Shown: positions 1 to 64,000, counted from the first letter of the stretch. The stretch is 64,000 nt of DNA from an uncultured Planctomycetales bacterium (GCA_964622545.1 CAZUQM010000022.1:40080-104079); one strand, 5' to 3'. Notes: generated by a model not told the origin, from the sequence alone. Numbers and translations are program-made.

Positions 1-49
1 TGATGACCCCAGCCCAACGCGTCGAGTCCAAGAGCGTCCCGAGGCCGTC

Positions 50-1177
50 TCACCGCCCCTTCAACGGCCTGGGCGCCTCACCGTGCAGCTCAGTCATCCG
101 CTTCATGCAGGACCTGGTCGCGGCCGCGGCCGGGACGGCGCGGGCCTTCGTCTTGGCCGGATCGCCCTCGCCCAGCAAGGCCTGCGCGAACGTGCCCGGC
201 GTCAGGACCCACGACGTGCAGAGATGACCGAGCCAGCGGTCGGTCGCGTGCCTGTGGGCGTAGTCGATCAGCGACAGCGCCGCGTCGGTGTTCTTCCAAC
301 TCGCCGTCAGCACCCGAAAGCCCTTGTCCTGAAAGTGCGTGACCGAGCGGTAGGCCTTCTGCCGGCTGTAATGCCAATCGCAGAGGATGATATCCTTGGG
401 CACGCGGTCGATCGCCCCGGCCGTGCCGAGATGGCTGGCCTCCCAGCCTCGACCCATGTCGGCCGCCTTCGAGTCGAGCAGCCGATCGCCCCACATCAGC
501 ATCTCCAGTCCCCGCTTGCCGACGATATGGCCGTGCAGGTCGTTGACGCACCGGGCGAACAGCTCGGCCGGGTCCTTGCCCCGACACCGCGGGCATCGGT
601 CGCTGCCGATGACCAACACCTCGTCCATGCCGACGTGAAACGCGTCGGCCTCGAACGCGTCGATCAGCTCATCGAGGAGCGCAAAGACGATCGGGTTGAC
701 CTTCGGATGCAGCGGGCACCAGCTCTTGAGGGTCTTGGCGGCCTTGGCTGGGGGCAGGTCGGGTTTCTCCTCGAGCTCGGGATACTTGACCATCAGCGGA
801 AAGACCACGTTCTGCCTCACCCACGACTGATGGCCCAGGCAGTTGAACTGCGGGATGAGCCGGATGCGATGCTTTCGACAGAAGGCGGCCAGGTCGCGGG
901 CCTGCGCCTTCGTGATCATCGGCTCGTAGCGCAATTCCGGGTGCGAGGCGAACGCGAAGTTGTAGTCGACCTCGTAGACGATCACGTTCACGCCCAGCGG
1001 GACGAGCACCTCGGTGATGGCTCGCTTGAGCGGCGGGATGGCTGTCGGTCCGCCAGCCGGCCCCCAGGCCATGACGTGAACGCCCCGCCACGAGCCGGCT
1101 TTCGCAGCGCTCGAAACGGGCTCGGCGCCCAGCGTCGACAGCACGACCAACCCGCCCATGAGACAACCGTGAAGCAT
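50..1177 (-). CDS. Glycoside hydrolase family 20-like protein (beta-N-acetylhexosaminidase-type catalytic domain), secreted
   Basis: 375-aa ORF with hydrophobic N-terminus. NCLGHQSW and HVGMDEV (H-x-G-x-D-E) motifs are typical of the GH20 TIM-barrel active site. Confidence 0.6.
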   Translation of the reverse strand: MLHGCLMGGLVVLSTLGAEPVSSAAKAGSWRGVHVMAWGPAGGPTAIPPLKRAITEVLVPLGVNVIVYEVDYNFAFASHPELRYEPMITKAQARDLAAFCRKHRIRLIPQFNCLGHQSWVRQNVVFPLMVKYPELEEKPDLPPAKAAKTLKSWCPLHPKVNPIVFALLDELIDAFEADAFHVGMDEVLVIGSDRCPRCRGKDPAELFARCVNDLHGHIVGKRGLEMLMWGDRLLDSKAADMGRGWEASHLGTAGAIDRVPKDIILCDWHYSRQKAYRSVTHFQDKGFRVLTASWKNTDAALSLIDYAHRHATDRWLGHLCTSWVLTPGTFAQALLGEGDPAKTKARAVPAAAATRSCMKRMTELHGEAPRPLKGR

Positions 1178-1359
1178 GTCTGGAATCTCCGCGCCTAGCT
1201 TGGGTGTGGACCAGGCAAACCATGTGACACGACCGGGTGGCCCATCGCTTCAGCGGTGGGGGACACGAAGTCGCCCGGACCGGGATAGGGGCCGTCGCCG
1301 ACGGCAACCAGGCCCGGTCTCAGCCGCCGGGCAGCCGTCAGCCGGTCGAGACGCTCGTC

Positions 1360-1797
1360 CTATGCCAGCACCGACGTCTCGATCGCCTGCTCGCCCACCA
1401 CGTAGACCTTGAAGAGGAGCTGCATGAGTGCCAGCACGACCGGGATCGCCGTGATCGCCACCGACCACTCGGCCACCTTGCGGCCCAGGCGGTCGTCCTG
1501 CCGGCCGATGACCTCACAGATCAGCACCACCAGCATGACCAGCGTGAACTTGTAGACCACCATGCCCGGCACGCTCCATCGATCGATGACGGCCTCGGCG
1601 ATGGTGTTCAGCTCGAACCCGCCCGATGCGAGGATAACGCCCGTCAGCATGATGTCCAGTGAGGCCAGCAGGACATACCATACGTAGCAGTTCGGATACA
1701 GCACGGCCTGGCTCCAGCGCGAAGCGGATCTCCGCGGGGCCGGAACCACCCGATCACGGTCCAACCAGTTGCCGGGTTGTGTCGCGGGGCTGGTCAT
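1360..1797 (-). CDS. Small integral membrane protein (3-4 predicted TM helices), function unknown
   Basis: 145-aa ORF with several long hydrophobic segments and GC3-rich codon usage like neighbouring genes. No catalytic motif recognised. Confidence 0.5.
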   Translation of the reverse strand: MTSPATQPGNWLDRDRVVPAPRRSASRWSQAVLYPNCYVWYVLLASLDIMLTGVILASGGFELNTIAEAVIDRWSVPGMVVYKFTLVMLVVLICEVIGRQDDRLGRKVAEWSVAITAIPVVLALMQLLFKVYVVGEQAIETSVLA

Positions 1798-1886
1798 GGG
1801 CCTCCTCCTGGCTCATTATACGCGTGGGAGTGAGACCCGGACTACACAGACTCAGGCCACTTTCCGCGATCTGAGGAGACATACTT

Positions 1887-3941
1887 ATGTGCGCGACATG
1901 TTTGGACCGAATCGGCTGCGGCCTCCTCGTGGCCCTTCTGGCCGCGACCGCCCCGGCCGCCGAGCCTTCAGCCGACCGCTCGTCCGTCGAGCAGGTCATC
2001 CAGCGCGCCGGCAACCTCGAGTGCGACCTGGCCCGGCTCGAGCTGCTGCGCGAGCTCCGCAAACGCGACGACCTGCCCGACAGCCTCGAGGCCGACCTCG
2101 ACAAGGTCATCACGGAGATCCACCGCTACACGCACGACAAGAACCTGCCCTACTTCTCGCGCAAGACCTGGAAGAACAAAGACTACCCCTTCGGCATGGC
2201 CGCCGACGCGCCGCTCGAGCCGCTCACCTGGCTCTATCGCGGCAGGATGCTCTCGTGGCTCACCATGGAGATGGGCAACATCTGGTGCCAGCCGCCCGTG
2301 CGGCGGGAGTTCCTCGGCCGGGCCCGAAGCTTCTTCCAACGCTATGCCGAGCGCTTTCCCGAAAACCGCATCCCGCGGATGTACCTCGGCGAGCCGATCC
2401 CGCCGCACAAGCTCTACCCGCCCGTGCCCGGCGCCCCGGCCTGGGCCGTCTATCAGCGCGAGGCCCTCGAACGGCTCACCGACATCATCGAGTGGTGGAT
2501 CGACAACCGCATGCAAGCCGGCGGCGAGTTCGGCGGCGGATGGGGCGACGACTGCGAGATGTGGCGGTGGTGGTCACCCGTGCTCATCGGGTTCGACAGC
2601 CCGAAGATCGTTCGTGCCCAGGCCAGGTTCAGCGAGGCCTTGCTCAGCCAGCCCCACATGAAGGGCGGCTACACGTCCCACATGACCGACGTCGAACACT
2701 CGGGCGAGGACTCGTCCGACGCGATGACGCCCATGATGCAGCTCGACCCCGACAACCCCGACTGGGCCAAGCGGGCCCTGCGACTAGCCGAGCTGGCCGA
2801 AACGCTATGGATGGGCACGAACGAGCGCGGCCGGTTCATGTTCAAGAGCACCTTCTTCAACGTCAACAAGGTCGACACCACCCCCAAGAAGGCCTGCGAC
2901 TCGTGCTATCACGGCAAGGCCCTCCAGCCGACGCTCCTCTACTGGCAGCGCACCGGCGACAAGCGGCTCACCAAGCTCTTCACCGCCTGGATGGACACGT
3001 GGGTCGACGCGGCCAAGCGGAGCGAACGCGGCAAGCCGGCCGGCATCATCCCCAGCGCGATTCACTGGCCCGACGGGCGCGTCGGCGGTTTGCACGAAGA
3101 CTGGTGGGACCCGCACAACACCGGCGAGCCGACGCTCTACGAGTGGCCCAGCGCGCTCAGCATGATGACCAACATGCTCCTGCTGACCTTCCACATGACG
3201 GGGGACGAGAAGTACCTCGAGCCGATCCGGTCGATGGCCCGCATCCGCATGACGTACCTCGAGACGCGGCCCAAGTCGCCCGAGCCCGGCAGCGCGATGT
3301 GGTGCGGCGCGAAGCTCGGCGGGCTCGTCGGCGTGTTGGCCAAGTACCGCCTGGTCACCGGCAGCAAGGAGTTCGACGAACTGCTCAATGCCGAGCGCTC
3401 GCCCTACATGACGTTGCGGATGCAGGGCAGCAAGAGCGGGCTCAAGCTCGCCTTCCGCAACACGGCCGAGGCCCTGCGGGTCAACTGGCCCGGCTACACG
3501 AGCGAGGTCCGCTGGACCGACCGCGTGCTGCGGTTCCCCGCCTTGTTCGCAAGGGACCACATGTTCCCGCGCGACGTCGAGACGATCTTCCGCCCCGACA
3601 CCGGCCTGCTGTGGTCGACGGTGACGGGCGCGCCAGGCCGGCCGGGCTTCTTCCCCGTCAACGCGGTCCGCTGGCTGACGCCGCCGCGGGACATCGCCGC
3701 GCTCGTGACCGACTCGGGCAAGCACGGCTTCGCCGCCGAACTGTTCCACTTCGGCACCGAGCCCCGAAGGATGGCCGCCGAGCTGTACCTGCTGGACAAG
3801 GGCGACTACACGCTCACACTGCGAAGCCAGGGCCAGAAGAAGCCGGCGATCTCGAAGGCCGTCAAGGTGACCGGCGCGCGCACGCGGGTCGAGCTCGAGC
3901 TGCGGCCGCGAACGACGTGCGCGCTGCGCGTCCGCAGGTGA
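1887..3941 (+). CDS. Secreted hypothetical protein (684 aa), possibly a polysaccharide-active alpha/alpha-barrel-type enzyme
   Basis: Long ORF with signal peptide (LLVALLAATAPAAEP) and Trp-rich segments (WWIDNRMQAGGEFGGGWGDDCEMWRWW). No confident family assignment. Confidence 0.55.
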   Translation: MCATCLDRIGCGLLVALLAATAPAAEPSADRSSVEQVIQRAGNLECDLARLELLRELRKRDDLPDSLEADLDKVITEIHRYTHDKNLPYFSRKTWKNKDYPFGMAADAPLEPLTWLYRGRMLSWLTMEMGNIWCQPPVRREFLGRARSFFQRYAERFPENRIPRMYLGEPIPPHKLYPPVPGAPAWAVYQREALERLTDIIEWWIDNRMQAGGEFGGGWGDDCEMWRWWSPVLIGFDSPKIVRAQARFSEALLSQPHMKGGYTSHMTDVEHSGEDSSDAMTPMMQLDPDNPDWAKRALRLAELAETLWMGTNERGRFMFKSTFFNVNKVDTTPKKACDSCYHGKALQPTLLYWQRTGDKRLTKLFTAWMDTWVDAAKRSERGKPAGIIPSAIHWPDGRVGGLHEDWWDPHNTGEPTLYEWPSALSMMTNMLLLTFHMTGDEKYLEPIRSMARIRMTYLETRPKSPEPGSAMWCGAKLGGLVGVLAKYRLVTGSKEFDELLNAERSPYMTLRMQGSKSGLKLAFRNTAEALRVNWPGYTSEVRWTDRVLRFPALFARDHMFPRDVETIFRPDTGLLWSTVTGAPGRPGFFPVNAVRWLTPPRDIAALVTDSGKHGFAAELFHFGTEPRRMAAELYLLDKGDYTLTLRSQGQKKPAISKAVKVTGARTRVELELRPRTTCALRVRR

Positions 3942-4246
3942 GTCCCAGATGGACTTGCCGCCCAAAAGAGGCGAGGGGTTGCCCATCGGTTCACCTGTCC
4001 CGAACTCTGTTGAGCCAGCGGTGGGAGACGCGAATTCCGTCCCCAGACTTGGGGCCGCGTCCCGGTTTGCGGAATACCGAGGTGTCCAAACCGACAAGGC
4101 GTTGCGGTGCGGAATGCCTGTCGTCCGTCGCGGCGTAGCCCTGGCCAAGCCCGGTCGCTCCCGTGGCCCCACGTGCACGACGCGAGGCTCCTGTGAGACG
4201 GGGCGGTGCGAAGACGTGCGGCCGCTCCGGCGTGCCTGGTGGGTGC

Positions 4247-4282
4247 AAAGAGAAAGGCCCGCGGGAGGGTTCCCACGGGCCT
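4247..4282 (-). terminator. Rho-independent terminator downstream of csp, between convergent genes
   Basis: Stem AGGCCCGCGGGA (4255-4266) pairs with TCCCACGGGCCT (4271-4282), 11 of 12 bp, GGGT loop. On the minus strand it is followed by TTCTCTTT (complement of 4247-4254). Confidence 0.6.
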
Positions 4283-4334
4283 GTGGTTCTCACGCTAGCT
4301 CATCGCACAGGGCGTCGAACGCCTGCGCTCGCGG

Positions 4335-4535
4335 CTAGGACCTCCGCACGTTCGTCGCCTTCGGGCCCTTCTCGCCCTGGATGACGTCGAACTCCACGGA
4401 CTCGCCCTCCGTCAGCGACTTGTACCCGTCGCCTTGGATGTCGCTGTGGTGTACGAAGGCGTCGGTGCCGTCGTCACACTCCACAAATCCGAAACCCTTG
4501 CTGTCGTTAAACCACTTCACCTTACCGGTAGCCAT
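4335..4535 (-). CDS. cspA: Cold-shock protein, CspA family
   Basis: 66 aa. [12 protein letters not shown] (RNP1) and FVHHSDI (RNP2) motifs; typical length. Confidence 0.95.
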
Positions 4536-4748
4536 AGGCTGGCCCCTTCAACACTGGCATAGAGGGTTCGCGAAAGGCACGTAGGCAGGTTCAACATGTT
4601 CTCTGCGGGACAAGCCTCGGAGGCTGGAATTCTCGCAACGATGTGAGTCTACCTGATGGGCTCTGCAAACATGCCCGGCTGCCTCCCGGGCGTATCGGCG
4701 GCACGGGAAACCTATCCGCGATCCACCGCCGACCCTTCTAAGTCATGT

Positions 4749-4777
4749 ACGCTAGCAGCTCCCGGCTCCAGTGTCAA
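4749..4777 (-). promoter_or_regulatory. Candidate sigma70-type promoter for csp (TTGACA-N17-TAGCGT), implying a leader of about 205 nt
   Basis: The minus strand reads TTGACA (4777-4772), a 17-nt spacer, then TAGCGT (4754-4749). The site lies in the 345-bp gap upstream of csp. The same hexamer pair occurs upstream of the RRM gene. Confidence 0.4.
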
Positions 4778-4880
4778 TGGCCGGCGGTCAATGGGCTCCA
4801 AGACCGAAGAATCGATCCGCCGCCGCGACCACGGGCCGACCACGATTCAGCGACCCCTCGCCAGGACGGCGGGCTCGCTC

Positions 4881-6824
4881 TCAGCGGCTGAGCAGCGGTT
4901 TCGGCAAGGAACCGTTCGATTCGGGGAGCGGCTCGTCGGGGATAGCCGGATCCGACGGCGAGGTGCTTCGTCCTTGCCCATGCCCCGCGCCACATGCGGA
5001 TGGGGCGGGCAAGTCCTGAGTCGGCAGATGCCGGATCGACCAGTTGATCTCGTGTCCGGTTGCGACGTCGACCATCGGCACACGAGCCCGCTGCAGCCCG
5101 TCCCACACCACGACCGGACCCCGCCTCAGCTTCCGGGCCCATTCCCATAGCTTCGGCAGCGTCATCAGCAGCCCCACCTGACCGATGAGCTGGAACAGCA
5201 GATGCTTCGACTTGAGCAGAGGTCTGTCGCGGGACACGAGCACCCGCAGCGTGTTGAGGGGATTGTAGAAGCCGGCGTACGCCCGGAGGAGATTCGTCTG
5301 CCGTTGCCAGGGCCTGGGATGTCGGCTGGCCACGATGTGGTTGCCGTCCTGGTAAGCCTGAGGCACGGGTTGACCGCGCACCGTCCGGTAGAGCGTGCGA
5401 CCGATCGCGGCCGCCTCGAAGTCGCGCGTCCCGACGGCCGGTCCGAGGTACGTGCACTGGTACGAAACGGCACCCCGATCGAAGAGACAACGCGCCTGGT
5501 TCAACAACCCCGCCAGACTCCCAGGCTTCGAGCGCAAGGGCTGGTCGTCGCTGTGGATAACCATCGCCATCGGTTGGATGCCGATCTGGTGCATGGTGGC
5601 GAACAGCTCGGTGGTCTTGCCGACGCTCTGGCCCTTGTTGACGAGGTCCGCCGTCAGGTCCTCGATGCCGAACCAGATGGCGCTCAAGCCGCCCCTCTTG
5701 CACAAAGCAAGCAGATCCCGGTTCTTGTAGACGTCGCTCTGGGTCGCCTCGGTGTAGAAGTGGATTCGGTCGCCTAACGCGGCTCCTCCGGTCGTCGTTT
5801 TCGCGAGCTGGGTCATCAGGGCGACGACCGTCTCGCGTTCGTTGAAGAAGTTGTCGTCGGTACCGAAGAACTCCCGAATGCCGAAGCGCTCGTACAGGTG
5901 CTTGATCTCGGCCACAAACCGTTCAGGGCTCTTGTGACGCCACGTGCGTTGGTTCACCGCCGATATCGGACAGAAGGCACAACGGAACTTGCAGCCCTGC
6001 GTGGCGACGACGGACCCGATGGGAGAGCGCCTGGCCACCTGATGAGCGGGCAGGGGATCGGGTCGCAGCCCGCGGCCCCGATGCGGTGGTTCGAGTATCC
6101 TGTAGCCGGCGTCGGGCAAGGGCATCTCATCGAGGTCGCGCACGAGCCGTTGCACACCGGTGTTGACCGCCACCGGACGATCGGGCGTGGCCTCCTGTGA
6201 GAGGTAAACGAGCCCTGGAATCGACGCCAGATCTCCGCAGCGCCTGGCGGACTCGAAGGCCGAGAGCACCGACGATCCGCGCGCGTCGTGGTCCAGCACC
6301 TTCTCGAGCAGTTCCAGGAGCACGTAGACCTCGCCCGTCACGACGCAGTCGGCGCCGATGGTCGGGCCAGGTCCAAGCTCGAAGTAGTCCGTCGGTTCGT
6401 ACGTGGCCTTGGGACCGCCCGCGACGATCCAGGGCCTGGTGGACCCAAGTCGATGGGCGTCCCGAATCAGATCGAAGCCGGGCTCGGCGTGCACCTGCAT
6501 CCCGGACATGAGAAGCATGTCGAGAGGACGACCGTTCAGCCGGGCGTCGCTCGGCCGGAAGTTCGGCGTCCACTGCTGCAGGACGATTCGCAGGTGCTTG
6601 AAGCCGGCCGCATCGAGGACATCCCCGAGCGTCCGAACCGATGCCGGCGCCATCCTCTTGTCCGCATACCAATAGGGCAGCATGCGCGTTCGGAAGTCGA
6701 ACGGGTAAACAATCGCGATGCGCAGATCGTGAGCGTCCGATCGCCCGCGAAGTCGCGAGATGGCCCGACGCATGGAGTGGTCGGGCAAGAAGACCGTGTC
6801 GGACGGGCGGCAGGGGAGTTCCAC
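4881..6824 (-). CDS. B12-binding domain radical SAM protein with long C-terminal extension
   Basis: 647 aa. N-terminal Rossmann-like B12-binding region, then GCKFRCAFCP (CX3CX2C radical SAM cluster motif). Confidence 0.8.
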   Translation of the reverse strand: MELPCRPSDTVFLPDHSMRRAISRLRGRSDAHDLRIAIVYPFDFRTRMLPYWYADKRMAPASVRTLGDVLDAAGFKHLRIVLQQWTPNFRPSDARLNGRPLDMLLMSGMQVHAEPGFDLIRDAHRLGSTRPWIVAGGPKATYEPTDYFELGPGPTIGADCVVTGEVYVLLELLEKVLDHDARGSSVLSAFESARRCGDLASIPGLVYLSQEATPDRPVAVNTGVQRLVRDLDEMPLPDAGYRILEPPHRGRGLRPDPLPAHQVARRSPIGSVVATQGCKFRCAFCPISAVNQRTWRHKSPERFVAEIKHLYERFGIREFFGTDDNFFNERETVVALMTQLAKTTTGGAALGDRIHFYTEATQSDVYKNRDLLALCKRGGLSAIWFGIEDLTADLVNKGQSVGKTTELFATMHQIGIQPMAMVIHSDDQPLRSKPGSLAGLLNQARCLFDRGAVSYQCTYLGPAVGTRDFEAAAIGRTLYRTVRGQPVPQAYQDGNHIVASRHPRPWQRQTNLLRAYAGFYNPLNTLRVLVSRDRPLLKSKHLLFQLIGQVGLLMTLPKLWEWARKLRRGPVVVWDGLQRARVPMVDVATGHEINWSIRHLPTQDLPAPSACGAGHGQGRSTSPSDPAIPDEPLPESNGSLPKPLLSR

Positions 6825-7012
6825 GATCGCGGTCTCCTGGCTCGAAAGCGAGGCTCAGTGCTGCCTTTCAGTAAGGATCGCGACGACCTGTCCGAGCCGC
6901 CGGATTCATCCGGCGCGGCCGCGCGGCATGAATGCCGCGGCTCGAGCAGCAGCCCTGGCGTGTGCCCCCTGTCCATCGTCGCACGATTTGTGAAACGCAG
7001 CACTCAGCCAGG

Positions 7013-7204
7013 TCAATCGTCCTGCTGCGTGTCGGGGCTCGTCGGATCCGATGGTGCCTCGTGCAGTGTCGAGGCGTCGTCATGCCCGCGCTCGAAACGA
7101 CGTTCCCGTTTCTCGGCGGCCTGTTGCGCCTTCTTGCGCTGACGCTCGCGCTTTTTGAATTCCCGCTCCCGTTTTTGGCTGGTCTGCCTCTTTTTTGCGC
7201 TCAT
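7013..7204 (-). CDS. Small highly basic Lys/Arg/Glu-rich protein (63 aa)
   Basis: Internal ATG at 7204 preceded by GGAGA. Sequence is MSAKKRQTSQKREREFKKRERQRKKAQQAAEKRERRFERG followed by an acidic tail. The upstream part of the 106-aa ORF looks non-coding. Confidence 0.4.
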   Translation of the reverse strand: MSAKKRQTSQKREREFKKRERQRKKAQQAAEKRERRFERGHDDASTLHEAPSDPTSPDTQQDD

Positions 7205-7370
7205 AGAGTCTCCTCGATCACACGTGGTTTCGGCGAGAGGGCGCCCCATCTCGTGTGGTGTTCCAACCCAGAGACGAGACCCCGCAGACGTTCTCTTCAG
7301 CGAACGCCTCTCGCAGGCGACCAACGTGAACATCCTGTCTCTCTTGATCTGGCCCCACGTCCAGGCAGCC

Positions 7371-7649
7371 TCAGTCGCTGGCGTCTTCCTGGTCGCTGCC
7401 GCGTAGCGTCAGACCGGGCCCCTCCACGTCGAGAGTCTCGCCCTCCAGCAGCTCGGAGACTTGGGCGTCGAGAACCAACACGGTCCGGCCGCCATGCTGA
7501 AACGTCGTGTCACCCGGCTGCTCGTTGTCCGACTCCAGCCGTATCTCACCCCCGTCGTGGACCAGTCGAACGGCCACATCGTCGGGGAACTCCTTCTGAA
7601 CCAAGATCTCGGCCAGACGGGCGCTGGCTGCTTCGGTTACGGTAAACAT
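7371..7649 (-). CDS. HesB/IscA-like fold protein lacking the conserved cysteines (hypothetical)
   Basis: ATG at 7649 preceded by GGAGAT. The MFTVTEAASARLAEIL start resembles IscA/HesB N-termini, but the protein has no Cys residues. Confidence 0.4.
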   Translation of the reverse strand: MFTVTEAASARLAEILVQKEFPDDVAVRLVHDGGEIRLESDNEQPGDTTFQHGGRTVLVLDAQVSELLEGETLDVEGPGLTLRGSDQEDASD

Positions 7650-7718
7650 GATCGATCTCCTTCTAAGGGTGCTCCGGTTTAGCCTGGGACGGCTGTGCAT
7701 CACGTCCTACCATGGCGA

Positions 7719-8024
7719 CTACCAGCGGTCGCGACCCCCTCCGCCTCCGCGACGCCCACCTCCACCGCCGCTCTTCGGCCGCGGCTTGGCCTCGTTCACC
7801 TTGATCGATCGGCCGCCGATCTCCTTGCCGTCAAGGGCCGCGATGGCCGCCTCCGCCTCCGCGTTCGAGCTCATCTCGACGAACCCGAACCCCTTGCTCT
7901 GGCCTGTGTGCCGGTCCGCGATGACGTCCGCGCTGTCCACCGTCCCATGAGCCGCGAACAACTCTTCGAGGTCCGCGCTGCTGATGTCGTAACCGAGGTT
8001 ACCAACGTACAGTTTCCTACCCAT
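7719..8024 (-). CDS. RRM-type RNA-binding protein with C-terminal RGG tail
   Basis: 101 aa from the ATG at 8024 (RBS GGAGAG). RNP2 LYVGNL, RNP1 KGFGFVEM, and a GGGGGRRGGGGGR tail. Confidence 0.9.
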   Translation of the reverse strand: MGRKLYVGNLGYDISSADLEELFAAHGTVDSADVIADRHTGQSKGFGFVEMSSNAEAEAAIAALDGKEIGGRSIKVNEAKPRPKSGGGGGRRGGGGGRDRW

Positions 8025-8442
8025 GTTGACTCTCCTGGTCGCCCGGTGAACCCGGGATGCGAGTGTCCACGTACGCCTCGATCGGGAACGACCGAGGCCC
8101 CACTGATCGCAGTGGCCCACGCCCACGCCTCGGGACCGACAACACGTCATCCCCGAGGAGACCTTCTCGCCTCGGAGTGTGGCAACGCGCGGCGCGTGCC
8201 GTGGCCGGGTCAAGACAGGGCGGATGCTCTCGAACGTCTGGGGACTTCGCGGGGAGGGCCGTGAGACCTCCTCATTCATCGACACCAACCGACAAGGAGA
8301 CAAACCCGCCACGCGGTCCCTGCTGCTTCACATCTCGAATCGAGTCTCAGTGATCAGTCCAGATCGGGAGGAAGTTCCCACGCGGTCAACGCGGAAAGTT
8401 GCTCAAGAAGGAGCGATCAGAAAGGATCGACACACCTGAATA

Positions 8443-8471
8443 ACGCTACCAATCAGCATCACCGATGTCAA
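8443..8471 (-). promoter_or_regulatory. Candidate sigma70-type promoter for the RRM gene (TTGACA-N17-TAGCGT), implying a leader of about 410 nt
   Basis: The minus strand reads TTGACA (8471-8466), a 17-nt spacer, then TAGCGT (8448-8443). Hexamers are identical to the csp candidate promoter. Confidence 0.4.
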
Positions 8472-8731
8472 GTACGACCGCGGTTCAGGCACGCGAGAGC
8501 GGAACATGACAGCGTGGGCGTGGGCTCATGCCAGCGGAAAGCAACCGAGCTGTGCCGGCTCCCGCGTCGTAGCCCCTGACCTGCGAACCGATGGCGAAGC
8601 CACGGGAGGGCGAGGCTTCCGCCGAGCCGCAACGTTGGAGATGGAGTGCGAACGGGTGGCCGATCGCTTCAGGTGGGGGACCTCAACGCCCGCGCTGCCC
8701 GCGGCGCCCGGCCGTATCACCCGGCCGCACC

Positions 8732-10798
8732 TCACTTGGGTGGACCGATCCGATCGATCGTCCACGCTGCCCGCAGCGGCTTGCTCGTGTCCTCCCGCCG
8801 GACCGGATTGAGCCGAAACGCGGTGATCTGCTTGCCCTGCCACAGCGGGTGCTTGCCGAGCTCCAACCGGTACGTGTGCGGCTTGCCGTCGCCCCGTATC
8901 GGGAACCGCAGGCTCATCGCCTCGCGCATCGTCGGGGCGTCGGTCGTCGCCCAATACGCCTGCGCCATCCGACCGGCCGAGGTCGTCATCGTGATCTCGA
9001 GCACCGGTACGTCAGCCCCCGCGACCGGCTCGGCTAGGGTCGCCACCATGTAGCCCGGACAATCGATCCGACCCGTAAGCCGCCCGTGGCCGGCCCGAAC
9101 CTCCGACAGCCCGCGGAAGAACGTCCATTGCAGCTTCGCGCTGCGCTTGTCGAACTCGAACGACAGCTCCGTCAGCGGCGTCAGCTCCTCGACCTGTCGC
9201 GCCATCGCGAGCCACGGATCGTCGATCTCGGCCATGTAGGCGTACACCCGCTCGCGCAGCCGCCGCTCGACCTCCTTCATCTCCGCCTGACCCGCCAGGT
9301 TGGTCATCTCATGCGGATCGGCCTGCATGTCGTACAGCTCGTCCCGCTGCGGCGGCCAGAAGTGCAGGCAGTACTTGTACCGATCCGTCCGGACCATTCG
9401 AACCTGGAAGCCCGGTGTGGCGAACGTCGTGAACACCGCGTCGTGATGCCGGTCGGTCTTGCCCTCGAGCACCCGCCGCAGGCTCTGGCCCTCAACGCCC
9501 TCGGGCACCGGCGCCCCGCCGAAGTCCAGCAGCGTCGGCATCAGGTCGACCGAACTGGCCAGCGCCTCGGCCGTCCGCCCGGCCGGGATCGCCCCCGGCA
9601 TGCGGACGATCAGCGGCACACGCATCAGATCGTCGTACATCATATACGCCTTGAAGATGCACCCGTGGCCGCCGCTGAAGTCCCCGTGGTCGGTCGTGTA
9701 GATCACCAGCGTGTCCTCGGCCAAGTCCAGCTCGTCGAGCGCCGCCAGCAGCCGGCCGATCTGGGCGTCGATGTAGCTCACGTAGCCGTAGTAGTGGGCG
9801 ATCAGCTCGCGGTATTCGCGCTCGGTCCAGGCGGGCCGGTCGAGCAGGTCCCACATCTCGCCCTCGAACACGAGCTGCCTCTTGAGCCGCTTGCGCTCCT
9901 TGGCCAGGTCGATTCCGTGCATCCGCCAGTTGCCGTTGCGGTTCGACCTGGGCGCTCGCGTCATCGGATCATTGATCGTCGCCGGCAGGGGCACCTTCGC
10001 CGGATCGTACATCGCGTCCCACGGCTTCGGCGGCGTGATCGGTCGGTGCGGCCCCTCGTAGCTCACGCCCAGACAGAACGGCCGGCCTGCCGACCGCTCG
10101 CGCTTCAGGTACGCGATCGCCTGGTCGGTCAGGTACGTCTCGATGAAATGCTCCTCGGGCACGACGGAATGGCCGTTCCGGATCACCGTGTGGTGTCCGC
10201 CGCGGACCCGCTTGCCCTGGATGGGCTCTGCCCAGCCGACCTTCTTCAGGTAGGCGACGTAATCGACGCCCTCGTGGATGCCGTCTTGAAAGCCGTTCCG
10301 CGCCCGTTTGGGATCGAGCGGCGGCGGCTTGTAGGGGCGCAATCTCGGCAACTCCTCGCCCGACGCCGGCACGAACCACCGGTTGCCTCGGAGGTGCCAC
10401 TTGCCCATCCACGTCGTGTGATAGCCGACCTCGCTCAGCTCGCTCGCGAACGTGGGCAGCGTCGGGTCGAGCTGCACGCCGTTGACGATCACACCGTGAC
10501 TCTGCGGGTGCAGGCCCGTCATGATGCTCGCCCGCGACGGGGAGCACGGAAACGCCGCGATGGTGTACCGCGTGAACCGCATGCCCTCGGCCGCGAGCCG
10601 ATCCAGGTGCGGCGTCTTGACATGACGGTTTCCGTAGGCGCCCGTGATGTCCAGCTTGTGCTGGTCGGTCATGATGAACAGGATGTTGGGCCGCGTGCGG
10701 GCCGTCTGCTCGGCGCCCGCAACCTCTCCCGCTCCGATCGCGATGAGCAGGCCCGCTGCCACGAGCGTGGCGAGCCATCGGCGTCGATCCACCGTCAT
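8732..10798 (-). CDS. Formylglycine-dependent sulfatase with ~200-aa C-terminal extension
   Basis: Signal peptide, then NILFIMTDQH and the C-S-P-S-R (CxPxR) FGly motif, followed by TTDHGD-type downstream motifs. Confidence 0.9.
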   Translation of the reverse strand: MTVDRRRWLATLVAAGLLIAIGAGEVAGAEQTARTRPNILFIMTDQHKLDITGAYGNRHVKTPHLDRLAAEGMRFTRYTIAAFPCSPSRASIMTGLHPQSHGVIVNGVQLDPTLPTFASELSEVGYHTTWMGKWHLRGNRWFVPASGEELPRLRPYKPPPLDPKRARNGFQDGIHEGVDYVAYLKKVGWAEPIQGKRVRGGHHTVIRNGHSVVPEEHFIETYLTDQAIAYLKRERSAGRPFCLGVSYEGPHRPITPPKPWDAMYDPAKVPLPATINDPMTRAPRSNRNGNWRMHGIDLAKERKRLKRQLVFEGEMWDLLDRPAWTEREYRELIAHYYGYVSYIDAQIGRLLAALDELDLAEDTLVIYTTDHGDFSGGHGCIFKAYMMYDDLMRVPLIVRMPGAIPAGRTAEALASSVDLMPTLLDFGGAPVPEGVEGQSLRRVLEGKTDRHHDAVFTTFATPGFQVRMVRTDRYKYCLHFWPPQRDELYDMQADPHEMTNLAGQAEMKEVERRLRERVYAYMAEIDDPWLAMARQVEELTPLTELSFEFDKRSAKLQWTFFRGLSEVRAGHGRLTGRIDCPGYMVATLAEPVAGADVPVLEITMTTSAGRMAQAYWATTDAPTMREAMSLRFPIRGDGKPHTYRLELGKHPLWQGKQITAFRLNPVRREDTSKPLRAAWTIDRIGPPK

Positions 10799-10847
10799 AC
10801 CCGTTGCTCCTATTGCGTCTTGCTAACGTGGCGCGCGCACCCGAGGC

Positions 10848-11711
10848 TTAGTTCATGCTCGCCTCTCCGGGTTCCGGTATCGTCGTCCCGCACTCGGGAC
10901 ACGTCCCGCTCACGTTTCCGGTCAGACTGTAGCCGCACCGCTGGCAGTGGGGCTCATCATCGGTCTTTGTCGGAAGCGACCCAATCCATATGCCGAACGT
11001 CCATAGGACCGCACTCAGGCCGAGCAGGGCCGGCGCGAAGCCGTGCTTGCCGAGAAGCGGCCAGTGTCCCTGGATCGTCCAGCCCGACCCGGCCAAGGGC
11101 AGCTTCGGAACGGATACGTAGGTCCCCCCCAGCAGCATCGCCGTCACGGCCAGCAGCGACAGGGTGAACAGAAGGGCACAGCGAATCGTGCGGTCACGGA
11201 AGACCCACCGCAGGACGACGACGCTGATCACCCATAGCAGGAGGGCAGACAGCCCGATGAGCTCACAGGCCTGCCTCACTCGATACAATGGGACCCACCA
11301 GCGACCGATGAAGGGCGGGCTTCTCCATGCGTCAGAACGCAGCTTACCATCCTTGAAGCCGAGATCCCATCGGTTCTGTGTTTGCGGATCCCACAGCCCG
11401 ATGACCGAATCAGCCTTATGGTCGTGGTCCGGTTCGGCCGAAGCCACGAATTCAAGCCGAGGGAACATGTTCTTCACGCGCTGGCGTACGAGCGACTGAG
11501 ATTGATTGGTCAACGTGGCCAGCAGGTTGTCTACGGCCTGCCCGGGCGTCCAGACGCTGGCCAAATAGTGCGCCCACTGCTTCGCATAGCGGTATTCCAA
11601 GGTCACCCGCGCACCCACCAGCACGACCACGACCACCGCCAGCGCAAGCCAGATGCGATTCCGAAGCTTCGTCGGAGACTCGCCTTCCTCTGACACGCCA
11701 GGGCCTCCCAC
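10848..11711 (-). CDS. Polytopic membrane protein with C-terminal zinc ribbon
   Basis: 287 aa with several TM helices. The C-terminus carries CQRCGYSLTGNVSGTCPECG (CxxC...CxxC). Confidence 0.6.
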   Translation of the reverse strand: MGGPGVSEEGESPTKLRNRIWLALAVVVVVLVGARVTLEYRYAKQWAHYLASVWTPGQAVDNLLATLTNQSQSLVRQRVKNMFPRLEFVASAEPDHDHKADSVIGLWDPQTQNRWDLGFKDGKLRSDAWRSPPFIGRWWVPLYRVRQACELIGLSALLLWVISVVVLRWVFRDRTIRCALLFTLSLLAVTAMLLGGTYVSVPKLPLAGSGWTIQGHWPLLGKHGFAPALLGLSAVLWTFGIWIGSLPTKTDDEPHCQRCGYSLTGNVSGTCPECGTTIPEPGEASMN

Positions 11712-11749
11712 AGACTGATGGGCTCTGAGGGTCTATCGTCGGCCAGAAC

Positions 11750-14700
11750 CTACTTCCCCAGTGCCTTCAGCAGCTCGTACGAGGCGACCACCTTGAACTC
11801 GCGGCCGCCATCCTCAGGTCCGCCGACCTCCAGGGGGACCTCAGAGGCGTGCTGATAATGCCGCCCGGCCACGACGATCATGCCCTGCGAATAGGTATCC
11901 ACCGTGAACTCGCACCGCCCCTTCTGGTTGGTGTGGCCCGAGCTCGATCGGAGCTTGGCCCCGTCACGCATGTGCACATAGCTGACGTGCAACCCGTGCA
12001 CCGGCTTACCAAGGTCGTTCACGACGCGGGCAATCACCGTGACCTTCTTCTCGAGACGTAGCGTGCCCAGGTCCCGTCGTTCGCCCCGCTTCAGCTTGAG
12101 GGTCTCCGGCAGGAGGATTTCAGACCAATGTAGCGACCTGAGCCGCAGTCGGAATGGCACGCCGGCCGGTGCCAGCAGCCAGGTTCCCCGTCTAAGCTTC
12201 GAGCCATTGGCATCGCCGGCGTAGCCCGGCCGAAAGTAACCTCCGGGAGATATGAAGACGCGCGCCCATCCCGGGCATGCTTTGGACTCGACGGCGAAGT
12301 CCGCCCACAGCATCTCTCGAGCATCCTCGGCGTCCGTCTGGGCATGGATCTTCACCTTGGCGGCCGGACAGAGCCGGATGGAGGGGATCACCACGGGATC
12401 CTCGGCCCCGGGTCGCTTCTCCGGTAATCGCTGCACCAGAGGCAGGTAGCCCTCCTCGAAGACCGTGATGCTTGGCGAGCAGTGCCCATTCCAGCGAAGC
12501 GCCAACGCGAACCGGCCATCCCGGTCCGTTCGAACGACCGGGCCGCCGACGACCCACCTGATGACGCGTGCGACAACTTGACTTCCAGGACACATGGGCA
12601 GGTCGTGCAGCGCCTGCCACTGCTCGTCGGTGATCCGGGCAGCTCCCTGGCGCCTGTCCCCAGCCGTAATAAAGGCCCCGACGAGCGGTCGCCGCGTGGT
12701 TGCATCATTGACTCGCCCTCGATACCGGAGCCCAGCCGGTTCCCTGAAGACAACGTGCTCGGGCGTGTCTTCGGTGATCTCGACCGGCCCGAAGCAAATC
12801 CGCTTGTCTGTGTAGATGCTGGCTTCGTACGTCCCCAGCGGCAGCTTCGCGCCTCCCATCCAGAAGTCGGATGCGAGATGGAGGCGCGGTCGATCCGGGC
12901 GGTTCACCCATAGGCTGACCTTCCTGAGGACACTCGGATCGGTGAGGGCCCCATCCAGCGTCTCGAACGCCAACCGGTGAAAGTGCGTCCCGCGCTCCAT
13001 CGTGATGCGCAGGTCTCGGTCCACCGGATGCTTGCCCTGATGCACGAACAAACGCAGTGACTCAGGGGCCTGGATACTGACTTCGTAGACGGCATCGGGC
13101 GGGACACGATGACGCGTCCCTCCTCCGAGTCGGCTACCAACCGGGTACGTGGCGAAGCGCCCCTCCGCATCGGTCACGACCCTACCCATCGTGGAGGCGA
13201 ACCCCTGCCACGCTCCGCTACGCAAGTAGATGACCCGGATACGGACGCGGGCTCCGGCGACCGGCTTGCCGTCGGGATCGATCACGACGCCCCGCAGCGC
13301 TCTGGTGTACTCGTCCGACTGTGTGCTGACGACCGGGAGCAGAAAGCCCTCTCCCTTGTCCAGGCCCAATCGCTCGAACTGAATGTGTCCGTAGTCCGGG
13401 TGCCGAATGTCAAGAGCGTAGACACAGTGACGCCTCAAACCGATCCGGCCGTCTCTACCTGTACGGAGATCCGTGAGCTGGACCTCAGATCCATAGGGGT
13501 CATGCTTAGCCGTCGCAGTGATCGACGCTCCGGCGATCGGACGTCCGACCGCGTCCTTGAACACGATCGGCGCCGTGTGCGAATGCATCGGGAACTTCGT
13601 TGGGCGCCTGTGCGTCGCCGGCCATACGTAGAGCCTCTGATCGATCAGTTCGACGGCTTCTTGATCGTCCTGGTCCATCGGGACCACAACAGCCATGGCC
13701 GTGGAAGGCATGCTCGGATGGATCGTCGGCATGACGATAGTCGTGTTGCGCATGACGGGTTTGCCGTCGGTATCCTTCTCCCGGACCTCGCGCTCGACCT
13801 TCGCCGTTCCCATAATCGTAACGAAGTCGTCTGGGGCTTCTTCCGGGTTCTTGTAGATCCGGACGCGCAGCGGCAGCTCCAGGGGCGGCGCGCTCATCGG
13901 CCTGCTCAGATCCAGCAGGTACTCCCGTTTCTTGCCGGGCACCTTCGGCTCGATCACGATCGCGATTACCTTCCGCTTGGCGGGGGTGAGCGTGAAGCCC
14001 ATCTTGCATAAGGACTGCTCGACGACGCGCGGATCAACCGAGGAATGCTCTATGGTTCCCTTGAAGGTGCCCTCGAGGTTTGTCTCGTCGACGAACACTT
14101 TCGCAGGCCACGTGGCCGTAGCGCCTTTCCTTCCCGCGCTGCTTGCCTGTCGGAACACGGTGCTGGCATGGGTCGCGAGATGACCGATCTCCGCCGAGAA
14201 CTCGTAGCCAAGACGGTGATCTCCAAGCTCGACCACGTTGTGGAACCCCCTGGTCGACCGACTTCCGTCCGCCCGTTTCAGCTTGAGCTTGCTCGGGTCG
14301 GGACAGGTCAAAACCGTGACCTCCGTTTCAATCGCCCTCCGGCTCACCCAGATGTCAAAGGCCTTGCTGTACGCCTCGCAGATCATCTGGACCAGTCGGC
14401 GATCGCCCCCGATATCCGCGTGGGCCTTGATCGCGTAGTCACCTCCGGGTAGCTGAGCCCGTTGGATGATTGGGTCCCGACCGTTACTGGCTTCCAGAAG
14501 GAAACCAATCAGCGTTCCCCGCGTTTCGCGAATCGATGCCTTCGTGGGGCCGGACCGCTGCATCGACGAGCTCCCGCTCTGCTTGCTTGGATCCACGCGG
14601 ACCAGGCTCACGCCGCGCACCTTGGACAGCTCGACGTTGAGCGGCGGCAGCTCCGAAGACGCCTTGGCTTGATCGGCATCCGGCCTGAGCAGCACAACGG

Positions 14701-14776
14701 CCAGGATGCATCCGACGATCGACACGAAGACAACCGCACGTCCGACCGTTCGTGATGTGCCCGGTTTACGATCCAT
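11750..14776 (-). CDS. Large (1008 aa) membrane-anchored/secreted protein with repeated carboxypeptidase-regulatory-like beta-sandwich segments
   Basis: N-terminal anchor, plus a recurrent G(K/R)P(V/I)xGAxV/I pattern (GRPIAGASITATA, GKPVAGARVRIRV, RRPLVGAFITAGD, GKPVHGLHVSYVH). Lies 39 bp upstream of the zinc-ribbon gene. Confidence 0.6.
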   Translation of the reverse strand: MDRKPGTSRTVGRAVVFVSIVGCILAVVLLRPDADQAKASSELPPLNVELSKVRGVSLVRVDPSKQSGSSSMQRSGPTKASIRETRGTLIGFLLEASNGRDPIIQRAQLPGGDYAIKAHADIGGDRRLVQMICEAYSKAFDIWVSRRAIETEVTVLTCPDPSKLKLKRADGSRSTRGFHNVVELGDHRLGYEFSAEIGHLATHASTVFRQASSAGRKGATATWPAKVFVDETNLEGTFKGTIEHSSVDPRVVEQSLCKMGFTLTPAKRKVIAIVIEPKVPGKKREYLLDLSRPMSAPPLELPLRVRIYKNPEEAPDDFVTIMGTAKVEREVREKDTDGKPVMRNTTIVMPTIHPSMPSTAMAVVVPMDQDDQEAVELIDQRLYVWPATHRRPTKFPMHSHTAPIVFKDAVGRPIAGASITATAKHDPYGSEVQLTDLRTGRDGRIGLRRHCVYALDIRHPDYGHIQFERLGLDKGEGFLLPVVSTQSDEYTRALRGVVIDPDGKPVAGARVRIRVIYLRSGAWQGFASTMGRVVTDAEGRFATYPVGSRLGGGTRHRVPPDAVYEVSIQAPESLRLFVHQGKHPVDRDLRITMERGTHFHRLAFETLDGALTDPSVLRKVSLWVNRPDRPRLHLASDFWMGGAKLPLGTYEASIYTDKRICFGPVEITEDTPEHVVFREPAGLRYRGRVNDATTRRPLVGAFITAGDRRQGAARITDEQWQALHDLPMCPGSQVVARVIRWVVGGPVVRTDRDGRFALALRWNGHCSPSITVFEEGYLPLVQRLPEKRPGAEDPVVIPSIRLCPAAKVKIHAQTDAEDAREMLWADFAVESKACPGWARVFISPGGYFRPGYAGDANGSKLRRGTWLLAPAGVPFRLRLRSLHWSEILLPETLKLKRGERRDLGTLRLEKKVTVIARVVNDLGKPVHGLHVSYVHMRDGAKLRSSSGHTNQKGRCEFTVDTYSQGMIVVAGRHYQHASEVPLEVGGPEDGGREFKVVASYELLKALGK

Positions 14777-14931
14777 GGTCCTTCCTCCACATCACGTGCG
14801 GGAAGGACGGCAAGACGTCCTCCCGAATGCAGGCATGCGCCACCGCTCTCGCCCGGTGGGTCACAGCGGTACGCGCGTGGACGCGCCCCGGATCTGTCCC
14901 AATTCGAGCATATCCGTGAAGATGTTGAGGG

Positions 14932-17145
14932 TCAACAAGTGTCGGTTGATTCTTCGGGTCCTTGATCTGTCGACTGAGGCCCCGCACCGGCCAACCCGAT
15001 CGGAACGCCGCTCCGCAGGCTCTCCACCGCCCGGATCGTCGCCAGGCAGCTCGCGACCGATTGCTCGAGCGGGATCGGGTTTTCGCCGCCAGTTCTGATC
15101 GCGTCGATCAACGAGCGCAGTTCGCCGGTTTGTCCCTTGTCGCCCGGCAGCTTGATCTCGCGCTGCGAGCCGCCGCTGACGGCCGTGGCGGTGCGGAAGT
15201 CCTCGTTGATGAAGATCCGTCCGTCGCCGATGACCTCGACGCGTTCCTTAGGGTATGACTTGTCACCGCCGGACAGATACGCCACGCTCGCGACCGATCC
15301 GCTGGCCAGCCCCATCGTGATCATCGCGTGGTCCTCGGGCACCTCGGCCGCACCGCTGGCCACGCACTGGGCGTAGATCGTCTGCGGCAAGCTGCCGTCC
15401 AGGAAGCAGGCCAGGTCGATGAAGTGGCAGGCCTCGCCGATGATCCGCCCGCCGCCTTCTTGCGGGTCGTACGTCCAGTGGTCGATCGGTAGGGGCCCGG
15501 CGTTGCAGCGGTAGCTGATCGCCAGCGCTCCGTGCGACGGGCCGATGTGCGCCAGCATCTCGCGCGTCATCGGCGCGAACCGTCGGTTGAACCCGACCAT
15601 CGCGATGCGGCCGGTCTCACGCTGTGCCTCGAGCACCGCGGCCAGGCCGTCCTCCGTGATCGCCAGGGGCTTCTCGACGAAGACATGCTTGCCGGCGCGA
15701 AGCGCCTGCGCCGTCAGCACCGGATGCGTGTCGTGACGCGTCGCGACGATGACCAGGTCGATCGCCTCGTCGGCCAGCACCTGCTCGGCCTCGGTCGTGC
15801 AGTACCCGAAGCCGAACTTGTTGCCCTTGTGCTGACCCGACGGTCCGGTCGCGGTGGCCAGGCCCACCAGCTCGACGTCGTCCATCTTCGCCAGCAGCGG
15901 CAGCAAAACCGACGTGGCATACAGCCCCGCCCCGATCAGGCCGATCCGCACGCGATCGCTTCCCCGGCCGGTGGCGGCCTTCGTCGGTGTCAGGTCGAGC
16001 CGATCGCGGACCGTCACCTCCTGCGGATAGCGCAAGAGCACGCCCATCCCGCGCTGCTCGGCCGCTACGTCGTCGCCGAGAATCGCGTACGCCTGCTCGG
16101 CCTGCTCGGCGTCGAAGCGGTGCGAGATCAGCGGCCTGACGCTCAGCTTGCCCTGCGACATCAGGTCGATCACGCAAGCCATGTTGCGATGAATCGTCCA
16201 CGGCACGTACGCCTGCGGGTAGTCGATGCCCTTCTCTTCGTAGTTCGCGTCGTGCCGCCCGGGTCCGTAGGCCATCGACATCCGCAGCTCGAGCTCGCGA
16301 TCGTAGAACGGCCGGCGGTCGAGCGCCATGCCGAAGTCGCCCACGCCGATGAGGCGCCCTTTGCGTCGCGATAGGGCGGCCGCCTGGTTCACCGGCTCGC
16401 TGCTCTTCGTGGCCGCCGTCACGTAGACCGCGTCGGCGCCCTGCTCATGGGTGAACTCGGCGCAGGCGGCGTCCAACTCGTCCGGCTCGACGGCCCTCTC
16501 AATGCCGAGCTCGAACGCGAGCCGCCGCCGCGACGGATCGGGGTCGCTGCCCAGCACATGACACCCGGCCGCGGTGAGCATCTGGTGCAGCATCTGCCCG
16601 ACCAGGCCAAGCCCGATCACGATCACACGCTCGCCCAACTCGGGTTTGCCGATCCGAAGGCCCTGCATCGCGACCGAGCCGACGCACGCGAAGCAGGCCT
16701 CCTCGTTGCTGACGTTGTCGGGCAGTCTGACCAACAGGTTCCTGGATACGAACACCATGCCCGCATGCGTGGCGAACCCGCCGCCGCCGCAGGCCACGCG
16801 ATCGCCGGCTTGCACGTCGCGAAGGTCGTCGGTAACGGCCACAACCCGACCCGCGCTGCTGTACCCGAGCAGCAGCGGCTGGTCGAGCCGGCTGAAGGCC
16901 GCACCGAGCGCCGCCCGCAGACCGTCGCGCCGCACCTTGTTTAGGAACTGCTTGACCAGATCCGGTCGCTGTCGCGCCTTGCCGATGAGCGACTTCTTGG
17001 CCAGCTCGATGACGTCCTTCTCGGTGCCGGCCGAGATGAGCGAGAACTCGGTGTGCACGATCGCGCCGGGACCGCGGATCGCCGGTGCGGGGACCTCCTC
17101 GACGGTCATCTTGCCGGTGCGCCAGTTCTGGACGATCTGCTTCAT
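14932..17145 (-). CDS. Bi-domain oxidoreductase: zinc-type alcohol dehydrogenase (MDR) fused to a Gfo/Idh/MocA domain
   Basis: 737 aa. The N-terminal half is MDR-like (GLGLVGQ Rossmann motif). The C-terminal half is Gfo/Idh/MocA-like (IGLIGAGLYA, VFVEKP). Confidence 0.85.
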   Translation of the reverse strand: MKQIVQNWRTGKMTVEEVPAPAIRGPGAIVHTEFSLISAGTEKDVIELAKKSLIGKARQRPDLVKQFLNKVRRDGLRAALGAAFSRLDQPLLLGYSSAGRVVAVTDDLRDVQAGDRVACGGGGFATHAGMVFVSRNLLVRLPDNVSNEEACFACVGSVAMQGLRIGKPELGERVIVIGLGLVGQMLHQMLTAAGCHVLGSDPDPSRRRLAFELGIERAVEPDELDAACAEFTHEQGADAVYVTAATKSSEPVNQAAALSRRKGRLIGVGDFGMALDRRPFYDRELELRMSMAYGPGRHDANYEEKGIDYPQAYVPWTIHRNMACVIDLMSQGKLSVRPLISHRFDAEQAEQAYAILGDDVAAEQRGMGVLLRYPQEVTVRDRLDLTPTKAATGRGSDRVRIGLIGAGLYATSVLLPLLAKMDDVELVGLATATGPSGQHKGNKFGFGYCTTEAEQVLADEAIDLVIVATRHDTHPVLTAQALRAGKHVFVEKPLAITEDGLAAVLEAQRETGRIAMVGFNRRFAPMTREMLAHIGPSHGALAISYRCNAGPLPIDHWTYDPQEGGGRIIGEACHFIDLACFLDGSLPQTIYAQCVASGAAEVPEDHAMITMGLASGSVASVAYLSGGDKSYPKERVEVIGDGRIFINEDFRTATAVSGGSQREIKLPGDKGQTGELRSLIDAIRTGGENPIPLEQSVASCLATIRAVESLRSGVPIGLAGAGPQSTDQGPEESTDTC

Positions 17146-17332
17146 GGGGTGCCTTCTCCGCGGACCGGATCATCAACGGGAGCCGGAAGGGGCCGCAGGC
17201 CGGGCTCGCCGCGCTGCAAGCCGGGCTCGATCGCCCGCCCGGGCGGCATTATAGCGACGCCGCCGCGCGCCGACGAGGTGACGACCCCAGATGACGGTCG
17301 CGGTCATGTCGACGTGTGGACGTGTCGACGCC

Positions 17333-18100
17333 TCACTCCCGCGGCGGCAACACGTCCAGCAGCTCACGCACGTGGTCGATCCGCAAGTCCGGCCGCGCCG
17401 CCCGAAGGTCCTTCTCGGGCCACGGAATGCCGTCGTACGTCACCAACGCCGTGTTCATCCCACGTCGCTGCGGGTCGGCCAGATCGACCACCGGTCCGTC
17501 GCCGACGAACAGCATGCGCCGGGGCGGCGGCTGAGACGCCTTGCCGTAGAGCCCCTCGATAGCCGTATCCAGGATCGCCGGATGCGGCTTGCGGAAGCCC
17601 ACCGCGCTGCTGAACGCCACGGCCTCCACCGATCGACGCAGCCCCAGCCGCTTCAACTCGGCCAAGGCGTAAGGCCACGGGGCGGTCAGATTGCTCACCA
17701 CCGCGATCCGATAGCCGCGCTCCTTGAGTGCATCGAGCGTCTCGGCGGTGCCTGCGATCGGGTTCAGGCTGCCCACCCAGCCCTGCCAGAACGCGTCGAT
17801 GGCCAGGTTCATCGGCCAGGACTCCCGGTCGCCCAGGCCGATATCCTCCCCCCAGAGGGCCAACAGCAGAGGGAAGTCGATCTCGCAGTGCTTGGGGTCG
17901 TCCTTGGCCTCGGCCATCGCTCGGGCGTAACCGTCGTACAGGCGTTCGACGGCATGGTCGAAGCGGTCACCGAGCCGCACGCGCACCACCTCGCAGGCCC
18001 GGCGGACGCAATCGGGCCAGATCGCCTTCTCATGCCGGACATCCGCCAGCGTCCCGCCCCAATCGAAGAAGAGCGCTTCCACGTCCAAGTGTCTGCTCAT
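17333..18100 (-). CDS. HAD-superfamily hydrolase (haloacid dehalogenase-like subfamily IA)
   Basis: Motif I FFDWGGTL, motif II VVSN, and FVGDGPVVD near the C-terminal region. Confidence 0.8.
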   Translation of the reverse strand: MSRHLDVEALFFDWGGTLADVRHEKAIWPDCVRRACEVVRVRLGDRFDHAVERLYDGYARAMAEAKDDPKHCEIDFPLLLALWGEDIGLGDRESWPMNLAIDAFWQGWVGSLNPIAGTAETLDALKERGYRIAVVSNLTAPWPYALAELKRLGLRRSVEAVAFSSAVGFRKPHPAILDTAIEGLYGKASQPPPRRMLFVGDGPVVDLADPQRRGMNTALVTYDGIPWPEKDLRAARPDLRIDHVRELLDVLPPRE

Positions 18101-18342
18101 CGGTTCCCTCGCTACGCGATGCGGACCGACCGACCGCTAACGGGCCCGGACCGGTCGTCCACGGTGCCACCTGGATACCAGATGCGCCCATCACGTCAAG
18201 GAAGGCCTCGCCAAGTGAAACGGCATCGAGAGGCTCGATAGGCCTCGCGATGCCGTGGGAGTTCTAAACAGGCCGTCGTTATCGTTGCGTCCAGCGAGCC
18301 GGGCCGGGAGCGACCGGGCCGGAGCCGCCGCCGGATGATCCG

Positions 18343-19251
18343 CTAGTCGACCAGGAACGTCACCGTCGAGGCGTTCACGCGAAACCGCACCGTGTCGCCA
18401 AGCTGGTACTGGTTCGGGCCGGTGCCGAGCGTGACCTCCGCCGGCGGCGGATCGTACGTGAAATCCTGAACCAACGCGCCCGTGGTCGGGTTGAAGTCGC
18501 GCTCGCTGACCGCCATGAGCGACTTGGGGAACGTCCGCGCGAACGCATGGTTGAGCGTTTGGCCCGAGCCTTCAACCGGCTCGCCCGAGGCGTCCACCTG
18601 GGCCTGTTGGCTCGTGCCCGTCATGCTCGTCAGCGTCGTATTCGGAGCCAGCGAATACTGGCGAATCGTCTGGGTGCCCGCCGCCGAATCGGTCGACGTG
18701 ATGATCATCTCGAGCGTGCCGGCCGTGGAGTTGAACTGCGGGCCTTGGACCGTCGCCAGCTCGTTGCCCACCGTTACGTCGGCGGCTTCGAAGACGAAAA
18801 TCTTCCCGTTCTCGTCCACGAACTCCTTCAAGGCGTTGCCTTCGAAGGTCAGCTTCTGCGTCGTGATCGAGTCCTGCCACAGCCCGTCCAGGTTGATGTC
18901 CCCGACGTTGATGTTGTTGGCGTCGGTCGGGGCCACCTCGAACTTCTGGCTCTGCCCGGCGCCGACATTCGCCAGTAAAATCTTCCCATCGGCTTCGAAC
19001 GTGACCTCGATGTCGAATGCCGTGTTGTTTTCGACAACCAGGAAGATCCCCGACGTCGTCGTCTGAGTCGTCGGTTCGAGCGTGGTCGGACCGTCCGTTG
19101 TCGTACCGTCACCGGTAATGAAGGGGAGGGCCTCAAGGAGGGGCTCCAGCTCGGGCAGACAACCGGTCAACGTGAGGAACGTGCCACAGTCCAATTGCAG
19201 GACCAAGCCCATGCTGCACAAAGCAAGGATACCACGGATCAACAACGGCAT
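18343..19251 (-). CDS. Secreted Thr/Asn/Gln-rich hypothetical protein
   Basis: 302 aa with an N-terminal hydrophobic signal and a composition distinct from cytoplasmic neighbours. No recognised domain. Confidence 0.5.
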   Translation of the reverse strand: MPLLIRGILALCSMGLVLQLDCGTFLTLTGCLPELEPLLEALPFITGDGTTTDGPTTLEPTTQTTTSGIFLVVENNTAFDIEVTFEADGKILLANVGAGQSQKFEVAPTDANNINVGDINLDGLWQDSITTQKLTFEGNALKEFVDENGKIFVFEAADVTVGNELATVQGPQFNSTAGTLEMIITSTDSAAGTQTIRQYSLAPNTTLTSMTGTSQQAQVDASGEPVEGSGQTLNHAFARTFPKSLMAVSERDFNPTTGALVQDFTYDPPPAEVTLGTGPNQYQLGDTVRFRVNASTVTFLVD

Positions 19252-19319
19252 GTTCAGGACCCTCCCTCTCGAGCCCGGTGGGTTTTTCGGCTGGCCTTAA
19301 ACGGAACGACTGGCACCGA

Positions 19320-19390
19320 CCGATAAGTTCTTCAAGAACTGTATCGGCCAACCAATCCGAATGGCAAGAAAGCTAGTTCGGATTTTCTTG
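19320..19390. promoter_or_regulatory. Cluster of inverted repeats in a divergent intergenic region
   Basis: 28-bp near-palindrome CCGATAaGTTCTTcAAGAACtgTATCGG (19320-19347). Two interleaved 7-bp repeat pairs follow: ATCCGAA/TTCGGAT (19355-61/19377-83) and CAAGAAA/TTTCTTG (19365-71/19384-90). Confidence 0.45.
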
Positions 19391-19515
19391 TCGGCCGATC
19401 GGCCGAGGTAGCTGGAGCGCGTGTGAGGGCTACCTCCTGTGTGAATCATAGCCCCGGAACGGACGTATTTCGCCTAAGCGTCTTATTTTGCAGGATTCCG
19501 GCGCGGTGGTCCTGC

Positions 19516-19544
19516 TTGACTATCGGGCGTCGCATGCCTTTAAT
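19516..19544 (+). promoter_or_regulatory. Candidate sigma70-type promoter (TTGACT-N17-TTTAAT) upstream of the FG-GAP gene
   Basis: TTGACT at 19516-19521, a 17-nt spacer, then TTTAAT at 19539-19544, within a locally AT-rich patch. Confidence 0.35.
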
Positions 19545-19895
19545 TGGCGGGAGGCAGGCGTTAAGCAATCCTCCAATCCAGACTCCCCTGACACTGGGCG
19601 GCGGGTGAGGCCAAGAGGCGACGACTGAAGGGTGGGACTCATCCGGATTCAGGGGCTAGCGAACCTAAGTGACGGTGCAGGAATGGTTTGGGATGGCCAC
19701 GACCGAGCAGGGCATGAGATGCCCCCGCCGCACGACACCCCGACCGCGCCGTCGCAGGGAATACCGGCCGACCTCCCGTCGGGATGGTTCGGCTTAACTC
19801 TTTGTTGTGTATAAAGATGGATCGACCTAGGCCGAACCTCTTCGGCCGAAGCCGGGCGCGCCAACCCCGGCACGATCCTGGGCGAGGGAGACTCG

Positions 19896-22817
19896 ATGAT
19901 GACGGATCCCCAGAGGGGTGGACGACGTCTCGGCGGGCTGTGGTGGGTCCTGCTCACCGGCGTGTGGTGCTGTTTCGTGGCCTTGTGGGTCGGCTGTCTG
20001 CCGGCAACGGCCCCATCCCCGGGATCGGGCGACGGCACCGGCGATGGCACGGTTGCCGGCGACACCAAACAGGTCAACAACGCGCCGGTCATAACCATCA
20101 CCAAGCCGACGGGCAACAGCATCTTCAGCGTCGGCGACACGTTCACCATTGAATGGGAAGACTCCGATCCGGACGCCGGCGACAACGCGGTCATCACCAT
20201 CTTCCTCGATCCGGACGCCACGCCCGGAAGCGGCAATGAGATCCTGATCCAGGCCGGCATCCCGGAAGACCCCGATGGCGGCGCCAACGACAGCGTTGTC
20301 GTCGACACCGAGCTGCTGGGCATTCCGGTCGGCACCTACCGCATCGTTGCCCTCATTCAGGACGCGGCCGGCAACTCGGTCACCGAGGTGCCCGACTTCA
20401 CGATCCAGATCCTGCCCGAGGGCATCAGCCCCGGCAACGATCCGCCGAAGATCAAGTTCCTTCAGCCCACCGAGAACTTGGGCGTCGTCCAGGGCGACCA
20501 GGTCTGCGTCCAGTGGACCGGCAGCGACGCCGACACGCCGACCGCCACGGTCACGTTGTCGCTCGACTACGACCTCGATCCGACTAACGACGACCCCAAC
20601 GACCCGAACACGATCCTGATCCTTGGCACGGGCCTGCCCCTGAGCGGCACGACGGTCGACCCCAACACCGTCGACCCGAACACCGTGGATCCGAACACGG
20701 TCGACCCGAATGCGGCCGATCCGAACTGCAGCTTCCTCATCGACGTGGATACCACGCGGTCGATCGAGGTCACGCCTCCGGGCATTCCGCCACGCGAGGG
20801 CGGCCTGCCGTACTTCATCCGGGCCGATGTGGACGACGGTGTGAATCCCCCGGTCATCGCCTACGCCATCGGCTGGATCACCGTCCAGGCCTGGGCCGAG
20901 GGTGTGGTCGATCTGGGTGATGCGGGGCTCGGCCTGGCCGGGGCCATCTTCCAGGGATTCCACGGCAAGGTCGATCCGCTCGACGCCAACCAGGTCGGTG
21001 GGCTGGCCGGCTCCTGGGCCACGACGATCGGCGACCTCGACGGCGACGGCTACGACGACTTCATCGTCGCCGCGCGCTACAGCAACCCACGAGGCCGCGG
21101 TTTCATCGGGCAGGCCTATATGCTCTACGGCCGCTCCACGCGCTTCAGCAGCGTCAACAGCCTGAACAGCGTCGGCCTGAACATGCGGGGCTGTCAGTTC
21201 CACGGGGCCAAGAACTGGTCCGACCATCCAATCTTCGGCAACGGCGGTCAGGGGGGCAATGGGGGCCTGGCCTCCGTGACGTTCATCGACGACCTCGACG
21301 GCGACGACAAGCCCGAGATGATCTTCGGCTTCCCCGACGTCTACACCGACGAGGAGATGGACTACGATCCCCTCGACAAGGACGATCTCCTCTACATCGA
21401 CGACTTCCGGCTTCCCTTCTCGGACAACCATCCCCACGACGACTGGGGCTATGACTGGTTCAGCATGGTCGTCATGGTCTCCAGCAACCAGGAGTTCGAC
21501 GTCAACCGCCTCGAGGGCAACGCCATCGACCTGCAAATGGTCGGTCAACGCGACCCGGAAGGCGTCAGCAACGACGAGCTCGTGGGCATGGTCGGGTCCA
21601 TCCAGCCGAGAGGCGTGCGCTTCCGCGGCGAGCATCCCCAGCTGCTCGGCGCCACGAGGTTCGGTGAAACGGTGGCGGCGATTCCCGACACCGACGCCGA
21701 CGGCGTCCCCGAGCTGCTCTTCTCCGTACCCGAGGGCGACAACTTCCTCGACTTGCTACTCGAGGAAGAGGAGAGCGATAAGCGCGGCCGCATCGACGTC
21801 TACCTCGGCCGCAACTTCGAGGCATGGCACGACCTGCCCGTCAAGTCGATCCCCGAGATCAACGCCGTGACGGTCAAGATCGGCGACGAGGAGTATGGCG
21901 ATCGGTTCTTCACCTGGCCCGTCTTCTACAGCATCCTGGGCGAGTCCCCCGATGACCACCTCGGACGCGCCCTCCACGCCGGTGACTTCAACCAGGACGG
22001 CTCGCCCGACATCGCCTGTGGGGCGATCGGCGCCGACCGAAACGGCCTGACCGACAACGGTATCGCCTACATCGCGTTCGGCCAGTTGGTCATCGGCGAG
22101 CTGAAGATCGACGAGCATCCCCGCATCGAGATCCTCGGCTCGTCCGACGGCGATCAGCTCGGCGAGACCCAGTGCGGCGTCGGCGACTTCAACGGCGACA
22201 GCATCGACGACGTCGGACTCGGTAGCGCCCACTTCGATCCGAACGGGACGACCGACGCCGGCTTCGCGGCCGTCCTCTTCGGTGGCCGGCGATACACGGG
22301 TGAGAGGACCTACGACGTCCACGACATCGCCACGCCGGCCCTGCCGGGCGTGAAGTTCATCGGCTCCAACGCCAACGCGATGGCCGGGGCCATGGTGAAC
22401 TCCGCGGGCGACTTCAACGGCGACGGCCGAAACGACATCATCATTTCGGCCCCCGGCGAGGAATACCGCTTCCAGGCCGGCGGCTCGACCCAGACCCGCG
22501 TCGGCGTGTGTTACCTGATCTTCGGCAACAACAACCTGCTCAACAAGACGTTCACGCTGGATGAGGTCGGCACGGCCGAACTGCCGGGCATCGTCTTCGT
22601 CAGCCCCTACGAGAAGGGTACGGCCGACCAGGCCGGCGTCGATACCTGCTTCAAGATCGGTGACATCAACGGCGACGGCTACGACGAGATCATCATCGGC
22701 AACACGACCGCCGACTACGTCAACCCGGCCAATCCCTCCCAGCGACGTGTGGATGCCGGCGAGGCCTACGTGATCTACGGCAACAACTTCTCGGGCAACA
22801 ACCCGAACAACTGGTAG
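19896..22817 (+). CDS. Large FG-GAP/integrin-alpha-like repeat surface protein
   Basis: 973 aa with a signal/lipobox-like LWVGC. Multiple FG-GAP calcium-binding loops are present (GDLDGDGYDDFIV, GDFNQDGSPDIA, GDFNGDSIDDVG, GDFNGDGRNDIII, GDINGDGYDEIII). Confidence 0.85.
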   Translation: MMTDPQRGGRRLGGLWWVLLTGVWCCFVALWVGCLPATAPSPGSGDGTGDGTVAGDTKQVNNAPVITITKPTGNSIFSVGDTFTIEWEDSDPDAGDNAVITIFLDPDATPGSGNEILIQAGIPEDPDGGANDSVVVDTELLGIPVGTYRIVALIQDAAGNSVTEVPDFTIQILPEGISPGNDPPKIKFLQPTENLGVVQGDQVCVQWTGSDADTPTATVTLSLDYDLDPTNDDPNDPNTILILGTGLPLSGTTVDPNTVDPNTVDPNTVDPNAADPNCSFLIDVDTTRSIEVTPPGIPPREGGLPYFIRADVDDGVNPPVIAYAIGWITVQAWAEGVVDLGDAGLGLAGAIFQGFHGKVDPLDANQVGGLAGSWATTIGDLDGDGYDDFIVAARYSNPRGRGFIGQAYMLYGRSTRFSSVNSLNSVGLNMRGCQFHGAKNWSDHPIFGNGGQGGNGGLASVTFIDDLDGDDKPEMIFGFPDVYTDEEMDYDPLDKDDLLYIDDFRLPFSDNHPHDDWGYDWFSMVVMVSSNQEFDVNRLEGNAIDLQMVGQRDPEGVSNDELVGMVGSIQPRGVRFRGEHPQLLGATRFGETVAAIPDTDADGVPELLFSVPEGDNFLDLLLEEEESDKRGRIDVYLGRNFEAWHDLPVKSIPEINAVTVKIGDEEYGDRFFTWPVFYSILGESPDDHLGRALHAGDFNQDGSPDIACGAIGADRNGLTDNGIAYIAFGQLVIGELKIDEHPRIEILGSSDGDQLGETQCGVGDFNGDSIDDVGLGSAHFDPNGTTDAGFAAVLFGGRRYTGERTYDVHDIATPALPGVKFIGSNANAMAGAMVNSAGDFNGDGRNDIIISAPGEEYRFQAGGSTQTRVGVCYLIFGNNNLLNKTFTLDEVGTAELPGIVFVSPYEKGTADQAGVDTCFKIGDINGDGYDEIIIGNTTADYVNPANPSQRRVDAGEAYVIYGNNFSGNNPNNW
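20655..20729 (+). repeat. In-frame 15-bp tandem repeat x5 encoding (V/A)DPN(T/A/C) inside the FG-GAP gene
   Basis: GTCGACCCCAACACC, GTCGACCCGAACACC, GTGGATCCGAACACG, GTCGACCCGAATGCG, GCCGATCCGAACTGC. Confidence 0.9.
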
Positions 22818-22843
22818 CCGAGTCGGCGGGCTCCGATAACACG

Positions 22844-22880
22844 ACGGGCCACTGGACTGAGACGTCCGGTGGCCCGTTTC
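22844..22880 (+). terminator. Rho-independent terminator after the FG-GAP gene
   Basis: ACGGGCCAC (22844-22852) pairs with GTGGCCCGT (22869-22877), followed by TTC ATT. Confidence 0.55.
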
Positions 22881-23216
22881 ATTATGGGCCGCGAGCCGCC
22901 ATCCCGGCGCCTCTTTCAGAAACCCTCCGCCGGAACAAACCCCACTTTCATAGGGTTCAGCCCCTATGCACCGCCCCGTCGCCGCGCGAACGCCTCGGCG
23001 TATCTAAAGCATCCCGCCCTTTGCGACGACACGCTAAGCGCGTCAGGACCGGCTCTGAGCCGGCCGAGCGCTCGACGACACGCCTGGCGCGCCGACCGAC
23101 GGTCGGGCGACGCCGGCCGTCGGGCCTGAGCGCGTGACCGCCCGATCGTCGAGCGGACGGGTCCTTTGCCGGACGGATCAGTATCACGACACCTCACGGT
23201 GATTGGAGACACCGAC

Positions 23217-24278
23217 ATGGCCATGAATCTCAGCGGCAAGATCGTTTTCGCCAGCGGCAAGCAGGGCGACTACGACGTCTGGGCGATGGACCTGGACAGC
23301 AAGCGCCTCTGGCAACTGACCTTCGGCAACTTCTGGAACGACAAACCCCGCTGGTCGCCCGACGGGCGGTCCGTCGTCTTCGTCAGCAACGCCGCGGGTA
23401 CCCCCGACATCTACAAGGTCCCCGCCGACGGCGGCGAGATGGTGCCCCTCGTGCAGAACGACCGGTGGAACGACTTCCCGGCCTTCAGCCCCGACGGCAA
23501 GTGGCTCGGCTTCGTCTCAAACACCAGCGGCAACAACGACATCTTCATCTCCGACGCCGCCGGCAACGATCCCAAGCAGCTCACGACCTACGAGGGCAGC
23601 GACTCGTCGTTCGCCTGGATGCCCGACGGCAAGGCGATCCTCTTCAGCACCGACCGCTCCGGCAACGCCGACATCTGGCGGCTCGAGCTCGCCAGCGGCG
23701 AGAAGATCCAGCTCACCACCGATCCGGGTATGGACATCTACCCCGCTCCGAGCCCCGACGGCAAACTCATCGCGTTCGTGTCCAACCGGCAGTTCGATCC
23801 CGACGCCTGCCGGACCGAGTGGAGCGACCGTGACCAGGACGTCTGGCTCATGACAGCCGACGGCCGGTTCAAGGCCCGCATCACCGAGAACCAGGGTTCC
23901 GACCGGTGCGTGACCTGGTCGCCGGACGGGCGCTACCTGCTCTACACCTCCAGCCGGAGCAACGACGCGGCCGAGCGGCTCCGCATCGTCGACGTCCGCG
24001 AACTCGTCTCGGCCTACGAGACCTACGACGAGGCGGCCATTCAGCGTGCCGCCGGCAACCTCCGCGTCAAGAGCCTGGACCTCGACCGTCGTGAGCTCGA
24101 GGCCGAGATCGACGCGCGCCGGAACACGACGCTGCTGACCAGCCTGCTGCCCGACGCCTTGGTCCGCCCGCTATATGGCGAGGCCTACTTCGGCTCGGAG
24201 CGCTACCCGCACTGGATCGGCGCGCCGCGACCTGCCCACGTCAAGACCTGGGACGAGGCCGTCGGCGCGATGTGCTGA
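23217..24278 (+). CDS. TolB-like WD40/PD40 beta-propeller repeat protein
   Basis: Repeated PD40 units: PRWSPDGRSVVFVSN, PAFSPDGKWLGFVSN, FAWMPDGKAILFSTDR, PAPSPDGKLIAFVSNR, VTWSPDGRYLLYTSSR. ATG at 23217 follows GGAGA; the ORF also opens at 23166. Confidence 0.8.
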   Translation: MAMNLSGKIVFASGKQGDYDVWAMDLDSKRLWQLTFGNFWNDKPRWSPDGRSVVFVSNAAGTPDIYKVPADGGEMVPLVQNDRWNDFPAFSPDGKWLGFVSNTSGNNDIFISDAAGNDPKQLTTYEGSDSSFAWMPDGKAILFSTDRSGNADIWRLELASGEKIQLTTDPGMDIYPAPSPDGKLIAFVSNRQFDPDACRTEWSDRDQDVWLMTADGRFKARITENQGSDRCVTWSPDGRYLLYTSSRSNDAAERLRIVDVRELVSAYETYDEAAIQRAAGNLRVKSLDLDRRELEAEIDARRNTTLLTSLLPDALVRPLYGEAYFGSERYPHWIGAPRPAHVKTWDEAVGAMC

Positions 24279-24365
24279 TCGGCGGTGGCATCGCCCAGGG
24301 GCTCGTCGATGCTCGTCACAGACGGCTCGCCCAAACAATCGCGGGATCCCTGAGACGCAGGTCGA

Positions 24366-25181
24366 CTAGCTGTGTTTCTGAATGTCGCCCAGAAGCCGGG
24401 CGTGCAGTCCGGGTCCGGCCGCGAGGAAGCCCAGGTCGTCTTCGTCGTATTCCGTCAGCCGGCGCGGAAACAGAGGACGCCCGCTCGTCGAGGTCGTCAC
24501 GCCGCCGGCCTCGGTCACCAGCAGAAACCCCGCCGCCAGGTCCCACAGCTTGCATTGCTGATGGTAGGCCGCGTCGATCATGCCGGCCGCCACGAACGCC
24601 ATGTGCAGCGCCGCCGAGCCGAAGTTCCTCAGGCTGAACGAATCCACCCAATGATGCATGACCGCCGGGGCAGGGTGACCGCTCCTACCGCGGACCGTGA
24701 TCATCGTGTCCGGATTGGCCGGGATGTCACGCACCGCCATGGTCTCCCCGTCGAGCGTCGCGCCGCCGCCCAACGAGGCCGCGAACGTCTGTCCCGTCAT
24801 CGCATCGCAGACCGCCGCGGCGATCGGTTCGCCGTCGCGCAGCACCGCCACCGACGTGCTGAACACCGGAACGGCCCGGCTGAAGTTCCGCGTCCCGTCC
24901 AGCGGATCGATCACCCAACAGATCGTGGCCCGGTCCACCGGGGCGTGCCGCTCGGGATGGGCCAACTCCTCCTCGGCCAGCACGGCGTGGCCGGGATACC
25001 GGTCGGCGATGGCCGCGAGCAGGGCGTCCTGGATCTCGAAGTCGACCTGGGTGATGAACGTGCTGTCGGCCTTCCGCGCGGTCCGTGCCTGCCCGACGCG
25101 ATCGGCGGCGATGCGACCTCCGTGTCGGGCCAGCTCAATGGTCGTCCGCAGCAGATCGGTCTGGTCGGTGTCGGCTGTCAT
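24366..25181 (-). CDS. Inositol monophosphatase family protein
   Basis: WVIDPLDGTRNF and WDLAAG motifs; 271 aa. Confidence 0.9.
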   Translation of the reverse strand: MTADTDQTDLLRTTIELARHGGRIAADRVGQARTARKADSTFITQVDFEIQDALLAAIADRYPGHAVLAEEELAHPERHAPVDRATICWVIDPLDGTRNFSRAVPVFSTSVAVLRDGEPIAAAVCDAMTGQTFAASLGGGATLDGETMAVRDIPANPDTMITVRGRSGHPAPAVMHHWVDSFSLRNFGSAALHMAFVAAGMIDAAYHQQCKLWDLAAGFLLVTEAGGVTTSTSGRPLFPRRLTEYDEDDLGFLAAGPGLHARLLGDIQKHS

Positions 25182-25312
25182 GGCAGCGTCCCCTCGTTCA
25201 TCGGTTGGATGAACGTCGAGGACGCATCATAGCAGGGCAGGGCGGGGTGTGCAGGTCCCGCGCGCCGCCAGGCAGCCGTCGACCCGGCCGGGCTTCGCCG
25301 GCTACAGCGGGA

Positions 25313-25930
25313 TCAATAGAACATCGTCAAGATCAGGTGCGGCTCGGCGTGCTTGCCCTCGACCACGCCCACGGAGCTCGTCGCGAACTTGATCTCGATG
25401 TTGGGATTGTTGTCGACCCACTCGTTGATCAGGTTGTTCATGTAGGCGATCGAGCCGTCGTTCAGCTTGGCGTGAAACGTGCGGCAGCGCGTCGCGCCTC
25501 GCCCGGTCTGTTGGAGGTCTCGCTTCAGGCTGCTCTCATCCAGCGCCGTTTGGGCGGCCTGGATGCCGGTGCCTCCGAAGGCCTTGATCTTGCTCATCCC
25601 GCTCTCTTGCGGGACCTCTTCCTCCTCTTCGGGCTCCAGGGCGATGGGCGACAGGTCCTCGTCCGTCCGCTCGCGCGGCATGCGGATGCCCGAGGCGCTC
25701 TCGATGGCATCCAGGTCGACCTCCGGCGTGGTCGACACCTCCTCCATCGCGTCCAGATCGATCAGCTCGGAATCCGCCGCGGACAGCTCGTCCACGTCGG
25801 CGGCGCTGACGAAAACGTCGCCGTTGTCCTCCACCAGGTTGATCCTGCCGTCTTTGGCGAGGCTGCGCACCTCCTTCTCCGACTTCCCGAGCCGCTCCGT
25901 CGCCTCCTCGAGAGAGATGAAACCGGCCAT
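25313..25930 (-). CDS. Hypothetical protein: N-terminal excisionase/MerR-like HTH, acidic linker, conserved-looking C-terminal domain
   Basis: Start MAGFISLEEATERLGKSEKEVRSLAKDGRI (HTH-like), then a D/E-rich middle, then C-terminal RTFHAKLNDGSIAYMNNLINEWV. ATG at 25930. Confidence 0.5.
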   Translation of the reverse strand: MAGFISLEEATERLGKSEKEVRSLAKDGRINLVEDNGDVFVSAADVDELSAADSELIDLDAMEEVSTTPEVDLDAIESASGIRMPRERTDEDLSPIALEPEEEEEVPQESGMSKIKAFGGTGIQAAQTALDESSLKRDLQQTGRGATRCRTFHAKLNDGSIAYMNNLINEWVDNNPNIEIKFATSSVGVVEGKHAEPHLILTMFY

Positions 25931-26046
25931 GCGTGTCACTCCCGGCGCTGTTGCGCCCAATGAACCGCTAGAGATGGTTGCCAGACATGTACGTCCTATT
26001 CTACTCAGGCCAGGACCGTCGGTTCAACGGAATGTCGCGGGGTTCG

Positions 26047-27105
26047 TCAGCCGGGGAAGGGCGTGCCCTTGCGGACGGCGGCCGTCACCCGGATCACCTC
26101 GCGGGCGCTCTCGGGCGTCACCACCATCGGTTTGCCGCGCCGGAGCGTGTCGGCGACCGTGTCGTGGTAGGTGGTCTTGTCCTTGCTCCCCACCGCCATC
26201 GTCTTGGTCCGCCACGGGAGCTTTTCGTCGTTGCCGTAGACGCGGCCGACCGGAGGCGTCTCGATGACCTTCAGGGGCCCGACTTTCTTCGGGTCGACAT
26301 AGTTGATCGTGCTGGTCTTGCCGTCGCTGCTCAGCGTGCCGCAATCGCCCAAGACCATCCACTTCGGCAGCGACGCCGCGCACGCGGTCGAGACCTCCAG
26401 ATCGGCCGTGATGCCTGACCGCCCCCGCAGGATGATCTTCACGTGATCCTCCACGTCGCCCGCGTCGTTGATGTGCTGGAGGTCGCCCCAGATGCTCCGA
26501 ACCGGCCAGCCGATGAGCTGAAGCGTCATGTCGATGATGTGCGGGCAGGTGTTGTTCAGCACGCCGCCGCCGTACTTCCGAAGCGTCTGCCAGTCGTTGC
26601 GCCGCGCGAAGCCGAGCCAGTTGCCCCGGATGTGAAAGACCCGACCCAGGATGCCGCTGCCGAGCACCTCCGACAGGTGCTTGAACTCGTCGTTGAAGCG
26701 GTAGTTCTGATGCACGAACAGCTTCTTGCGGGCCCGCTTGGCCGCGGCGATCATCCGATCCGCCTGCCGGACGTTCATGGCCATGGGCTTCTCGATCAGG
26801 ACGTGTCGACCGGCCCGCAGCGCGGCCGTCGTGTGCGGACCGTGATCGCGGCTCGGCGTCGCCACGCAGACCAACTCGGCGTCGGCGCGTCGAAGCATCT
26901 CGCGGTAATCGTCGAACGTGACGCAGCCGAGGTCGCTCTCCGCCTCGGCGCGTCGGTCGGGCTCCGGGTCGCAACAGGCCGTGATGCGGAAATCCTTGCG
27001 ATCCCGCAGGGCCTTAGCGTGGATGTCCCAACCGGCCCGGCCTAGACCGGCGATCGCCACCGTGATCGGCTTGGTGCCTCGTTGGGTTGCCTTCCTCTTA
27101 GCCAT
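26047..27105 (-). CDS. Gfo/Idh/MocA family oxidoreductase
   Basis: N-terminal Rossmann motif VAIAGLGRAGW and VLIEKP; 352 aa. Confidence 0.85.
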   Translation of the reverse strand: MAKRKATQRGTKPITVAIAGLGRAGWDIHAKALRDRKDFRITACCDPEPDRRAEAESDLGCVTFDDYREMLRRADAELVCVATPSRDHGPHTTAALRAGRHVLIEKPMAMNVRQADRMIAAAKRARKKLFVHQNYRFNDEFKHLSEVLGSGILGRVFHIRGNWLGFARRNDWQTLRKYGGGVLNNTCPHIIDMTLQLIGWPVRSIWGDLQHINDAGDVEDHVKIILRGRSGITADLEVSTACAASLPKWMVLGDCGTLSSDGKTSTINYVDPKKVGPLKVIETPPVGRVYGNDEKLPWRTKTMAVGSKDKTTYHDTVADTLRRGKPMVVTPESAREVIRVTAAVRKGTPFPG

Positions 27106-27144
27106 GCAACTCCTTCGCTGCGAGACGGGAGGGATCGAGCCCGC

Positions 27145-28179
27145 TCACTTTGTCAGCCAGGCCGCAAGCAAGTCCGCCGCCGCCTGGAGGTCGTCCTTGT
27201 GCACCGACTCCACCACGGTATGGACGTATCGACAAGGCACGCTGATCGCCACGCAACGCACGCCGCCGCGGGAGCGCTGGATCGCCGCCGTGTCCGTGCC
27301 ACCACGCGGAAGCAGCTCGATCTGGTGCTTGATCTTCTTCTTCTTGGCCACCCCGATTAGCTCGTCCACGAGCTTGCGGTCGCAGATGATCGAGCTGTCC
27401 ATGAGCTTGATCGCCGCCCCTTCGCCCAGCTTCGTGACCTGGTCCTCCGTCGACATGCCCGGCAGATCGCAGGCCAGCGTCACGTCCAGAGCAACCCCGA
27501 TGTCGGGCTCGACACCGAACGCGCTGGTCGTCGCGCCCCGCAGGCCCACCTCCTCCTGCACCGTGCCCACATACAGAATCTCATGCGGGCTCTTCTTACC
27601 CACCTTCTCGAGGGCCCTCAGGGCCACCCAGGTCGCCACCCGGTTGTCCATGGCCTTGCCGCACAGGCAATCCCCGATCTCGACCGTCTCCTGAACCAGC
27701 GTGACCGGGTCACCCACCGAGACCCACTGCTTGACCTTCTTGGCGTCCACCATCAGGTCCACGAAGAAATCACTAACCTGCGGCACCTTCTTGCGGTCTT
27801 CCTCGGTAAGCATGTGGGCGGGCTTGGCCGTCGGCGACAGGACGCCCACCAGGTCGCGTTTGCCCTGAACCAGCACGCGCCGAGCGAACAGCGTCCGCGT
27901 GTCGAAGCCGCCCACGGCCGCGAGTCGCAGCCGGCCGCCCTCGTCAATGCTGCGGACGTAGAACCCGATTTCGTCGATGTGGCAGGCGAGCATGATCTTG
28001 TTCGACTGGTGGCCCCGGCCGGGCTTCTTGCCCGGCTTTTTGCGACAGATCAGGTTGCCCATGGCGTCGACCTGTTGGTCGTCGAACAGGTCCTTGCCGT
28101 AGTCCTTGATGAAGTCGCGGACGCGTTCTTCGCGGCCCGGGACGCCGGGCAGCTCGGTTAGCTGTTTGAGCAGGTCCAT
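27145..28179 (-). CDS. M42 family metallopeptidase (FrvX/glutamyl aminopeptidase-like)
   Basis: LTELPGVPGREERVRDF N-terminus and HIDEIGF motif; 344 aa. Confidence 0.85.
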   Translation of the reverse strand: MDLLKQLTELPGVPGREERVRDFIKDYGKDLFDDQQVDAMGNLICRKKPGKKPGRGHQSNKIMLACHIDEIGFYVRSIDEGGRLRLAAVGGFDTRTLFARRVLVQGKRDLVGVLSPTAKPAHMLTEEDRKKVPQVSDFFVDLMVDAKKVKQWVSVGDPVTLVQETVEIGDCLCGKAMDNRVATWVALRALEKVGKKSPHEILYVGTVQEEVGLRGATTSAFGVEPDIGVALDVTLACDLPGMSTEDQVTKLGEGAAIKLMDSSIICDRKLVDELIGVAKKKKIKHQIELLPRGGTDTAAIQRSRGGVRCVAISVPCRYVHTVVESVHKDDLQAAADLLAAWLTK

Positions 28180-28366
28180 GGTTGCCTCCTGAGCGACATA
28201 GCCTTGTGGAAGATCGGACCGGGGCGGCGGCTTGTCGCAGAGCCCGTCGAACCCAACTCCGACCGCGAGCGTAGTTTAACCGGATGCCGCGCCCGTGACA
28301 GGTCCAAGCGATACCGAATTTTCTGACAGGACACGCCCACCCGACGTGTCCAACACGGTAGACACC

Positions 28367-28936
28367 ATGATGACGCAGACCGCCGAACAACCCACGGACC
28401 TGCCTCTGGTCGAGGCCGTGCGACGCGGGGATCCAGACGCGTTCGGGGAGTTCGTACGTCGAAACGAGAGGTGGGTCCGTGGCGTCATCCTGGGTGTCAC
28501 CGGCCGTAGCGACCTGGTCCACGACGTGGCCCAGGACGTCTGGGAGCGCGCGTGGCGGCACGCCGGGACGTTACGGGATACGCAGAAATGGCGGCCGTGG
28601 CTCTACAAGCTCGCGAGGAGGGCCGCCATCGACGCCGGCAAACGCAGGCGGGCGACGGCCGACCGCGAGGCAGCGGCCGACGAGACCCTCGATCGTACCC
28701 CCGCGGCTGAGCCCACGCCCGACCAGCAGCTCGTCGACGACGAGCAGCGAGCGCGGATGACCGAGGCCATTCGAAGCCTGCCTCCACACTACCGCGAGCC
28801 TTTCGTGCTCAAGCATGTGGAGGGCTGGAGCTATGCCCAGATCGGCCAGGTCCTCGGGCTGCCGGAGCCGACGGTCGAGACACGACTGGTCCGTGCAAGA
28901 CGGATGCTTCGAGAGACCCTACAGAACGTGACGTGA
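28367..28936 (+). CDS. ECF-type RNA polymerase sigma-70 factor
   Basis: Region 2 (DLVHDVAQDVWERAW) and region 4 HTH (SYAQIGQVLGLPEPTVETRLVRARRML). The ATG ATG at 28367 is the likely start; the ORF opens at 28295. Confidence 0.85.
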   Translation: MMTQTAEQPTDLPLVEAVRRGDPDAFGEFVRRNERWVRGVILGVTGRSDLVHDVAQDVWERAWRHAGTLRDTQKWRPWLYKLARRAAIDAGKRRRATADREAAADETLDRTPAAEPTPDQQLVDDEQRARMTEAIRSLPPHYREPFVLKHVEGWSYAQIGQVLGLPEPTVETRLVRARRMLRETLQNVT

Positions 28937-29493
28937 TGCGTGTGGACGAACGGACAGAACGGTTGATCATGCGGCGGCTCGACGGCGAGCTCACCCCCGA
29001 CCAGGAGCGGGAGCTCAACCAGGTGCTGCTCACCTCCGCCGACGCCAGACGCCTGATGATCGAGTATCAGCAGGACGATGACCTGGCCCAGAACGTCGTG
29101 GCCGACGGCATCGACGGCGGATGGCCCGCCGACGAGTCGGCTCCGAGCGTCCCATCGTGGCGGACCCCCTCGTTCTGGCTACCGGTGACCGGCGGTCTCG
29201 CCGCCGCCGCCGTGATCGTGCTGGTGCTCCTCGGGCCCGACCGGTGGAACCAGGACCTGTCTCCTCAGCCCAGCGTGCCCCCTGCAGGACAGGCCGCCTC
29301 GAGCGACACCCCCGCGAGCCCGATCCGCCCGACGCCACAGCCGACACCCGCCATCCATGATCTACCGCACCTGGGAGAGCGTCACCTGGATCGCGAGGTG
29401 TTCGGCGTCATGAACGAGGCCGGCGATTCCATACTCCTCTTCGAAGTGAACCGGATGCGAACGCTTCGGATTCCTGTGACGGGGGACCTGTGA
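28933..29493 (+). CDS. Anti-sigma factor (single-pass membrane protein)
   Basis: 4-bp ATGA overlap with the sigma gene. RRLDGELTPDQERELNQVLL N-terminus and one TM helix (LAAAAVIVLVLL). Confidence 0.7.
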   Translation: MMRVDERTERLIMRRLDGELTPDQERELNQVLLTSADARRLMIEYQQDDDLAQNVVADGIDGGWPADESAPSVPSWRTPSFWLPVTGGLAAAAVIVLVLLGPDRWNQDLSPQPSVPPAGQAASSDTPASPIRPTPQPTPAIHDLPHLGERHLDREVFGVMNEAGDSILLFEVNRMRTLRIPVTGDL

Positions 29494-29530
29494 TCCAAGC
29501 CGCGACCGCCACCGCACGGAGGATCTGACC

Positions 29531-30841
29531 ATGACGCGAGACTTACGACAACTCACGGTAGCCACGGCCGGGACCCTGGCCGTGCTGATGGCGTCGGTGG
29601 CGCTGGCCGCGCACGCCCAGAAGGACCCTGCACACGCTGCGACCTCCGAAGCACACGCCGGCAAGGCCTGGCTCGGATGCCGCATCGGTCCAGTGCCCAC
29701 GCCGGTGGACAAGCAGCTCGGCCTCGGCGGCAAGGGCGCCATCATCCTCAACGTCGCCGTCGACAGCCCGGCCGACAAGGCCGGACTCGAACGCTACGAC
29801 GTCGTCGTCGCCATCGGGGACCAGACGGTGGCCTCGCCCGATGCTCTGATTCGCTCGATCGGCAAGCGCGCCCCCGGCGCCGTGGTCGACCTCAGCCTGA
29901 TGCGCAAAGGCGAGCTGACCAAGGTCAAGGTCACGCTTGCGGCGCCGACGCCATCGGGGAGCGAGACGTACAAGTATGACGAGTTGCCCGACGCCTACGT
30001 CGACGACCGCGTCGGCGTCCGCGGGCGGATCCTCAAGAAGGGGCCCAAGGGCTGGGAGATCGAGGACCTCGGCGACGTCACCGGCAGGCTGGACCTGGAC
30101 GAGTTCCTCGTGCCCGGTAGACGTCACGGTAGGCTGTGGCTCGATCGAGACCGAGGCAAGGTCACCAAGTTCCATGCCCGGGTGACCCGCGATGGCAAGA
30201 CCATCGAGGTCGTCGGGGACGGTGACGGCAAGATCACCGTTACGCGAAGCCCGGGGCGGGACGGCTCCGACGTGTCGGTGAAATCCTACGAGAGCCCCTT
30301 GAAGCTCAAGGCCGAAGACCCGGAGGCCTACGGCATCTTCCGCGAAGCCACGGACGGACAACGGCGGACGGTTCGGCTGCCCAAGCCGCCGATGGCGCGC
30401 CCTCAGGACAAGGGCTACGTGGAGCGATACCGCGATTGGCTCGAGCGGCTTTACGAGAACCTGCCGAGCTTCGACGACCGGGACCTGACCGAGCTGTATC
30501 GCCAGAAGCGCGACGCCTGGAGCAAGCACCTGGATGCCTGGAGCAAGCAGCTCCACGAAGAGCTCGAGCAGGCCAAGCGCGATCTCTTGAAAGACCTCGA
30601 GGCCGAGTTCGACAAGCGGCTGAAGGACATGGGCGGCGAGGGCTCCGAGACGGCCGATCCGCCTGGGGCGGCTCAGCAGCACGTGCCTGCCCTGCGGTTC
30701 GACATTGCCGCCGACGGCAAGGTGACGGTGCACATCACCAAGCCGCAAGGCGCTGTGACGATGGAGTTCAAGGACATGGATGATCTGAGAGCCAAGCGGC
30801 CGGACCTGCACGCTCGCTGCATGGAACTTCAGCAGCCATAG
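29531..30841 (+). CDS. Secreted PDZ domain protein with charged coiled-coil-like C-terminal region
   Basis: Signal peptide, then a PDZ core: GAIILNVAVDSPADKAGLERYDVVVAIGDQTV...VDLSLMRKGELTKVKVTL. Confidence 0.7.
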   Translation: MTRDLRQLTVATAGTLAVLMASVALAAHAQKDPAHAATSEAHAGKAWLGCRIGPVPTPVDKQLGLGGKGAIILNVAVDSPADKAGLERYDVVVAIGDQTVASPDALIRSIGKRAPGAVVDLSLMRKGELTKVKVTLAAPTPSGSETYKYDELPDAYVDDRVGVRGRILKKGPKGWEIEDLGDVTGRLDLDEFLVPGRRHGRLWLDRDRGKVTKFHARVTRDGKTIEVVGDGDGKITVTRSPGRDGSDVSVKSYESPLKLKAEDPEAYGIFREATDGQRRTVRLPKPPMARPQDKGYVERYRDWLERLYENLPSFDDRDLTELYRQKRDAWSKHLDAWSKQLHEELEQAKRDLLKDLEAEFDKRLKDMGGEGSETADPPGAAQQHVPALRFDIAADGKVTVHITKPQGAVTMEFKDMDDLRAKRPDLHARCMELQQP

Positions 30842-31184
30842 GACGGTGTTCAGGTCTCTGGGGATGACGTCGAGGCAGGGCCCGCGCGGATGGGTAGATC
30901 AACTGCTCGAGGACCTGTCAAGGCCTCGACCGGGTGTCCAGGGCCTCGTCGGTGCCGGATTCCGAGTGTAAGTTGTTATTCGAAAGGTAGTTGAAAAAAT
31001 AGAGGCGTGTTGGCTCGCCTTTTGCCGATACGGGGCCTAAGATGCAGTGCATCCAACAGGATGTGGTGTGAGGTGGGGCCGTAAACGGCTGAACCGGTGT
31101 CACCTGTAGGTTAGTTAGTGCAAGGCCGCCTTAGGGATATCTCATCTCGCCGCCAGGCGGGATCGTTCGGTCAGAGGGTGTGCC

Positions 31185-31871
31185 ATGCTTCGGAAGAAGC
31201 GAAGTGCCATGATGGATCGTGTCCTCATTGATGTCGCTACGCAGCGGGACTTCCTGGTCAGCAACGCGGCTCTGCCCGTTGAGAACCGTGCGGAGGTCAT
31301 GCCCAAGATCCGCACCATGATGGACTGGGCCAAGTCCCAGCGTATCCCCGTCGTCTCCTGCATCGAGGCCAAGCGGGCCGGCGATGATTGGCGTGGCCGA
31401 CCGCGCCACTGCATCGACGGGACCGCCGGACAGAAGAAGCTGCCCTTTACGCTGCTCAGCGATCGCATCGTCGTCGAGGCGGACAACAGCTTCGCCATGC
31501 CGATCGACCTGCTCAAGCGGACGCATCAGGTCATTTTCCGCAAGCGAACGGAGGACCTGCTCGGCAACCCCAAGGCCGACCGCCTGCTGAACGAGCTCGA
31601 CCCCGAGCGTTTCGTGCTGTTCGGCGTGGGGCTCGAATCCTGGCTTCGCATCCTCGCCCTGGGGCTGCTCGTCCGGCAGAAGCGTGTGACCGTCGTCCGA
31701 GACGCCTGCGGCTACTGGGACCCCGTCGCGGCCGACCTGGCCCTGCGGCAATTGGATGCCAAGGGCGTGCGCCTGGTCGATGCCGACGAGATGATCGTCT
31801 CCGAGCCGGTCGCCCCGGCACGCCGCAACAAGCCGATCCTCAGGAAGCTTACCGACGTCAAGAGTTCCTAA
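31185..31871 (+). CDS. Isochorismatase/cysteine hydrolase-like protein
   Basis: LIDVATQRDF resembles the family N-terminal motif (xxD-x-Q-x-DF), and HCIDGTAGQ resembles nicotinamidase-type HCxxGTxG. The catalytic Cys position is not obvious. Confidence 0.5.
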   Translation: MLRKKRSAMMDRVLIDVATQRDFLVSNAALPVENRAEVMPKIRTMMDWAKSQRIPVVSCIEAKRAGDDWRGRPRHCIDGTAGQKKLPFTLLSDRIVVEADNSFAMPIDLLKRTHQVIFRKRTEDLLGNPKADRLLNELDPERFVLFGVGLESWLRILALGLLVRQKRVTVVRDACGYWDPVAADLALRQLDAKGVRLVDADEMIVSEPVAPARRNKPILRKLTDVKSS

Positions 31872-32097
31872 CAGCCGCGCCGACGCAGGAGCGCGATGCG
31901 GTGATTCCGCGCGCAGACCGCACGCCGGCCATCCCGCCGAACGCCAACAGCTCCCAACCTCACCCGCTGGACGGATTCGGAGCGCTTTGACAACCGGGCC
32001 GTTCTGACCAGAATAGAGATCGCGAGCTAGTACTCGCCCGAGCCGCGAGAATGGTGTATGCTCTGGCGCGGGCGGAGGAGACCACGCACAGGCGGCG

Positions 32098-33651
32098 ATG
32101 ATGCAAGAGGTCGCGAAACCAGCACGTCATGCGGTGACGATCCTGCTGGCCGGTCTTGTCGTGTTGAGTCCGGCCGTCCACCTGCTCTGCGCCCAGACAC
32201 AGACCCAGCCGGCGTCCATGCCGCGCTTCCTCGTCGTCGACTTCACACCTGCCGACAAAAGCGATGAATCCTCCTGGGTCTGCCTGGCCGTCAGCGAAAT
32301 GCTCCGCGAGCGGCTTCGACGCGCCGGCAAGACCACGGCCGTGTCGGGCATGAGGACCACCGCCGTCCTGGCCCGCATGACCGAGCAGAACCCACCCCCC
32401 CAAGACCGAGTGTCCAAGATCGCAGGCATGCTCGGCTGCGATTGGGTCGTCTCAGGACGGGCCCGGCTGGACGATCAAGGCCGCTACGAGATCGGCTTGA
32501 CCCTGACGTCGGTGGGGGACCGGCAACAGCCCAAGAAGCAGGTTGTCGCCGCGGGGAGTCTCGGTCCGCTCGTCGATCGGGCCACGCAAGCGGTCGTCGC
32601 CCTGGCCGGGGTCGGACTGGCGCCGGACGACCTGAAGCGCGTGGACGAAATGACCGAAGGCTCCGACAGCGCGCTCGAATACTACGCCAAGGCCGTCCGG
32701 GCCGTCCGCCGCAGCAAGCCGCACGACGCGCTCTACTACCTCGCCCAGTCGCGTCGGTATCAGGACGATTTCAGGCCGGGCACCCGCTTGCTCGGACAGG
32801 TCAACCTCGCCGCCGGCAACCATCGCGAGGTGCTGATGATCTTTGAACGGCTCCTCCGCGAGGCCAAGCGGGCCGAAGACCCGGTGGATGAGGCCTTTGC
32901 CCTGACACAGATCGCCATCAGCCATCAGCGGATCGGGGATCTGGACGTCGCCAACAAGTACTACGAGGCCGCGCTCGACCAGGCCCGCAAGGCCAACCTC
33001 GAAGACATCGAGGCCATGCTGCTGGGGGCCATGGCCACCCTCCGCATCGACCAGAAGAGCAAGGACGATGCCCTCCGCCTCCTCCTGGAGCGGGTCAAGC
33101 TGCTCGAGAAGCAGGGGGATCGCCTGGCCATGGGACCCGCCTGCCTGACTATCGCGCTCGTCCTGGACGCCCGGAAGCAGCGAGACTACGCCCTGCAGTA
33201 TCTGGAGACCGCCGCCAAGCTCGCCGATGAGGTCGGCATCCCGGGCGACAAGGCCGCCGCCCTCTACCAGATGGCCCAACTCCACAAGGAATCGGGCAAG
33301 CTCGACGAGGCGCTCGCCGTCTATCGCGAGTCGATCAAGTACAGCAAGGAGGCCGAAGCCGGATCGGCCTACCGCGAGATCGCCGAGATCCTCGAGCAGC
33401 AGGGCAAGCTCGATGAGGCCCTGAGGATGCTTCGCAAGGCCGAGGCCGTCCTCTCCGAGCGAAAGGCCTACGTCCAACAAGCCGACTGCCTGGCCAAGAT
33501 CGCCCGGATCCAGGCCAAGCGAAACGACCACAAGACCGCGATGCGCACCATGACCGAGGCCGTCGAGATCCTTAGCGATCTGAACCATCGCTCGCTCGCG
33601 CGGTACGAGCAGGAGCTCTCGGAATTGCGCGCCAAGGCCGGGTCCCCATGA
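32098..33651 (+). CDS. Secreted tetratricopeptide (TPR) repeat protein
   Basis: Signal peptide followed by repeated A/L/Y-rich 34-residue-like units (ALEYYAKAV, ANKYYEAAL, ALQYLETAA, ALAVYRESI). Confidence 0.75.
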   Translation: MMQEVAKPARHAVTILLAGLVVLSPAVHLLCAQTQTQPASMPRFLVVDFTPADKSDESSWVCLAVSEMLRERLRRAGKTTAVSGMRTTAVLARMTEQNPPPQDRVSKIAGMLGCDWVVSGRARLDDQGRYEIGLTLTSVGDRQQPKKQVVAAGSLGPLVDRATQAVVALAGVGLAPDDLKRVDEMTEGSDSALEYYAKAVRAVRRSKPHDALYYLAQSRRYQDDFRPGTRLLGQVNLAAGNHREVLMIFERLLREAKRAEDPVDEAFALTQIAISHQRIGDLDVANKYYEAALDQARKANLEDIEAMLLGAMATLRIDQKSKDDALRLLLERVKLLEKQGDRLAMGPACLTIALVLDARKQRDYALQYLETAAKLADEVGIPGDKAAALYQMAQLHKESGKLDEALAVYRESIKYSKEAEAGSAYREIAEILEQQGKLDEALRMLRKAEAVLSERKAYVQQADCLAKIARIQAKRNDHKTAMRTMTEAVEILSDLNHRSLARYEQELSELRAKAGSP

Positions 33652-33736
33652 CCCGTCGCACGGGCCTCACAACGGCGTGGCGACCTCCTCCCGCCGCGTG
33701 CGTTCAAGTCGTCTCAGAAAATCCACGATAGTTCGC

Positions 33737-33776
33737 TTGACAGCGTCCCGAAGTTAGGGTATTGTTTGATACCTAA
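33737..33776 (+). promoter_or_regulatory. Strong candidate promoter (TTGACA-N17-TATTGT) overlapped by an inverted repeat (candidate operator)
   Basis: TTGACA at 33737-42, a 17-nt spacer, then TATTGT at 33760-65. The inverted repeat is TTAGGGTAT (33754-62), a 6-nt spacer, then ATACCTAA (33769-76). Confidence 0.5.
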
Positions 33777-34484
33777 CATTCGAAGAACAGCGCCCGGGTC
33801 CGTTGGCGCGGACGGTCGGGCAGGTGGAGATCGCGGCGTCCGAAGTGGGCGTGATCCCGCCAGGTCGAGGCGGGGGGCTCTTGGTTGTTCCGGCTTGCCG
33901 GAAATGGGCTGTTCTTCTAGCCGTGCCCGTGGTTGCCATGTAGCACTGCGACGGTCCTCGGCATCGTGGCCTGAGGTCATCTGCCGTTTGCTCGTCACGC
34001 TTCGTCGGCAACGCGACACGTTGTGGGTTGTCAATCGCACCATGCCGCCCGCAAGCGGCAGATGGGGTGGCCGGTGTCTTGGGACCAAGGGCACCTGCCG
34101 CCGATACGGGGAGGGTCGGGCTGACCCGGCACGTGAGGTGGCCAGGCTCTTTGCCTGGGCGTGTTGCCACTTGGCCCGGAGTGGATGGAAGCATCGATCG
34201 GAGGGTGAAGGCGGGTTCGCTACGCGGTCGGATCCGGGTCGGTCCGTCCTTGCCCCGGGCGGGGCCTCGGATGAGGACGGCCTTGTGGCTGCGGTGTCAA
34301 GCCGATGACACCCCGCAAGCGGCGCGAACCGGGCGTCCTGCGTCGGGCAGTGGCGGCCCGATCGGCGCGTAGGCACCTGAGCGGGGGTTGGCTTGTGGGC
34401 CGCCTGGCGCGGCGCACACGCCGGCAGGACTCGGCGTTCGGGTCTTGTCGGTCTCATCGAGGACCAAAACGGAGGTCGCGGACC
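33777..34484 (+). other. Long apparently non-coding, GC-rich leader or candidate structured RNA between the promoter and lexA
   Basis: All ORFs here are Arg/Gly/Cys/Trp-rich with atypical third-position usage. Many local hairpins occur, including two copies of CCCGCAAGCGGC. I saw no RNase P, tmRNA, SRP or tRNA signature. Confidence 0.3.
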
Positions 34485-35114
34485 ATGTCTCCAGCTCAAC
34501 GAGGCGTTGCCCACACCCAGCTCACACCCAAGCAGTTGGCCATTCTGACCTACTTGCGCGACTACGAACGCCAGCACGGCTACGCGCCGACCCTTCAAGA
34601 GGTCGCCGACCACTTCGAGGTCACCAAGGTGACCATCTTCGAGCATGTCAGCGTCCTCGAGCGCAAAGGCTACATCGACCGTTCCCCGCACAAGGCGCGG
34701 TCGCTCAAGCTCACCAACCAGGCCGAGTTCCCCGACGAGCGGCCCACCCGCGTGCCCTTGATGGGTCGCATCGCCGCCGGGGCCCCGGTCGAAGCCCTGC
34801 AAGACGAGCAGGCCCTGGACCTCGAGGAGATGCTGTCCGTCCGCGCAGAGACCTTCGCCCTTCAAGTCACCGGCGAGAGCATGATCGACGAGCAGATTCG
34901 AGACGGGGATTATGTCATCGTCGAACGGCGCAACACCGCGCGTAACGGCGAGACGGTTGTGGCCTTGCTCGACAGCGGTGAGACAACCCTGAAGAAGTTC
35001 TTCCGCGAGAAGGGACGCATCCGCCTCCAGCCGGCCAACGCGGCCCTCGAGCCGATCTACGTCGACGACGTCCGGATCCAAGGTGTCGTGGTGGGGGTCT
35101 TCCGCAGGTACTGA
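34485..35114 (+). CDS. lexA: LexA repressor (SOS regulator)
   Basis: GGAGG RBS then ATG at 34485. Winged-helix LTPKQLAILTYLRDYERQHGYAPTLQEVA, Ala-Gly cleavage site (RIAAGAP), and Ser/Lys dyad context (VTGESM ... TLKKF). Confidence 0.92.
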   Translation: MSPAQRGVAHTQLTPKQLAILTYLRDYERQHGYAPTLQEVADHFEVTKVTIFEHVSVLERKGYIDRSPHKARSLKLTNQAEFPDERPTRVPLMGRIAAGAPVEALQDEQALDLEEMLSVRAETFALQVTGESMIDEQIRDGDYVIVERRNTARNGETVVALLDSGETTLKKFFREKGRIRLQPANAALEPIYVDDVRIQGVVVGVFRRY

Positions 35115-35160
35115 TCGGTCAGTCGCCCGTCCCGACCGCCTCGGCGGTCCGCCTTCGCTG

Positions 35161-35826
35161 TCAGAGCACGCCGTACTTGTCGTACACGTCCTTGAGAAGC
35201 TTGCCCTCGAGCAGCTCCCGGCGGGTGTCGTTCTCGCTGGTGACCTTCTGATGGGCGATAGCGATGACCTCGTCCAACGCATCGGCCGGAAGGACCACCA
35301 CCCCGTCGATGTCGCCGAAGACGACGTCGCCGTTGCGCACGGTCACGCCTCCACAGCACACCGGCTCGTCGTAGCTGACCAGCTCGGTCCGCCCGGCCGA
35401 GTCGGTGGGCCGAAAGCCGGTGCAGAACACGGGGAAACCCATCTCCACGATCTGCCGCGTGTCTCGGATCAGCCCGTCAAGGACCACGCCCGTCGAGCCA
35501 CGCATCCGAGCGGCCGTGCTTAGAAGCTCGCCCCACGGCCCGCCGCGAGCGCCGGGAGGGACGTCGTGCACCGTCACCTCGTTCGGCTTGAGCGCGTCGA
35601 GCAGCTCGATCTCCTTGGCGTAGGGGTTGTCGCGCCGGTGGTGGACCTCCGCCCACCGCGCGGTACGCACGCGCCCCACGACCACCATGGCCTCCGACAC
35701 CGGGCGAATACGTGCCGCCATCGCCTGATCGACCAGGCCGATCGCGTCCATGCTGTCGCAGAGCACGCCCGTGTAGAACGTGCTCCGCATGAAGTCGAAG
35801 CGGGCTTGATCGTCGGTGAAATCCAT
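35161..35826 (-). CDS. RraA-family protein (RraA / 4-hydroxy-4-methyl-2-oxoglutarate aldolase-like)
   Basis: 221 aa. GVLCDSMD, GELLSTAARMRGSTGVVLDGLIRD and FGDIDGVVVLP are typical of the RraA/aldolase fold. Confidence 0.8.
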   Translation of the reverse strand: MDFTDDQARFDFMRSTFYTGVLCDSMDAIGLVDQAMAARIRPVSEAMVVVGRVRTARWAEVHHRRDNPYAKEIELLDALKPNEVTVHDVPPGARGGPWGELLSTAARMRGSTGVVLDGLIRDTRQIVEMGFPVFCTGFRPTDSAGRTELVSYDEPVCCGGVTVRNGDVVFGDIDGVVVLPADALDEVIAIAHQKVTSENDTRRELLEGKLLKDVYDKYGVL

Positions 35827-36002
35827 GTTGGCTCCTCAAGCAGGCCCGAAGCGGATGGCTACCGGTCGAACGCGCCGGCGGCGACGCAGACCATCTTAGC
35901 CTCGCCCTAGGCCCAGGCAAGCCGGGTGGGCTCGGCGCAGGACGTCGCGCGTCACGGGCCAAGCCGCAGGCCTGCCCGCGCGAACCGTACCCAGGGTCGG
36001 GG

Positions 36003-36572
36003 CTATTGGGTAGCGATGTTCAACAGGTCTTGCGCGTCGATGGATTGCTGATCGGCGTGCCGGGCTCGATGGACCAGCCACCCTCGGTCGGAACGGACGA
36101 ACTGCACTTCCCAGGTGGTCATGTTGTAGTCGTAAGGCCAATCGGGCGCGCGGACGCGCCCGTGAACCCGCACCCGCGCCGCGGCCGCATCACCGTCAAC
36201 CGTGATGGTCGCACGCACCACCTTGATCTCGTCGAACTCAGAACGCTCGAAAGCCGACGCAAGCTCGGCAAGCACCGTCGGTTTGTCCATGCCGTCGATG
36301 TCGCAGTCGTCGGCCAGCGCGGACCCAACGGCCTGAAGTCGCTCGGCGTCGACGGCCAGGGCGATCTCGTCCAGGAGCAGGGCGATCTGCTCACGATCGG
36401 TCACGACCACCTGCTGAACGATCAGCAGAACCGCCGATAACAGCATGCCGCCGACGGCGACCCAGCCGGTGGTCTTCGTCGGACGGAACCACCAGATCGT
36501 CGCCAACACGGCCAGCATCAGCGCCAGGGCGATGAGCAGCTTCAGCGGGCTCTCGAACAGGATGGGCGTCAT
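36003..36572 (-). CDS. Membrane-anchored hypothetical protein with NTF2/SnoaL-like C-terminal domain
   Basis: Two N-terminal TM helices, then a soluble domain of about 120 aa. No catalytic motif. Confidence 0.5.
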   Translation of the reverse strand: MTPILFESPLKLLIALALMLAVLATIWWFRPTKTTGWVAVGGMLLSAVLLIVQQVVVTDREQIALLLDEIALAVDAERLQAVGSALADDCDIDGMDKPTVLAELASAFERSEFDEIKVVRATITVDGDAAAARVRVHGRVRAPDWPYDYNMTTWEVQFVRSDRGWLVHRARHADQQSIDAQDLLNIATQ

Positions 36573-36708
36573 GGGGCCTCCAGTCTTCGGTTATCAGGAT
36601 GCGTCACGCACGCCCGCATTGTCAATGCCGCCCTGTCGGCCAACCTGCCTGCGACGCATGACGCGTCAGGCGGGTGCCTTTGCCGCTCATCGTCCAACCC
36701 AGCGAAAT

Positions 36709-36827
36709 CGGTCGACTTCCCAGCTTCGTTGCCGCCATCGTAGACGCGACGGTGAAGGAGCGTTGCTGTTCACGTGCCCCACCACACAGCTCGCTGACGG
36801 TCGCTGCTCTGATGGGCGTCTCGCCCT
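36709..36827 (+). repeat. Copy B of a ~120-nt hairpin-forming dispersed repeat (REP/MITE-like)
   Basis: Aligns by eye over about 110 nt with the reverse complement of 44021-44140. The shared core is GACGCGAC-GT-AAGGAGCGTTGCTGTTCA...CACACAGCTC...ACGGTCGCTGCTCTGA-GGGCGTCTCGCCCT. Confidence 0.8.
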
Positions 36828-36920
36828 GGCGAGCCCCGGTGCTTCGTAGCTTCAGCGACAGAGTAGCGCCCTGACGGGTGAGCCATAGTGTCGCGCGCGA
36901 AGAAGAGTCAACCGGTGTCG

Positions 36921-37200
36921 TCAGCTGCCCAAGGGCCGGAGGCCCGACGGTCTGTACCCCACGGCGTGAGCCGTGGGATTCGTGCGACCCTGGGAAGCAC
37001 GTAGCCCCGAGGACTGCCTTGTCATGACATCAGGGGTGGCAGAGCTTGCCCTCTCGGGCAAGCGATCCTGCTGAGGACCTGTCTCCGCCAAGGCTACACA
37101 GGCCAAGGGCTACGTCATGGGAACCCACGGGGCGGTGCGGGCGGCTCGGCGTGAGCCTCGTCCTCCCGTTGCAAGCCTACAAGCGGGGCCTGGCCGACGG
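36921..37200. repeat. Hairpin-dense non-coding block (second REP-like element type)
   Basis: Perfect 8-bp stem CCCACGGC-GTGA-GCCGTGGG (36958-36977, GNRA-type loop) and 7-bp stem CTTGCCC-TCTC-GGGCAAG (37045-37062). The translations are junk-like. Confidence 0.5.
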
Positions 37201-37271
37201 CAACCAGCTCGTTCAGCTCCATCGCTTCCTTCAAATCTCATTGTCAAGCGCAATAATTCCGACCATTTCTC

Positions 37272-37300
37272 TTGGCGCACTGCAATGTTTGGTGTATATT
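37272..37300 (+). promoter_or_regulatory. Candidate promoter (TTGGCG-N17-TATATT) for the ABC-GNAT operon
   Basis: TTGGCG at 37272-77, a 17-nt spacer, then TATATT at 37295-300, in a conspicuously AT-rich patch about 160 nt upstream of the GTG start. TTAGGGTAT follows at 37299-307. Confidence 0.45.
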
Positions 37301-37459
37301 AGGGTATCGGTCAGGACGGTATCGCCCGTAGCCTGCAGCGAACGGCGAACCCCTTCTGGTTGCAGGACAGCCCCGCCGGCCCCCGAGCCGGTGACCACGT
37401 GGGGCATCCGTTCGTATCAAACATCTCCTGAGGCGATGGACTTCGCATTGAGGTGAGCC

Positions 37460-38962
37460 GTGCCAGGTCTTACTGCGCCCGCCGAGCGCGCCCATACCGA
37501 CCGCATCGAACACCGTCGTATCCCACCGGCCGAACGCTGTGTCCGCCTCGACATCGAGCACCGACGCAGCGCCGCTCCGTGCTCGCCCAGGTCGGTGGAA
37601 GTCTGCTTCCGATACGGCATCCGGCCGGAGTCCCACACGCTCACGCTGGGCCGAGACATCCCCTTGCCGCGCGAGGCGCCGCAGGTCATCGCCGTGGTCG
37701 GTCCGTCTGGGGCGGGCAAAACCTCGCTGTTGCACGCCATCGGTCGCCGGTTCGACCATGCCCGCCACATGGGCCGCACGCGATTTCCGCGCAAGCCCGC
37801 CATCATCGACGCGGTCGCCCGCGGGCGCACGCTCCCCGAAGCCGCCTCCATCCTCACCGCCTGTGGGCTGGGCGAGCCCCGTCTCTGGATTCGTCGTTAC
37901 GAGGAGCTCTCGGACGGGGAGCGCTTCCGCGCCAAGCTGGCCAGGTCGCTGGGGCTGCACCTGCGGGGCCCCGATCCGACCGCGCCGTTGCTCTGCGACG
38001 AGTTCGCCGCGGGACTGCACCGTCGCGCTGCTCGTTCCATCGCCTTCAATCTGGCCAAGCTCGCACGCCGGCGGGGTCTCTACGTCGCCGCGGCCGTCGC
38101 CCATGAGGACCTCCTCGGCGACCTGGGTCCCTCACTCATCATCCGTCTCGGTGCCGAAGCCAACGCCGAGGCCATCTGGCCGCGGCCGGACCACGGCTTG
38201 TTCTCTGGCATCGCCCGGCTCCATATCGAGCCGGGCCGCAAGGCCGATTACGACCGCTTCGCCCCGATGCACTACCGCCGCCGCGACGAATTGGGCTTCG
38301 TCGACAAGGTCTTCGTCGCGCGCGAGGGGGTCGGCGGCGAGCCGGTCGGCATCGTGGTCTACGCTTACGGGCCGCTCGAGCTTGCTCTGCGGAATCGAGC
38401 CACGGGGGGGCGATTCCGCGGGGCGCCGAAGCGGCTCAACCGCGAGCTCCGCATCTTGCGGCGCCTCGTGATCCACCCCGACCTGCGCGGGTGCGGCGTG
38501 GGCCACTGGCTGGTTCGCGAAACCCTGCCCATGGTCGGCGTGGACTTCGTGGAATGCCTGGCCACGCTCGGCCAGATCAACCCCGTCTTCGAGAAGGCCG
38601 GCATGTCGCGGGTCGGCACCTGCCCGCCGCCCCGAGGACACCAGCGGCTCTTGAGCTGGCTGCGTCGGCAGGGGGCCGACCCCTTCGCCGCCGATTTCGA
38701 GACGCAACTCGCCGCGTGTCCGGCCGTCCAAGGCGTCGTGGCCGACGTCGTTCGCGGGTGGTACCGCGCCACCACAGGAGCCCGGCGCGACCGTGTCGCC
38801 TCGCAATCACCCCGGCTGTTGGCCCAGACCTTCCGGCAGCTCGCGTGCAGCCAACCCGTGTATTACCTCTGGCATCGCGACGGTCGACGGTTCGAGCCGC
38901 CGTCCCATCGCGACCTCGGTTCTAGGGGCACAAGCGTGTCCCCGCACCGGCAGGAGTCCTAG
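37460..38962 (+). CDS. Fusion protein: stand-alone ABC-type ATPase domain plus C-terminal GNAT acetyltransferase domain
   Basis: GTG start after GAGGTGA. Walker A GPSGAGKTS, ABC signature LSDGERFR, Walker B LLCDEF, H-loop-like AVAHE. The GNAT acetyl-CoA site is RLVIHPDLRGCGVGHWL. No transmembrane domain partner is adjacent. Confidence 0.75.
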   Translation: MPGLTAPAERAHTDRIEHRRIPPAERCVRLDIEHRRSAAPCSPRSVEVCFRYGIRPESHTLTLGRDIPLPREAPQVIAVVGPSGAGKTSLLHAIGRRFDHARHMGRTRFPRKPAIIDAVARGRTLPEAASILTACGLGEPRLWIRRYEELSDGERFRAKLARSLGLHLRGPDPTAPLLCDEFAAGLHRRAARSIAFNLAKLARRRGLYVAAAVAHEDLLGDLGPSLIIRLGAEANAEAIWPRPDHGLFSGIARLHIEPGRKADYDRFAPMHYRRRDELGFVDKVFVAREGVGGEPVGIVVYAYGPLELALRNRATGGRFRGAPKRLNRELRILRRLVIHPDLRGCGVGHWLVRETLPMVGVDFVECLATLGQINPVFEKAGMSRVGTCPPPRGHQRLLSWLRRQGADPFAADFETQLAACPAVQGVVADVVRGWYRATTGARRDRVASQSPRLLAQTFRQLACSQPVYYLWHRDGRRFEPPSHRDLGSRGTSVSPHRQES

Positions 38963-38964
38963 TC

Positions 38965-39216
38965 ATGCATCGTTTCAAGCAGGTCGTTAACTACCTTGGC
39001 AGGCCGCTCGCGTCGCGCAAGGTCCGCGTTGCGATCGCCACCGTCGTCTGCGCCTACGCCGCCCAGGCAGGCTTGATGGTCAGCGAGGAGGTGCTGATCA
39101 CGATGCTCTCCTGCGGCGTGGCCATCATTCTCGGGATCGCCCACGAGGACAACGGCCGCCATGCAGCATCCACGCCTCCGCGCGACGATACCGCCCCATC
39201 CCGCCCCCAGAGCTGA
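38965..39216 (+). CDS. Small 2-TM membrane protein (83 aa) with charged C-terminal tail (holin-like topology)
   Basis: ATG lies 3 nt after the upstream stop, with AGGAG 8 nt upstream. Basic N-terminus, two hydrophobic helices, and an HEDNGRH...RDD tail. Confidence 0.6.
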   Translation: MHRFKQVVNYLGRPLASRKVRVAIATVVCAYAAQAGLMVSEEVLITMLSCGVAIILGIAHEDNGRHAASTPPRDDTAPSRPQS

Positions 39217-39351
39217 CTCCTGCCGGCCGGGGTCCATGCCGTCACCACTGCCGCGAAACGCGGATCGGTGGTAACCTGTGCCCAAGGCTCCCGCCGGCGG
39301 TCCTCGGCGGGAACGCTGGTGCGGCTGCCGCGCCGAACGGGGATCCGAGCG

Positions 39352-40167
39352 ATGGCTGGGAACCGCGACCAATCTGCGACGATGATGCCGCCCGAGGGAT
39401 CGTGCTCGCGACCCGATGCCGTTCGCCTATTGATCCTGGTCGCCCTGGCGAGCCTCTTGCCGGTCACACCGATCGGTTGGCTCTGGGCCGTGGCCCTGCT
39501 CGCGTGGGCGGTGTTCTTTGAGGCCGTGGCGCGGCCGGTCCCGGCCAGGCTGTCCACGGCGCTGGTCCTCTGCCCGATCCTGGTCACGGCGCCGCTGATC
39601 AACCCCTGGTCGTTCTGGCCGATGCACCTGCTGGTGCCCCTGGCTGGCTGGGCGATCGTCGTCGGCACCCTCCGCCGAAGCCGGTCGAGGCCGGATCTGC
39701 CGCTATGGGGCTCCGCGGACGCCGTCGCGCTCGGGCTGGCCGTCCTGACGATCATCGGCAGCAGTGCCGCGCTGGTCGTGTGGCATCAACTCGCTCAGCC
39801 CGATCTGTCCGATCTCAAGGCCCAGATGCCGGACTGGTCACCCGGGCTCCTCGTTGTGGCCGCACTGGGGTTCGCGGTCGTCAACGCCGTGATCGAAGAG
39901 CTCATCTGGCGCGGGGTCTTCTGGCAGATTCTGGACAGAGCGGTGGGGCGGGCATGGCTGGTCATCGCCTTGCAGGCGGCATCCTTCGGCCTCGCGCACC
40001 TGCACGGCTTTCCGAGGGGGTGGTTCGGCGTGGCGATGGCCGCCGTCTACGGGACGATGCTCGGCCTGATCCGCCACCGCTCGCGCGGCCTGGGCCTGCC
40101 GACCATCACCCACGTCTTCGCCGACCTGACGATCTTCGCCATCCTGGCCACGTTGGTCAGGGGGTGA
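39352..40167 (+). CDS. CPBP family intramembrane glutamic endopeptidase (CAAX protease/Abi family)
   Basis: Motifs EELIWRGVF (EExxxR), FGLAHL (FxxxH) and HVFADL; polytopic. The start is uncertain: ATG 39352 or GTG 39268. Confidence 0.8.
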   Translation: MAGNRDQSATMMPPEGSCSRPDAVRLLILVALASLLPVTPIGWLWAVALLAWAVFFEAVARPVPARLSTALVLCPILVTAPLINPWSFWPMHLLVPLAGWAIVVGTLRRSRSRPDLPLWGSADAVALGLAVLTIIGSSAALVVWHQLAQPDLSDLKAQMPDWSPGLLVVAALGFAVVNAVIEELIWRGVFWQILDRAVGRAWLVIALQAASFGLAHLHGFPRGWFGVAMAAVYGTMLGLIRHRSRGLGLPTITHVFADLTIFAILATLVRG

Positions 40168-40179
40168 CGTCGCCGTTAT

Positions 40180-40341
40180 CAGAGGCGCGACTGTGAAGGA
40201 GCGTTGCCGTCTTCAGAGGCGCGACTGTGAAGGAGCGTTGCCGTCTTCAGAGGCGCGACTGTGAAGGAGCGTTGCCGTTCAACCGTCCACCGTGCCATTG
40301 CTCTGTGAACAGTGTGAGCCCGCCACAAGGCAACGCTTCAC
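40180..40341 (+). repeat. 34-bp direct repeat in three tandem copies, followed by a long imperfect hairpin; related to the 36.7/44.0 kb repeat family
   Basis: CAGAGGCGCGACTGTGAAGGAGCGTTGCCGTCTT at 40180, 40214 and 40248 (last copy 31 nt). GTGAAGGAGCGTTGCC (40261-76) pairs with GGCAACGCTTCAC (40329-41). Lies between convergent genes. Confidence 0.85.
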
Positions 40342-40383
40342 GCGATCGCACGCTGAGGCGGCAGGGGCACAACCGAAGGCCTC

Positions 40384-42156
40384 TTACCCCGCGAACTCGA
40401 ACACCCGCTGCTTGCGGCAGGCGCGATCGATGGCCGGCAGGAAGTAGTGCTTGGCCACCACCTCCCACGTCATCTTCTGGGCCAGCTCGTAGCCGCTGGC
40501 GATCAGCTTGGCCTTCTCGTCCGGCGAGCGGGGCAGCCGCTCGAGCAGGTCGCCGGCGACCTGCTTGGCCACGGCTACCTCGAGCTCGTCGCGATAATGC
40601 ATGTCCAGCCCGAGCAGGTGCTTGGCCGGCGGACGCGGTTTCGGGATGTCGGTGTAGTCGGCCACGATCACGTTCGGGCTCGACTCGCCGCCGGCGGCGT
40701 CATCGACGAAACCCGCGCACCCGCACACGTTGGTGATCACGCAGAGCCCACCCACCGATAGGGCCTCGAGCTGCGCGATGCCGAACGGCTCGTAGATGCT
40801 TTGGCCGAACTCCACGTCGGCGCCCTTGCGGATGTCCCAGAACTCCATGTCCTCGGGCATGCGGGCACCGCATACGGCCTGATGAAAACCGAACTGGTTG
40901 ATGAACACACACTTGAGGTTGCGCGCCCGGGCGTTGAACCGTTGGATCGACGTGTAGAAGATCGCCTCGCCCGTCGACATGTCCGGCGTACCTTCGCGGT
41001 GGGCGACGGGCCAGTCCCACCACTGCTCCATGTCGTAGATGTCCTCGGGCGGCCGGCTCGGCAGCTCGGTGTTCAAGAAGTAGCACACCCCCGTCTCGCC
41101 CGACTGCCGGAAGGCCTGCTCGACGTGCTCGAGCACCCGGATGTCCCGCCACAGACCCTTGCTCGGCGCCAGGCGCGAGACGTGCGTGAACACATGGTCG
41201 GGCTTGAAGCCCAACAGGTTGTCGCAGTAGCGGCGGAGACGGTCGCGGCTGACCTCGGCCTCGTCGACGTCGATCTGGAACGCCGGGATGCCGTTGTACG
41301 ACAGGTCGATGTCCACGTGGTCGAAGTCGGGGTCAAGGAACCGCAGCTCCTTGATCACGTAGTCGCCCACGGCCAGGATGTTGTCGCAGAAGCGGCTGCC
41401 CTCGACCAGGGCGTGTTTGAAGAAGTCATGCTGGTTGCCGAACATGTCCTCGACGTAGAGCCCTTCGCTCATCGCCTCGGCCAGGACGTTGTAGAACATC
41501 GTGTCGTGGCCAGGGTGGTCCTCGACCAGCTTGCGAACCGTGGCCACCTCGTGGGCGTAGAAGACGGTCCGGAGGTTGTCGTGGTTTCGCAGGATCGCGG
41601 CCAGGGCCGTCGGCATGCCCATGAACTCGTGGGCCACGACCACACACTCGCCTCCGGTGGTCAGGCCCAGCCCATAGATCGCGTCGATGGCGGGCATGGC
41701 CAGCTTGACGTACTGGTCGTAGTCCCAGGCGTTCTCGTACCGGTTCGACTCGATACCGAACTGGTTGAAGAGCTGGCCCTTGAAGTCGTTGAGCCGGCGG
41801 AAATCGGCCCGATGCACGTCGATGAGGACGACCTCGGCGTCGGCCTTGAAGTTGGTCGCGTCCTCATAGAAGCTTCGTCGCCCGTAGACGATGTCGACCT
41901 TGTGGTTCCGCTGGATGTCCTGCCAGAGCGACGCCGTTGGGTGGTTCAGGATGCCGTCCACCGACGAATAGAAGACCTCGCCGTCGGGCCCGAGCCGACC
42001 CTGCACGTTCCCGTCGCGCGTGAACAGCGGACCGATCAAGATCGTCCGATCGATCTGCTTGTTGTACGACTTGCTTGTGATAAGGCCTTGCAGGACGGCG
42101 CCGATACCGCCGACCTTCTGCACAGCTTCGTGTGTAACGTGGACCAGGCTTCGCAT
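40384..42156 (-). CDS. Glycosyltransferase resembling GT3 (eukaryotic-type) glycogen synthase
   Basis: N-terminal HEAVQKVGGIGAVL resembles GT3 EVANKVGGIYTVL. C-terminal EPFGIAQLEALSVGGLCVITNVCGCAGF resembles the GT3 EPWGYTPAE...TTNVSGFG block. 590 aa. Confidence 0.6.
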   Translation of the reverse strand: MRSLVHVTHEAVQKVGGIGAVLQGLITSKSYNKQIDRTILIGPLFTRDGNVQGRLGPDGEVFYSSVDGILNHPTASLWQDIQRNHKVDIVYGRRSFYEDATNFKADAEVVLIDVHRADFRRLNDFKGQLFNQFGIESNRYENAWDYDQYVKLAMPAIDAIYGLGLTTGGECVVVAHEFMGMPTALAAILRNHDNLRTVFYAHEVATVRKLVEDHPGHDTMFYNVLAEAMSEGLYVEDMFGNQHDFFKHALVEGSRFCDNILAVGDYVIKELRFLDPDFDHVDIDLSYNGIPAFQIDVDEAEVSRDRLRRYCDNLLGFKPDHVFTHVSRLAPSKGLWRDIRVLEHVEQAFRQSGETGVCYFLNTELPSRPPEDIYDMEQWWDWPVAHREGTPDMSTGEAIFYTSIQRFNARARNLKCVFINQFGFHQAVCGARMPEDMEFWDIRKGADVEFGQSIYEPFGIAQLEALSVGGLCVITNVCGCAGFVDDAAGGESSPNVIVADYTDIPKPRPPAKHLLGLDMHYRDELEVAVAKQVAGDLLERLPRSPDEKAKLIASGYELAQKMTWEVVAKHYFLPAIDRACRKQRVFEFAG

Positions 42157-42214
42157 AAAGGACTCACTCTGTACGGCGATTCTGGCTCGCTGCCACTAAC
42201 CCGGAGGGTATTGT

Positions 42215-42252
42215 ACAAATCAAACGGCCCGCCTCAACCGCGAGGCGGACCG
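42215..42252 (-). terminator. Rho-independent terminator after the EF-hand gene
   Basis: CCGCCTC (42229-35) pairs with GAGGCGG (42242-48), with extension. The minus strand continues with TTTGATTTGT. Confidence 0.5.
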
Positions 42253-42365
42253 TCGTATTGTAGGCACCGATAAGATCGGCACATGACGCGTCGGAAGCCA
42301 CAACCATGGCGCGAATTACGGTAAGGGCCCTATGCGAAAACCGCTTGCGGATTTGAGTTTTTTGG

Positions 42366-43292
42366 CTAGCCGTCCTTATCGGACGGTGCCCGCGGGGCCT
42401 TCTGCGAGCGACGTTCCCGGCCGCGACGCTCGGGGCGCTCGGGCTTGGAGGGCTTGCCGGCCTCCAACGCCGCCTTCAGGTCTTTCGCGTCCAGCACCTT
42501 GTCGTCGTTGCGGTCCAGACTGCGGAACCAGTTCAGAAGCTGGTCGATCTCCTTGCCGTCGACGCGACGGTCGTCGTTGCGGTCGGCCAGGCGCATCAGC
42601 AGAAACGCCGCCCCCGGTGGGGGATCACCCTCGCCCATGGGGCCAAGACCCTTGCGGCCTGCCATCCCCGGTCGACCACGTCCGAACGCCCCGGGCCCGC
42701 CGCGACGTCGTCCTTCGCGAGCCGCTTCGCGCAGGCCCTCGCTTGCCGACGGCGAGTCCTCCTGGCCGCGCGACCAGCCCGTCGGTGTCCCCATCCCGGC
42801 TCGTCCCTTCAGGTGGCCCCCATGGCGGCGGATCATCTCAGCACGCATGCGGATCATGGCCTTGCGCACGGCGCGGTCGACCTTGTCCTCGATCAGACGG
42901 TCCAGCGCCAAACCCAGACCGAGCCAATCCTTGAAGACCTCCGCCCGCTGTTCCGCGATCAGAGGCCCACCGGCGCGGAAGCCTCCCTGTCCAGGACGCC
43001 GGCCCCATGGGCGCCGAGTACCGTAGCCCTGCCGACCCTTGTCGGGCATCCCCCGACCCCAACCGCGCATCCGCTGACGCGCGTGTCGGACGACCTCAGG
43101 CATCTTCCGGTCGAACTCGTCGCGCGAGACGACGCCGTCGCCGTCGGCGTCGAGATGCTTGTAGACGCGATCGAGGATCGCCTCGCCGCGAGGCGGCACC
43201 TTCGTCTCGGGGCGTTCGGGCTCCGAGGCCGAGAGCGTCAGGCCGATCAGTATGGCCGGCGCGAGCAAGAGAACAGCGGTCATGGCAGTCAC
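42366..43292 (-). CDS. Secreted EF-hand calcium-binding protein, Arg/Gly-rich
   Basis: Signal peptide. EF loops DADGDGVVSRDEF, DRNDDRRVDGKEI and DRNDDKVLDAKDL. Confidence 0.75.
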   Translation of the reverse strand: MTAMTAVLLLAPAILIGLTLSASEPERPETKVPPRGEAILDRVYKHLDADGDGVVSRDEFDRKMPEVVRHARQRMRGWGRGMPDKGRQGYGTRRPWGRRPGQGGFRAGGPLIAEQRAEVFKDWLGLGLALDRLIEDKVDRAVRKAMIRMRAEMIRRHGGHLKGRAGMGTPTGWSRGQEDSPSASEGLREAAREGRRRGGPGAFGRGRPGMAGRKGLGPMGEGDPPPGAAFLLMRLADRNDDRRVDGKEIDQLLNWFRSLDRNDDKVLDAKDLKAALEAGKPSKPERPERRGRERRSQKAPRAPSDKDG

Positions 43293-43412
43293 TCCTTCCG
43301 TTGATGGGGCCCGGATCGTGTCGCTAGCGGGGCATCATGGTCCCGCTGGGTCATCCTGCACAACGACGCCGGGACGAGACGATTGCCGAGTCCTCGACGC
43401 TGGGCTTAGGAT

Positions 43413-43441
43413 TTGGCTTCACCCGTGCGTGGGATTATGCT
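43413..43441 (+). promoter_or_regulatory. Candidate promoter (TTGGCT-N17-TATGCT) for the small-lipoprotein array
   Basis: TTGGCT at 43413-18, a 17-nt spacer, then TATGCT at 43436-41, about 80 nt upstream of the first small ORF. Confidence 0.35.
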
Positions 43442-43519
43442 AGGTTGTGACGTCTTGGACGCTCTGTGCCGGAGTGCCGAGGGCGCCCGCGTTCGGGCTC
43501 GTGAACAGGAGTCACGACC

Positions 43520-43690
43520 ATGTACACGCGACGATGGATCGCCTTGCTGGCTTCGGGGTTGGCCGGCAGCCTGACGATGGTCGGCTGCGGTGAGACGGCC
43601 CAAATGCGTGGGCTGCTCACGCTTTACAACTTCGTGACCTCGCTGGCGTACGAGCTGGTCCTCGACGCGCTGGTCGGGAGCCCGTCCTAA
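43520..43690 (+). CDS. Small lipoprotein paralog 1 (56 aa; below the ORF-track cutoff)
   Basis: AGGAG RBS. MYTRRWIALLASGLAGSLTMVGC lipobox, then an amphipathic LLTLYNFVTSLAYELVLDALVG segment. Uninterrupted frame read directly from the sequence. Confidence 0.55.
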   Translation: MYTRRWIALLASGLAGSLTMVGCGETAQMRGLLTLYNFVTSLAYELVLDALVGSPS

Positions 43691-43797
43691 GGCCCCAGGC
43701 CCAGCGGGCAGACAGACACCACGAATGCGATCGCTGACCGACCGACTGGTGCGGCGGGCCGGTGGCCATCGCGATGACCGAGAGGGAGACCGACTTC

Positions 43798-43977
43798 ATG
43801 CGGCGATACATGCTTGTCGTCATGGTGGCCTTGGTCGCCGTCAGTACGACCACGCTGGTGGGATGCTCCGGCGGTGGGCTTGGCATCGAACTTGCCTTGA
43901 CGCTGGGTCAGTTCATCCTCGGGCTGTTGCTCGACTCGGCGCTTGCACCGATGGCCCTGTTGCTGGGCATCGGCTAG
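43798..43977 (+). CDS. Small lipoprotein paralog 2 (59 aa)
   Basis: GGGAG RBS. MRRYMLVVMVALVAVSTTTLVGC lipobox, then SGGGLG and LALTLGQFILGLLLDSALAP. Confidence 0.6.
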   Translation: MRRYMLVVMVALVAVSTTTLVGCSGGGLGIELALTLGQFILGLLLDSALAPMALLLGIG

Positions 43978-44020
43978 TGCCTGACCACACTTGTCTTTGT
44001 GGGTTCCGATCAGGAGGGCG

Positions 44021-44140
44021 AGACGCCACTCAGAGCAGCGACCGTGAGGGAGCTGTGTTGTTGGAGCGCTTGAACAGCAACGCTCCTTGACAGTCGCGTC
44101 TCCGACGGCGGCCCCGAAGCTGGGCAACCGACAGATTCAA
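44021..44140 (-). repeat. Copy A of the ~120-nt hairpin-forming dispersed repeat, inverted relative to copy B
   Basis: Its reverse complement aligns with 36709-36827. It contains the GGAGCG...CGCTCC hairpin and the outer GAGACGC/GCGTCTC pairing. Confidence 0.8.
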
Positions 44141-44258
44141 CCGTGTTGGACCACTAGTCGGTTTCCCGGAAGATTTGGAGAAAGAGGCGCACGGCGCGTT
44201 CGCGCCCGTGCATGTCGTGGCATCATAAAGACGGGCTCTCATTGTGGGAGAAAGCCAT

Positions 44259-44501
44259 ATGCATCGTCATGCCGTTGTGGCTTTGGTCATTGTGGCCATG
44301 CTAAGCAGCACGGCCCTTACAGGTTGTACCGGAGGCGGACTCGGGGGCATCATCGCCGCTGAACTGGGCGCCACCGCGTTGTCTCTGTTGGGCGCCGTCG
44401 CCCTCGACCAGTTCGTCGGTCCGTTGCTCGGTGATCCGGCGGGTGATCTCGGAAGCGGCGGGGGCAACAACGACGGTAACACGCCGCCGCCGGACAACTA
44501 G
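44259..44501 (+). CDS. Small lipoprotein paralog 3 (80 aa)
   Basis: GGGAGAAAG RBS. MHRHAVVALVIVAMLSSTALTGC lipobox, then TGGGLG and LGATALSLLGAVALDQFVGP, with a Gly/Asn/Pro tail. Confidence 0.6.
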   Translation: MHRHAVVALVIVAMLSSTALTGCTGGGLGGIIAAELGATALSLLGAVALDQFVGPLLGDPAGDLGSGGGNNDGNTPPPDN

Positions 44502-44684
44502 GCCGCAGGGTCGATTCCGGAGCGGCGCCCGGCTTCACGCGGTCGTCCGCTGAAGGCCGGCTCGAGCTTGCCCCGGTCCCGACGAAGCGGCACCTTGCGG
44601 GTCAGACACCCTCGGCGCGGTCACGCCCGGACGCGGTCTCAGGGGCGGCGACGCGCCGGTTGCGCCCTAAGAGGACTCCAAGCC

Positions 44685-45353
44685 ATGCAGGAGAACTCCA
44701 CACGCATCATCTATAATGTCTGGGCACACTTCTACGACCGGATTTGCTCCAACCTCGTCCAGCGCCGACAGGCCCAGGCCATTCCACGCATGGACCTCGA
44801 GGACGGTGAATGGTTGCTTGATATCGGCATCGGGACGGGGCTCAGCCTCGACTTCTACCCCCGCGGGTTGAACGTCGTGGGCCTCGACCTCAGCGAGGGG
44901 ATGCTCGGCAAGGCCAACCAGCGGATCCGAGCGATGGACATGGCCAAGGCCCGGCTCACGCTGGGCGACGCGCTGTGGCTGCCCTTCCACGACGACAGCT
45001 TCGACCACATCCTCGTCAGCCACGTGATCACCGTCGTGAGCGATCCTATCCGCTTGATCGAGGAGATCCGCCGGGTCGGCAAGCCCGACTGCCGCATCGT
45101 GATCATCAACCACTTCCAGTCGGGCAACGCGATCATGGCCCTGATCGAGAAATGGCTCTGCCCGTTGTGCCAGAAGATCGGCTGGCGGAGCGATCTGGCC
45201 TTGGAGGACCTCATGGACCAGACCGGCCTGGAGGTCGACTTCCGCTACAAGCTCGACAAGTTCGACCTGTGGGAGACGGTCTTCGTCACCAACACCCCGG
45301 CCGACGACGTCGTGGAGGACGCCGAGGCGGTCTCTCGCGTGCATGCCGCCTGA
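44685..45353 (+). CDS. Class I SAM-dependent methyltransferase, phospholipid N-methyltransferase (PmtA)-like
   Basis: GAGGA RBS then ATG at 44685. YNVWAHFYD, motif I LLDIGIGTGLSL, SFDHILVSHVITVVSDP, and a C-terminal IGWRSD block as in Rhodobacter-type PmtA. Confidence 0.6.
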   Translation: MQENSTRIIYNVWAHFYDRICSNLVQRRQAQAIPRMDLEDGEWLLDIGIGTGLSLDFYPRGLNVVGLDLSEGMLGKANQRIRAMDMAKARLTLGDALWLPFHDDSFDHILVSHVITVVSDPIRLIEEIRRVGKPDCRIVIINHFQSGNAIMALIEKWLCPLCQKIGWRSDLALEDLMDQTGLEVDFRYKLDKFDLWETVFVTNTPADDVVEDAEAVSRVHAA

Positions 45354-45392
45354 TCGGTCCGTCCGGCCGACGGCCCCCGCCGCATCCCATGC

Positions 45393-46325
45393 ATGCCCAT
45401 GGACTATCAGTCGCTGAGATTGCTCTGGGTGCGTCACGTCGTGGTTACCTTGGCGCGCACGCTGGGGTTCCGCCCCTGTCTGGCGACGGCCCGGTGGCTG
45501 GCCCGAGGCGTGTTCGAACTCAACACGCCCGCCCGGCGGCGCGCCACCGATCACCTGATCCAGGCCTTCGGCGATACCCTCACCGACCGGCAGCGCGATC
45601 GCCTCGTCCGCGACGTCTTTGAGAACATCGCCGCCTTCTGGGTCGAGACGTGTTGGGTGCCGCGATGCCTGCGACCGAGTTCCTGGAGGCGGGCCGTGCG
45701 CTTCGACGATCCGAGCATGGTCGAGTCCGTGGCCCGAAGCGACCGCGGCGCGCTCTGGGTCAGCGCCTACTTCGGCAACATGGCCGTGACGGCCTACGCC
45801 CTCGCGCAGGTGTGTCGCCCCCTCTACGTCCTGATCGATGAGGCCCGGCATCCGGTGCTCCGTTCCTGGCAGGCCGAGCTGTACAGCCAGCCGAACATCG
45901 TGCCGCTGGCCAAACAGCGGACCCGCGGCCGGGTCGCCGACCTGCTCGCCAGCGGCGCGAAGGTCTTCATCGTCGGCGAGCATGTCCGCAGCGGCGGTAG
46001 GGCGGTCGAGACCCGGTTCCTCGGTGCCCCGTGGCGGTGCTACCCGACGGTGGGACTCCTGGCCCGATGGTGCGACGTGCCGGTGGTCGTCGCCATGGGC
46101 CGACGCCAGCCGGGACGGTTCCGGTTCCACATCGCGACCGAGCGCGTGGCCGAGCCGCGCGACCTCGGCGATGCCCCCGATGCGACCGACCAGATCGTCC
46201 GAGCCACGATGGCCGCCCTCGAACGTGAGATTCTCAGCCGTCCCGAGCAGTATCTCTGGACGAGGATCCGCGACGAGCGGGACCTGACGGCATCGACCTC
46301 AGAGGCGAACGGCGAGGGGGCGTGA
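45393..46325 (+). CDS. LpxL/HtrB-family (lipid A late / lysophospholipid) acyltransferase-like protein with substituted catalytic dyad
   Basis: Family-typical layout and C-terminal PEQYLWTR. The expected H-x-x-x-x-E/D block reads YFGNMA instead of HFGNWE. Confidence 0.6.
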   Translation: MPMDYQSLRLLWVRHVVVTLARTLGFRPCLATARWLARGVFELNTPARRRATDHLIQAFGDTLTDRQRDRLVRDVFENIAAFWVETCWVPRCLRPSSWRRAVRFDDPSMVESVARSDRGALWVSAYFGNMAVTAYALAQVCRPLYVLIDEARHPVLRSWQAELYSQPNIVPLAKQRTRGRVADLLASGAKVFIVGEHVRSGGRAVETRFLGAPWRCYPTVGLLARWCDVPVVVAMGRRQPGRFRFHIATERVAEPRDLGDAPDATDQIVRATMAALEREILSRPEQYLWTRIRDERDLTASTSEANGEGA

Positions 46326-46418
46326 GTGGCGATCGGGGCCCTGTGGGTAACCGGCTGCCAGGCAAGGCAACCGCCTGTCCGAAAAGAGGTTGCTTAGTCC
46401 CGGCGGGGTGGATTGTCG

Positions 46419-46446
46419 TTGACACGGCAGGGCGTGACACTAAAAT
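46419..46446 (+). promoter_or_regulatory. Candidate promoter (TTGACA-N16-TAAAAT) upstream of the LptD-like gene
   Basis: TTGACA at 46419-24, a 16-nt spacer, then TAAAAT at 46441-46, about 65 nt upstream of the GTG start. Confidence 0.45.
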
Positions 46447-46509
46447 GGTCTGCTTAGACGCCGGCGTCCGACCTGCTGCGGAGGCCGGCTGTGTCGTAAC
46501 TGGGAACCT

Positions 46510-49500
46510 GTGAGTTTGCCCGACTTGATGCGATTCCTTCAGCGCCGGCTTGCTGTGCTCTGTACGCTGACGGTGGGAGCCGTGGTGTGCGCCGCTCCCC
46601 AGGGCCCCACGACCGCGCCGTACGAGCCCGACGACCCTCTGGCCGAGCTCTTCCCCACCGGCATCAGCGAGAATGCCGTCTATCTCAACGCCAAGCTGGC
46701 CTACACCTGGAAGCAAGACGGCGTGCCGGTCGTGGCGATGCGGGGCGACTTCCGTCTGCTGGTCGACCGCCGCGAGCTCCGCGCCGACGAGGCCGTCGTT
46801 TGGATGAAGGAGAAGGTCTACAACGGCCGGAAGTTCACGGCCATGGACGTCTTCCTCTGGCAGAACGCCGAGATCCAAGAGCCGGGCGGAACCGTGACGT
46901 CCGGGCCGGTCTTCCTCGTGACGGTCCAGACGTTCGGCGCCGTCAAGCTGAGCGCCGACGCCACGAGCAAGGAATCGCAGGCCGGCTCGCCGCTGTACAT
47001 CCAGGCCGTCGAGACGCGGCAGCTCATCGAAGCGCGGGAGGCGGCCCTGCAGCAGGTGGCCCCCGACGCTTTGCCGCCACGGCCCAAGACGGGACAAGAA
47101 GAGACACCCGTTCAGGTGAAGGTGGCCGACGGCGAGATCGCCCTGCCGTCGCTCCGCAAGGGCCCCAAGCAGATCAGCTATCGCGGCGACGACCTCCAGA
47201 TCAACCTCCAGAAGGGCCTCGTCACGGCCATCGGCGACGTCTACCTGACGCACCGTGAGGAGGGGGCGGGGCTGCTCGAGATCCGCGCCGACTCGGCGGT
47301 GATCTTCCTGGCCGAGCAGGCCACGGGCGCCGCGACCGACATGATGGGCACGCTCGGTCGGCGCGAGCCGAAGCCCTCGGCGCTCGGGCCGAGCGCCGGG
47401 CAGATCACGCTCGAGGAGGCCGACCAGGAGGACGGCGCGCTGCCCCAACAGCCGACGGATGAGACGCAGCTCATCGCCAACACCGTGACCGGCGCCTACC
47501 TCGAGGGCGACGTGGTCCTGTCGCGCGGCCAGCGGATGATCCGGTCCGCGATGCTGTACTACGACTTCGAGAACAGCCGGGCCCTGATCCTCGACGCGGT
47601 GATGCGAGCCGAGGTGCCCCAGCGCGACGTGCCGATCTATGTGCGGGCCTCGCAGATCCGTCAGCTTTCGAGCACCGAGTACGCCGCCAGCAACGCCAAG
47701 ATCACGAGCAGTGAGTTCCACACCCCGCACTACCACATCGGCGCCGAGCAGGTGTACCTCCGCGACCGCACCACCCGCGACTCGACGGGCGAGATCGTCG
47801 GCCTCATGGCGGGCACCTACGAGGCCCGCAACACGACGTTCAACGTCGGCGGCGTGCCCGTGGCCTACTGGCCCTACAGCAAGGGCGACTTCAAGCTGAG
47901 CGAGTCGGCGATCCGCAACGTGCGGATGGGCTACAGCGACGATTTCGGCGCGGCCTTCGAGACCAAGTGGTACATGTTCAACCTGCTCGGGATGGAGCAG
48001 CCCCAGGGCTACGACGCCTGGCTCAACCTCGACTACTACACCGAGCGCGGCCCCGGCGTGGGCATCAACCTCGATTACGAGCGCGAAGACTACTACGGCC
48101 TGTTCCGCAGCTACTACGTCTACGATTCCGGCGAGGACGACCTCGGACCGTTCCGTGACGGCGAGCCCGACACGAAGCACCGCGGCCGCCTGACCTGGCG
48201 ACACCGCCAGTACCTGCCCAAGGACTGGGAGCTCACGCTCGAGGCCAGCTACATCAGCGATCCCGGCTTCCTCGAGGAGTGGGAGCGCGAGGAGTTCTTC
48301 GAGAGCAAGGAACAAGAGACGCTCATCTACGCCAAGAAGCAGCGGGACCACTGGGCGTTCACCGCGCTGGCCCAGTGGCGGGCCCTCGATTTCCTGACCC
48401 AGACCGAGCACCTGCCCGACTTCGGGTTCCATCTCATCGGCCAGGACGTGGCCGAGATCGCCACGGTCTTCAGCGAGAGCCACGCCGGCGTCGTCCGCTA
48501 CCGGCCCGACAACCGCCGCATCTTCGACACGTTCCGGCTCAACGACAACACGGCCAAGACCGACATGACCCCGCGCCTCGACGAGCGCGCCGAGGTCGAC
48601 GTGCCGATCCCGCTCGGCCCGATCAAGGCCGTGCCCTTCGCGACGGCTCGAGGCAGCTACTGGGATTCGAGCCCCACCCTGGAGGGGGCCGTCTGGCGGG
48701 GCTACATGAACTACGGGACCCGCGCGGGCACGTACCTGTCACGCGTCTATCCCGACGTGACGAGCCGGCTCTTCGACGTCAACGGCATCAAGCACATCAT
48801 CAAGCCCGACGCGGCGGTCTGGTTCGCCCACTCGAACATGGGCAGCGACAACCTCACGCCCTTCGACGAGGGCATCGAGACCATCGACGACTTCGACGGC
48901 GTGACGGTCGGCGTGCGTCAGCGCTGGCAGACGAAGCGCGGCGGGCCCGGCCGGTGGCGGACGGTCGACCTGCTCACCTTGGATCTCGAGCTGGGCGCCT
49001 TCGGCGGCGGACCCAAGAACGCCTTCACCCACGGCGATACGTTCATGAGCCGGCCCGAGAACTCGCTGACGGCGAACTACCTCAACGGGCTGCTGAACTA
49101 CCGCCTGAGCGACAGCACGGCCTTCTTGTGGGACTTCAACTGGGACCTCGACGACGCCGAGATGGACGTGACGAACGTCTCCATCGCCGTCGAGCGGTCG
49201 CCGCGGATGAGCTACTTCCTCGGTTGGCGCTACATCCGCGAGACCGAGAACAACCTGCTCGGGCTCGGCACGAACTACAAGCTCAACGAGAAACACACGC
49301 TCGCCGCCCGCGCCTTCTACGACATCGACGTGGGACGCGTGGCCGACTGGAACGTGACCATCCTGCGACGCATGCCCCGCTGGTATCTCGCGCTCAGCGT
49401 CGGCTACGACGGCGTGAAGGAGGACTGGAGCCTGTCGGTGGCGGCCTGGCCTGAAGGCCTGCCCGAGGCCGCCCTCGGCTCCCGACGCTTCACGGGCCTG

Positions 49501-49584
49501 GCCCGCACCACGGGCCTCCGCGCCCAGAAGACCAGCGGCTCGCTGCCCCCCGCCACGCCGGCCCCGCCCGTCCTGCCTGAGTGA
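46510..49584 (+). CDS. lptD: LptD/OstA-like outer-membrane LPS assembly protein
   Basis: 1024 aa with a signal peptide. N-terminal OstA-like beta-jellyroll segments (ADEAVVW..., AIGDVYLTHRE, LEGDVVLSRGQRMIRSAMLYYDF) and a long aromatic-rich beta-barrel-like C-terminus. Lies within the lipid A cluster. Confidence 0.6.
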   Translation: MSLPDLMRFLQRRLAVLCTLTVGAVVCAAPQGPTTAPYEPDDPLAELFPTGISENAVYLNAKLAYTWKQDGVPVVAMRGDFRLLVDRRELRADEAVVWMKEKVYNGRKFTAMDVFLWQNAEIQEPGGTVTSGPVFLVTVQTFGAVKLSADATSKESQAGSPLYIQAVETRQLIEAREAALQQVAPDALPPRPKTGQEETPVQVKVADGEIALPSLRKGPKQISYRGDDLQINLQKGLVTAIGDVYLTHREEGAGLLEIRADSAVIFLAEQATGAATDMMGTLGRREPKPSALGPSAGQITLEEADQEDGALPQQPTDETQLIANTVTGAYLEGDVVLSRGQRMIRSAMLYYDFENSRALILDAVMRAEVPQRDVPIYVRASQIRQLSSTEYAASNAKITSSEFHTPHYHIGAEQVYLRDRTTRDSTGEIVGLMAGTYEARNTTFNVGGVPVAYWPYSKGDFKLSESAIRNVRMGYSDDFGAAFETKWYMFNLLGMEQPQGYDAWLNLDYYTERGPGVGINLDYEREDYYGLFRSYYVYDSGEDDLGPFRDGEPDTKHRGRLTWRHRQYLPKDWELTLEASYISDPGFLEEWEREEFFESKEQETLIYAKKQRDHWAFTALAQWRALDFLTQTEHLPDFGFHLIGQDVAEIATVFSESHAGVVRYRPDNRRIFDTFRLNDNTAKTDMTPRLDERAEVDVPIPLGPIKAVPFATARGSYWDSSPTLEGAVWRGYMNYGTRAGTYLSRVYPDVTSRLFDVNGIKHIIKPDAAVWFAHSNMGSDNLTPFDEGIETIDDFDGVTVGVRQRWQTKRGGPGRWRTVDLLTLDLELGAFGGGPKNAFTHGDTFMSRPENSLTANYLNGLLNYRLSDSTAFLWDFNWDLDDAEMDVTNVSIAVERSPRMSYFLGWRYIRETENNLLGLGTNYKLNEKHTLAARAFYDIDVGRVADWNVTILRRMPRWYLALSVGYDGVKEDWSLSVAAWPEGLPEAALGSRRFTGLARTTGLRAQKTSGSLPPATPAPPVLPE

Positions 49585-49847
49585 CGACGTGGGATTCCGA
49601 CGAATCGAGGATGAGTTCGCCACGGGGAGTTGGCCGACGAACGTGCGGTCCGTGTTCGCACCGCAGACCCTAGACCTCAAACCCCAGACCCTATGATCGG
49701 GGTTGAGTTGTCCGCCCAAATCGTCACAATGAGGGCTTGCCCGGCGGATGACGTATCAGGCCTGTGGGCTCCGCTCGCTGCTCGACGTCGGGCACATCGG
49801 AGAGCGACGGGCCCGTCACGCACTTTGAGACCGAAGCGAGGACAACC

Positions 49848-50441
49848 ATGAGGACCGCTTGGATCATCGTAACGACGGCAGGGCTGATGGTGGGTCTCTG
49901 CCTGGTACTGGCCGGTCGCCCGACCCAGGCACAGGGCCCCGGCGCGCCGGCGAAGTTCGGCGTGGTCGATCTGGGCGAGGTGCTCCGCGAGTACCAGGAA
50001 GTCCAGGAGATGGAGGACAAGCTCCGACAGCGCGCCGCCGAGTTCAAGAAGGAGGGCGAGGCCAGGCGGGACAAGCTCGACACGCTCCGTTTCGAGCGCG
50101 ATCGGCTCCACCCGGACGAGCCGGAGTGGCTCCGACTCCAGAAGGAGCTCAACCGCATGTCCGTCGAGCTCGAACTCTGGGCCAAGTTCGAGAAGCAGGA
50201 CATCGAGGCCGAGAGCCGCGAGCAGCAGAGCCGCCTCTACAAGCGGGCCCTGCAGGCCGTCGAGACCGTCGCTAAGCAGCGCGGGCTCGCCAGCGTCTTC
50301 CAGTTGGACGAGATCGACTTGAACGATCCGAAGGACGTGGTCACCCCGCAGCGGATGTCCGTGCGGGCCGTGCTGTACGCCTCGCCGGCGGTGGACCTGA
50401 CCAAGGACGTGATCGCCATGCTGAACCAGGCGTCGAAATAG
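49848..50441 (+). CDS. OmpH/Skp-like periplasmic chaperone, paralog 1
   Basis: GAGGA RBS then ATG at 49848. Signal peptide, FGVVDLGEVLREYQEVQ, and long charged helices. Confidence 0.75.
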   Translation: MRTAWIIVTTAGLMVGLCLVLAGRPTQAQGPGAPAKFGVVDLGEVLREYQEVQEMEDKLRQRAAEFKKEGEARRDKLDTLRFERDRLHPDEPEWLRLQKELNRMSVELELWAKFEKQDIEAESREQQSRLYKRALQAVETVAKQRGLASVFQLDEIDLNDPKDVVTPQRMSVRAVLYASPAVDLTKDVIAMLNQASK

Positions 50442-50513
50442 CGGGCACGAGGTGGGATCGCGGCCTCGACACGCCTCGCCGCGTGCAGGCCGCTTGCGAT
50501 TAGGGAGTCTGCG

Positions 50514-51170
50514 ATGCGTTGCGTACTATCGAATGGGATCTCGTCGGGATGGTTGTTGGCCGTCATGCTGGGCGGGATCGTGGTCGGAGGCTTGCTCGTC
50601 GATCGCGGCCAGAGCCAGGCCGCCGAAGGTGCCGCCGCTCCCGGCCCGACCGTGGTCGGCGTCGTCGACATGTACAAGGTCCTGAACGAGTCCAGGATGT
50701 ACAAGGATCTCAAGGAAGACCTCCGCGAAGGCGCCCAGAGCAAACGCGAGGAGGCCCAGCGCCGCAAGCAAGAGGCCGAGATGGCCGAGAAGACCCTCGA
50801 CGCCTTCAACCGTCGCGCCCCGCAGTTCCGCGAGAAGTTCAAGGCCTTCGTCGATGCGGCCGTCGACTACAACGCCTACGTCAAGCTCAGCCAGGCCGAG
50901 CAGATCCTACTGCTCAACAAGGGCACATGGCAGGTGTATCAGTCGATTCTCGAGGTGGTCGCCGAGGTCGCCAAGGAGCGCGGCGTCGACCTGGTCGTGT
51001 ATCTCGACGACTTCGAGCCCGACCTTCAGGACACCCAGCGGCTGATGTCCCAGATACGCCAACGCAAGATCCTGCATCGGGCGCCCAGGGTCGACATGAC
51101 CGAGCTCGTGCTCGAGCGGTTCAACATGAGCTACCGCAAGGCCAAAGCCGCTAATGAGAAGGGCAGTTAG
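50514..51170 (+). CDS. OmpH/Skp-like periplasmic chaperone, paralog 2
   Basis: Signal anchor, VGVVDMYKVLNESRMYKDLKEDL, and charged helical arms. Confidence 0.7.
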   Translation: MRCVLSNGISSGWLLAVMLGGIVVGGLLVDRGQSQAAEGAAAPGPTVVGVVDMYKVLNESRMYKDLKEDLREGAQSKREEAQRRKQEAEMAEKTLDAFNRRAPQFREKFKAFVDAAVDYNAYVKLSQAEQILLLNKGTWQVYQSILEVVAEVAKERGVDLVVYLDDFEPDLQDTQRLMSQIRQRKILHRAPRVDMTELVLERFNMSYRKAKAANEKGS

Positions 51171-51175
51171 TCCCC

Positions 51176-52231
51176 ATGCCGGTCGAAGGAGCCACCTTGG
51201 GCGACCTGGCCCGACTCGTCGGGGGTCAGCTCGTCGGCGACGCTGATCGCCTCGTCACCGGCGTGGCCGGCATCGACGAGGCCTCCGCCGACCACATCAC
51301 CTGGGTCACCGAGAGCAAGTACGTCGAGAAGCTGTCTTCGAGCAGCGCGGGCGCCGTCCTGATCGGCAAAGGGATGGGCGAAGCGCCCATGCCGGCCATC
51401 GTGTGCGACGATCCCGCCGCCGGCATCGCCCTGATCATGGAGCACCTCGCCCCGCCGGTCTGGCGGCCCGAGCCGGGCGTGCACCCGACCGCGGTGGTCT
51501 CGGCAACCGCGACGCTGGGGGAGGGCGTGTCGATCGGGCCCTACGCGATCGTGGGCGATCGGGCGCGGATCGGTGAGGACACCTGCGTCCACGGTCACGT
51601 CGTGATCGGACCGGACGTGGCGATCGGACCGGGCTGTGTCCTCTGGCCGCACGTGGTGATCCGCGAACGGTGTGAGCTGGGGGCCCGTGTCGTGGTGCAT
51701 CCGCATGGGACCGTCGGCGCCGACGGCTTCGGCTATCGCTTCGCCGACGGTCGACACAACAAGATCCCGCAGACGGGCATCGTAGCGGTGGGCGACGACG
51801 TGGAGATCGGGGCGGGCTCGTGTATCGATCGGGCCAAGGTCGGACGAACCGTGGTCGGAGCGGGCACGAAGATTGATAACCTCTGTCAGATTGCCCATAA
51901 TGTGCAGATCGGTCCCCACTGCGTGATTGTGGCCCAGGCGGGTATCGCCGGGTCGTCGCGGTTGGGCGGTTACGTGGTGTTGGGCGGTCAGGTGGGCGTT
52001 CGGGACCACGTCTCTTTGGGTGACGGGGTACAGGCAGCGGCCTGTTGCTGCATCGCACAGGACGTGCAGGCCGGTCAAGCCGTCGGCGGCATACCGGCCC
52101 GCGACGCGCACGAGTGGTTGCGCCAGCAGGCTGCCTTGCGGAAGCTGCCGGTCCTCCAGGCCCGACTCCGAGATATCGAAAGACGGATCGCCAGCCTTGA
52201 AGCCTCAACGGACGATCGCCAAGCCGACTGA
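51176..52231 (+). CDS. lpxD: UDP-3-O-acylglucosamine N-acyltransferase
   Basis: N-terminal LpxD domain (LGDLARLVGGQLVGD...ITWV), then left-handed beta-helix hexapeptide repeats and a C-terminal helix. Confidence 0.9.
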   Translation: MPVEGATLGDLARLVGGQLVGDADRLVTGVAGIDEASADHITWVTESKYVEKLSSSSAGAVLIGKGMGEAPMPAIVCDDPAAGIALIMEHLAPPVWRPEPGVHPTAVVSATATLGEGVSIGPYAIVGDRARIGEDTCVHGHVVIGPDVAIGPGCVLWPHVVIRERCELGARVVVHPHGTVGADGFGYRFADGRHNKIPQTGIVAVGDDVEIGAGSCIDRAKVGRTVVGAGTKIDNLCQIAHNVQIGPHCVIVAQAGIAGSSRLGGYVVLGGQVGVRDHVSLGDGVQAAACCCIAQDVQAGQAVGGIPARDAHEWLRQQAALRKLPVLQARLRDIERRIASLEASTDDRQAD

Positions 52232-53513
52232 GCTGACGGGGCGTGGCCTGTTCACGGGCGAAGAGGTCACCATGCGCCTCAGGCCCGCGCCGCCCGACTC
52301 GGGCGTGGTCTTCGTTCGGAACGATCAACCCGAGCCGGTTCGCATCCCCGCCCAGATCGACCATGTCACCAAACGCGCGCGACGCTCCTCGCTCCGCAAC
52401 GGCACGGTCTCCATCGAGACCGTGGAGCACTTCATGGCCGCCGTGGCCGGGGCCGACCTCGACAACATTGAGGTCGAGCTGTCCGGGCCCGGCTCCGAAT
52501 TGCCGGGCGGCGACGGCAGTTGCGGCATGTTCCTCACAGCGCTCACCGAGGCCGGCGCCGTCGATCAGGACGCCGAGCGGCGCGTGCTTCGCATCACGCG
52601 CCACATCCGCGTGAGCCAGGGCGACGCCAGCATCGACGCCGTGCCGGGCGATCCGGACGGGCTCGACATCCTCTACGATCTCGACTACGGCGACGCCGGC
52701 CCGATCGGCCGACAGCTCTTCGCCGTCCGTGTGACGCCCCAGACGTTCATGAACGAGGTCGCCCCGGCCCGGACGTTCTTGCTCGAGGAGGAGGCCACGG
52801 CCTTTCGGGCGCGCGGACTCGGCGCGCACCTGACCTATCAGGACGTCCTGGTCTTCGGACCGGACGGGCCGATCGAGAACGAGACCCGCTATCCCAACGA
52901 ATGCGTCCGGCACAAGGTGCAGGACCTGATCGGCGATTCCATGCTGCTCGGCCGCTACTTGCGCGGACGGCTCATCGCCAGGAAGTCCGGACACAGCCTC
53001 AACCACGAGCTGGTCCGGCAACTGCTCGACGTGCTCCAGTCGGAACACATGGGCGATCGGTTGGAGGCCGATCCGATCCTCGACATACGGCGGATCCACC
53101 GCCTGCTGCCGCACCGCTATCCGTTCCTCATGGTCGATCGTGTGATCGAGCTCGTGCCGGAGAAGCGTATCACGGCCGTCAAGAACGTGACGATCAACGA
53201 GGAGTACTTCCAAGGCCATTACCCGGGCCAGCCGATCATGCCCGGCGTGATGGTGATCGAGGCGATGGCCCAGGCCGCCGGGCTGCTGATCGGTCAACGG
53301 CTCGAGATGACGGGCAAGGTGGCGGTCTTGCTGAGTGTCGACAACGCCAAGTTCCGCCGCGCGGTCATGCCGGGTGATCAGCTCGTCCTGGAGGCCGAGT
53401 CGATTCGTGTCAAGGCGCGCACGGCCAGCGTGAAATGCACGGCACGGGTGGGCACCGCGCTCGCCGCGGAGGCCAAGCTCAAGTGCATGATGGTCGACGC
53501 CGAACCCAATTGA
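52197..53513 (+). CDS. lpxC/fabZ: Bifunctional UDP-3-O-acyl-GlcNAc deacetylase / 3-hydroxyacyl-ACP dehydratase (LpxC-FabZ fusion)
   Basis: LpxC motifs QRTIAKP...GRGLFTG, TVEHFMAAV and HKVQDLIGD. FabZ motifs LPHRYPFLMVDRV and GHYPGQPIMPGV. The start is uncertain: TTG 52197 preserves the conserved N-terminus, and the next ATG is at 52272. Confidence 0.88.
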   Translation: MKPQRTIAKPTELTGRGLFTGEEVTMRLRPAPPDSGVVFVRNDQPEPVRIPAQIDHVTKRARRSSLRNGTVSIETVEHFMAAVAGADLDNIEVELSGPGSELPGGDGSCGMFLTALTEAGAVDQDAERRVLRITRHIRVSQGDASIDAVPGDPDGLDILYDLDYGDAGPIGRQLFAVRVTPQTFMNEVAPARTFLLEEEATAFRARGLGAHLTYQDVLVFGPDGPIENETRYPNECVRHKVQDLIGDSMLLGRYLRGRLIARKSGHSLNHELVRQLLDVLQSEHMGDRLEADPILDIRRIHRLLPHRYPFLMVDRVIELVPEKRITAVKNVTINEEYFQGHYPGQPIMPGVMVIEAMAQAAGLLIGQRLEMTGKVAVLLSVDNAKFRRAVMPGDQLVLEAESIRVKARTASVKCTARVGTALAAEAKLKCMMVDAEPN

Positions 53514-53571
53514 CGTAGATCCCCCGCCACACCATCGGGCCGTTGCCGGGGGAGCCAGAGGACGCTGCACC

Positions 53572-54447
53572 ATGACGACAATCCATCCCAGCGCGTGCGT
53601 CGATCCGAAGGCCCGAGTGGGCCAGGATGTTGAGATCGGTCCCAACTGCTTCGTCGGCCCCCACGTCGTTCTCGGCGACGGATGCCGGCTGCACAACAAC
53701 GTGACCATCACCGGCCGGACGAGGGTCGGTGCCGGCAACCAGTTCTATCCCCAGGCCGTCATCGGCGCCGATCCGCAGGACCTCAAGTACGAGGGTGAGC
53801 CCACCGAGCTCGTCGTCGGCGACGACAACGTCTTTCGCGAGCTGGTCACCGCCCATACCGGCACCGCCGGCGGCGGCGGCGTGACCCGGATCGGCCATCA
53901 CAACCGGTTCCTGATCGGGGTGCACATCGCCCACGATGTCACGATCCAGGACCACGTCGTGCTGGCCAACAGCGTCCAGGTCGGCGGACATGTCCTGCTC
54001 GAAAGCTACGTGAACGTAGGCGGCATGACCGGTTTCCACCATTTCGTACGCGTGGGCCGACACGCCATGGTCGCCGGCATGACCCGCGCCAACGTCGACG
54101 TGCCTCCCTACATGATTGCGCATGGGGCCGAATGCCGCGTCCGCGGCGTGAACGTCAACGGCATGGCGCGATGGGGCTTCAGCCAGGAACGACTCGCGGC
54201 CATCCGGCAGGCCTTCAAGGACATCTACTCCGAGCGAAGCCGCTTCAGCGGTCCGATTCTGCGGCGGCTCGAAGGCGTCGAGAGTAACGGAGAGCTGACC
54301 GACGACGTGAAGTACCTCATCCGGTTCGTGCGCGACACCCTGCAGTCCGGGCACCGGGGCCGCTTCCTCGAGAGCGCCCGCGACGAGTCGACCCGAAAGC
54401 GCGCCGCGTTCTACGAAGAGGTCACCGAGAAAGGAGCCGAGGTGTGA
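53572..54447 (+). CDS. lpxA: Acyl-ACP--UDP-N-acetylglucosamine O-acyltransferase
   Basis: MTTIHPSACVDPKARVG start, hexapeptide repeats, and a C-terminal helical domain; 291 aa. Confidence 0.9.
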   Translation: MTTIHPSACVDPKARVGQDVEIGPNCFVGPHVVLGDGCRLHNNVTITGRTRVGAGNQFYPQAVIGADPQDLKYEGEPTELVVGDDNVFRELVTAHTGTAGGGGVTRIGHHNRFLIGVHIAHDVTIQDHVVLANSVQVGGHVLLESYVNVGGMTGFHHFVRVGRHAMVAGMTRANVDVPPYMIAHGAECRVRGVNVNGMARWGFSQERLAAIRQAFKDIYSERSRFSGPILRRLEGVESNGELTDDVKYLIRFVRDTLQSGHRGRFLESARDESTRKRAAFYEEVTEKGAEV

Positions 54448-55517
54448 GCGCTGCCGGCACGTCGACGCCGACGAGGGTCGCCGTCGTGGGCGTCGGACAC
54501 CACGGCCGTCATCACGCGCGCGTCTATGCCGAGCTCCCCGAGGCGGAGCTGGTGGCCGTCGTCGACCGCGACGCGTCGCGCGCGGCCGAGCTGGCCGATC
54601 AGTACGGCTGCCGCGCCGTCGGCTCGGTGGAGGATATCCTCGACGAGGTCGAAGCGGTCAGCGTCGTCGTGCCCACGATCCACCATGTGGAGACCTCCCG
54701 TCCGTTCATCGAGCGCGGCATTCCCGTGCTGATCGAGAAGCCCATCGCGGCGGATGTCTCACAGGCCGCCGAACTGGTCGACCTGGCCCGCACGCACGAC
54801 TGCCCCGTCGCCGTCGGCCACATCGAACGCTTCAACCCCGTCGTGCAGGCGATGCGTCGGTTCGACGTCGAGCCGAAGTTCATCGAGACCCACCGCATCA
54901 GCCCGTTCACGTTCCGGTCCGCCGACGTGGGCGTCGTGTTCGACATGATGATCCACGATATCGATATCGTGTTGAGCCTTGTCCGGGACGAGCCGGAGAG
55001 GATCGACGCCATCGGCGTCCGCGTGCTCGGCCGGAGCGAGGACATCTGCAACGCGCGGGTCACCTTCAAGCGCGGTTGCGTGGTTAACCTGACCGCCTCC
55101 CGCCTGGCCCTCAAGACCGAGCGCAAGATCCGCGTGTTCAGCGAAGAGGCCTACCTCTCGCTCGACTACCAGAAACGTGTCGGCCTGGCGGTCCGCAAGA
55201 AGGAAAACCTCGACATCCTCGAGTTCGCCAAGAAGCTCGACGCGGACGACTTGACCGATCTGACCGGCGCGGATTACACCGAGCTCGTGCACGTCGAGCC
55301 CCTCATGCCGAGCGACGACGTCGAGCCGCTCAAGTCCGAGCTGGCGAGCTTCCTGCGGAGCGTCCGGCTGGGCGAGCCGCCCGAAGTGACCCTCGACGAC
55401 GGGGTGGCCGCGCTCAAGCTGGCCAGCGACATCGTGGCGGCCGTGGCTCAACATGCTTGGGACGGATCCTCCCGCCGGCGCGTCGGGCCCGATGCCGGGC
55501 TTTGCGCCGGCGGTTAG
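54444..55517 (+). CDS. Gfo/Idh/MocA oxidoreductase translationally coupled to lpxA (possible GnnA-like UDP-GlcNAc 3-dehydrogenase)
   Basis: 4-bp overlap with lpxA. Rossmann motif VAVVGVGHHGRHH and VLIEKP. The GnnA assignment is inferred from position only. Confidence 0.8.
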   Translation: MSAAGTSTPTRVAVVGVGHHGRHHARVYAELPEAELVAVVDRDASRAAELADQYGCRAVGSVEDILDEVEAVSVVVPTIHHVETSRPFIERGIPVLIEKPIAADVSQAAELVDLARTHDCPVAVGHIERFNPVVQAMRRFDVEPKFIETHRISPFTFRSADVGVVFDMMIHDIDIVLSLVRDEPERIDAIGVRVLGRSEDICNARVTFKRGCVVNLTASRLALKTERKIRVFSEEAYLSLDYQKRVGLAVRKKENLDILEFAKKLDADDLTDLTGADYTELVHVEPLMPSDDVEPLKSELASFLRSVRLGEPPEVTLDDGVAALKLASDIVAAVAQHAWDGSSRRRVGPDAGLCAGG

Positions 55518-55562
55518 ACTGCCGATTCCTTCACAGACCGTGCCGTGACACGCGCGTGAATC

Positions 55563-56255
55563 ATGCCCTCGCGATGGCGTCACATCCTGAGCTCGCGCCG
55601 CCGGCGACGGCAGATCCTTCCTCCTGCGTGGCGACGCCATCCGGTCATCTACGCGGTTTTCGCCCTGATCGTCATCGTCGGCGTCTTGGCGCGGCGGTCT
55701 CCCGAGCCCGACGGGGCACCGCTGGGCGACTACGAGCGCTACCACGGCAGGACCTTTCGGGTGGCCAAGGTCGTCGACGGCGACACGGTGGATCTCGACG
55801 CGCCCGACGGCGAGAAGCGCACGACGCGCGTCAGGCTCTGGGGCGTCGATACCCCCGAGGTCCACACGCCGGGCGAGCCGCCCATGCACTACGGCCCGGA
55901 GGCGAGTGACTTTGCCAAGCGGCACCTGGCCGGCAGGGAGGTCGAGACGCTCCTGGTCGAGGGCGAGACCCGCGGCAAGTACGGTCGGCTCTTGGCCTAT
56001 CTGCGCCTGCCAGGCGAGGAGACGACCTTCAATGAGCGGCTGATCGTGACCGGCCATGGCTACGCCGACTGGCGTTTCGACCACCCCTACAAGGAGCGGT
56101 TCCTCGAGGCCGAGCGGAAGGCGCGTCGGCAAGAAATCGGGTTGTGGGCCGAGGTGACACCGGGCAAGATGCCGGGTTGGCGGCGACGGCGCGCGAGCGA
56201 TGCCGGCCGGGCGTCGCTGCGGCCTGTGCTCAGCGTGCTTGAAGGCGTGCGATGA
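55563..56255 (+). CDS. Membrane-anchored thermonuclease (staphylococcal nuclease/SNase-like)
   Basis: N-terminal TM helix. VVDGDTVDL and RVRLWGVDTPE motifs, plus C-terminal GLWA. Confidence 0.85.
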   Translation: MPSRWRHILSSRRRRRQILPPAWRRHPVIYAVFALIVIVGVLARRSPEPDGAPLGDYERYHGRTFRVAKVVDGDTVDLDAPDGEKRTTRVRLWGVDTPEVHTPGEPPMHYGPEASDFAKRHLAGREVETLLVEGETRGKYGRLLAYLRLPGEETTFNERLIVTGHGYADWRFDHPYKERFLEAERKARRQEIGLWAEVTPGKMPGWRRRRASDAGRASLRPVLSVLEGVR

Positions 56256-56568
56256 GGTGACTCAGGTCGCAGAGCGAGCTACGGATCTTCGCGATGGAGC
56301 TCGATCGGCAGTGGGTCTCGAGTTCGGCGCACTTGGACGACAGGTCGTACAACCCGTAGCCGACGCCGCTGCCCTTCAGTTGGTGGGCCAGCGTCCGCAG
56401 GGCGTCGAGGTCCCATTTCTCATAGGCCCGCAACATCTGGGACAACCGGTTCGGCAAGGCCTCCACGAAGGCCTCGACCAGCTCGCCGAACTCCGGTTCG
56501 AAGCCGCTACCGTGGGTGACGGTCTTGCTCGCCTCACCGGACGATAGGGGTGCCTGCTCCTCCGACAT
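56230..56568 (-). CDS. Stand-alone Hpt (histidine phosphotransfer) domain protein
   Basis: 112 aa with the AHQLKGSG phosphoacceptor motif. Confidence 0.85.
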   Translation of the reverse strand: MSEEQAPLSSGEASKTVTHGSGFEPEFGELVEAFVEALPNRLSQMLRAYEKWDLDALRTLAHQLKGSGVGYGLYDLSSKCAELETHCRSSSIAKIRSSLCDLSHLIARLQAR

Positions 56569-56922
56569 GGTGTGCTCTTTCCTCTACGTAGTCTGCCAGC
56601 CCCTGCTTCGATACGCTCCTGCCCGCCGTGCGGTCTCGCTGCGGGCCGCCCCGAGGGTATCACCAGCCTCCGCCATTTGCGGAAGGTCCGCGCCCACGCC
56701 ACCGGTGTGGGGCACGAGTCGATGGACTGCTATTACTATGTCGGCATGGTTACAGCAGAGCTTGACAATTTGCGGTGCTTCTTAACGAAGTCGTCCCCGA
56801 GAGTCGTGATGCACGCGGTTGTCCCGGACCAAACGTGGCTATTCGCACCTGTTGGAATCCGTATCGAGCTTCGCTTTGTGTAAGTCGCCGTGTGAAGTAG
56901 GGCGGCGGATGGGAACCAACGA

Positions 56923-59607
56923 TCAGAAGCCGGCCTCGGTGTCGACCCGATGCATGACCTCTGCGATCAGGGCGTTGAGGCTGGCCAGGTCACGGGCCGC
57001 CTCGTCCAGGAGGTCCTGACGGCTGGCCTGATCGATGTGAGCGAGAGCCACATCTAACTCACTCAGGCCACTAGCTTTACTCTCATGGTCCAGCCGCTGG
57101 GCCAGCTCCGAGAGGAGCTGGCCATCCTGGGCATGCCAGGCCTGCCAAAGCTCCTCCAGCCGCTGGGGCAGCGTCCTGACGAACGCCTCCAGATCGCTGG
57201 TCGTCTGACCTTGGGCGGCGGGGGTGCCTGGTTGGTCGGTTGGCGACAGGATGCTTGCCGTTGGGGGCAATCTGGGTTCCCCGGCGTCGGGTGCGTTCGA
57301 TGGCCTGGACCGATCACTCGTCTTGCCGAGCCAGGCCGAGACGGACTCGACCAGGACACCTCGGTCCACGGGCTTGCTGATGTAGGCGTCGCATCCCGCC
57401 TCGAGGCATTGGTCCTCGTCGCCCCGCATCGCATGCGCGGTCAGGGCCAGTATGGGGCGATCGTATCCCGCAGCACGCAGCGACCGCGTCGCCTCGTACC
57501 CGTCCATGACGGGCATCTGCATGTCCATCAAGACGACGTCGTAGTGTGAGGACAGGGCCTTGTCCATGCCGACCCGGCCGTTCTCGGCCACGTCCAGCTC
57601 GACTCCGGCCTTGGTGAGCATCATCGTGATCAGACGCCGGTTGTCGGGTCCGTCCTCGACGAGCAGGACCTTGCAGTCGAGCTGTCGGTGCTTCGGTTCC
57701 ACAGCGTCGGTCGACAGGGTCCGCGCCTCGGTACTGTCGGGCAGGTACCGCTTCACGCCTTCGAGCGGGCCCGTCGGGATCTCGAGCGTGAAGGTGCTTC
57801 CCGTGCCAGGCTCGCTGTCGACCGTCACCCGGCCCCCGAGTAGTTGGGCGATGCGGCAGGTTACGGCCAGGCCCAGCCCCGTTCCGCCGTACTTGCGCGT
57901 CGTGGAGGCGTCGGCCTGGCTGAAGGGCTCGAAGATGGTCGTCAGCTTGTCCTGCGGTATGCCAATGCCGGTGTCGCGGACTTCGATCTCGATCAGGGGC
58001 TCGGAGCGGTCCTCGATCAGGCGAGAGCGAACGTCGACGCTCCCCTGGTCGGTGAACTTGACGGCGTTGCCGAGCAGATTGACCAGTGCCTGGCGGAGTC
58101 GCGTTCGGTCACTGCGCACCGTTTCGGGCAACGGCGACTCGTGGGCCAGCGTGAGCGTCAGCCCCTTGTGGTCGGCCCGTTGCCGCACCATATCGACCGT
58201 TTCCTCGATGACCTGGACGATGGAGCACTCGGCGTCGTCGAGTTCCATGTGGCCCGATTCAATCTTGGACAGATCCAGGATGTCATTGATCAGAGCGAGC
58301 AGATGCCGACCGCTACGTTGGATGGTTTGGGCGGCCGCCCTCTGGTCCTCGCCCTCGATGTTTTCGCAGAGCAGGTCGGCGAAGCCGAGGATCGCCGTGA
58401 GCGGCGTGCGGATCTCATGGCTCATGTTGGCGAGGAATTCACTCTTGGCCGAGTTCGCGGCGAGTGCTTCGCGCGAGGCGGCCTCGAGTTGCTCCATGGC
58501 GGCTTGCAGTTGGAGCGACGTGCGGCGTTCCCGGTTGAGGGCGTCGATCATCCGCTCGTTGGTGTCTCGCAGTTCGGCTTCGATGCGATTCCGCTCTTCG
58601 ATCTGGGCGCGCAGGTTCCTATTGGCGCGGCTGAGGTCGCGCTGGCTCTGTTCCAGATGCTCCTTGCGGACCGTCGTTGCCGAGAGGTGGTCGACCATGC
58701 GGTTGAAGTCGTGCACCAGGTCGTCGACCTCGCCCATCATCGGGCTGGTCACGCGGACGTCGTAGTCGCCCTGGTTGACCCGGTGGGTCGCCTCCCGGAG
58801 CTGCGTGACGATCTTCGAGAGATGCCGTCCGCCCAGCCAGGATAGAACCAGAACGCCGATCAGCCCGATGCCCATGACCATCAGGACGGCATCACGGCTG
58901 CCGCGAAGGAGACTTCCGACGACGGTCGTCACATGGCGCGTCGTTTGGGCCGACACCTTCTGCGCCGCCTTGAGCGGCTGGGTGAACTCATCGACAGTGG
59001 TCGTGGCGGCCACGCAAAGCCGGATGCCGTCGGCCGTGGTGGCCTCGAGGGACGCCAGGTGGAGGTACTTGTCTTGCATCGTGCCGTCGTCGGTCCGCCA
59101 GGTGTAGTAGCCGGCTGCATCGCCGCCGTTCATCACCGCCCGGAAGAGCCCGCACAGTTTGGGGAACTGCTTTTCCGTGTCCATCATCCGGACCCCGACC
59201 ACGCTGGGGCTCGGGTGAAAGTGTACGATCGTCGTGCGGCAGTCGTGCAACGCGGTGTACCCGGTCTGGCCGACCGGCTGGAGGGCGATGTCACGGAAAT
59301 CGGCGTCGCGTTTGAGATCCTCAAGCGTTCGATCCGGGTGTGCCTGGAGGTAGAGCGAGAGCTGAAGGGCGACGTCTTGGGCCTTCTCCTGGATCGCCGA
59401 CTCGATCATACCGCGTATGACGGCCTCGCCGCGCTGCCATTCCACCTGGCGCCCTTCCGCCAGGACGCGCCGCGTTTCGGAGGGCAGGCGATGGGTCAGG
59501 GCCTGGACGGCCAGACCCACGGCGACCATCGGGGCGAGCGCCGAGAGCAGCGCGAGCAGCGTAAGCCGCCTGCTGAAACGCCGTCCCCACAGCCACGTTA
59601 GTCGCAT
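56923..59607 (-). CDS. Hybrid sensor histidine kinase/response regulator with periplasmic sensor, HAMP, HisKA, HATPase, REC and a C-terminal Hpt-like region
   Basis: H-box MSHEIRTPL; LLGNAVKFT, DTGIGI and GGTGLGL; REC domain VLLVEDGPDNRR...VLMDMQMPVMDG. The likely start is ATG 59607 (MRLTWLWGRRF...); the ORF opens at 59835. Confidence 0.9.
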   Translation of the reverse strand: MRLTWLWGRRFSRRLTLLALLSALAPMVAVGLAVQALTHRLPSETRRVLAEGRQVEWQRGEAVIRGMIESAIQEKAQDVALQLSLYLQAHPDRTLEDLKRDADFRDIALQPVGQTGYTALHDCRTTIVHFHPSPSVVGVRMMDTEKQFPKLCGLFRAVMNGGDAAGYYTWRTDDGTMQDKYLHLASLEATTADGIRLCVAATTTVDEFTQPLKAAQKVSAQTTRHVTTVVGSLLRGSRDAVLMVMGIGLIGVLVLSWLGGRHLSKIVTQLREATHRVNQGDYDVRVTSPMMGEVDDLVHDFNRMVDHLSATTVRKEHLEQSQRDLSRANRNLRAQIEERNRIEAELRDTNERMIDALNRERRTSLQLQAAMEQLEAASREALAANSAKSEFLANMSHEIRTPLTAILGFADLLCENIEGEDQRAAAQTIQRSGRHLLALINDILDLSKIESGHMELDDAECSIVQVIEETVDMVRQRADHKGLTLTLAHESPLPETVRSDRTRLRQALVNLLGNAVKFTDQGSVDVRSRLIEDRSEPLIEIEVRDTGIGIPQDKLTTIFEPFSQADASTTRKYGGTGLGLAVTCRIAQLLGGRVTVDSEPGTGSTFTLEIPTGPLEGVKRYLPDSTEARTLSTDAVEPKHRQLDCKVLLVEDGPDNRRLITMMLTKAGVELDVAENGRVGMDKALSSHYDVVLMDMQMPVMDGYEATRSLRAAGYDRPILALTAHAMRGDEDQCLEAGCDAYISKPVDRGVLVESVSAWLGKTSDRSRPSNAPDAGEPRLPPTASILSPTDQPGTPAAQGQTTSDLEAFVRTLPQRLEELWQAWHAQDGQLLSELAQRLDHESKASGLSELDVALAHIDQASRQDLLDEAARDLASLNALIAEVMHRVDTEAGF

Positions 59608-59934
59608 CCGTCTAGCCTCGCTGGAAACACCGGGCCACCTGGTCGAAGGCCCGAACCGGTCCCAGAGGGTCCCACCGGAACCGGAGCCCGGCTCACGGCC
59701 TGGGCGCCCCCCCCGGCCAACCGCCGATGGATCGCCGTCATCACACAGATCGGTGAAAACCCTTGCGGTATTGAGCGTATGCGAGTCGGCTTCATGCTCG
59801 AGGATCCGGTAGAGCTCTTTCCCGGCAGGCAGCAAGATGCGGACGTCGGTCCTGCGGCCTTACCAGGTCTGATAACGGATCGGACGCTTGAGAAGGGTCG
59901 GATGCGAGGCCGAGCCGCTCGATCGCTCAGACCG

Positions 59935-61485
59935 TCAGCAGGCGCCCTGGAAGAACTTGCCCATCGTGCGGAGCATGATGGCCAGGTCGAGCTCGAGTCC
60001 CATGTGCTTGATGTAGTACAGGTCCAGTTGCAGCTTCTTCCTTGCGTCGTCGACGCTCGCCCCGTATCGGAAGTTGATCTGCGCCCAGCCCGTCAGACCC
60101 GGCTTGACGAGCAGCCGCTCGCTGTAGAAGGGGATCTCGCGGCGAAGCCGCTCAACGAACTCCGGTCGCTCGGGTCTGGGGCCCACCAGCGACATGTGAC
60201 CCAACAGGATGTTCCAGAGCTGGGGCACCTCATCGAGCCGGCTCCTGCGGAGGAAACCCCCGATGGGCCGGACACGCGGGTCGTTCTCGACGGCCCAGGC
60301 CGCGACGCCTTCCGGTTCGGCGTCCACGGGCATGGTCCGGAACTTGTAGAGCGTGAAGATCTTGCCCTTGTGGCCCATCCGCCGCTGCGAATAGAAGATC
60401 GGACCGCGGCTGTCGATCTTGACCAGCAGGGCGATCAGCGGCCACAGCGGTAGACTGAGCGTCAGCCCGATGACGGCCGTCGCTACGTCGACGATCCGCT
60501 TGATGGCCATGGCCTCCTCGCGGTGGCTCTGCAGGTCGGCGAAGAGGAACCAATCCGGGCCGATGTGGTGCACGGGGATCTCGCCGAAGGCCTTCTCGCA
60601 GAAGGTCACCTCGTTGGTCACGCGGCAGCCGAGGCGCATGCACGCCAGAGCGGCCTCGGCCACGTCCGGTCGTTGGGCGAGCTTGCTGCCGACGACGACC
60701 TCGTGGACCTCATGTTCGGTGATGATGCGCTCGATGTGATCGGTCGTGCTGAGCACGCGACAGCCCTGCCGCAGCCGCCCGACCAGGTCGGGGTCGGGAT
60801 CGACGAAGCCGACGATGCGGTAGCCGCGAAGCAGCCGCCTCTTGATCGCCTGGACGGCGAGCTGTTCGCTCGGTCCGGTCCCGATCACGAGCAGGCCCAG
60901 CGGGTAGTTCCGCAACGACCAGTAGGCGAGCAAACGCAGCGCCGGCCCGAGAATCAGGAACGTGGCGACCCCCCCTGCCGCCACGCGCCTGCTCAGGCCG
61001 GCGTAGAGGAACACGTGGATAACGACGTAGGTCAGCCCCGCGGCCATGGCGATGGTCATCAGCGCCCGCGCCGCCACGCGCGTGCGATGCAGCATGGTGT
61101 CGCGCTCGTACCAGCCGAAGACCATGCCGCCCATCACCAGGGCGCTGCCGAAGATCAGCTCGATCATGTAGGGATAGGGCACCGTCGCGGCGGGCCACCA
61201 GACGAGGACCTGGCTTCCGATCCAGATACCGCCCCACAGGCAAAGGAGATCCACCAGGATCCACGCGAGACGGGGCATCGACCAGAGAAGACGACCGATC
61301 AGGATCCAGAGATTGCGGCGCCCGGACTGGACGGTTTCGAGGCCGTGGGCTGCGGCCTCGGTGAGCGAGCCGACCGGTGCCGGTGCAGATGCGTTTGGTA
61401 TGACCCAGCCTTCCGCGCTCACGTCGGGACCTCGTTTATCGGCGGTGGTGTGAGCATCGGCACGATGACCGGACCGATTAAGCAA
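59935..61485 (-). CDS. Polyprenyl-phosphate glycosyl-1-phosphate transferase (WbaP/exopolysaccharide priming sugar transferase family)
   Basis: N-terminal TM helices, a central Rossmann-like region, and a C-terminal bacterial sugar transferase domain (GPRPERPEF, PGLTGWAQI). The exact start is uncertain. Confidence 0.88.
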   Translation of the reverse strand: MLNRSGHRADAHTTADKRGPDVSAEGWVIPNASAPAPVGSLTEAAAHGLETVQSGRRNLWILIGRLLWSMPRLAWILVDLLCLWGGIWIGSQVLVWWPAATVPYPYMIELIFGSALVMGGMVFGWYERDTMLHRTRVAARALMTIAMAAGLTYVVIHVFLYAGLSRRVAAGGVATFLILGPALRLLAYWSLRNYPLGLLVIGTGPSEQLAVQAIKRRLLRGYRIVGFVDPDPDLVGRLRQGCRVLSTTDHIERIITEHEVHEVVVGSKLAQRPDVAEAALACMRLGCRVTNEVTFCEKAFGEIPVHHIGPDWFLFADLQSHREEAMAIKRIVDVATAVIGLTLSLPLWPLIALLVKIDSRGPIFYSQRRMGHKGKIFTLYKFRTMPVDAEPEGVAAWAVENDPRVRPIGGFLRRSRLDEVPQLWNILLGHMSLVGPRPERPEFVERLRREIPFYSERLLVKPGLTGWAQINFRYGASVDDARKKLQLDLYYIKHMGLELDLAIMLRTMGKFFQGAC

Positions 61486-61726
61486 CCCGGGCCAAAAAAG
61501 GGGTGCGAGGTGCCTCGGAACGCTAGACCTGCCTGCCGCCCCCCTTGTCCCGGCGCCGGGCTCGACGGGGCGTTATCGGACGGCCGCGGCCGCTGGCGCC
61601 ATGGCACGAATGGTTTTCGGATGCTCACCGGGCCCATAACGCCCGGCGCGTGGATTTATGGGAACGCGTCGAGGCCACAGACCGATAAGGGGAAGGCATG
61701 ACTTCGCCGAGGACAATCGACGCACG

Positions 61727-62560
61727 ATGACGAGCAAAGCCATGAATGCGATCACACGGGCTTGCGTGACGACGACGCTGCTGGCCGCGGGTCTGGCGGC
61801 CCTGGCCTGGCCGGGATGCGCCTCGAGCCAGCCCACTCCGACGACGGTCCGGCATGTCGAGTTCGCCCAGCTCGCCGCCAGCGCGCCTCGACCCGAGACG
61901 AACACCTACATGATCCTCCAGAAGGGCAAGACCTCGGGGCGGTTCCCGTGCAGTCTGGCCGTGGTGCGCGTGACCAGCCTCGAGAGCGAGTACGTCGAGG
62001 ATGCCGTCGACGGTAAGCCCCAGAAGGTTTCCGGTCCGCAGCAACTCCTGCTCGATCTGCCGAACGAGGTGCGGGCCGTGCCGTGGACCGAGTTGTGCGA
62101 CCACTTTCCGTCGATCACGTGCGTGAAGGTGCTTGGTCGACCGGCCGTGCCTTTCAAGGAGGTCACCATCACCGACCTGCTCAAGGCCGGGCTGCTTCAG
62201 CACACCTCGCTGATCCTCATCTACGGCCAGGACGACTTCGGCCCAAACCAGATCCGGCTGTTCGGGGCCCTGTACGACACGATGTCGGGTGGGCTGGTGG
62301 CCACGATCCAGGCGCAGGTCGAGCCGGTTCCCGGCCTGCCCACGCCGCCGGATCGGCTTGAGGAGGACCAGCGCCACGAAGACGCCGTGTGTCTGACCAT
62401 CCAGCGATTCCAGCAGCTCACCCTGCAATGCCTGTATGAGCTTGCCCAGCTCGATGTCCCGTCGACGACGACCCAGCCGAACCCCTGGGACCGACCCGAC
62501 GTCAAGCCGATGTACAGCCCATGGACGCGGCATCACTACGAAGAGTTCTATCGCTACTGA
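61727..62560 (+). CDS. Hypothetical lipoprotein
   Basis: MTSKAMNAITRACVTTTLLAAGLAALAWPGC lipobox-like signal. No recognised domain. Confidence 0.5.
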   Translation: MTSKAMNAITRACVTTTLLAAGLAALAWPGCASSQPTPTTVRHVEFAQLAASAPRPETNTYMILQKGKTSGRFPCSLAVVRVTSLESEYVEDAVDGKPQKVSGPQQLLLDLPNEVRAVPWTELCDHFPSITCVKVLGRPAVPFKEVTITDLLKAGLLQHTSLILIYGQDDFGPNQIRLFGALYDTMSGGLVATIQAQVEPVPGLPTPPDRLEEDQRHEDAVCLTIQRFQQLTLQCLYELAQLDVPSTTTQPNPWDRPDVKPMYSPWTRHHYEEFYRY

Positions 62561-62581
62561 TCGCCGTCTTGGCAGGACAAC

Positions 62582-64000
62582 GTGGTTGACCATCGTCGTC
62601 ATCATCGCCGTCGCGCCCGCAAGGAGACCCGTCGCGTCCTCCGCGCGCGGCCTGAGCGGGACATCTCCGACGTCGGGCTGATCAACTTCCTCCAGCGCAG
62701 CCTCCCCGAGTGCGCCCTCATCGCCTACCTGCTGCTTATCGCCTACTGCTCGCTGCTGCCGTTCGGGACGTTCGAGGCACAGGTGCAGCGTGTGGTGGAC
62801 ACGCTGGCCTGGACCGGGTTGGCGACCTGGTCGGGCGGGTTGAAGGACATCCTGCCGAACATCATGCTCTACGTGCCGCTCGGCGTCGGCAGCTACCTCG
62901 TCGCCCGACGGGCGGGCTGGGGCACGATCGCGGCCTTCGTCAGCGGCGTCAGCCTCTCGGCCGGGGCGAGCGTGGTTTTGGAGCTGCTGCAACAGCTCGT
63001 TCCGGAGCGTGTCTCGTCGTGGGTCGACGTCGTCTCGAACACGACCGGCGGGTTCATCGGCGTGGTCATGGGGCGGTTCGCGCACGGCATCGTGGTGGGC
63101 ATGTTGGACCGGGCGCGTTATGAACTGAAGTACATGCCGCTTTCGACGGCGTTGCGCGCGTACGTGTTGGTCCTGATCGTCGCGGGCGTCGTGCCCCTCG
63201 ATTTCACGTACGACGCATCGCGCGTGGCCTTGGCGCTGCGGCAGGCGCAGCTCGTGCCGTTCGGAACGTTCACCGATCAGCAGATCCACAACGCCCACGT
63301 CGTCCTCGGCGAAGGCACGAGCGGGGCCCTGGTGCACCGGCGGATGGTGACGGACTTCTGGCTGGACATGGCCGCCGAGGCCGCGGCCTTCGGCCTGTTG
63401 GGTGTGTTGTTCGGGATGATGTGTCGTCGTGAGATGAAGGCCGGCCGACTGGGCGGCTGGCTGTATGCGAGCGTGTCTTGCGCGTTCCTGGCCGCGGGCC
63501 TGTCGCTCTGCCAGTTCTTCATCATCTCGCGCGGGTTCGACGCCGGCGCGATCGTGGTGCGGTCGATGGCAGGGGCCCTGTGCGCGGCCCCGGCGGTCGT
63601 TCTGACGCCCAGACGACGCAAGCGCCTGCCCACGCCGGAGACGTTCGGCCCGCAAGGCTTCAGTCGGCGGACCGCCGGCTGGCTGACCTTCGGGGTGGTG
63701 TGCTACATCATCGCCCGTGGGGTCTCGCCGTTGATCATCTTTCCCGACGATCCCGTGTACCAGCAGGCGACGCGCGAGTTCGGTCTGTTTCCGCTGGCCC
63801 GCTACTTCCTGGCTCGCTTCCCGGTCTCGGCCGAGGACATCGTCTACAAGACGCTGCGATACGGCGTCTTCGGGGTGGTGGCCGTCCTGGCCGTGGGGCT
63901 CAGGCCCCGCGGCAGCTTCCAGCTCCGCGCGATCCGCATCACGATGGCGGCGGTCTTGCTGTCGTTCGTGATCGAGTGCGCGCAGCTCTTCATCCCGACC
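62582..64000 (+). CDS. VanZ-like polytopic membrane protein (apparently two VanZ-like halves), 3-prime end beyond the window
   Basis: The frame is open from GTG 62582 to the window edge, so it is absent from the ORF track. LELLQQLVPERVSSWVDVVSNTTGGFIG is a VanZ-type motif, and a second similar motif (IECAQLFIPT) sits at the window end. Confidence 0.6.
   Translation, partial: MVDHRRHHRRRARKETRRVLRARPERDISDVGLINFLQRSLPECALIAYLLLIAYCSLLPFGTFEAQVQRVVDTLAWTGLATWSGGLKDILPNIMLYVPLGVGSYLVARRAGWGTIAAFVSGVSLSAGASVVLELLQQLVPERVSSWVDVVSNTTGGFIGVVMGRFAHGIVVGMLDRARYELKYMPLSTALRAYVLVLIVAGVVPLDFTYDASRVALALRQAQLVPFGTFTDQQIHNAHVVLGEGTSGALVHRRMVTDFWLDMAAEAAAFGLLGVLFGMMCRREMKAGRLGGWLYASVSCAFLAAGLSLCQFFIISRGFDAGAIVVRSMAGALCAAPAVVLTPRRRKRLPTPETFGPQGFSRRTAGWLTFGVVCYIIARGVSPLIIFPDDPVYQQATREFGLFPLARYFLARFPVSAEDIVYKTLRYGVFGVVAVLAVGLRPRGSFQLRAIRITMAAVLLSFVIECAQLFIPT

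Follow-up and report, generated by a model that had tools for sequence, protein, structure and literature searches.

A conserved ABC-GNAT and small membrane protein gene pair behind a presumptive SOS-type operator in Phycisphaerae

Genes and features of the locus

The window (the whole 64-kb stretch of DNA that was analysed) carries, within a few kb of lexA, a gene for an ABC-ATPase-GNAT fusion (hereafter ABC-GNAT) that is followed by a small ORF and by a gene for a CPBP-type protease. The features relevant to this work are:

33752–33789, + strand: operator at the lexA promoter, a tandem AGTTAGGGTATTGTTTGATAC with an overlapping site on the minus strand (19.2 and 14.9 bits, the second and third scores in the window)
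34485–35114, + strand: lexA (Pfam LexA_DNA_bind, 7e-15, and Peptidase_S24, 3e-29)
37240–37254, + strand: tentative candidate for a second operator, ATTGTCAAGCGCAAT, a palindrome of the ATTGC/GCAAT type; no other sequence in the window fits this pattern
37272–37300, + strand: sigma-70-type promoter (-35 TTGGCG, 17-nt spacer, -10 TATATT)
37286–37306, + strand: tandem direct-repeat operator TGTTTGGTGTATATTAGGGTA, presumptive LexA/SOS box, with the top score of a position weight matrix (PWM) in the window (27.5 bits)
37460–38962, + strand: ABC-ATPase-GNAT fusion, 500 aa, with a GTG start behind GAGGTGA and a TAG stop at 38960–38962
38952–38956, + strand: Shine-Dalgarno sequence AGGAG for the small ORF, read from the sequence, within the 3′ end of the ABC-GNAT gene
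38965–39216, + strand: small predicted membrane protein, 83 aa, with its ATG 3 nt past the last base of the ABC-GNAT stop
39352–40167, + strand: CPBP/Rce1-like intramembrane protease (Pfam Rce1-like, E 1.7e-16), with an alternative GTG start at 39268

The ABC-GNAT protein comprises an ABC domain (residues ca. 27–245), a GNAT domain (ca. 249–390) and a conserved C-terminal helical domain (ca. 391–476). Alignment of 23 homologues showed that Walker A (G81-P-S-G-x-G-K87), the signature (L150-S-x-G) and Walker B (D180-E181) are invariant, corresponding to the ABC motifs GPSGxGK, LSxGE and DE(F), as is the acyl-CoA loop of the GNAT domain (R343-G-C-G-x-G348), a motif that aligns with the acetyltransferases YjaB and 3s6f. 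Pfam gave 26.3 bits for ABC_tran (cut-off, 25) and weak, sub-cut-off GNAT matches; seven of 12 homologues also matched Pfam GNAT families, all of them below the cut-offs. Foldseek comparisons of the AlphaFold model (pLDDT 80.9, pTM 0.78) retrieved the 'GNAT' protein (ABC plus GNAT) of Leptospira phage LE4 (E 8e-18, TM 0.72); the ABC domain matched ABC nucleotide-binding domains (NBDs; E 4e-9), the best being those of MacB/HrtA/LolD-type transporters, and the GNAT domain matched the structure of phage Mom (E 8e-6, TM 0.50 on the target) as well as NAT_SF proteins. Additionally, hhalign reported probabilities of 99.6% against phiE255 gp29 and 99.8% against Jace gp86, with the alignment running through the GNAT motif, and PHROGs 11143 (4e-29) and 886 were also matched. 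Judged by these comparisons, the protein is homologous to phage ABC-GNAT proteins over both domains; as its closest ABC structures are transporter NBDs, a role in the membrane or in transport may also hold. The neighbouring genes in the window code for a SnoaL-like membrane protein, an RraA-like protein, LexA, the small membrane protein and the CPBP protease, with no DNA-modification or ParB-like partner among them, while the genes downstream in related ABC-GNAT loci are variable and of housekeeping type.

As the earlier note had observed, the 83-aa ORF begins 3 nt after the ABC-GNAT stop and has its own AGGAG, and both coordinates were verified in the sequence. Its deduced product has a basic N-terminal helix and then two hydrophobic helices, one moderate to borderline (residues 22–40, KD 1.6) and one strong (residues 43–59, KD 2.5), and AlphaFold (pLDDT 88.8; helices at 2–15, 18–37 and 41–67) predicts a helical hairpin. 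The earlier description was accurate for the basic N-terminus and the two hydrophobic helices but not for the tail, held to be highly charged, which is rich in Pro, Ser and Thr, of moderate charge only, and the non-conserved part of the protein. Identity across the class is 47–77%, the motifs P-L-x-S-R-K-x-R and I-L-G-I-A-H-E-D-x-G are invariant, and nucleotide substitutions are dominated by the third codon position (0.56 vs. 0.16 at position 2); this pattern marks the small ORF as a genuine gene on which purifying selection acts. The family contains at least 1309 clusters, every one of them unnamed and without a Pfam domain, and the protein itself had no match in Pfam, NCBIfam, PADLOC or PHROGs.

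Relatives of the small protein are also found in Mu-like head clusters and in phage tail modules, there without the SOS motif. The gene occupies the end of the Mu-like head clusters, behind a lipoprotein gene, and in 23 out of 23 of them the small protein is accompanied by a stand-alone GNAT; decayed, head-only prophage remnants likewise keep it as their last gene. Thirteen IMG/VR viral contigs carry the small gene and, in viral contigs, this gene and that for the lipoprotein directly precede the tail-completion and tape-measure genes; in locus L123, a terminase gene is located 1.5 kb downstream of the small gene. Scanning of its neighbours in the window, the head clusters and the viral contigs revealed no lysozyme or amidase families, and a search for ABC-GNAT among the viral contigs found none. 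The suggestion of a phage-type ('holin-like') origin for the small protein is plausible in the light of these contexts.

Conservation of the gene pair and its CPBP neighbour

The small gene is located directly 3′ of ABC-GNAT in 36 out of 80 loci (34 of the 74 with room for it), always in the same direction and with 47–74% identity, and 43 of 66 small-gene loci have ABC-GNAT upstream. Linkage is not obligate, since 40 of the 74 ABC-GNAT loci have no small gene nearby and 23 of the 66 small-gene loci have no ABC-GNAT. The layout from which translational coupling had been proposed is seen in the window and in locus L004, but the gap between both genes varies from 5 to 1093 nt across loci and coupling is, therefore, not conserved. 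Directly upstream, 34 of 63 loci contain a gene for an XRE-HTH/S24 (CI/LexA-like) repressor, and 12 loci contain the CI-like repressor, ABC-GNAT and the small gene in this order; the XRE-S24 gene is absent from the window and its close relatives. These comparisons of gene order reduce the real unit to two genes, a co-directional pair that is conserved in Phycisphaerae and would form an operon.

The earlier note had described a tight three-gene module that included the CPBP gene, which does follow the small ORF, at a distance of 51 nt (from the GTG at 39268) or 135 nt (from the ATG at 39352, the database gene call), with no promoter and no convincing terminator predicted between them. By its Pfam match and its intact motifs (EExxxR, FxxxH and HxxxD), the deduced product is a bona fide member of the CPBP/Rce1-like (Abi) family. 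Nevertheless, tblastn and an HMM of 34 CPBP homologues found CPBP in none of 154 loci with ABC-GNAT and/or the small gene, and the three-gene module had to be abandoned, while the sequence features behind it stand. The CPBP orthologues are instead syntenic with the genes at the right-hand side of the window, those for glycosyltransferase GT590 (82% identity) and an EF-hand protein; in locus L235 the orthologue maintains these two neighbours and has a BNR_4-like gene upstream, and in the related metagenome-assembled genome CAYOGX the CPBP gene is on a separate contig from ABC-GNAT and the small gene. Synteny thus identifies the CPBP gene as an accidental neighbour, outside of the conserved unit and, because it is never linked to the pair elsewhere, the idea of a small-protein toxicity rescued by CPBP is without comparative support.

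The promoter, the tandem operator and the link with lexA

The consensus promoter scan yielded two sites, vs. 0.2 expected in shuffled sequences, and the layout TTGAC-N17-TATAnT is common to most of the related loci. The operator at 37286–37306 overlaps the spacer and the -10 element of the promoter, as well as TTAGGGTAT, and is organized as a tandem TGTTAGGT-N3-TGTTAGGT, with the repeats 11 bp apart; its consensus across loci, atGTTaGGT.taTGTTAGGt, overlaps the core promoter at a variable register. The tandem motif occurs upstream of ABC-GNAT in 61 of the 69 loci with enough upstream sequence, and with exact spacing in 65 out of 80, and the 2% of the sequence situated upstream of ABC-GNAT accounts for half of all its loose matches across 1.5 Mb.

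It had been pointed out that TTAGGGTAT is common to the promoters of ABC-GNAT and lexA, and it is indeed present at 37299–37307 and 33754–33762; this 9-mer match is not significant in the window alone, but the cross-genome comparison shows that it is real. A PWM trained on ABC-GNAT promoters only retrieved 62 sites in 204 kb of sequence upstream of lexA, from 45 of 70 Planctomycetota lexA loci, vs. two in the other 805 kb. Likewise, its three best sites in the window are at 37286, in the ABC-GNAT promoter, and at 33752 and 33789, one on each strand of the lexA promoter (-35 TTGACA at 33739, -10 TATTGT at 33762), whose operator is kept in L002, L238, L247, and L245. The connection to lexA and DNA damage put forward from the shared TTAGGG is upheld in that these letters are part of the tandem operator. 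The tandem TGTTAGGT motif is probably the SOS box of this clade and, from its position at lexA promoters, we infer that the operon is under the control of LexA, which, by its domains, is the canonical LexA and would be the repressor of the operon. The ATTGC/GCAAT pattern of the candidate second operator recurs at ABC-GNAT and XRE-S24 promoters, with a weak enrichment (13 of 25 palindromes; 2.3-fold for half-sites).

A putative damage-induced operon and its relation to known systems

All the parts of the operon have, in sequence comparisons, phage affinities: ABC-GNAT through its homologues and the small protein through its presence in head clusters and tail modules. The reading that we favor, which we consider evenly balanced between right and wrong, is that of a phage-derived, damage-induced two-gene operon, where a repressed sigma-70 promoter would direct the expression of an ABC-GNAT acyltransferase and of a translationally coupled 83-aa membrane protein. 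Upon activation of RecA by DNA damage, LexA, plus the XRE-S24 repressor where present, would self-cleave and the operon would be derepressed. ABC-GNAT would then dimerise on ATP and move an acyl group from acyl-CoA onto a macromolecule, most likely a DNA or RNA nucleobase, in keeping with what others predicted for such proteins and with the resemblance of its GNAT fold to Mom. The small protein would constitute the membrane arm, a helical hairpin in the inner membrane with its conserved motifs in the cytoplasm. Our preferred, if tentative, guess is that this arm could be a non-lytic brake on growth or division, of the SidA/YneA/SosA type, that possibly docks to the GNAT enzyme or is regulated by it; since the small protein also turns up among phage structural genes that lack the SOS motif, a phage role as holin or in exclusion fits at least as well. 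It is improbable that the pair is the DNA-damage effector module of the FtsZ-less Phycisphaerae, domesticated from Mu-like phages. In that case, the SOS-induced, ATP-dependent acyltransferase would mark DNA or RNA with a novel acyl group, or acylate the invariant Lys19 of its partner, the two-helix membrane protein would arrest growth or division, and the tandem GTTAGG would be a previously undescribed Planctomycetota LexA box.

Several alternatives were weighed against this two-gene operon. The locus could be a three-gene toxin/immunity or stress-triggered membrane system, with the CPBP/Abi protease neutralising or processing the small protein, as the three genes are close together and co-directional in the window, the protease has intact motifs and a strong Pfam score, and transcription could read through into its gene; however, the zero count in 154 loci already refutes it as a conserved system and the contexts of CPBP in L235 and CAYOGX also oppose it, so that we deem it extremely improbable. 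The operon could also be a cryptic or domesticated phage lysis module, a remnant of prophage induction in which the small protein would be a class II-type holin and ABC-GNAT a phage DNA-modification enzyme, permeabilising the membrane on SOS derepression to free, for instance, phage-like particles. The hairpin and basic N-terminus agree with a holin, as do the terminal position in Mu-like head clusters, after the lipoprotein gene, the terminase gene in L123 and the viral contigs, and CI-like repressors paired with SOS operators characterise the induction circuits of prophages and pyocins. We nevertheless find this explanation unlikely, because no endolysin or spanin pair adjoins the small gene in the contexts examined, the small protein lacks a dual-start motif, its class-wide identity and invariant polar motifs are atypical of holins, most of the genomes with the pair have no phage genes linked to it, the downstream genes being housekeeping, and ABC-GNAT is missing from the viral contigs.

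The order of CI-like repressor, enzyme and small membrane protein in 12 loci is also reminiscent of a phage-exclusion or abortive-infection module like lambda cI-rexA-rexB or the HK97 gp15 moron, with ABC-GNAT as a cytoplasmic sensor or enzyme and the small protein as its effector in the membrane, which, on infection, would keep DNA from entering or make the membrane collapse. This would agree with the site of the small gene and the lipoprotein gene in viral contigs, just ahead of the genes for tail completion and the tape measure, a place in which exclusion morons occur, with the retention of the small gene in decayed prophage remnants, and with a weak PADLOC match of ABC-GNAT to mad3. The operon has, however, its own repressed SOS-type promoter, expected to be off in undamaged cells, unlike the exclusion genes of lysogens; the PADLOC match is confined to the P-loop region, with no other MADS component among the three proteins scanned, and the gene is vertically conserved, in single copy, in about 150–170 species, unlike patchy defence islands, making this role improbable as well. 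Very unlikely, in our view, is a housekeeping ABC machine of the membrane, where the small protein, with its N-terminal helix as a coupling element, would be the membrane partner of an ABC-GNAT dimer acylating an envelope component or a small molecule, and SOS control would be secondary. The transporter-type ABC domain, the coupling in the window and L004, the conserved cytoplasmic motifs that flank the hydrophobic helices and the broad, vertical conservation of the pair argue for such a machine; against it, no known ABC permease is a two-helix protein, adjacency is lost in around half of the genomes, the GNAT fold is Mom-like, and the homologues of ABC-GNAT are soluble phage proteins encoded near ParB-like, exonuclease and formyltransferase genes.

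The phage ABC-GNATs (Burkholderia phage phiE255 gp29, Gordonia phage Jace gp86 and that from Leptospira phage LE4) have the same architecture as our protein and clear homology to it, although the latter is around 130 aa longer, with the conserved C-terminal helical domain, and is chromosomal and vertically conserved in Phycisphaerae. Its gene is preceded by an SOS-type operator and has that for the small membrane protein as its partner, whereas genes of the ParB-like, decarboxylase or formyltransferase kind are missing from its neighbourhood. Combinations of an ABC ATPase and a GNAT from phages and prokaryotes were predicted to acylate a DNA nucleobase (Iyer, Zhang, Burroughs and Aravind, 2013, in the terms in which PMC7824862 cites them). 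The literature surveyed contains no biochemically characterised member of the ABC-GNAT family. Mom, from phage Mu, is a GNAT-fold enzyme that acylates the N6 of adenine in DNA; the GNAT domain described here matches it structurally, without detectable sequence similarity, and Mom has no ATPase domain. The ABC-GNAT homologue from the BcepMu-like phage phiE255 sits after the tail-fibre genes, the position in which Mu carries mom.

SOS-induced small membrane inhibitors of division include SidA (Caulobacter), YneA (Bacillus), SosA (Staphylococcus) and ChiZ/DivS (Actinobacteria). The small protein is likewise a predicted small inner-membrane protein behind a LexA-type operator, here near lexA itself, but it shows no sequence similarity to them and no domain of theirs, such as LysM, contains two helices instead of one, is predicted to be co-transcribed with an enzyme, is far more conserved, and also appears in phage structural modules. 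Known small membrane proteins of phages include class II holins and pinholins (such as S21 of phage 21) and membrane morons (such as gp15 of HK97), and ours resembles them in its size (ca. 70–90 aa), its basic N-terminus followed by two hydrophobic helices, its phage contexts and a lipoprotein neighbour; conversely, it differs from them in that its gene has no adjacent endolysin or dual start, is unusually conserved and belongs, in most genomes, to the chromosomal core. The CPBP protein is a true member of the CPBP/Rce1-like proteases, unlinked to the pair in every related genome examined. We also considered the MADS defence system, where MAD6-8 are mandatory and MAD3 is accessory, because PADLOC returned partial, P-loop-centred matches of ABC-GNAT to mad3 (E 6e-13) and mad8; this candidate was rejected, as no operon with MAD6-8 was found, the small protein and CPBP had no PADLOC match and the genes on either side fall into other, unrelated Pfam families.

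Finally, the E. coli LexA motif is stated not to be recognised by LexA from Planctomycetes (PMC3108266), and the LexA boxes from Alphaproteobacteria are direct repeats, GTTC-N7-GTTC (PMC8565304). The operator described here also consists of direct repeats starting with GTT, with an 11-bp period (GTTAGG-N5-GTTAGG), at the promoters of lexA and of its putative target, whereas it differs in repeat sequence and phylum and is a putative box by motif position.

Gene content and limits of the unit

The ABC-ATPase-GNAT fusion gene (ABC-GNAT), the small gene and the CPBP (Rce1-like, Abi) protease gene occupy a part of the window with a G+C content of 66% (30–46 kb), and the closest relatives of ABC-GNAT are from Phycisphaerae (Planctomycetota).

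Features of the ABC-GNAT region (window positions; ORFs 1, 2 and 3 are co-directional)
37272–37300: promoter driving ABC-GNAT; TTGGCG (from 37272), 17-nt spacer, TATATT (to 37300)
37286–37306: tandem repeat TGTTTGGTGTATATTAGGGTA in the ABC-GNAT promoter
37460–38962: ORF 1, ABC-GNAT, 500 aa; GTG start, preceded by GAGGTGA
38965–39216: ORF 2, small protein, 83 aa; ATG 3 nt after the TAG of ORF 1, AGGAG at 38952–38956
39268 or 39352 to 40167: ORF 3, CPBP; start at GTG (39268) or at ATG (39352, the public gene call)

All three ORFs follow the GC3>GC1>GC2 pattern of real genes. Pfam searches gave an ABC_tran match and weak GNAT matches for the first product, no match for the 83-aa product, and a Rce1-like/CPBP match (E 1.7e-16) for the third. 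The earlier note had read the three genes as a tight module. What it described at the sequence level (three co-directional ORFs, the 3-nt gap, the AGGAG, and TTAGGGTAT at two promoters) is correct, although the closeness applies to ORFs 1 and 2 and not to ORF 3, which starts 51–135 nt away.

The composition of the unit was examined in 80 loci with ABC-GNAT, from 170 found in a one-genome-per-species collection, and in 74 further loci selected among 149 relatives of the small protein. Searches with the window CPBP (tblastn) and with an HMM built from 34 CPBP homologs did not detect this gene in any of the 154 loci, which rules out a syntenic three-gene order; lack of synteny elsewhere is precisely what the earlier note had said would count against its module. 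In a related genome (locus L235), CPBP is followed, as in the window, by a glycogen-synthase-like glycosyltransferase gene (82% identity to window positions 40384–42156) and an EF-hand gene, and preceded not by ABC-GNAT or the small gene, but by a gene for a 417-aa BNR_4-like protein and a MazG gene, neither of which is in the window. Positions 39352–43292, comprising CPBP, the 590-aa glycosyltransferase gene and the EF-hand gene, are a block conserved in that genome. Likewise, in the metagenome-assembled genome (MAG) CAYOGX, CPBP (L236) and the ABC-GNAT/small gene pair (L004) are on separate contigs. The neighborhoods of the CPBP orthologs, together with its absence from the 154 loci, place a synteny break between positions 39216 and 39352. 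From these gene-order comparisons we reject a three-gene CPBP system and consider the original finding real but mis-bounded; the CPBP/Abi "immunity" reading can be abandoned, sparing a misdirected experiment.

Conversely, of 80 ABC-GNAT loci, 36 have a homolog of the small gene directly 3′ of ABC-GNAT (34 of 74 if only loci extending at least 700 nt downstream are counted), on the same strand in every case and with products 47–74% identical to that of the window; reciprocally, ABC-GNAT lies directly 5′ in 43 of the 66 small-gene loci with enough room. Genomes of the Phycisphaera mikurensis type (L133) also carry both genes. The intergenic distance varies between 5 and 1093 nt; the adjacency is maintained across loci, whereas the proposed translational coupling is not. 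The unit is a two-gene, phage-derived operon that the SOS response probably induces; its anatomy and its regulation find good support in the comparative sequence data.

Several other elements were observed around these genes. A 25-nt inverted repeat with 76% complementarity (arms at 38934–38958 and 39215–39239) flanks the small ORF, its left arm holding the Shine-Dalgarno sequence and its right arm beginning at the stop codon; it may form a structure acting on translation, or be due to chance. A REP/MITE-like interspersed repeat occurs at 36692–36827, upstream of the ABC-GNAT promoter, at 40168–40285, as three tandem 34-nt units immediately 3′ of the CPBP stop codon, and, inverted, at 44015–44151 (44.0–44.15 kb); spurious ORFs across it read "...DATVKERCCS...". 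The 887-nt intergenic region between a SnoaL-like membrane protein gene and ABC-GNAT contains a match to the Acido-Lenti-1 sRNA (Rfam RF01687; 36932–36977, minus strand; 40.1 bits, gathering score 37), and no riboswitch or known RNA was found by Rfam in the ca. 150-nt ABC-GNAT leader. In the cultured Phycisphaerae bacterium RAS2 (L331, CP036352.1), an IS1595-family transposase gene is located 80 nt upstream of ABC-GNAT, a single GTTAGG repeat is left and the small gene is not adjacent.

Promoter, candidate LexA operator and repressors

The region upstream of ABC-GNAT shows the same layout in most loci, with TTGAC and TATAnT separated by 17 nt, plus two copies of TGTTAGGT in direct orientation, which are 11 bp apart and extend over the -10 region or the initial bases of the transcript. 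Of the 69 loci with 300 nt or more upstream of ABC-GNAT, 61 have a loose version of the tandem-repeat pattern there; both strands of 1.5 Mb yielded 145 matches in all, half of them within these short upstream segments. In the window, TTAGGGTAT is present at 37299–37307 and at 33754–33762, with a third copy, at 15248, inside a coding region. The earlier note had pointed to sequence shared by the ABC-GNAT and lexA promoters; statistics within the window alone did not show the 10-mer to be significant.

The 65 ABC-GNAT promoter sites served to derive a 21-nt weight matrix, with which 80 independent lexA loci from Planctomycetota were searched (threshold, at least 12 bits). The scan retrieved 62 sites within 1.5 kb upstream of lexA, on either strand and in 45 of 70 loci, versus 2 sites in the remaining 805 kb, which bears out across genomes the similarity between both promoters. 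The sites preceding lexA are typically 350–800 nt from the gene and have the consensus tGTTAGGTntaTGTTAGGt, with an 11-bp period. In the 64 kb of the window, the ABC-GNAT promoter scored highest (27.5 bits), followed by the lexA promoter, with a hit on each strand (19.2 and 14.9 bits); the fourth hit reached 10.0 bits. About 720 nt separate the lexA promoter (33739–33789) from the lexA start codon downstream, with a leader spanning 33767–34484; many relatives have a conserved small ORF (…LGPGGD…PPVIFGSLSAYL.EEWTD) between this promoter and lexA.

lexA is a classic case of autoregulation; the direct repeat is most simply read as the putative LexA operator of Planctomycetota, and ABC-GNAT, with the small gene where present, as a member of the SOS regulon. 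The arrangement (GTT-N8-GTT, 11-bp period) is similar in form to the alphaproteobacterial box GTTC-N7-GTTC (PMC8565304), and PMC3108266 says no more than that LexA from Planctomycetes does not use the Escherichia coli motif. A limited literature search yielded no description of the tandem repeat as an SOS box of Planctomycetota; the GTTAGG repeat is proposed as a candidate LexA box of the phylum, and can be tested as such. A palindrome, ATTGC-N-GCAAT (window 37240–37254), recurs at ABC-GNAT promoters and at those of the repressor gene described below, is weakly enriched, and is tentatively considered a second operator.

A gene for a protein of ca. 221 aa precedes ABC-GNAT by ca. 100 nt, on the same strand, in 34 of the 63 loci with enough upstream sequence. 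Its products contain HTH_31/HTH_3 and Peptidase_S24 domains, which point to self-cleaving repressors of the CI/LexA/PrtR type (XRE-S24), and are 64–73% identical to the member from locus L006; XRE-S24, ABC-GNAT and the small gene appear together in 12 loci. The window contains no XRE-S24 gene and has canonical lexA (LexA_DNA_bind plus S24; 34485–35114) 2.3 kb upstream of ABC-GNAT, as also found for lexA in the related locus L002. The same MAGs carry both XRE-S24 (L006, L062, and L014) and canonical LexA (L247, L239, and L248), indicating coexistence of the two S24 repressors and not replacement.

The small protein and its phage contexts

Two motifs are invariant in the small protein: P-L-x-S-R-K-x-R precedes the first hydrophobic helix, and I-L-G-I-A-H-E-D-x-G follows the second. 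Nucleotide differences among 37 small genes were 0.28, 0.16, and 0.56 for codon positions 1, 2, and 3, respectively, and on this conservation we consider it a real gene product. AlphaFold modeled helices at residues 2–15, 18–37, and 41–67 (pLDDT 88.8), with strong hydropathy for residues 43–59 and borderline for 22–40. Clustering at 90% identity divides the family into at least 1309 clusters, which are all annotated as hypothetical and lack Pfam domains, and searches against GenBank phages gave no match for the small protein.

Away from ABC-GNAT (23 of 66 loci), the small gene is usually the last of a compact Mu-like head cluster with the order Portal_Mu, stand-alone GNAT, Mu protease I, scaffold, gpT major head protein, gp36 adaptor, two small proteins, helical lipoprotein and small protein; 23 of 23 such clusters contain the stand-alone GNAT. 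These clusters, from other Planctomycetota (L157–L180 and L194), lie between host genes, contain neither terminase nor tail genes, and carry a conserved promoter motif of their own, TCTAGA..CTA..GCTATGCT; a search for a promoter motif common to them and the ABC-GNAT operon was negative. They could represent a decayed prophage lineage or a domesticated capsid system. Mu-like prophages from other phyla share with them the scaffold and gpT, and lack the lipoprotein and the small protein. A second arrangement, in locus L114 and several of 13 IMG/VR contigs, comprises, in this order, the lipoprotein, a 63-aa protein, the small protein, a 150–166-aa protein and a tape-measure protein, and in locus L123 the small gene is 1.5 kb upstream of the terminase gene. 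The window contains no Mu-like head genes, and ABC-GNAT was not found in IMG/VR viral contigs.

These contexts indicate that the small protein is of phage type, with a GNAT alongside in two independent contexts; its candidate roles are holin, exclusion factor, division brake and acyltransferase partner. This family, with more than 1300 clusters and neither name nor domain model, connects a host SOS operon with remnants of Mu-like phages.

The ABC-GNAT enzyme and related systems

The Walker A (G81-P-S-G-x-G-K87), the ABC signature (L150-S-x-G), the Walker B (D180-E181) and the GNAT acyl-CoA loop (R343-G-C-G-x-G348) are invariant in 23 ABC-GNAT homologs. AlphaFold gave a confident model (pLDDT 80.9, pTM 0.78), which displays an ABC domain (ca. 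27–245), a GNAT-like alpha/beta domain (ca. 249–390) and a helical C-terminal domain. Among PDB structures, the ABC domain resembles nucleotide-binding domains of transporters of the HrtA, MacB and MJ0796 type; among viral models, the best match was a two-domain "GNAT" protein from Leptospira phage LE4 (E 8e-18, TM 0.72 on the target), and the GNAT part also matches a phage Mom protein (E 8e-6). By tblastn, the ABC half was matched in 76 phage genomes and the C-terminal half in none, while profile comparisons extended homology through the GNAT motif to gp29 of phiE255 (99.6% probability) and gp86 of Jace (99.8% probability), and PHROG 11143 and 886 together span the whole protein.

Three other identities were discarded. 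For MADS or another known defense system, PADLOC gave no more than partial matches centered on the P-loop, to the MADS components mad3 and mad8 and to AriA, and it detected no other MADS component among the scanned proteins. A GNAT toxin-antitoxin system of the TacT/AtaT type has the wrong architecture, since the protein is a 500-aa ATPase fusion without an RHH antitoxin; and a canonical ABC transporter is at odds with the lack of an adjacent permease gene in every locus. [quoted passage not shown] We infer that the operon would be derepressed during the SOS response, that ABC-GNAT would acylate nucleic acid or its partner protein, and that the small protein would act on the membrane.

So far, DNA base acylation by this family is a computational prediction only; a large, vertically conserved branch with a defined promoter, a probable DNA-damage signal and a fixed small-protein partner opens it to experiment. 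The phage homologs are set among DNA-metabolism genes: that of the BcepMu-like phage phiE255 follows the tail-fiber genes and precedes a formyltransferase-like gene, and that of Jace follows a ParB-like gene and an exonuclease gene and precedes an aspartate decarboxylase gene. Compared with these phage members, the ABC-GNAT from the window has an extra C-terminal domain and lacks DNA-modification neighbors, and it is paired with a membrane protein under a putative control of SOS type.
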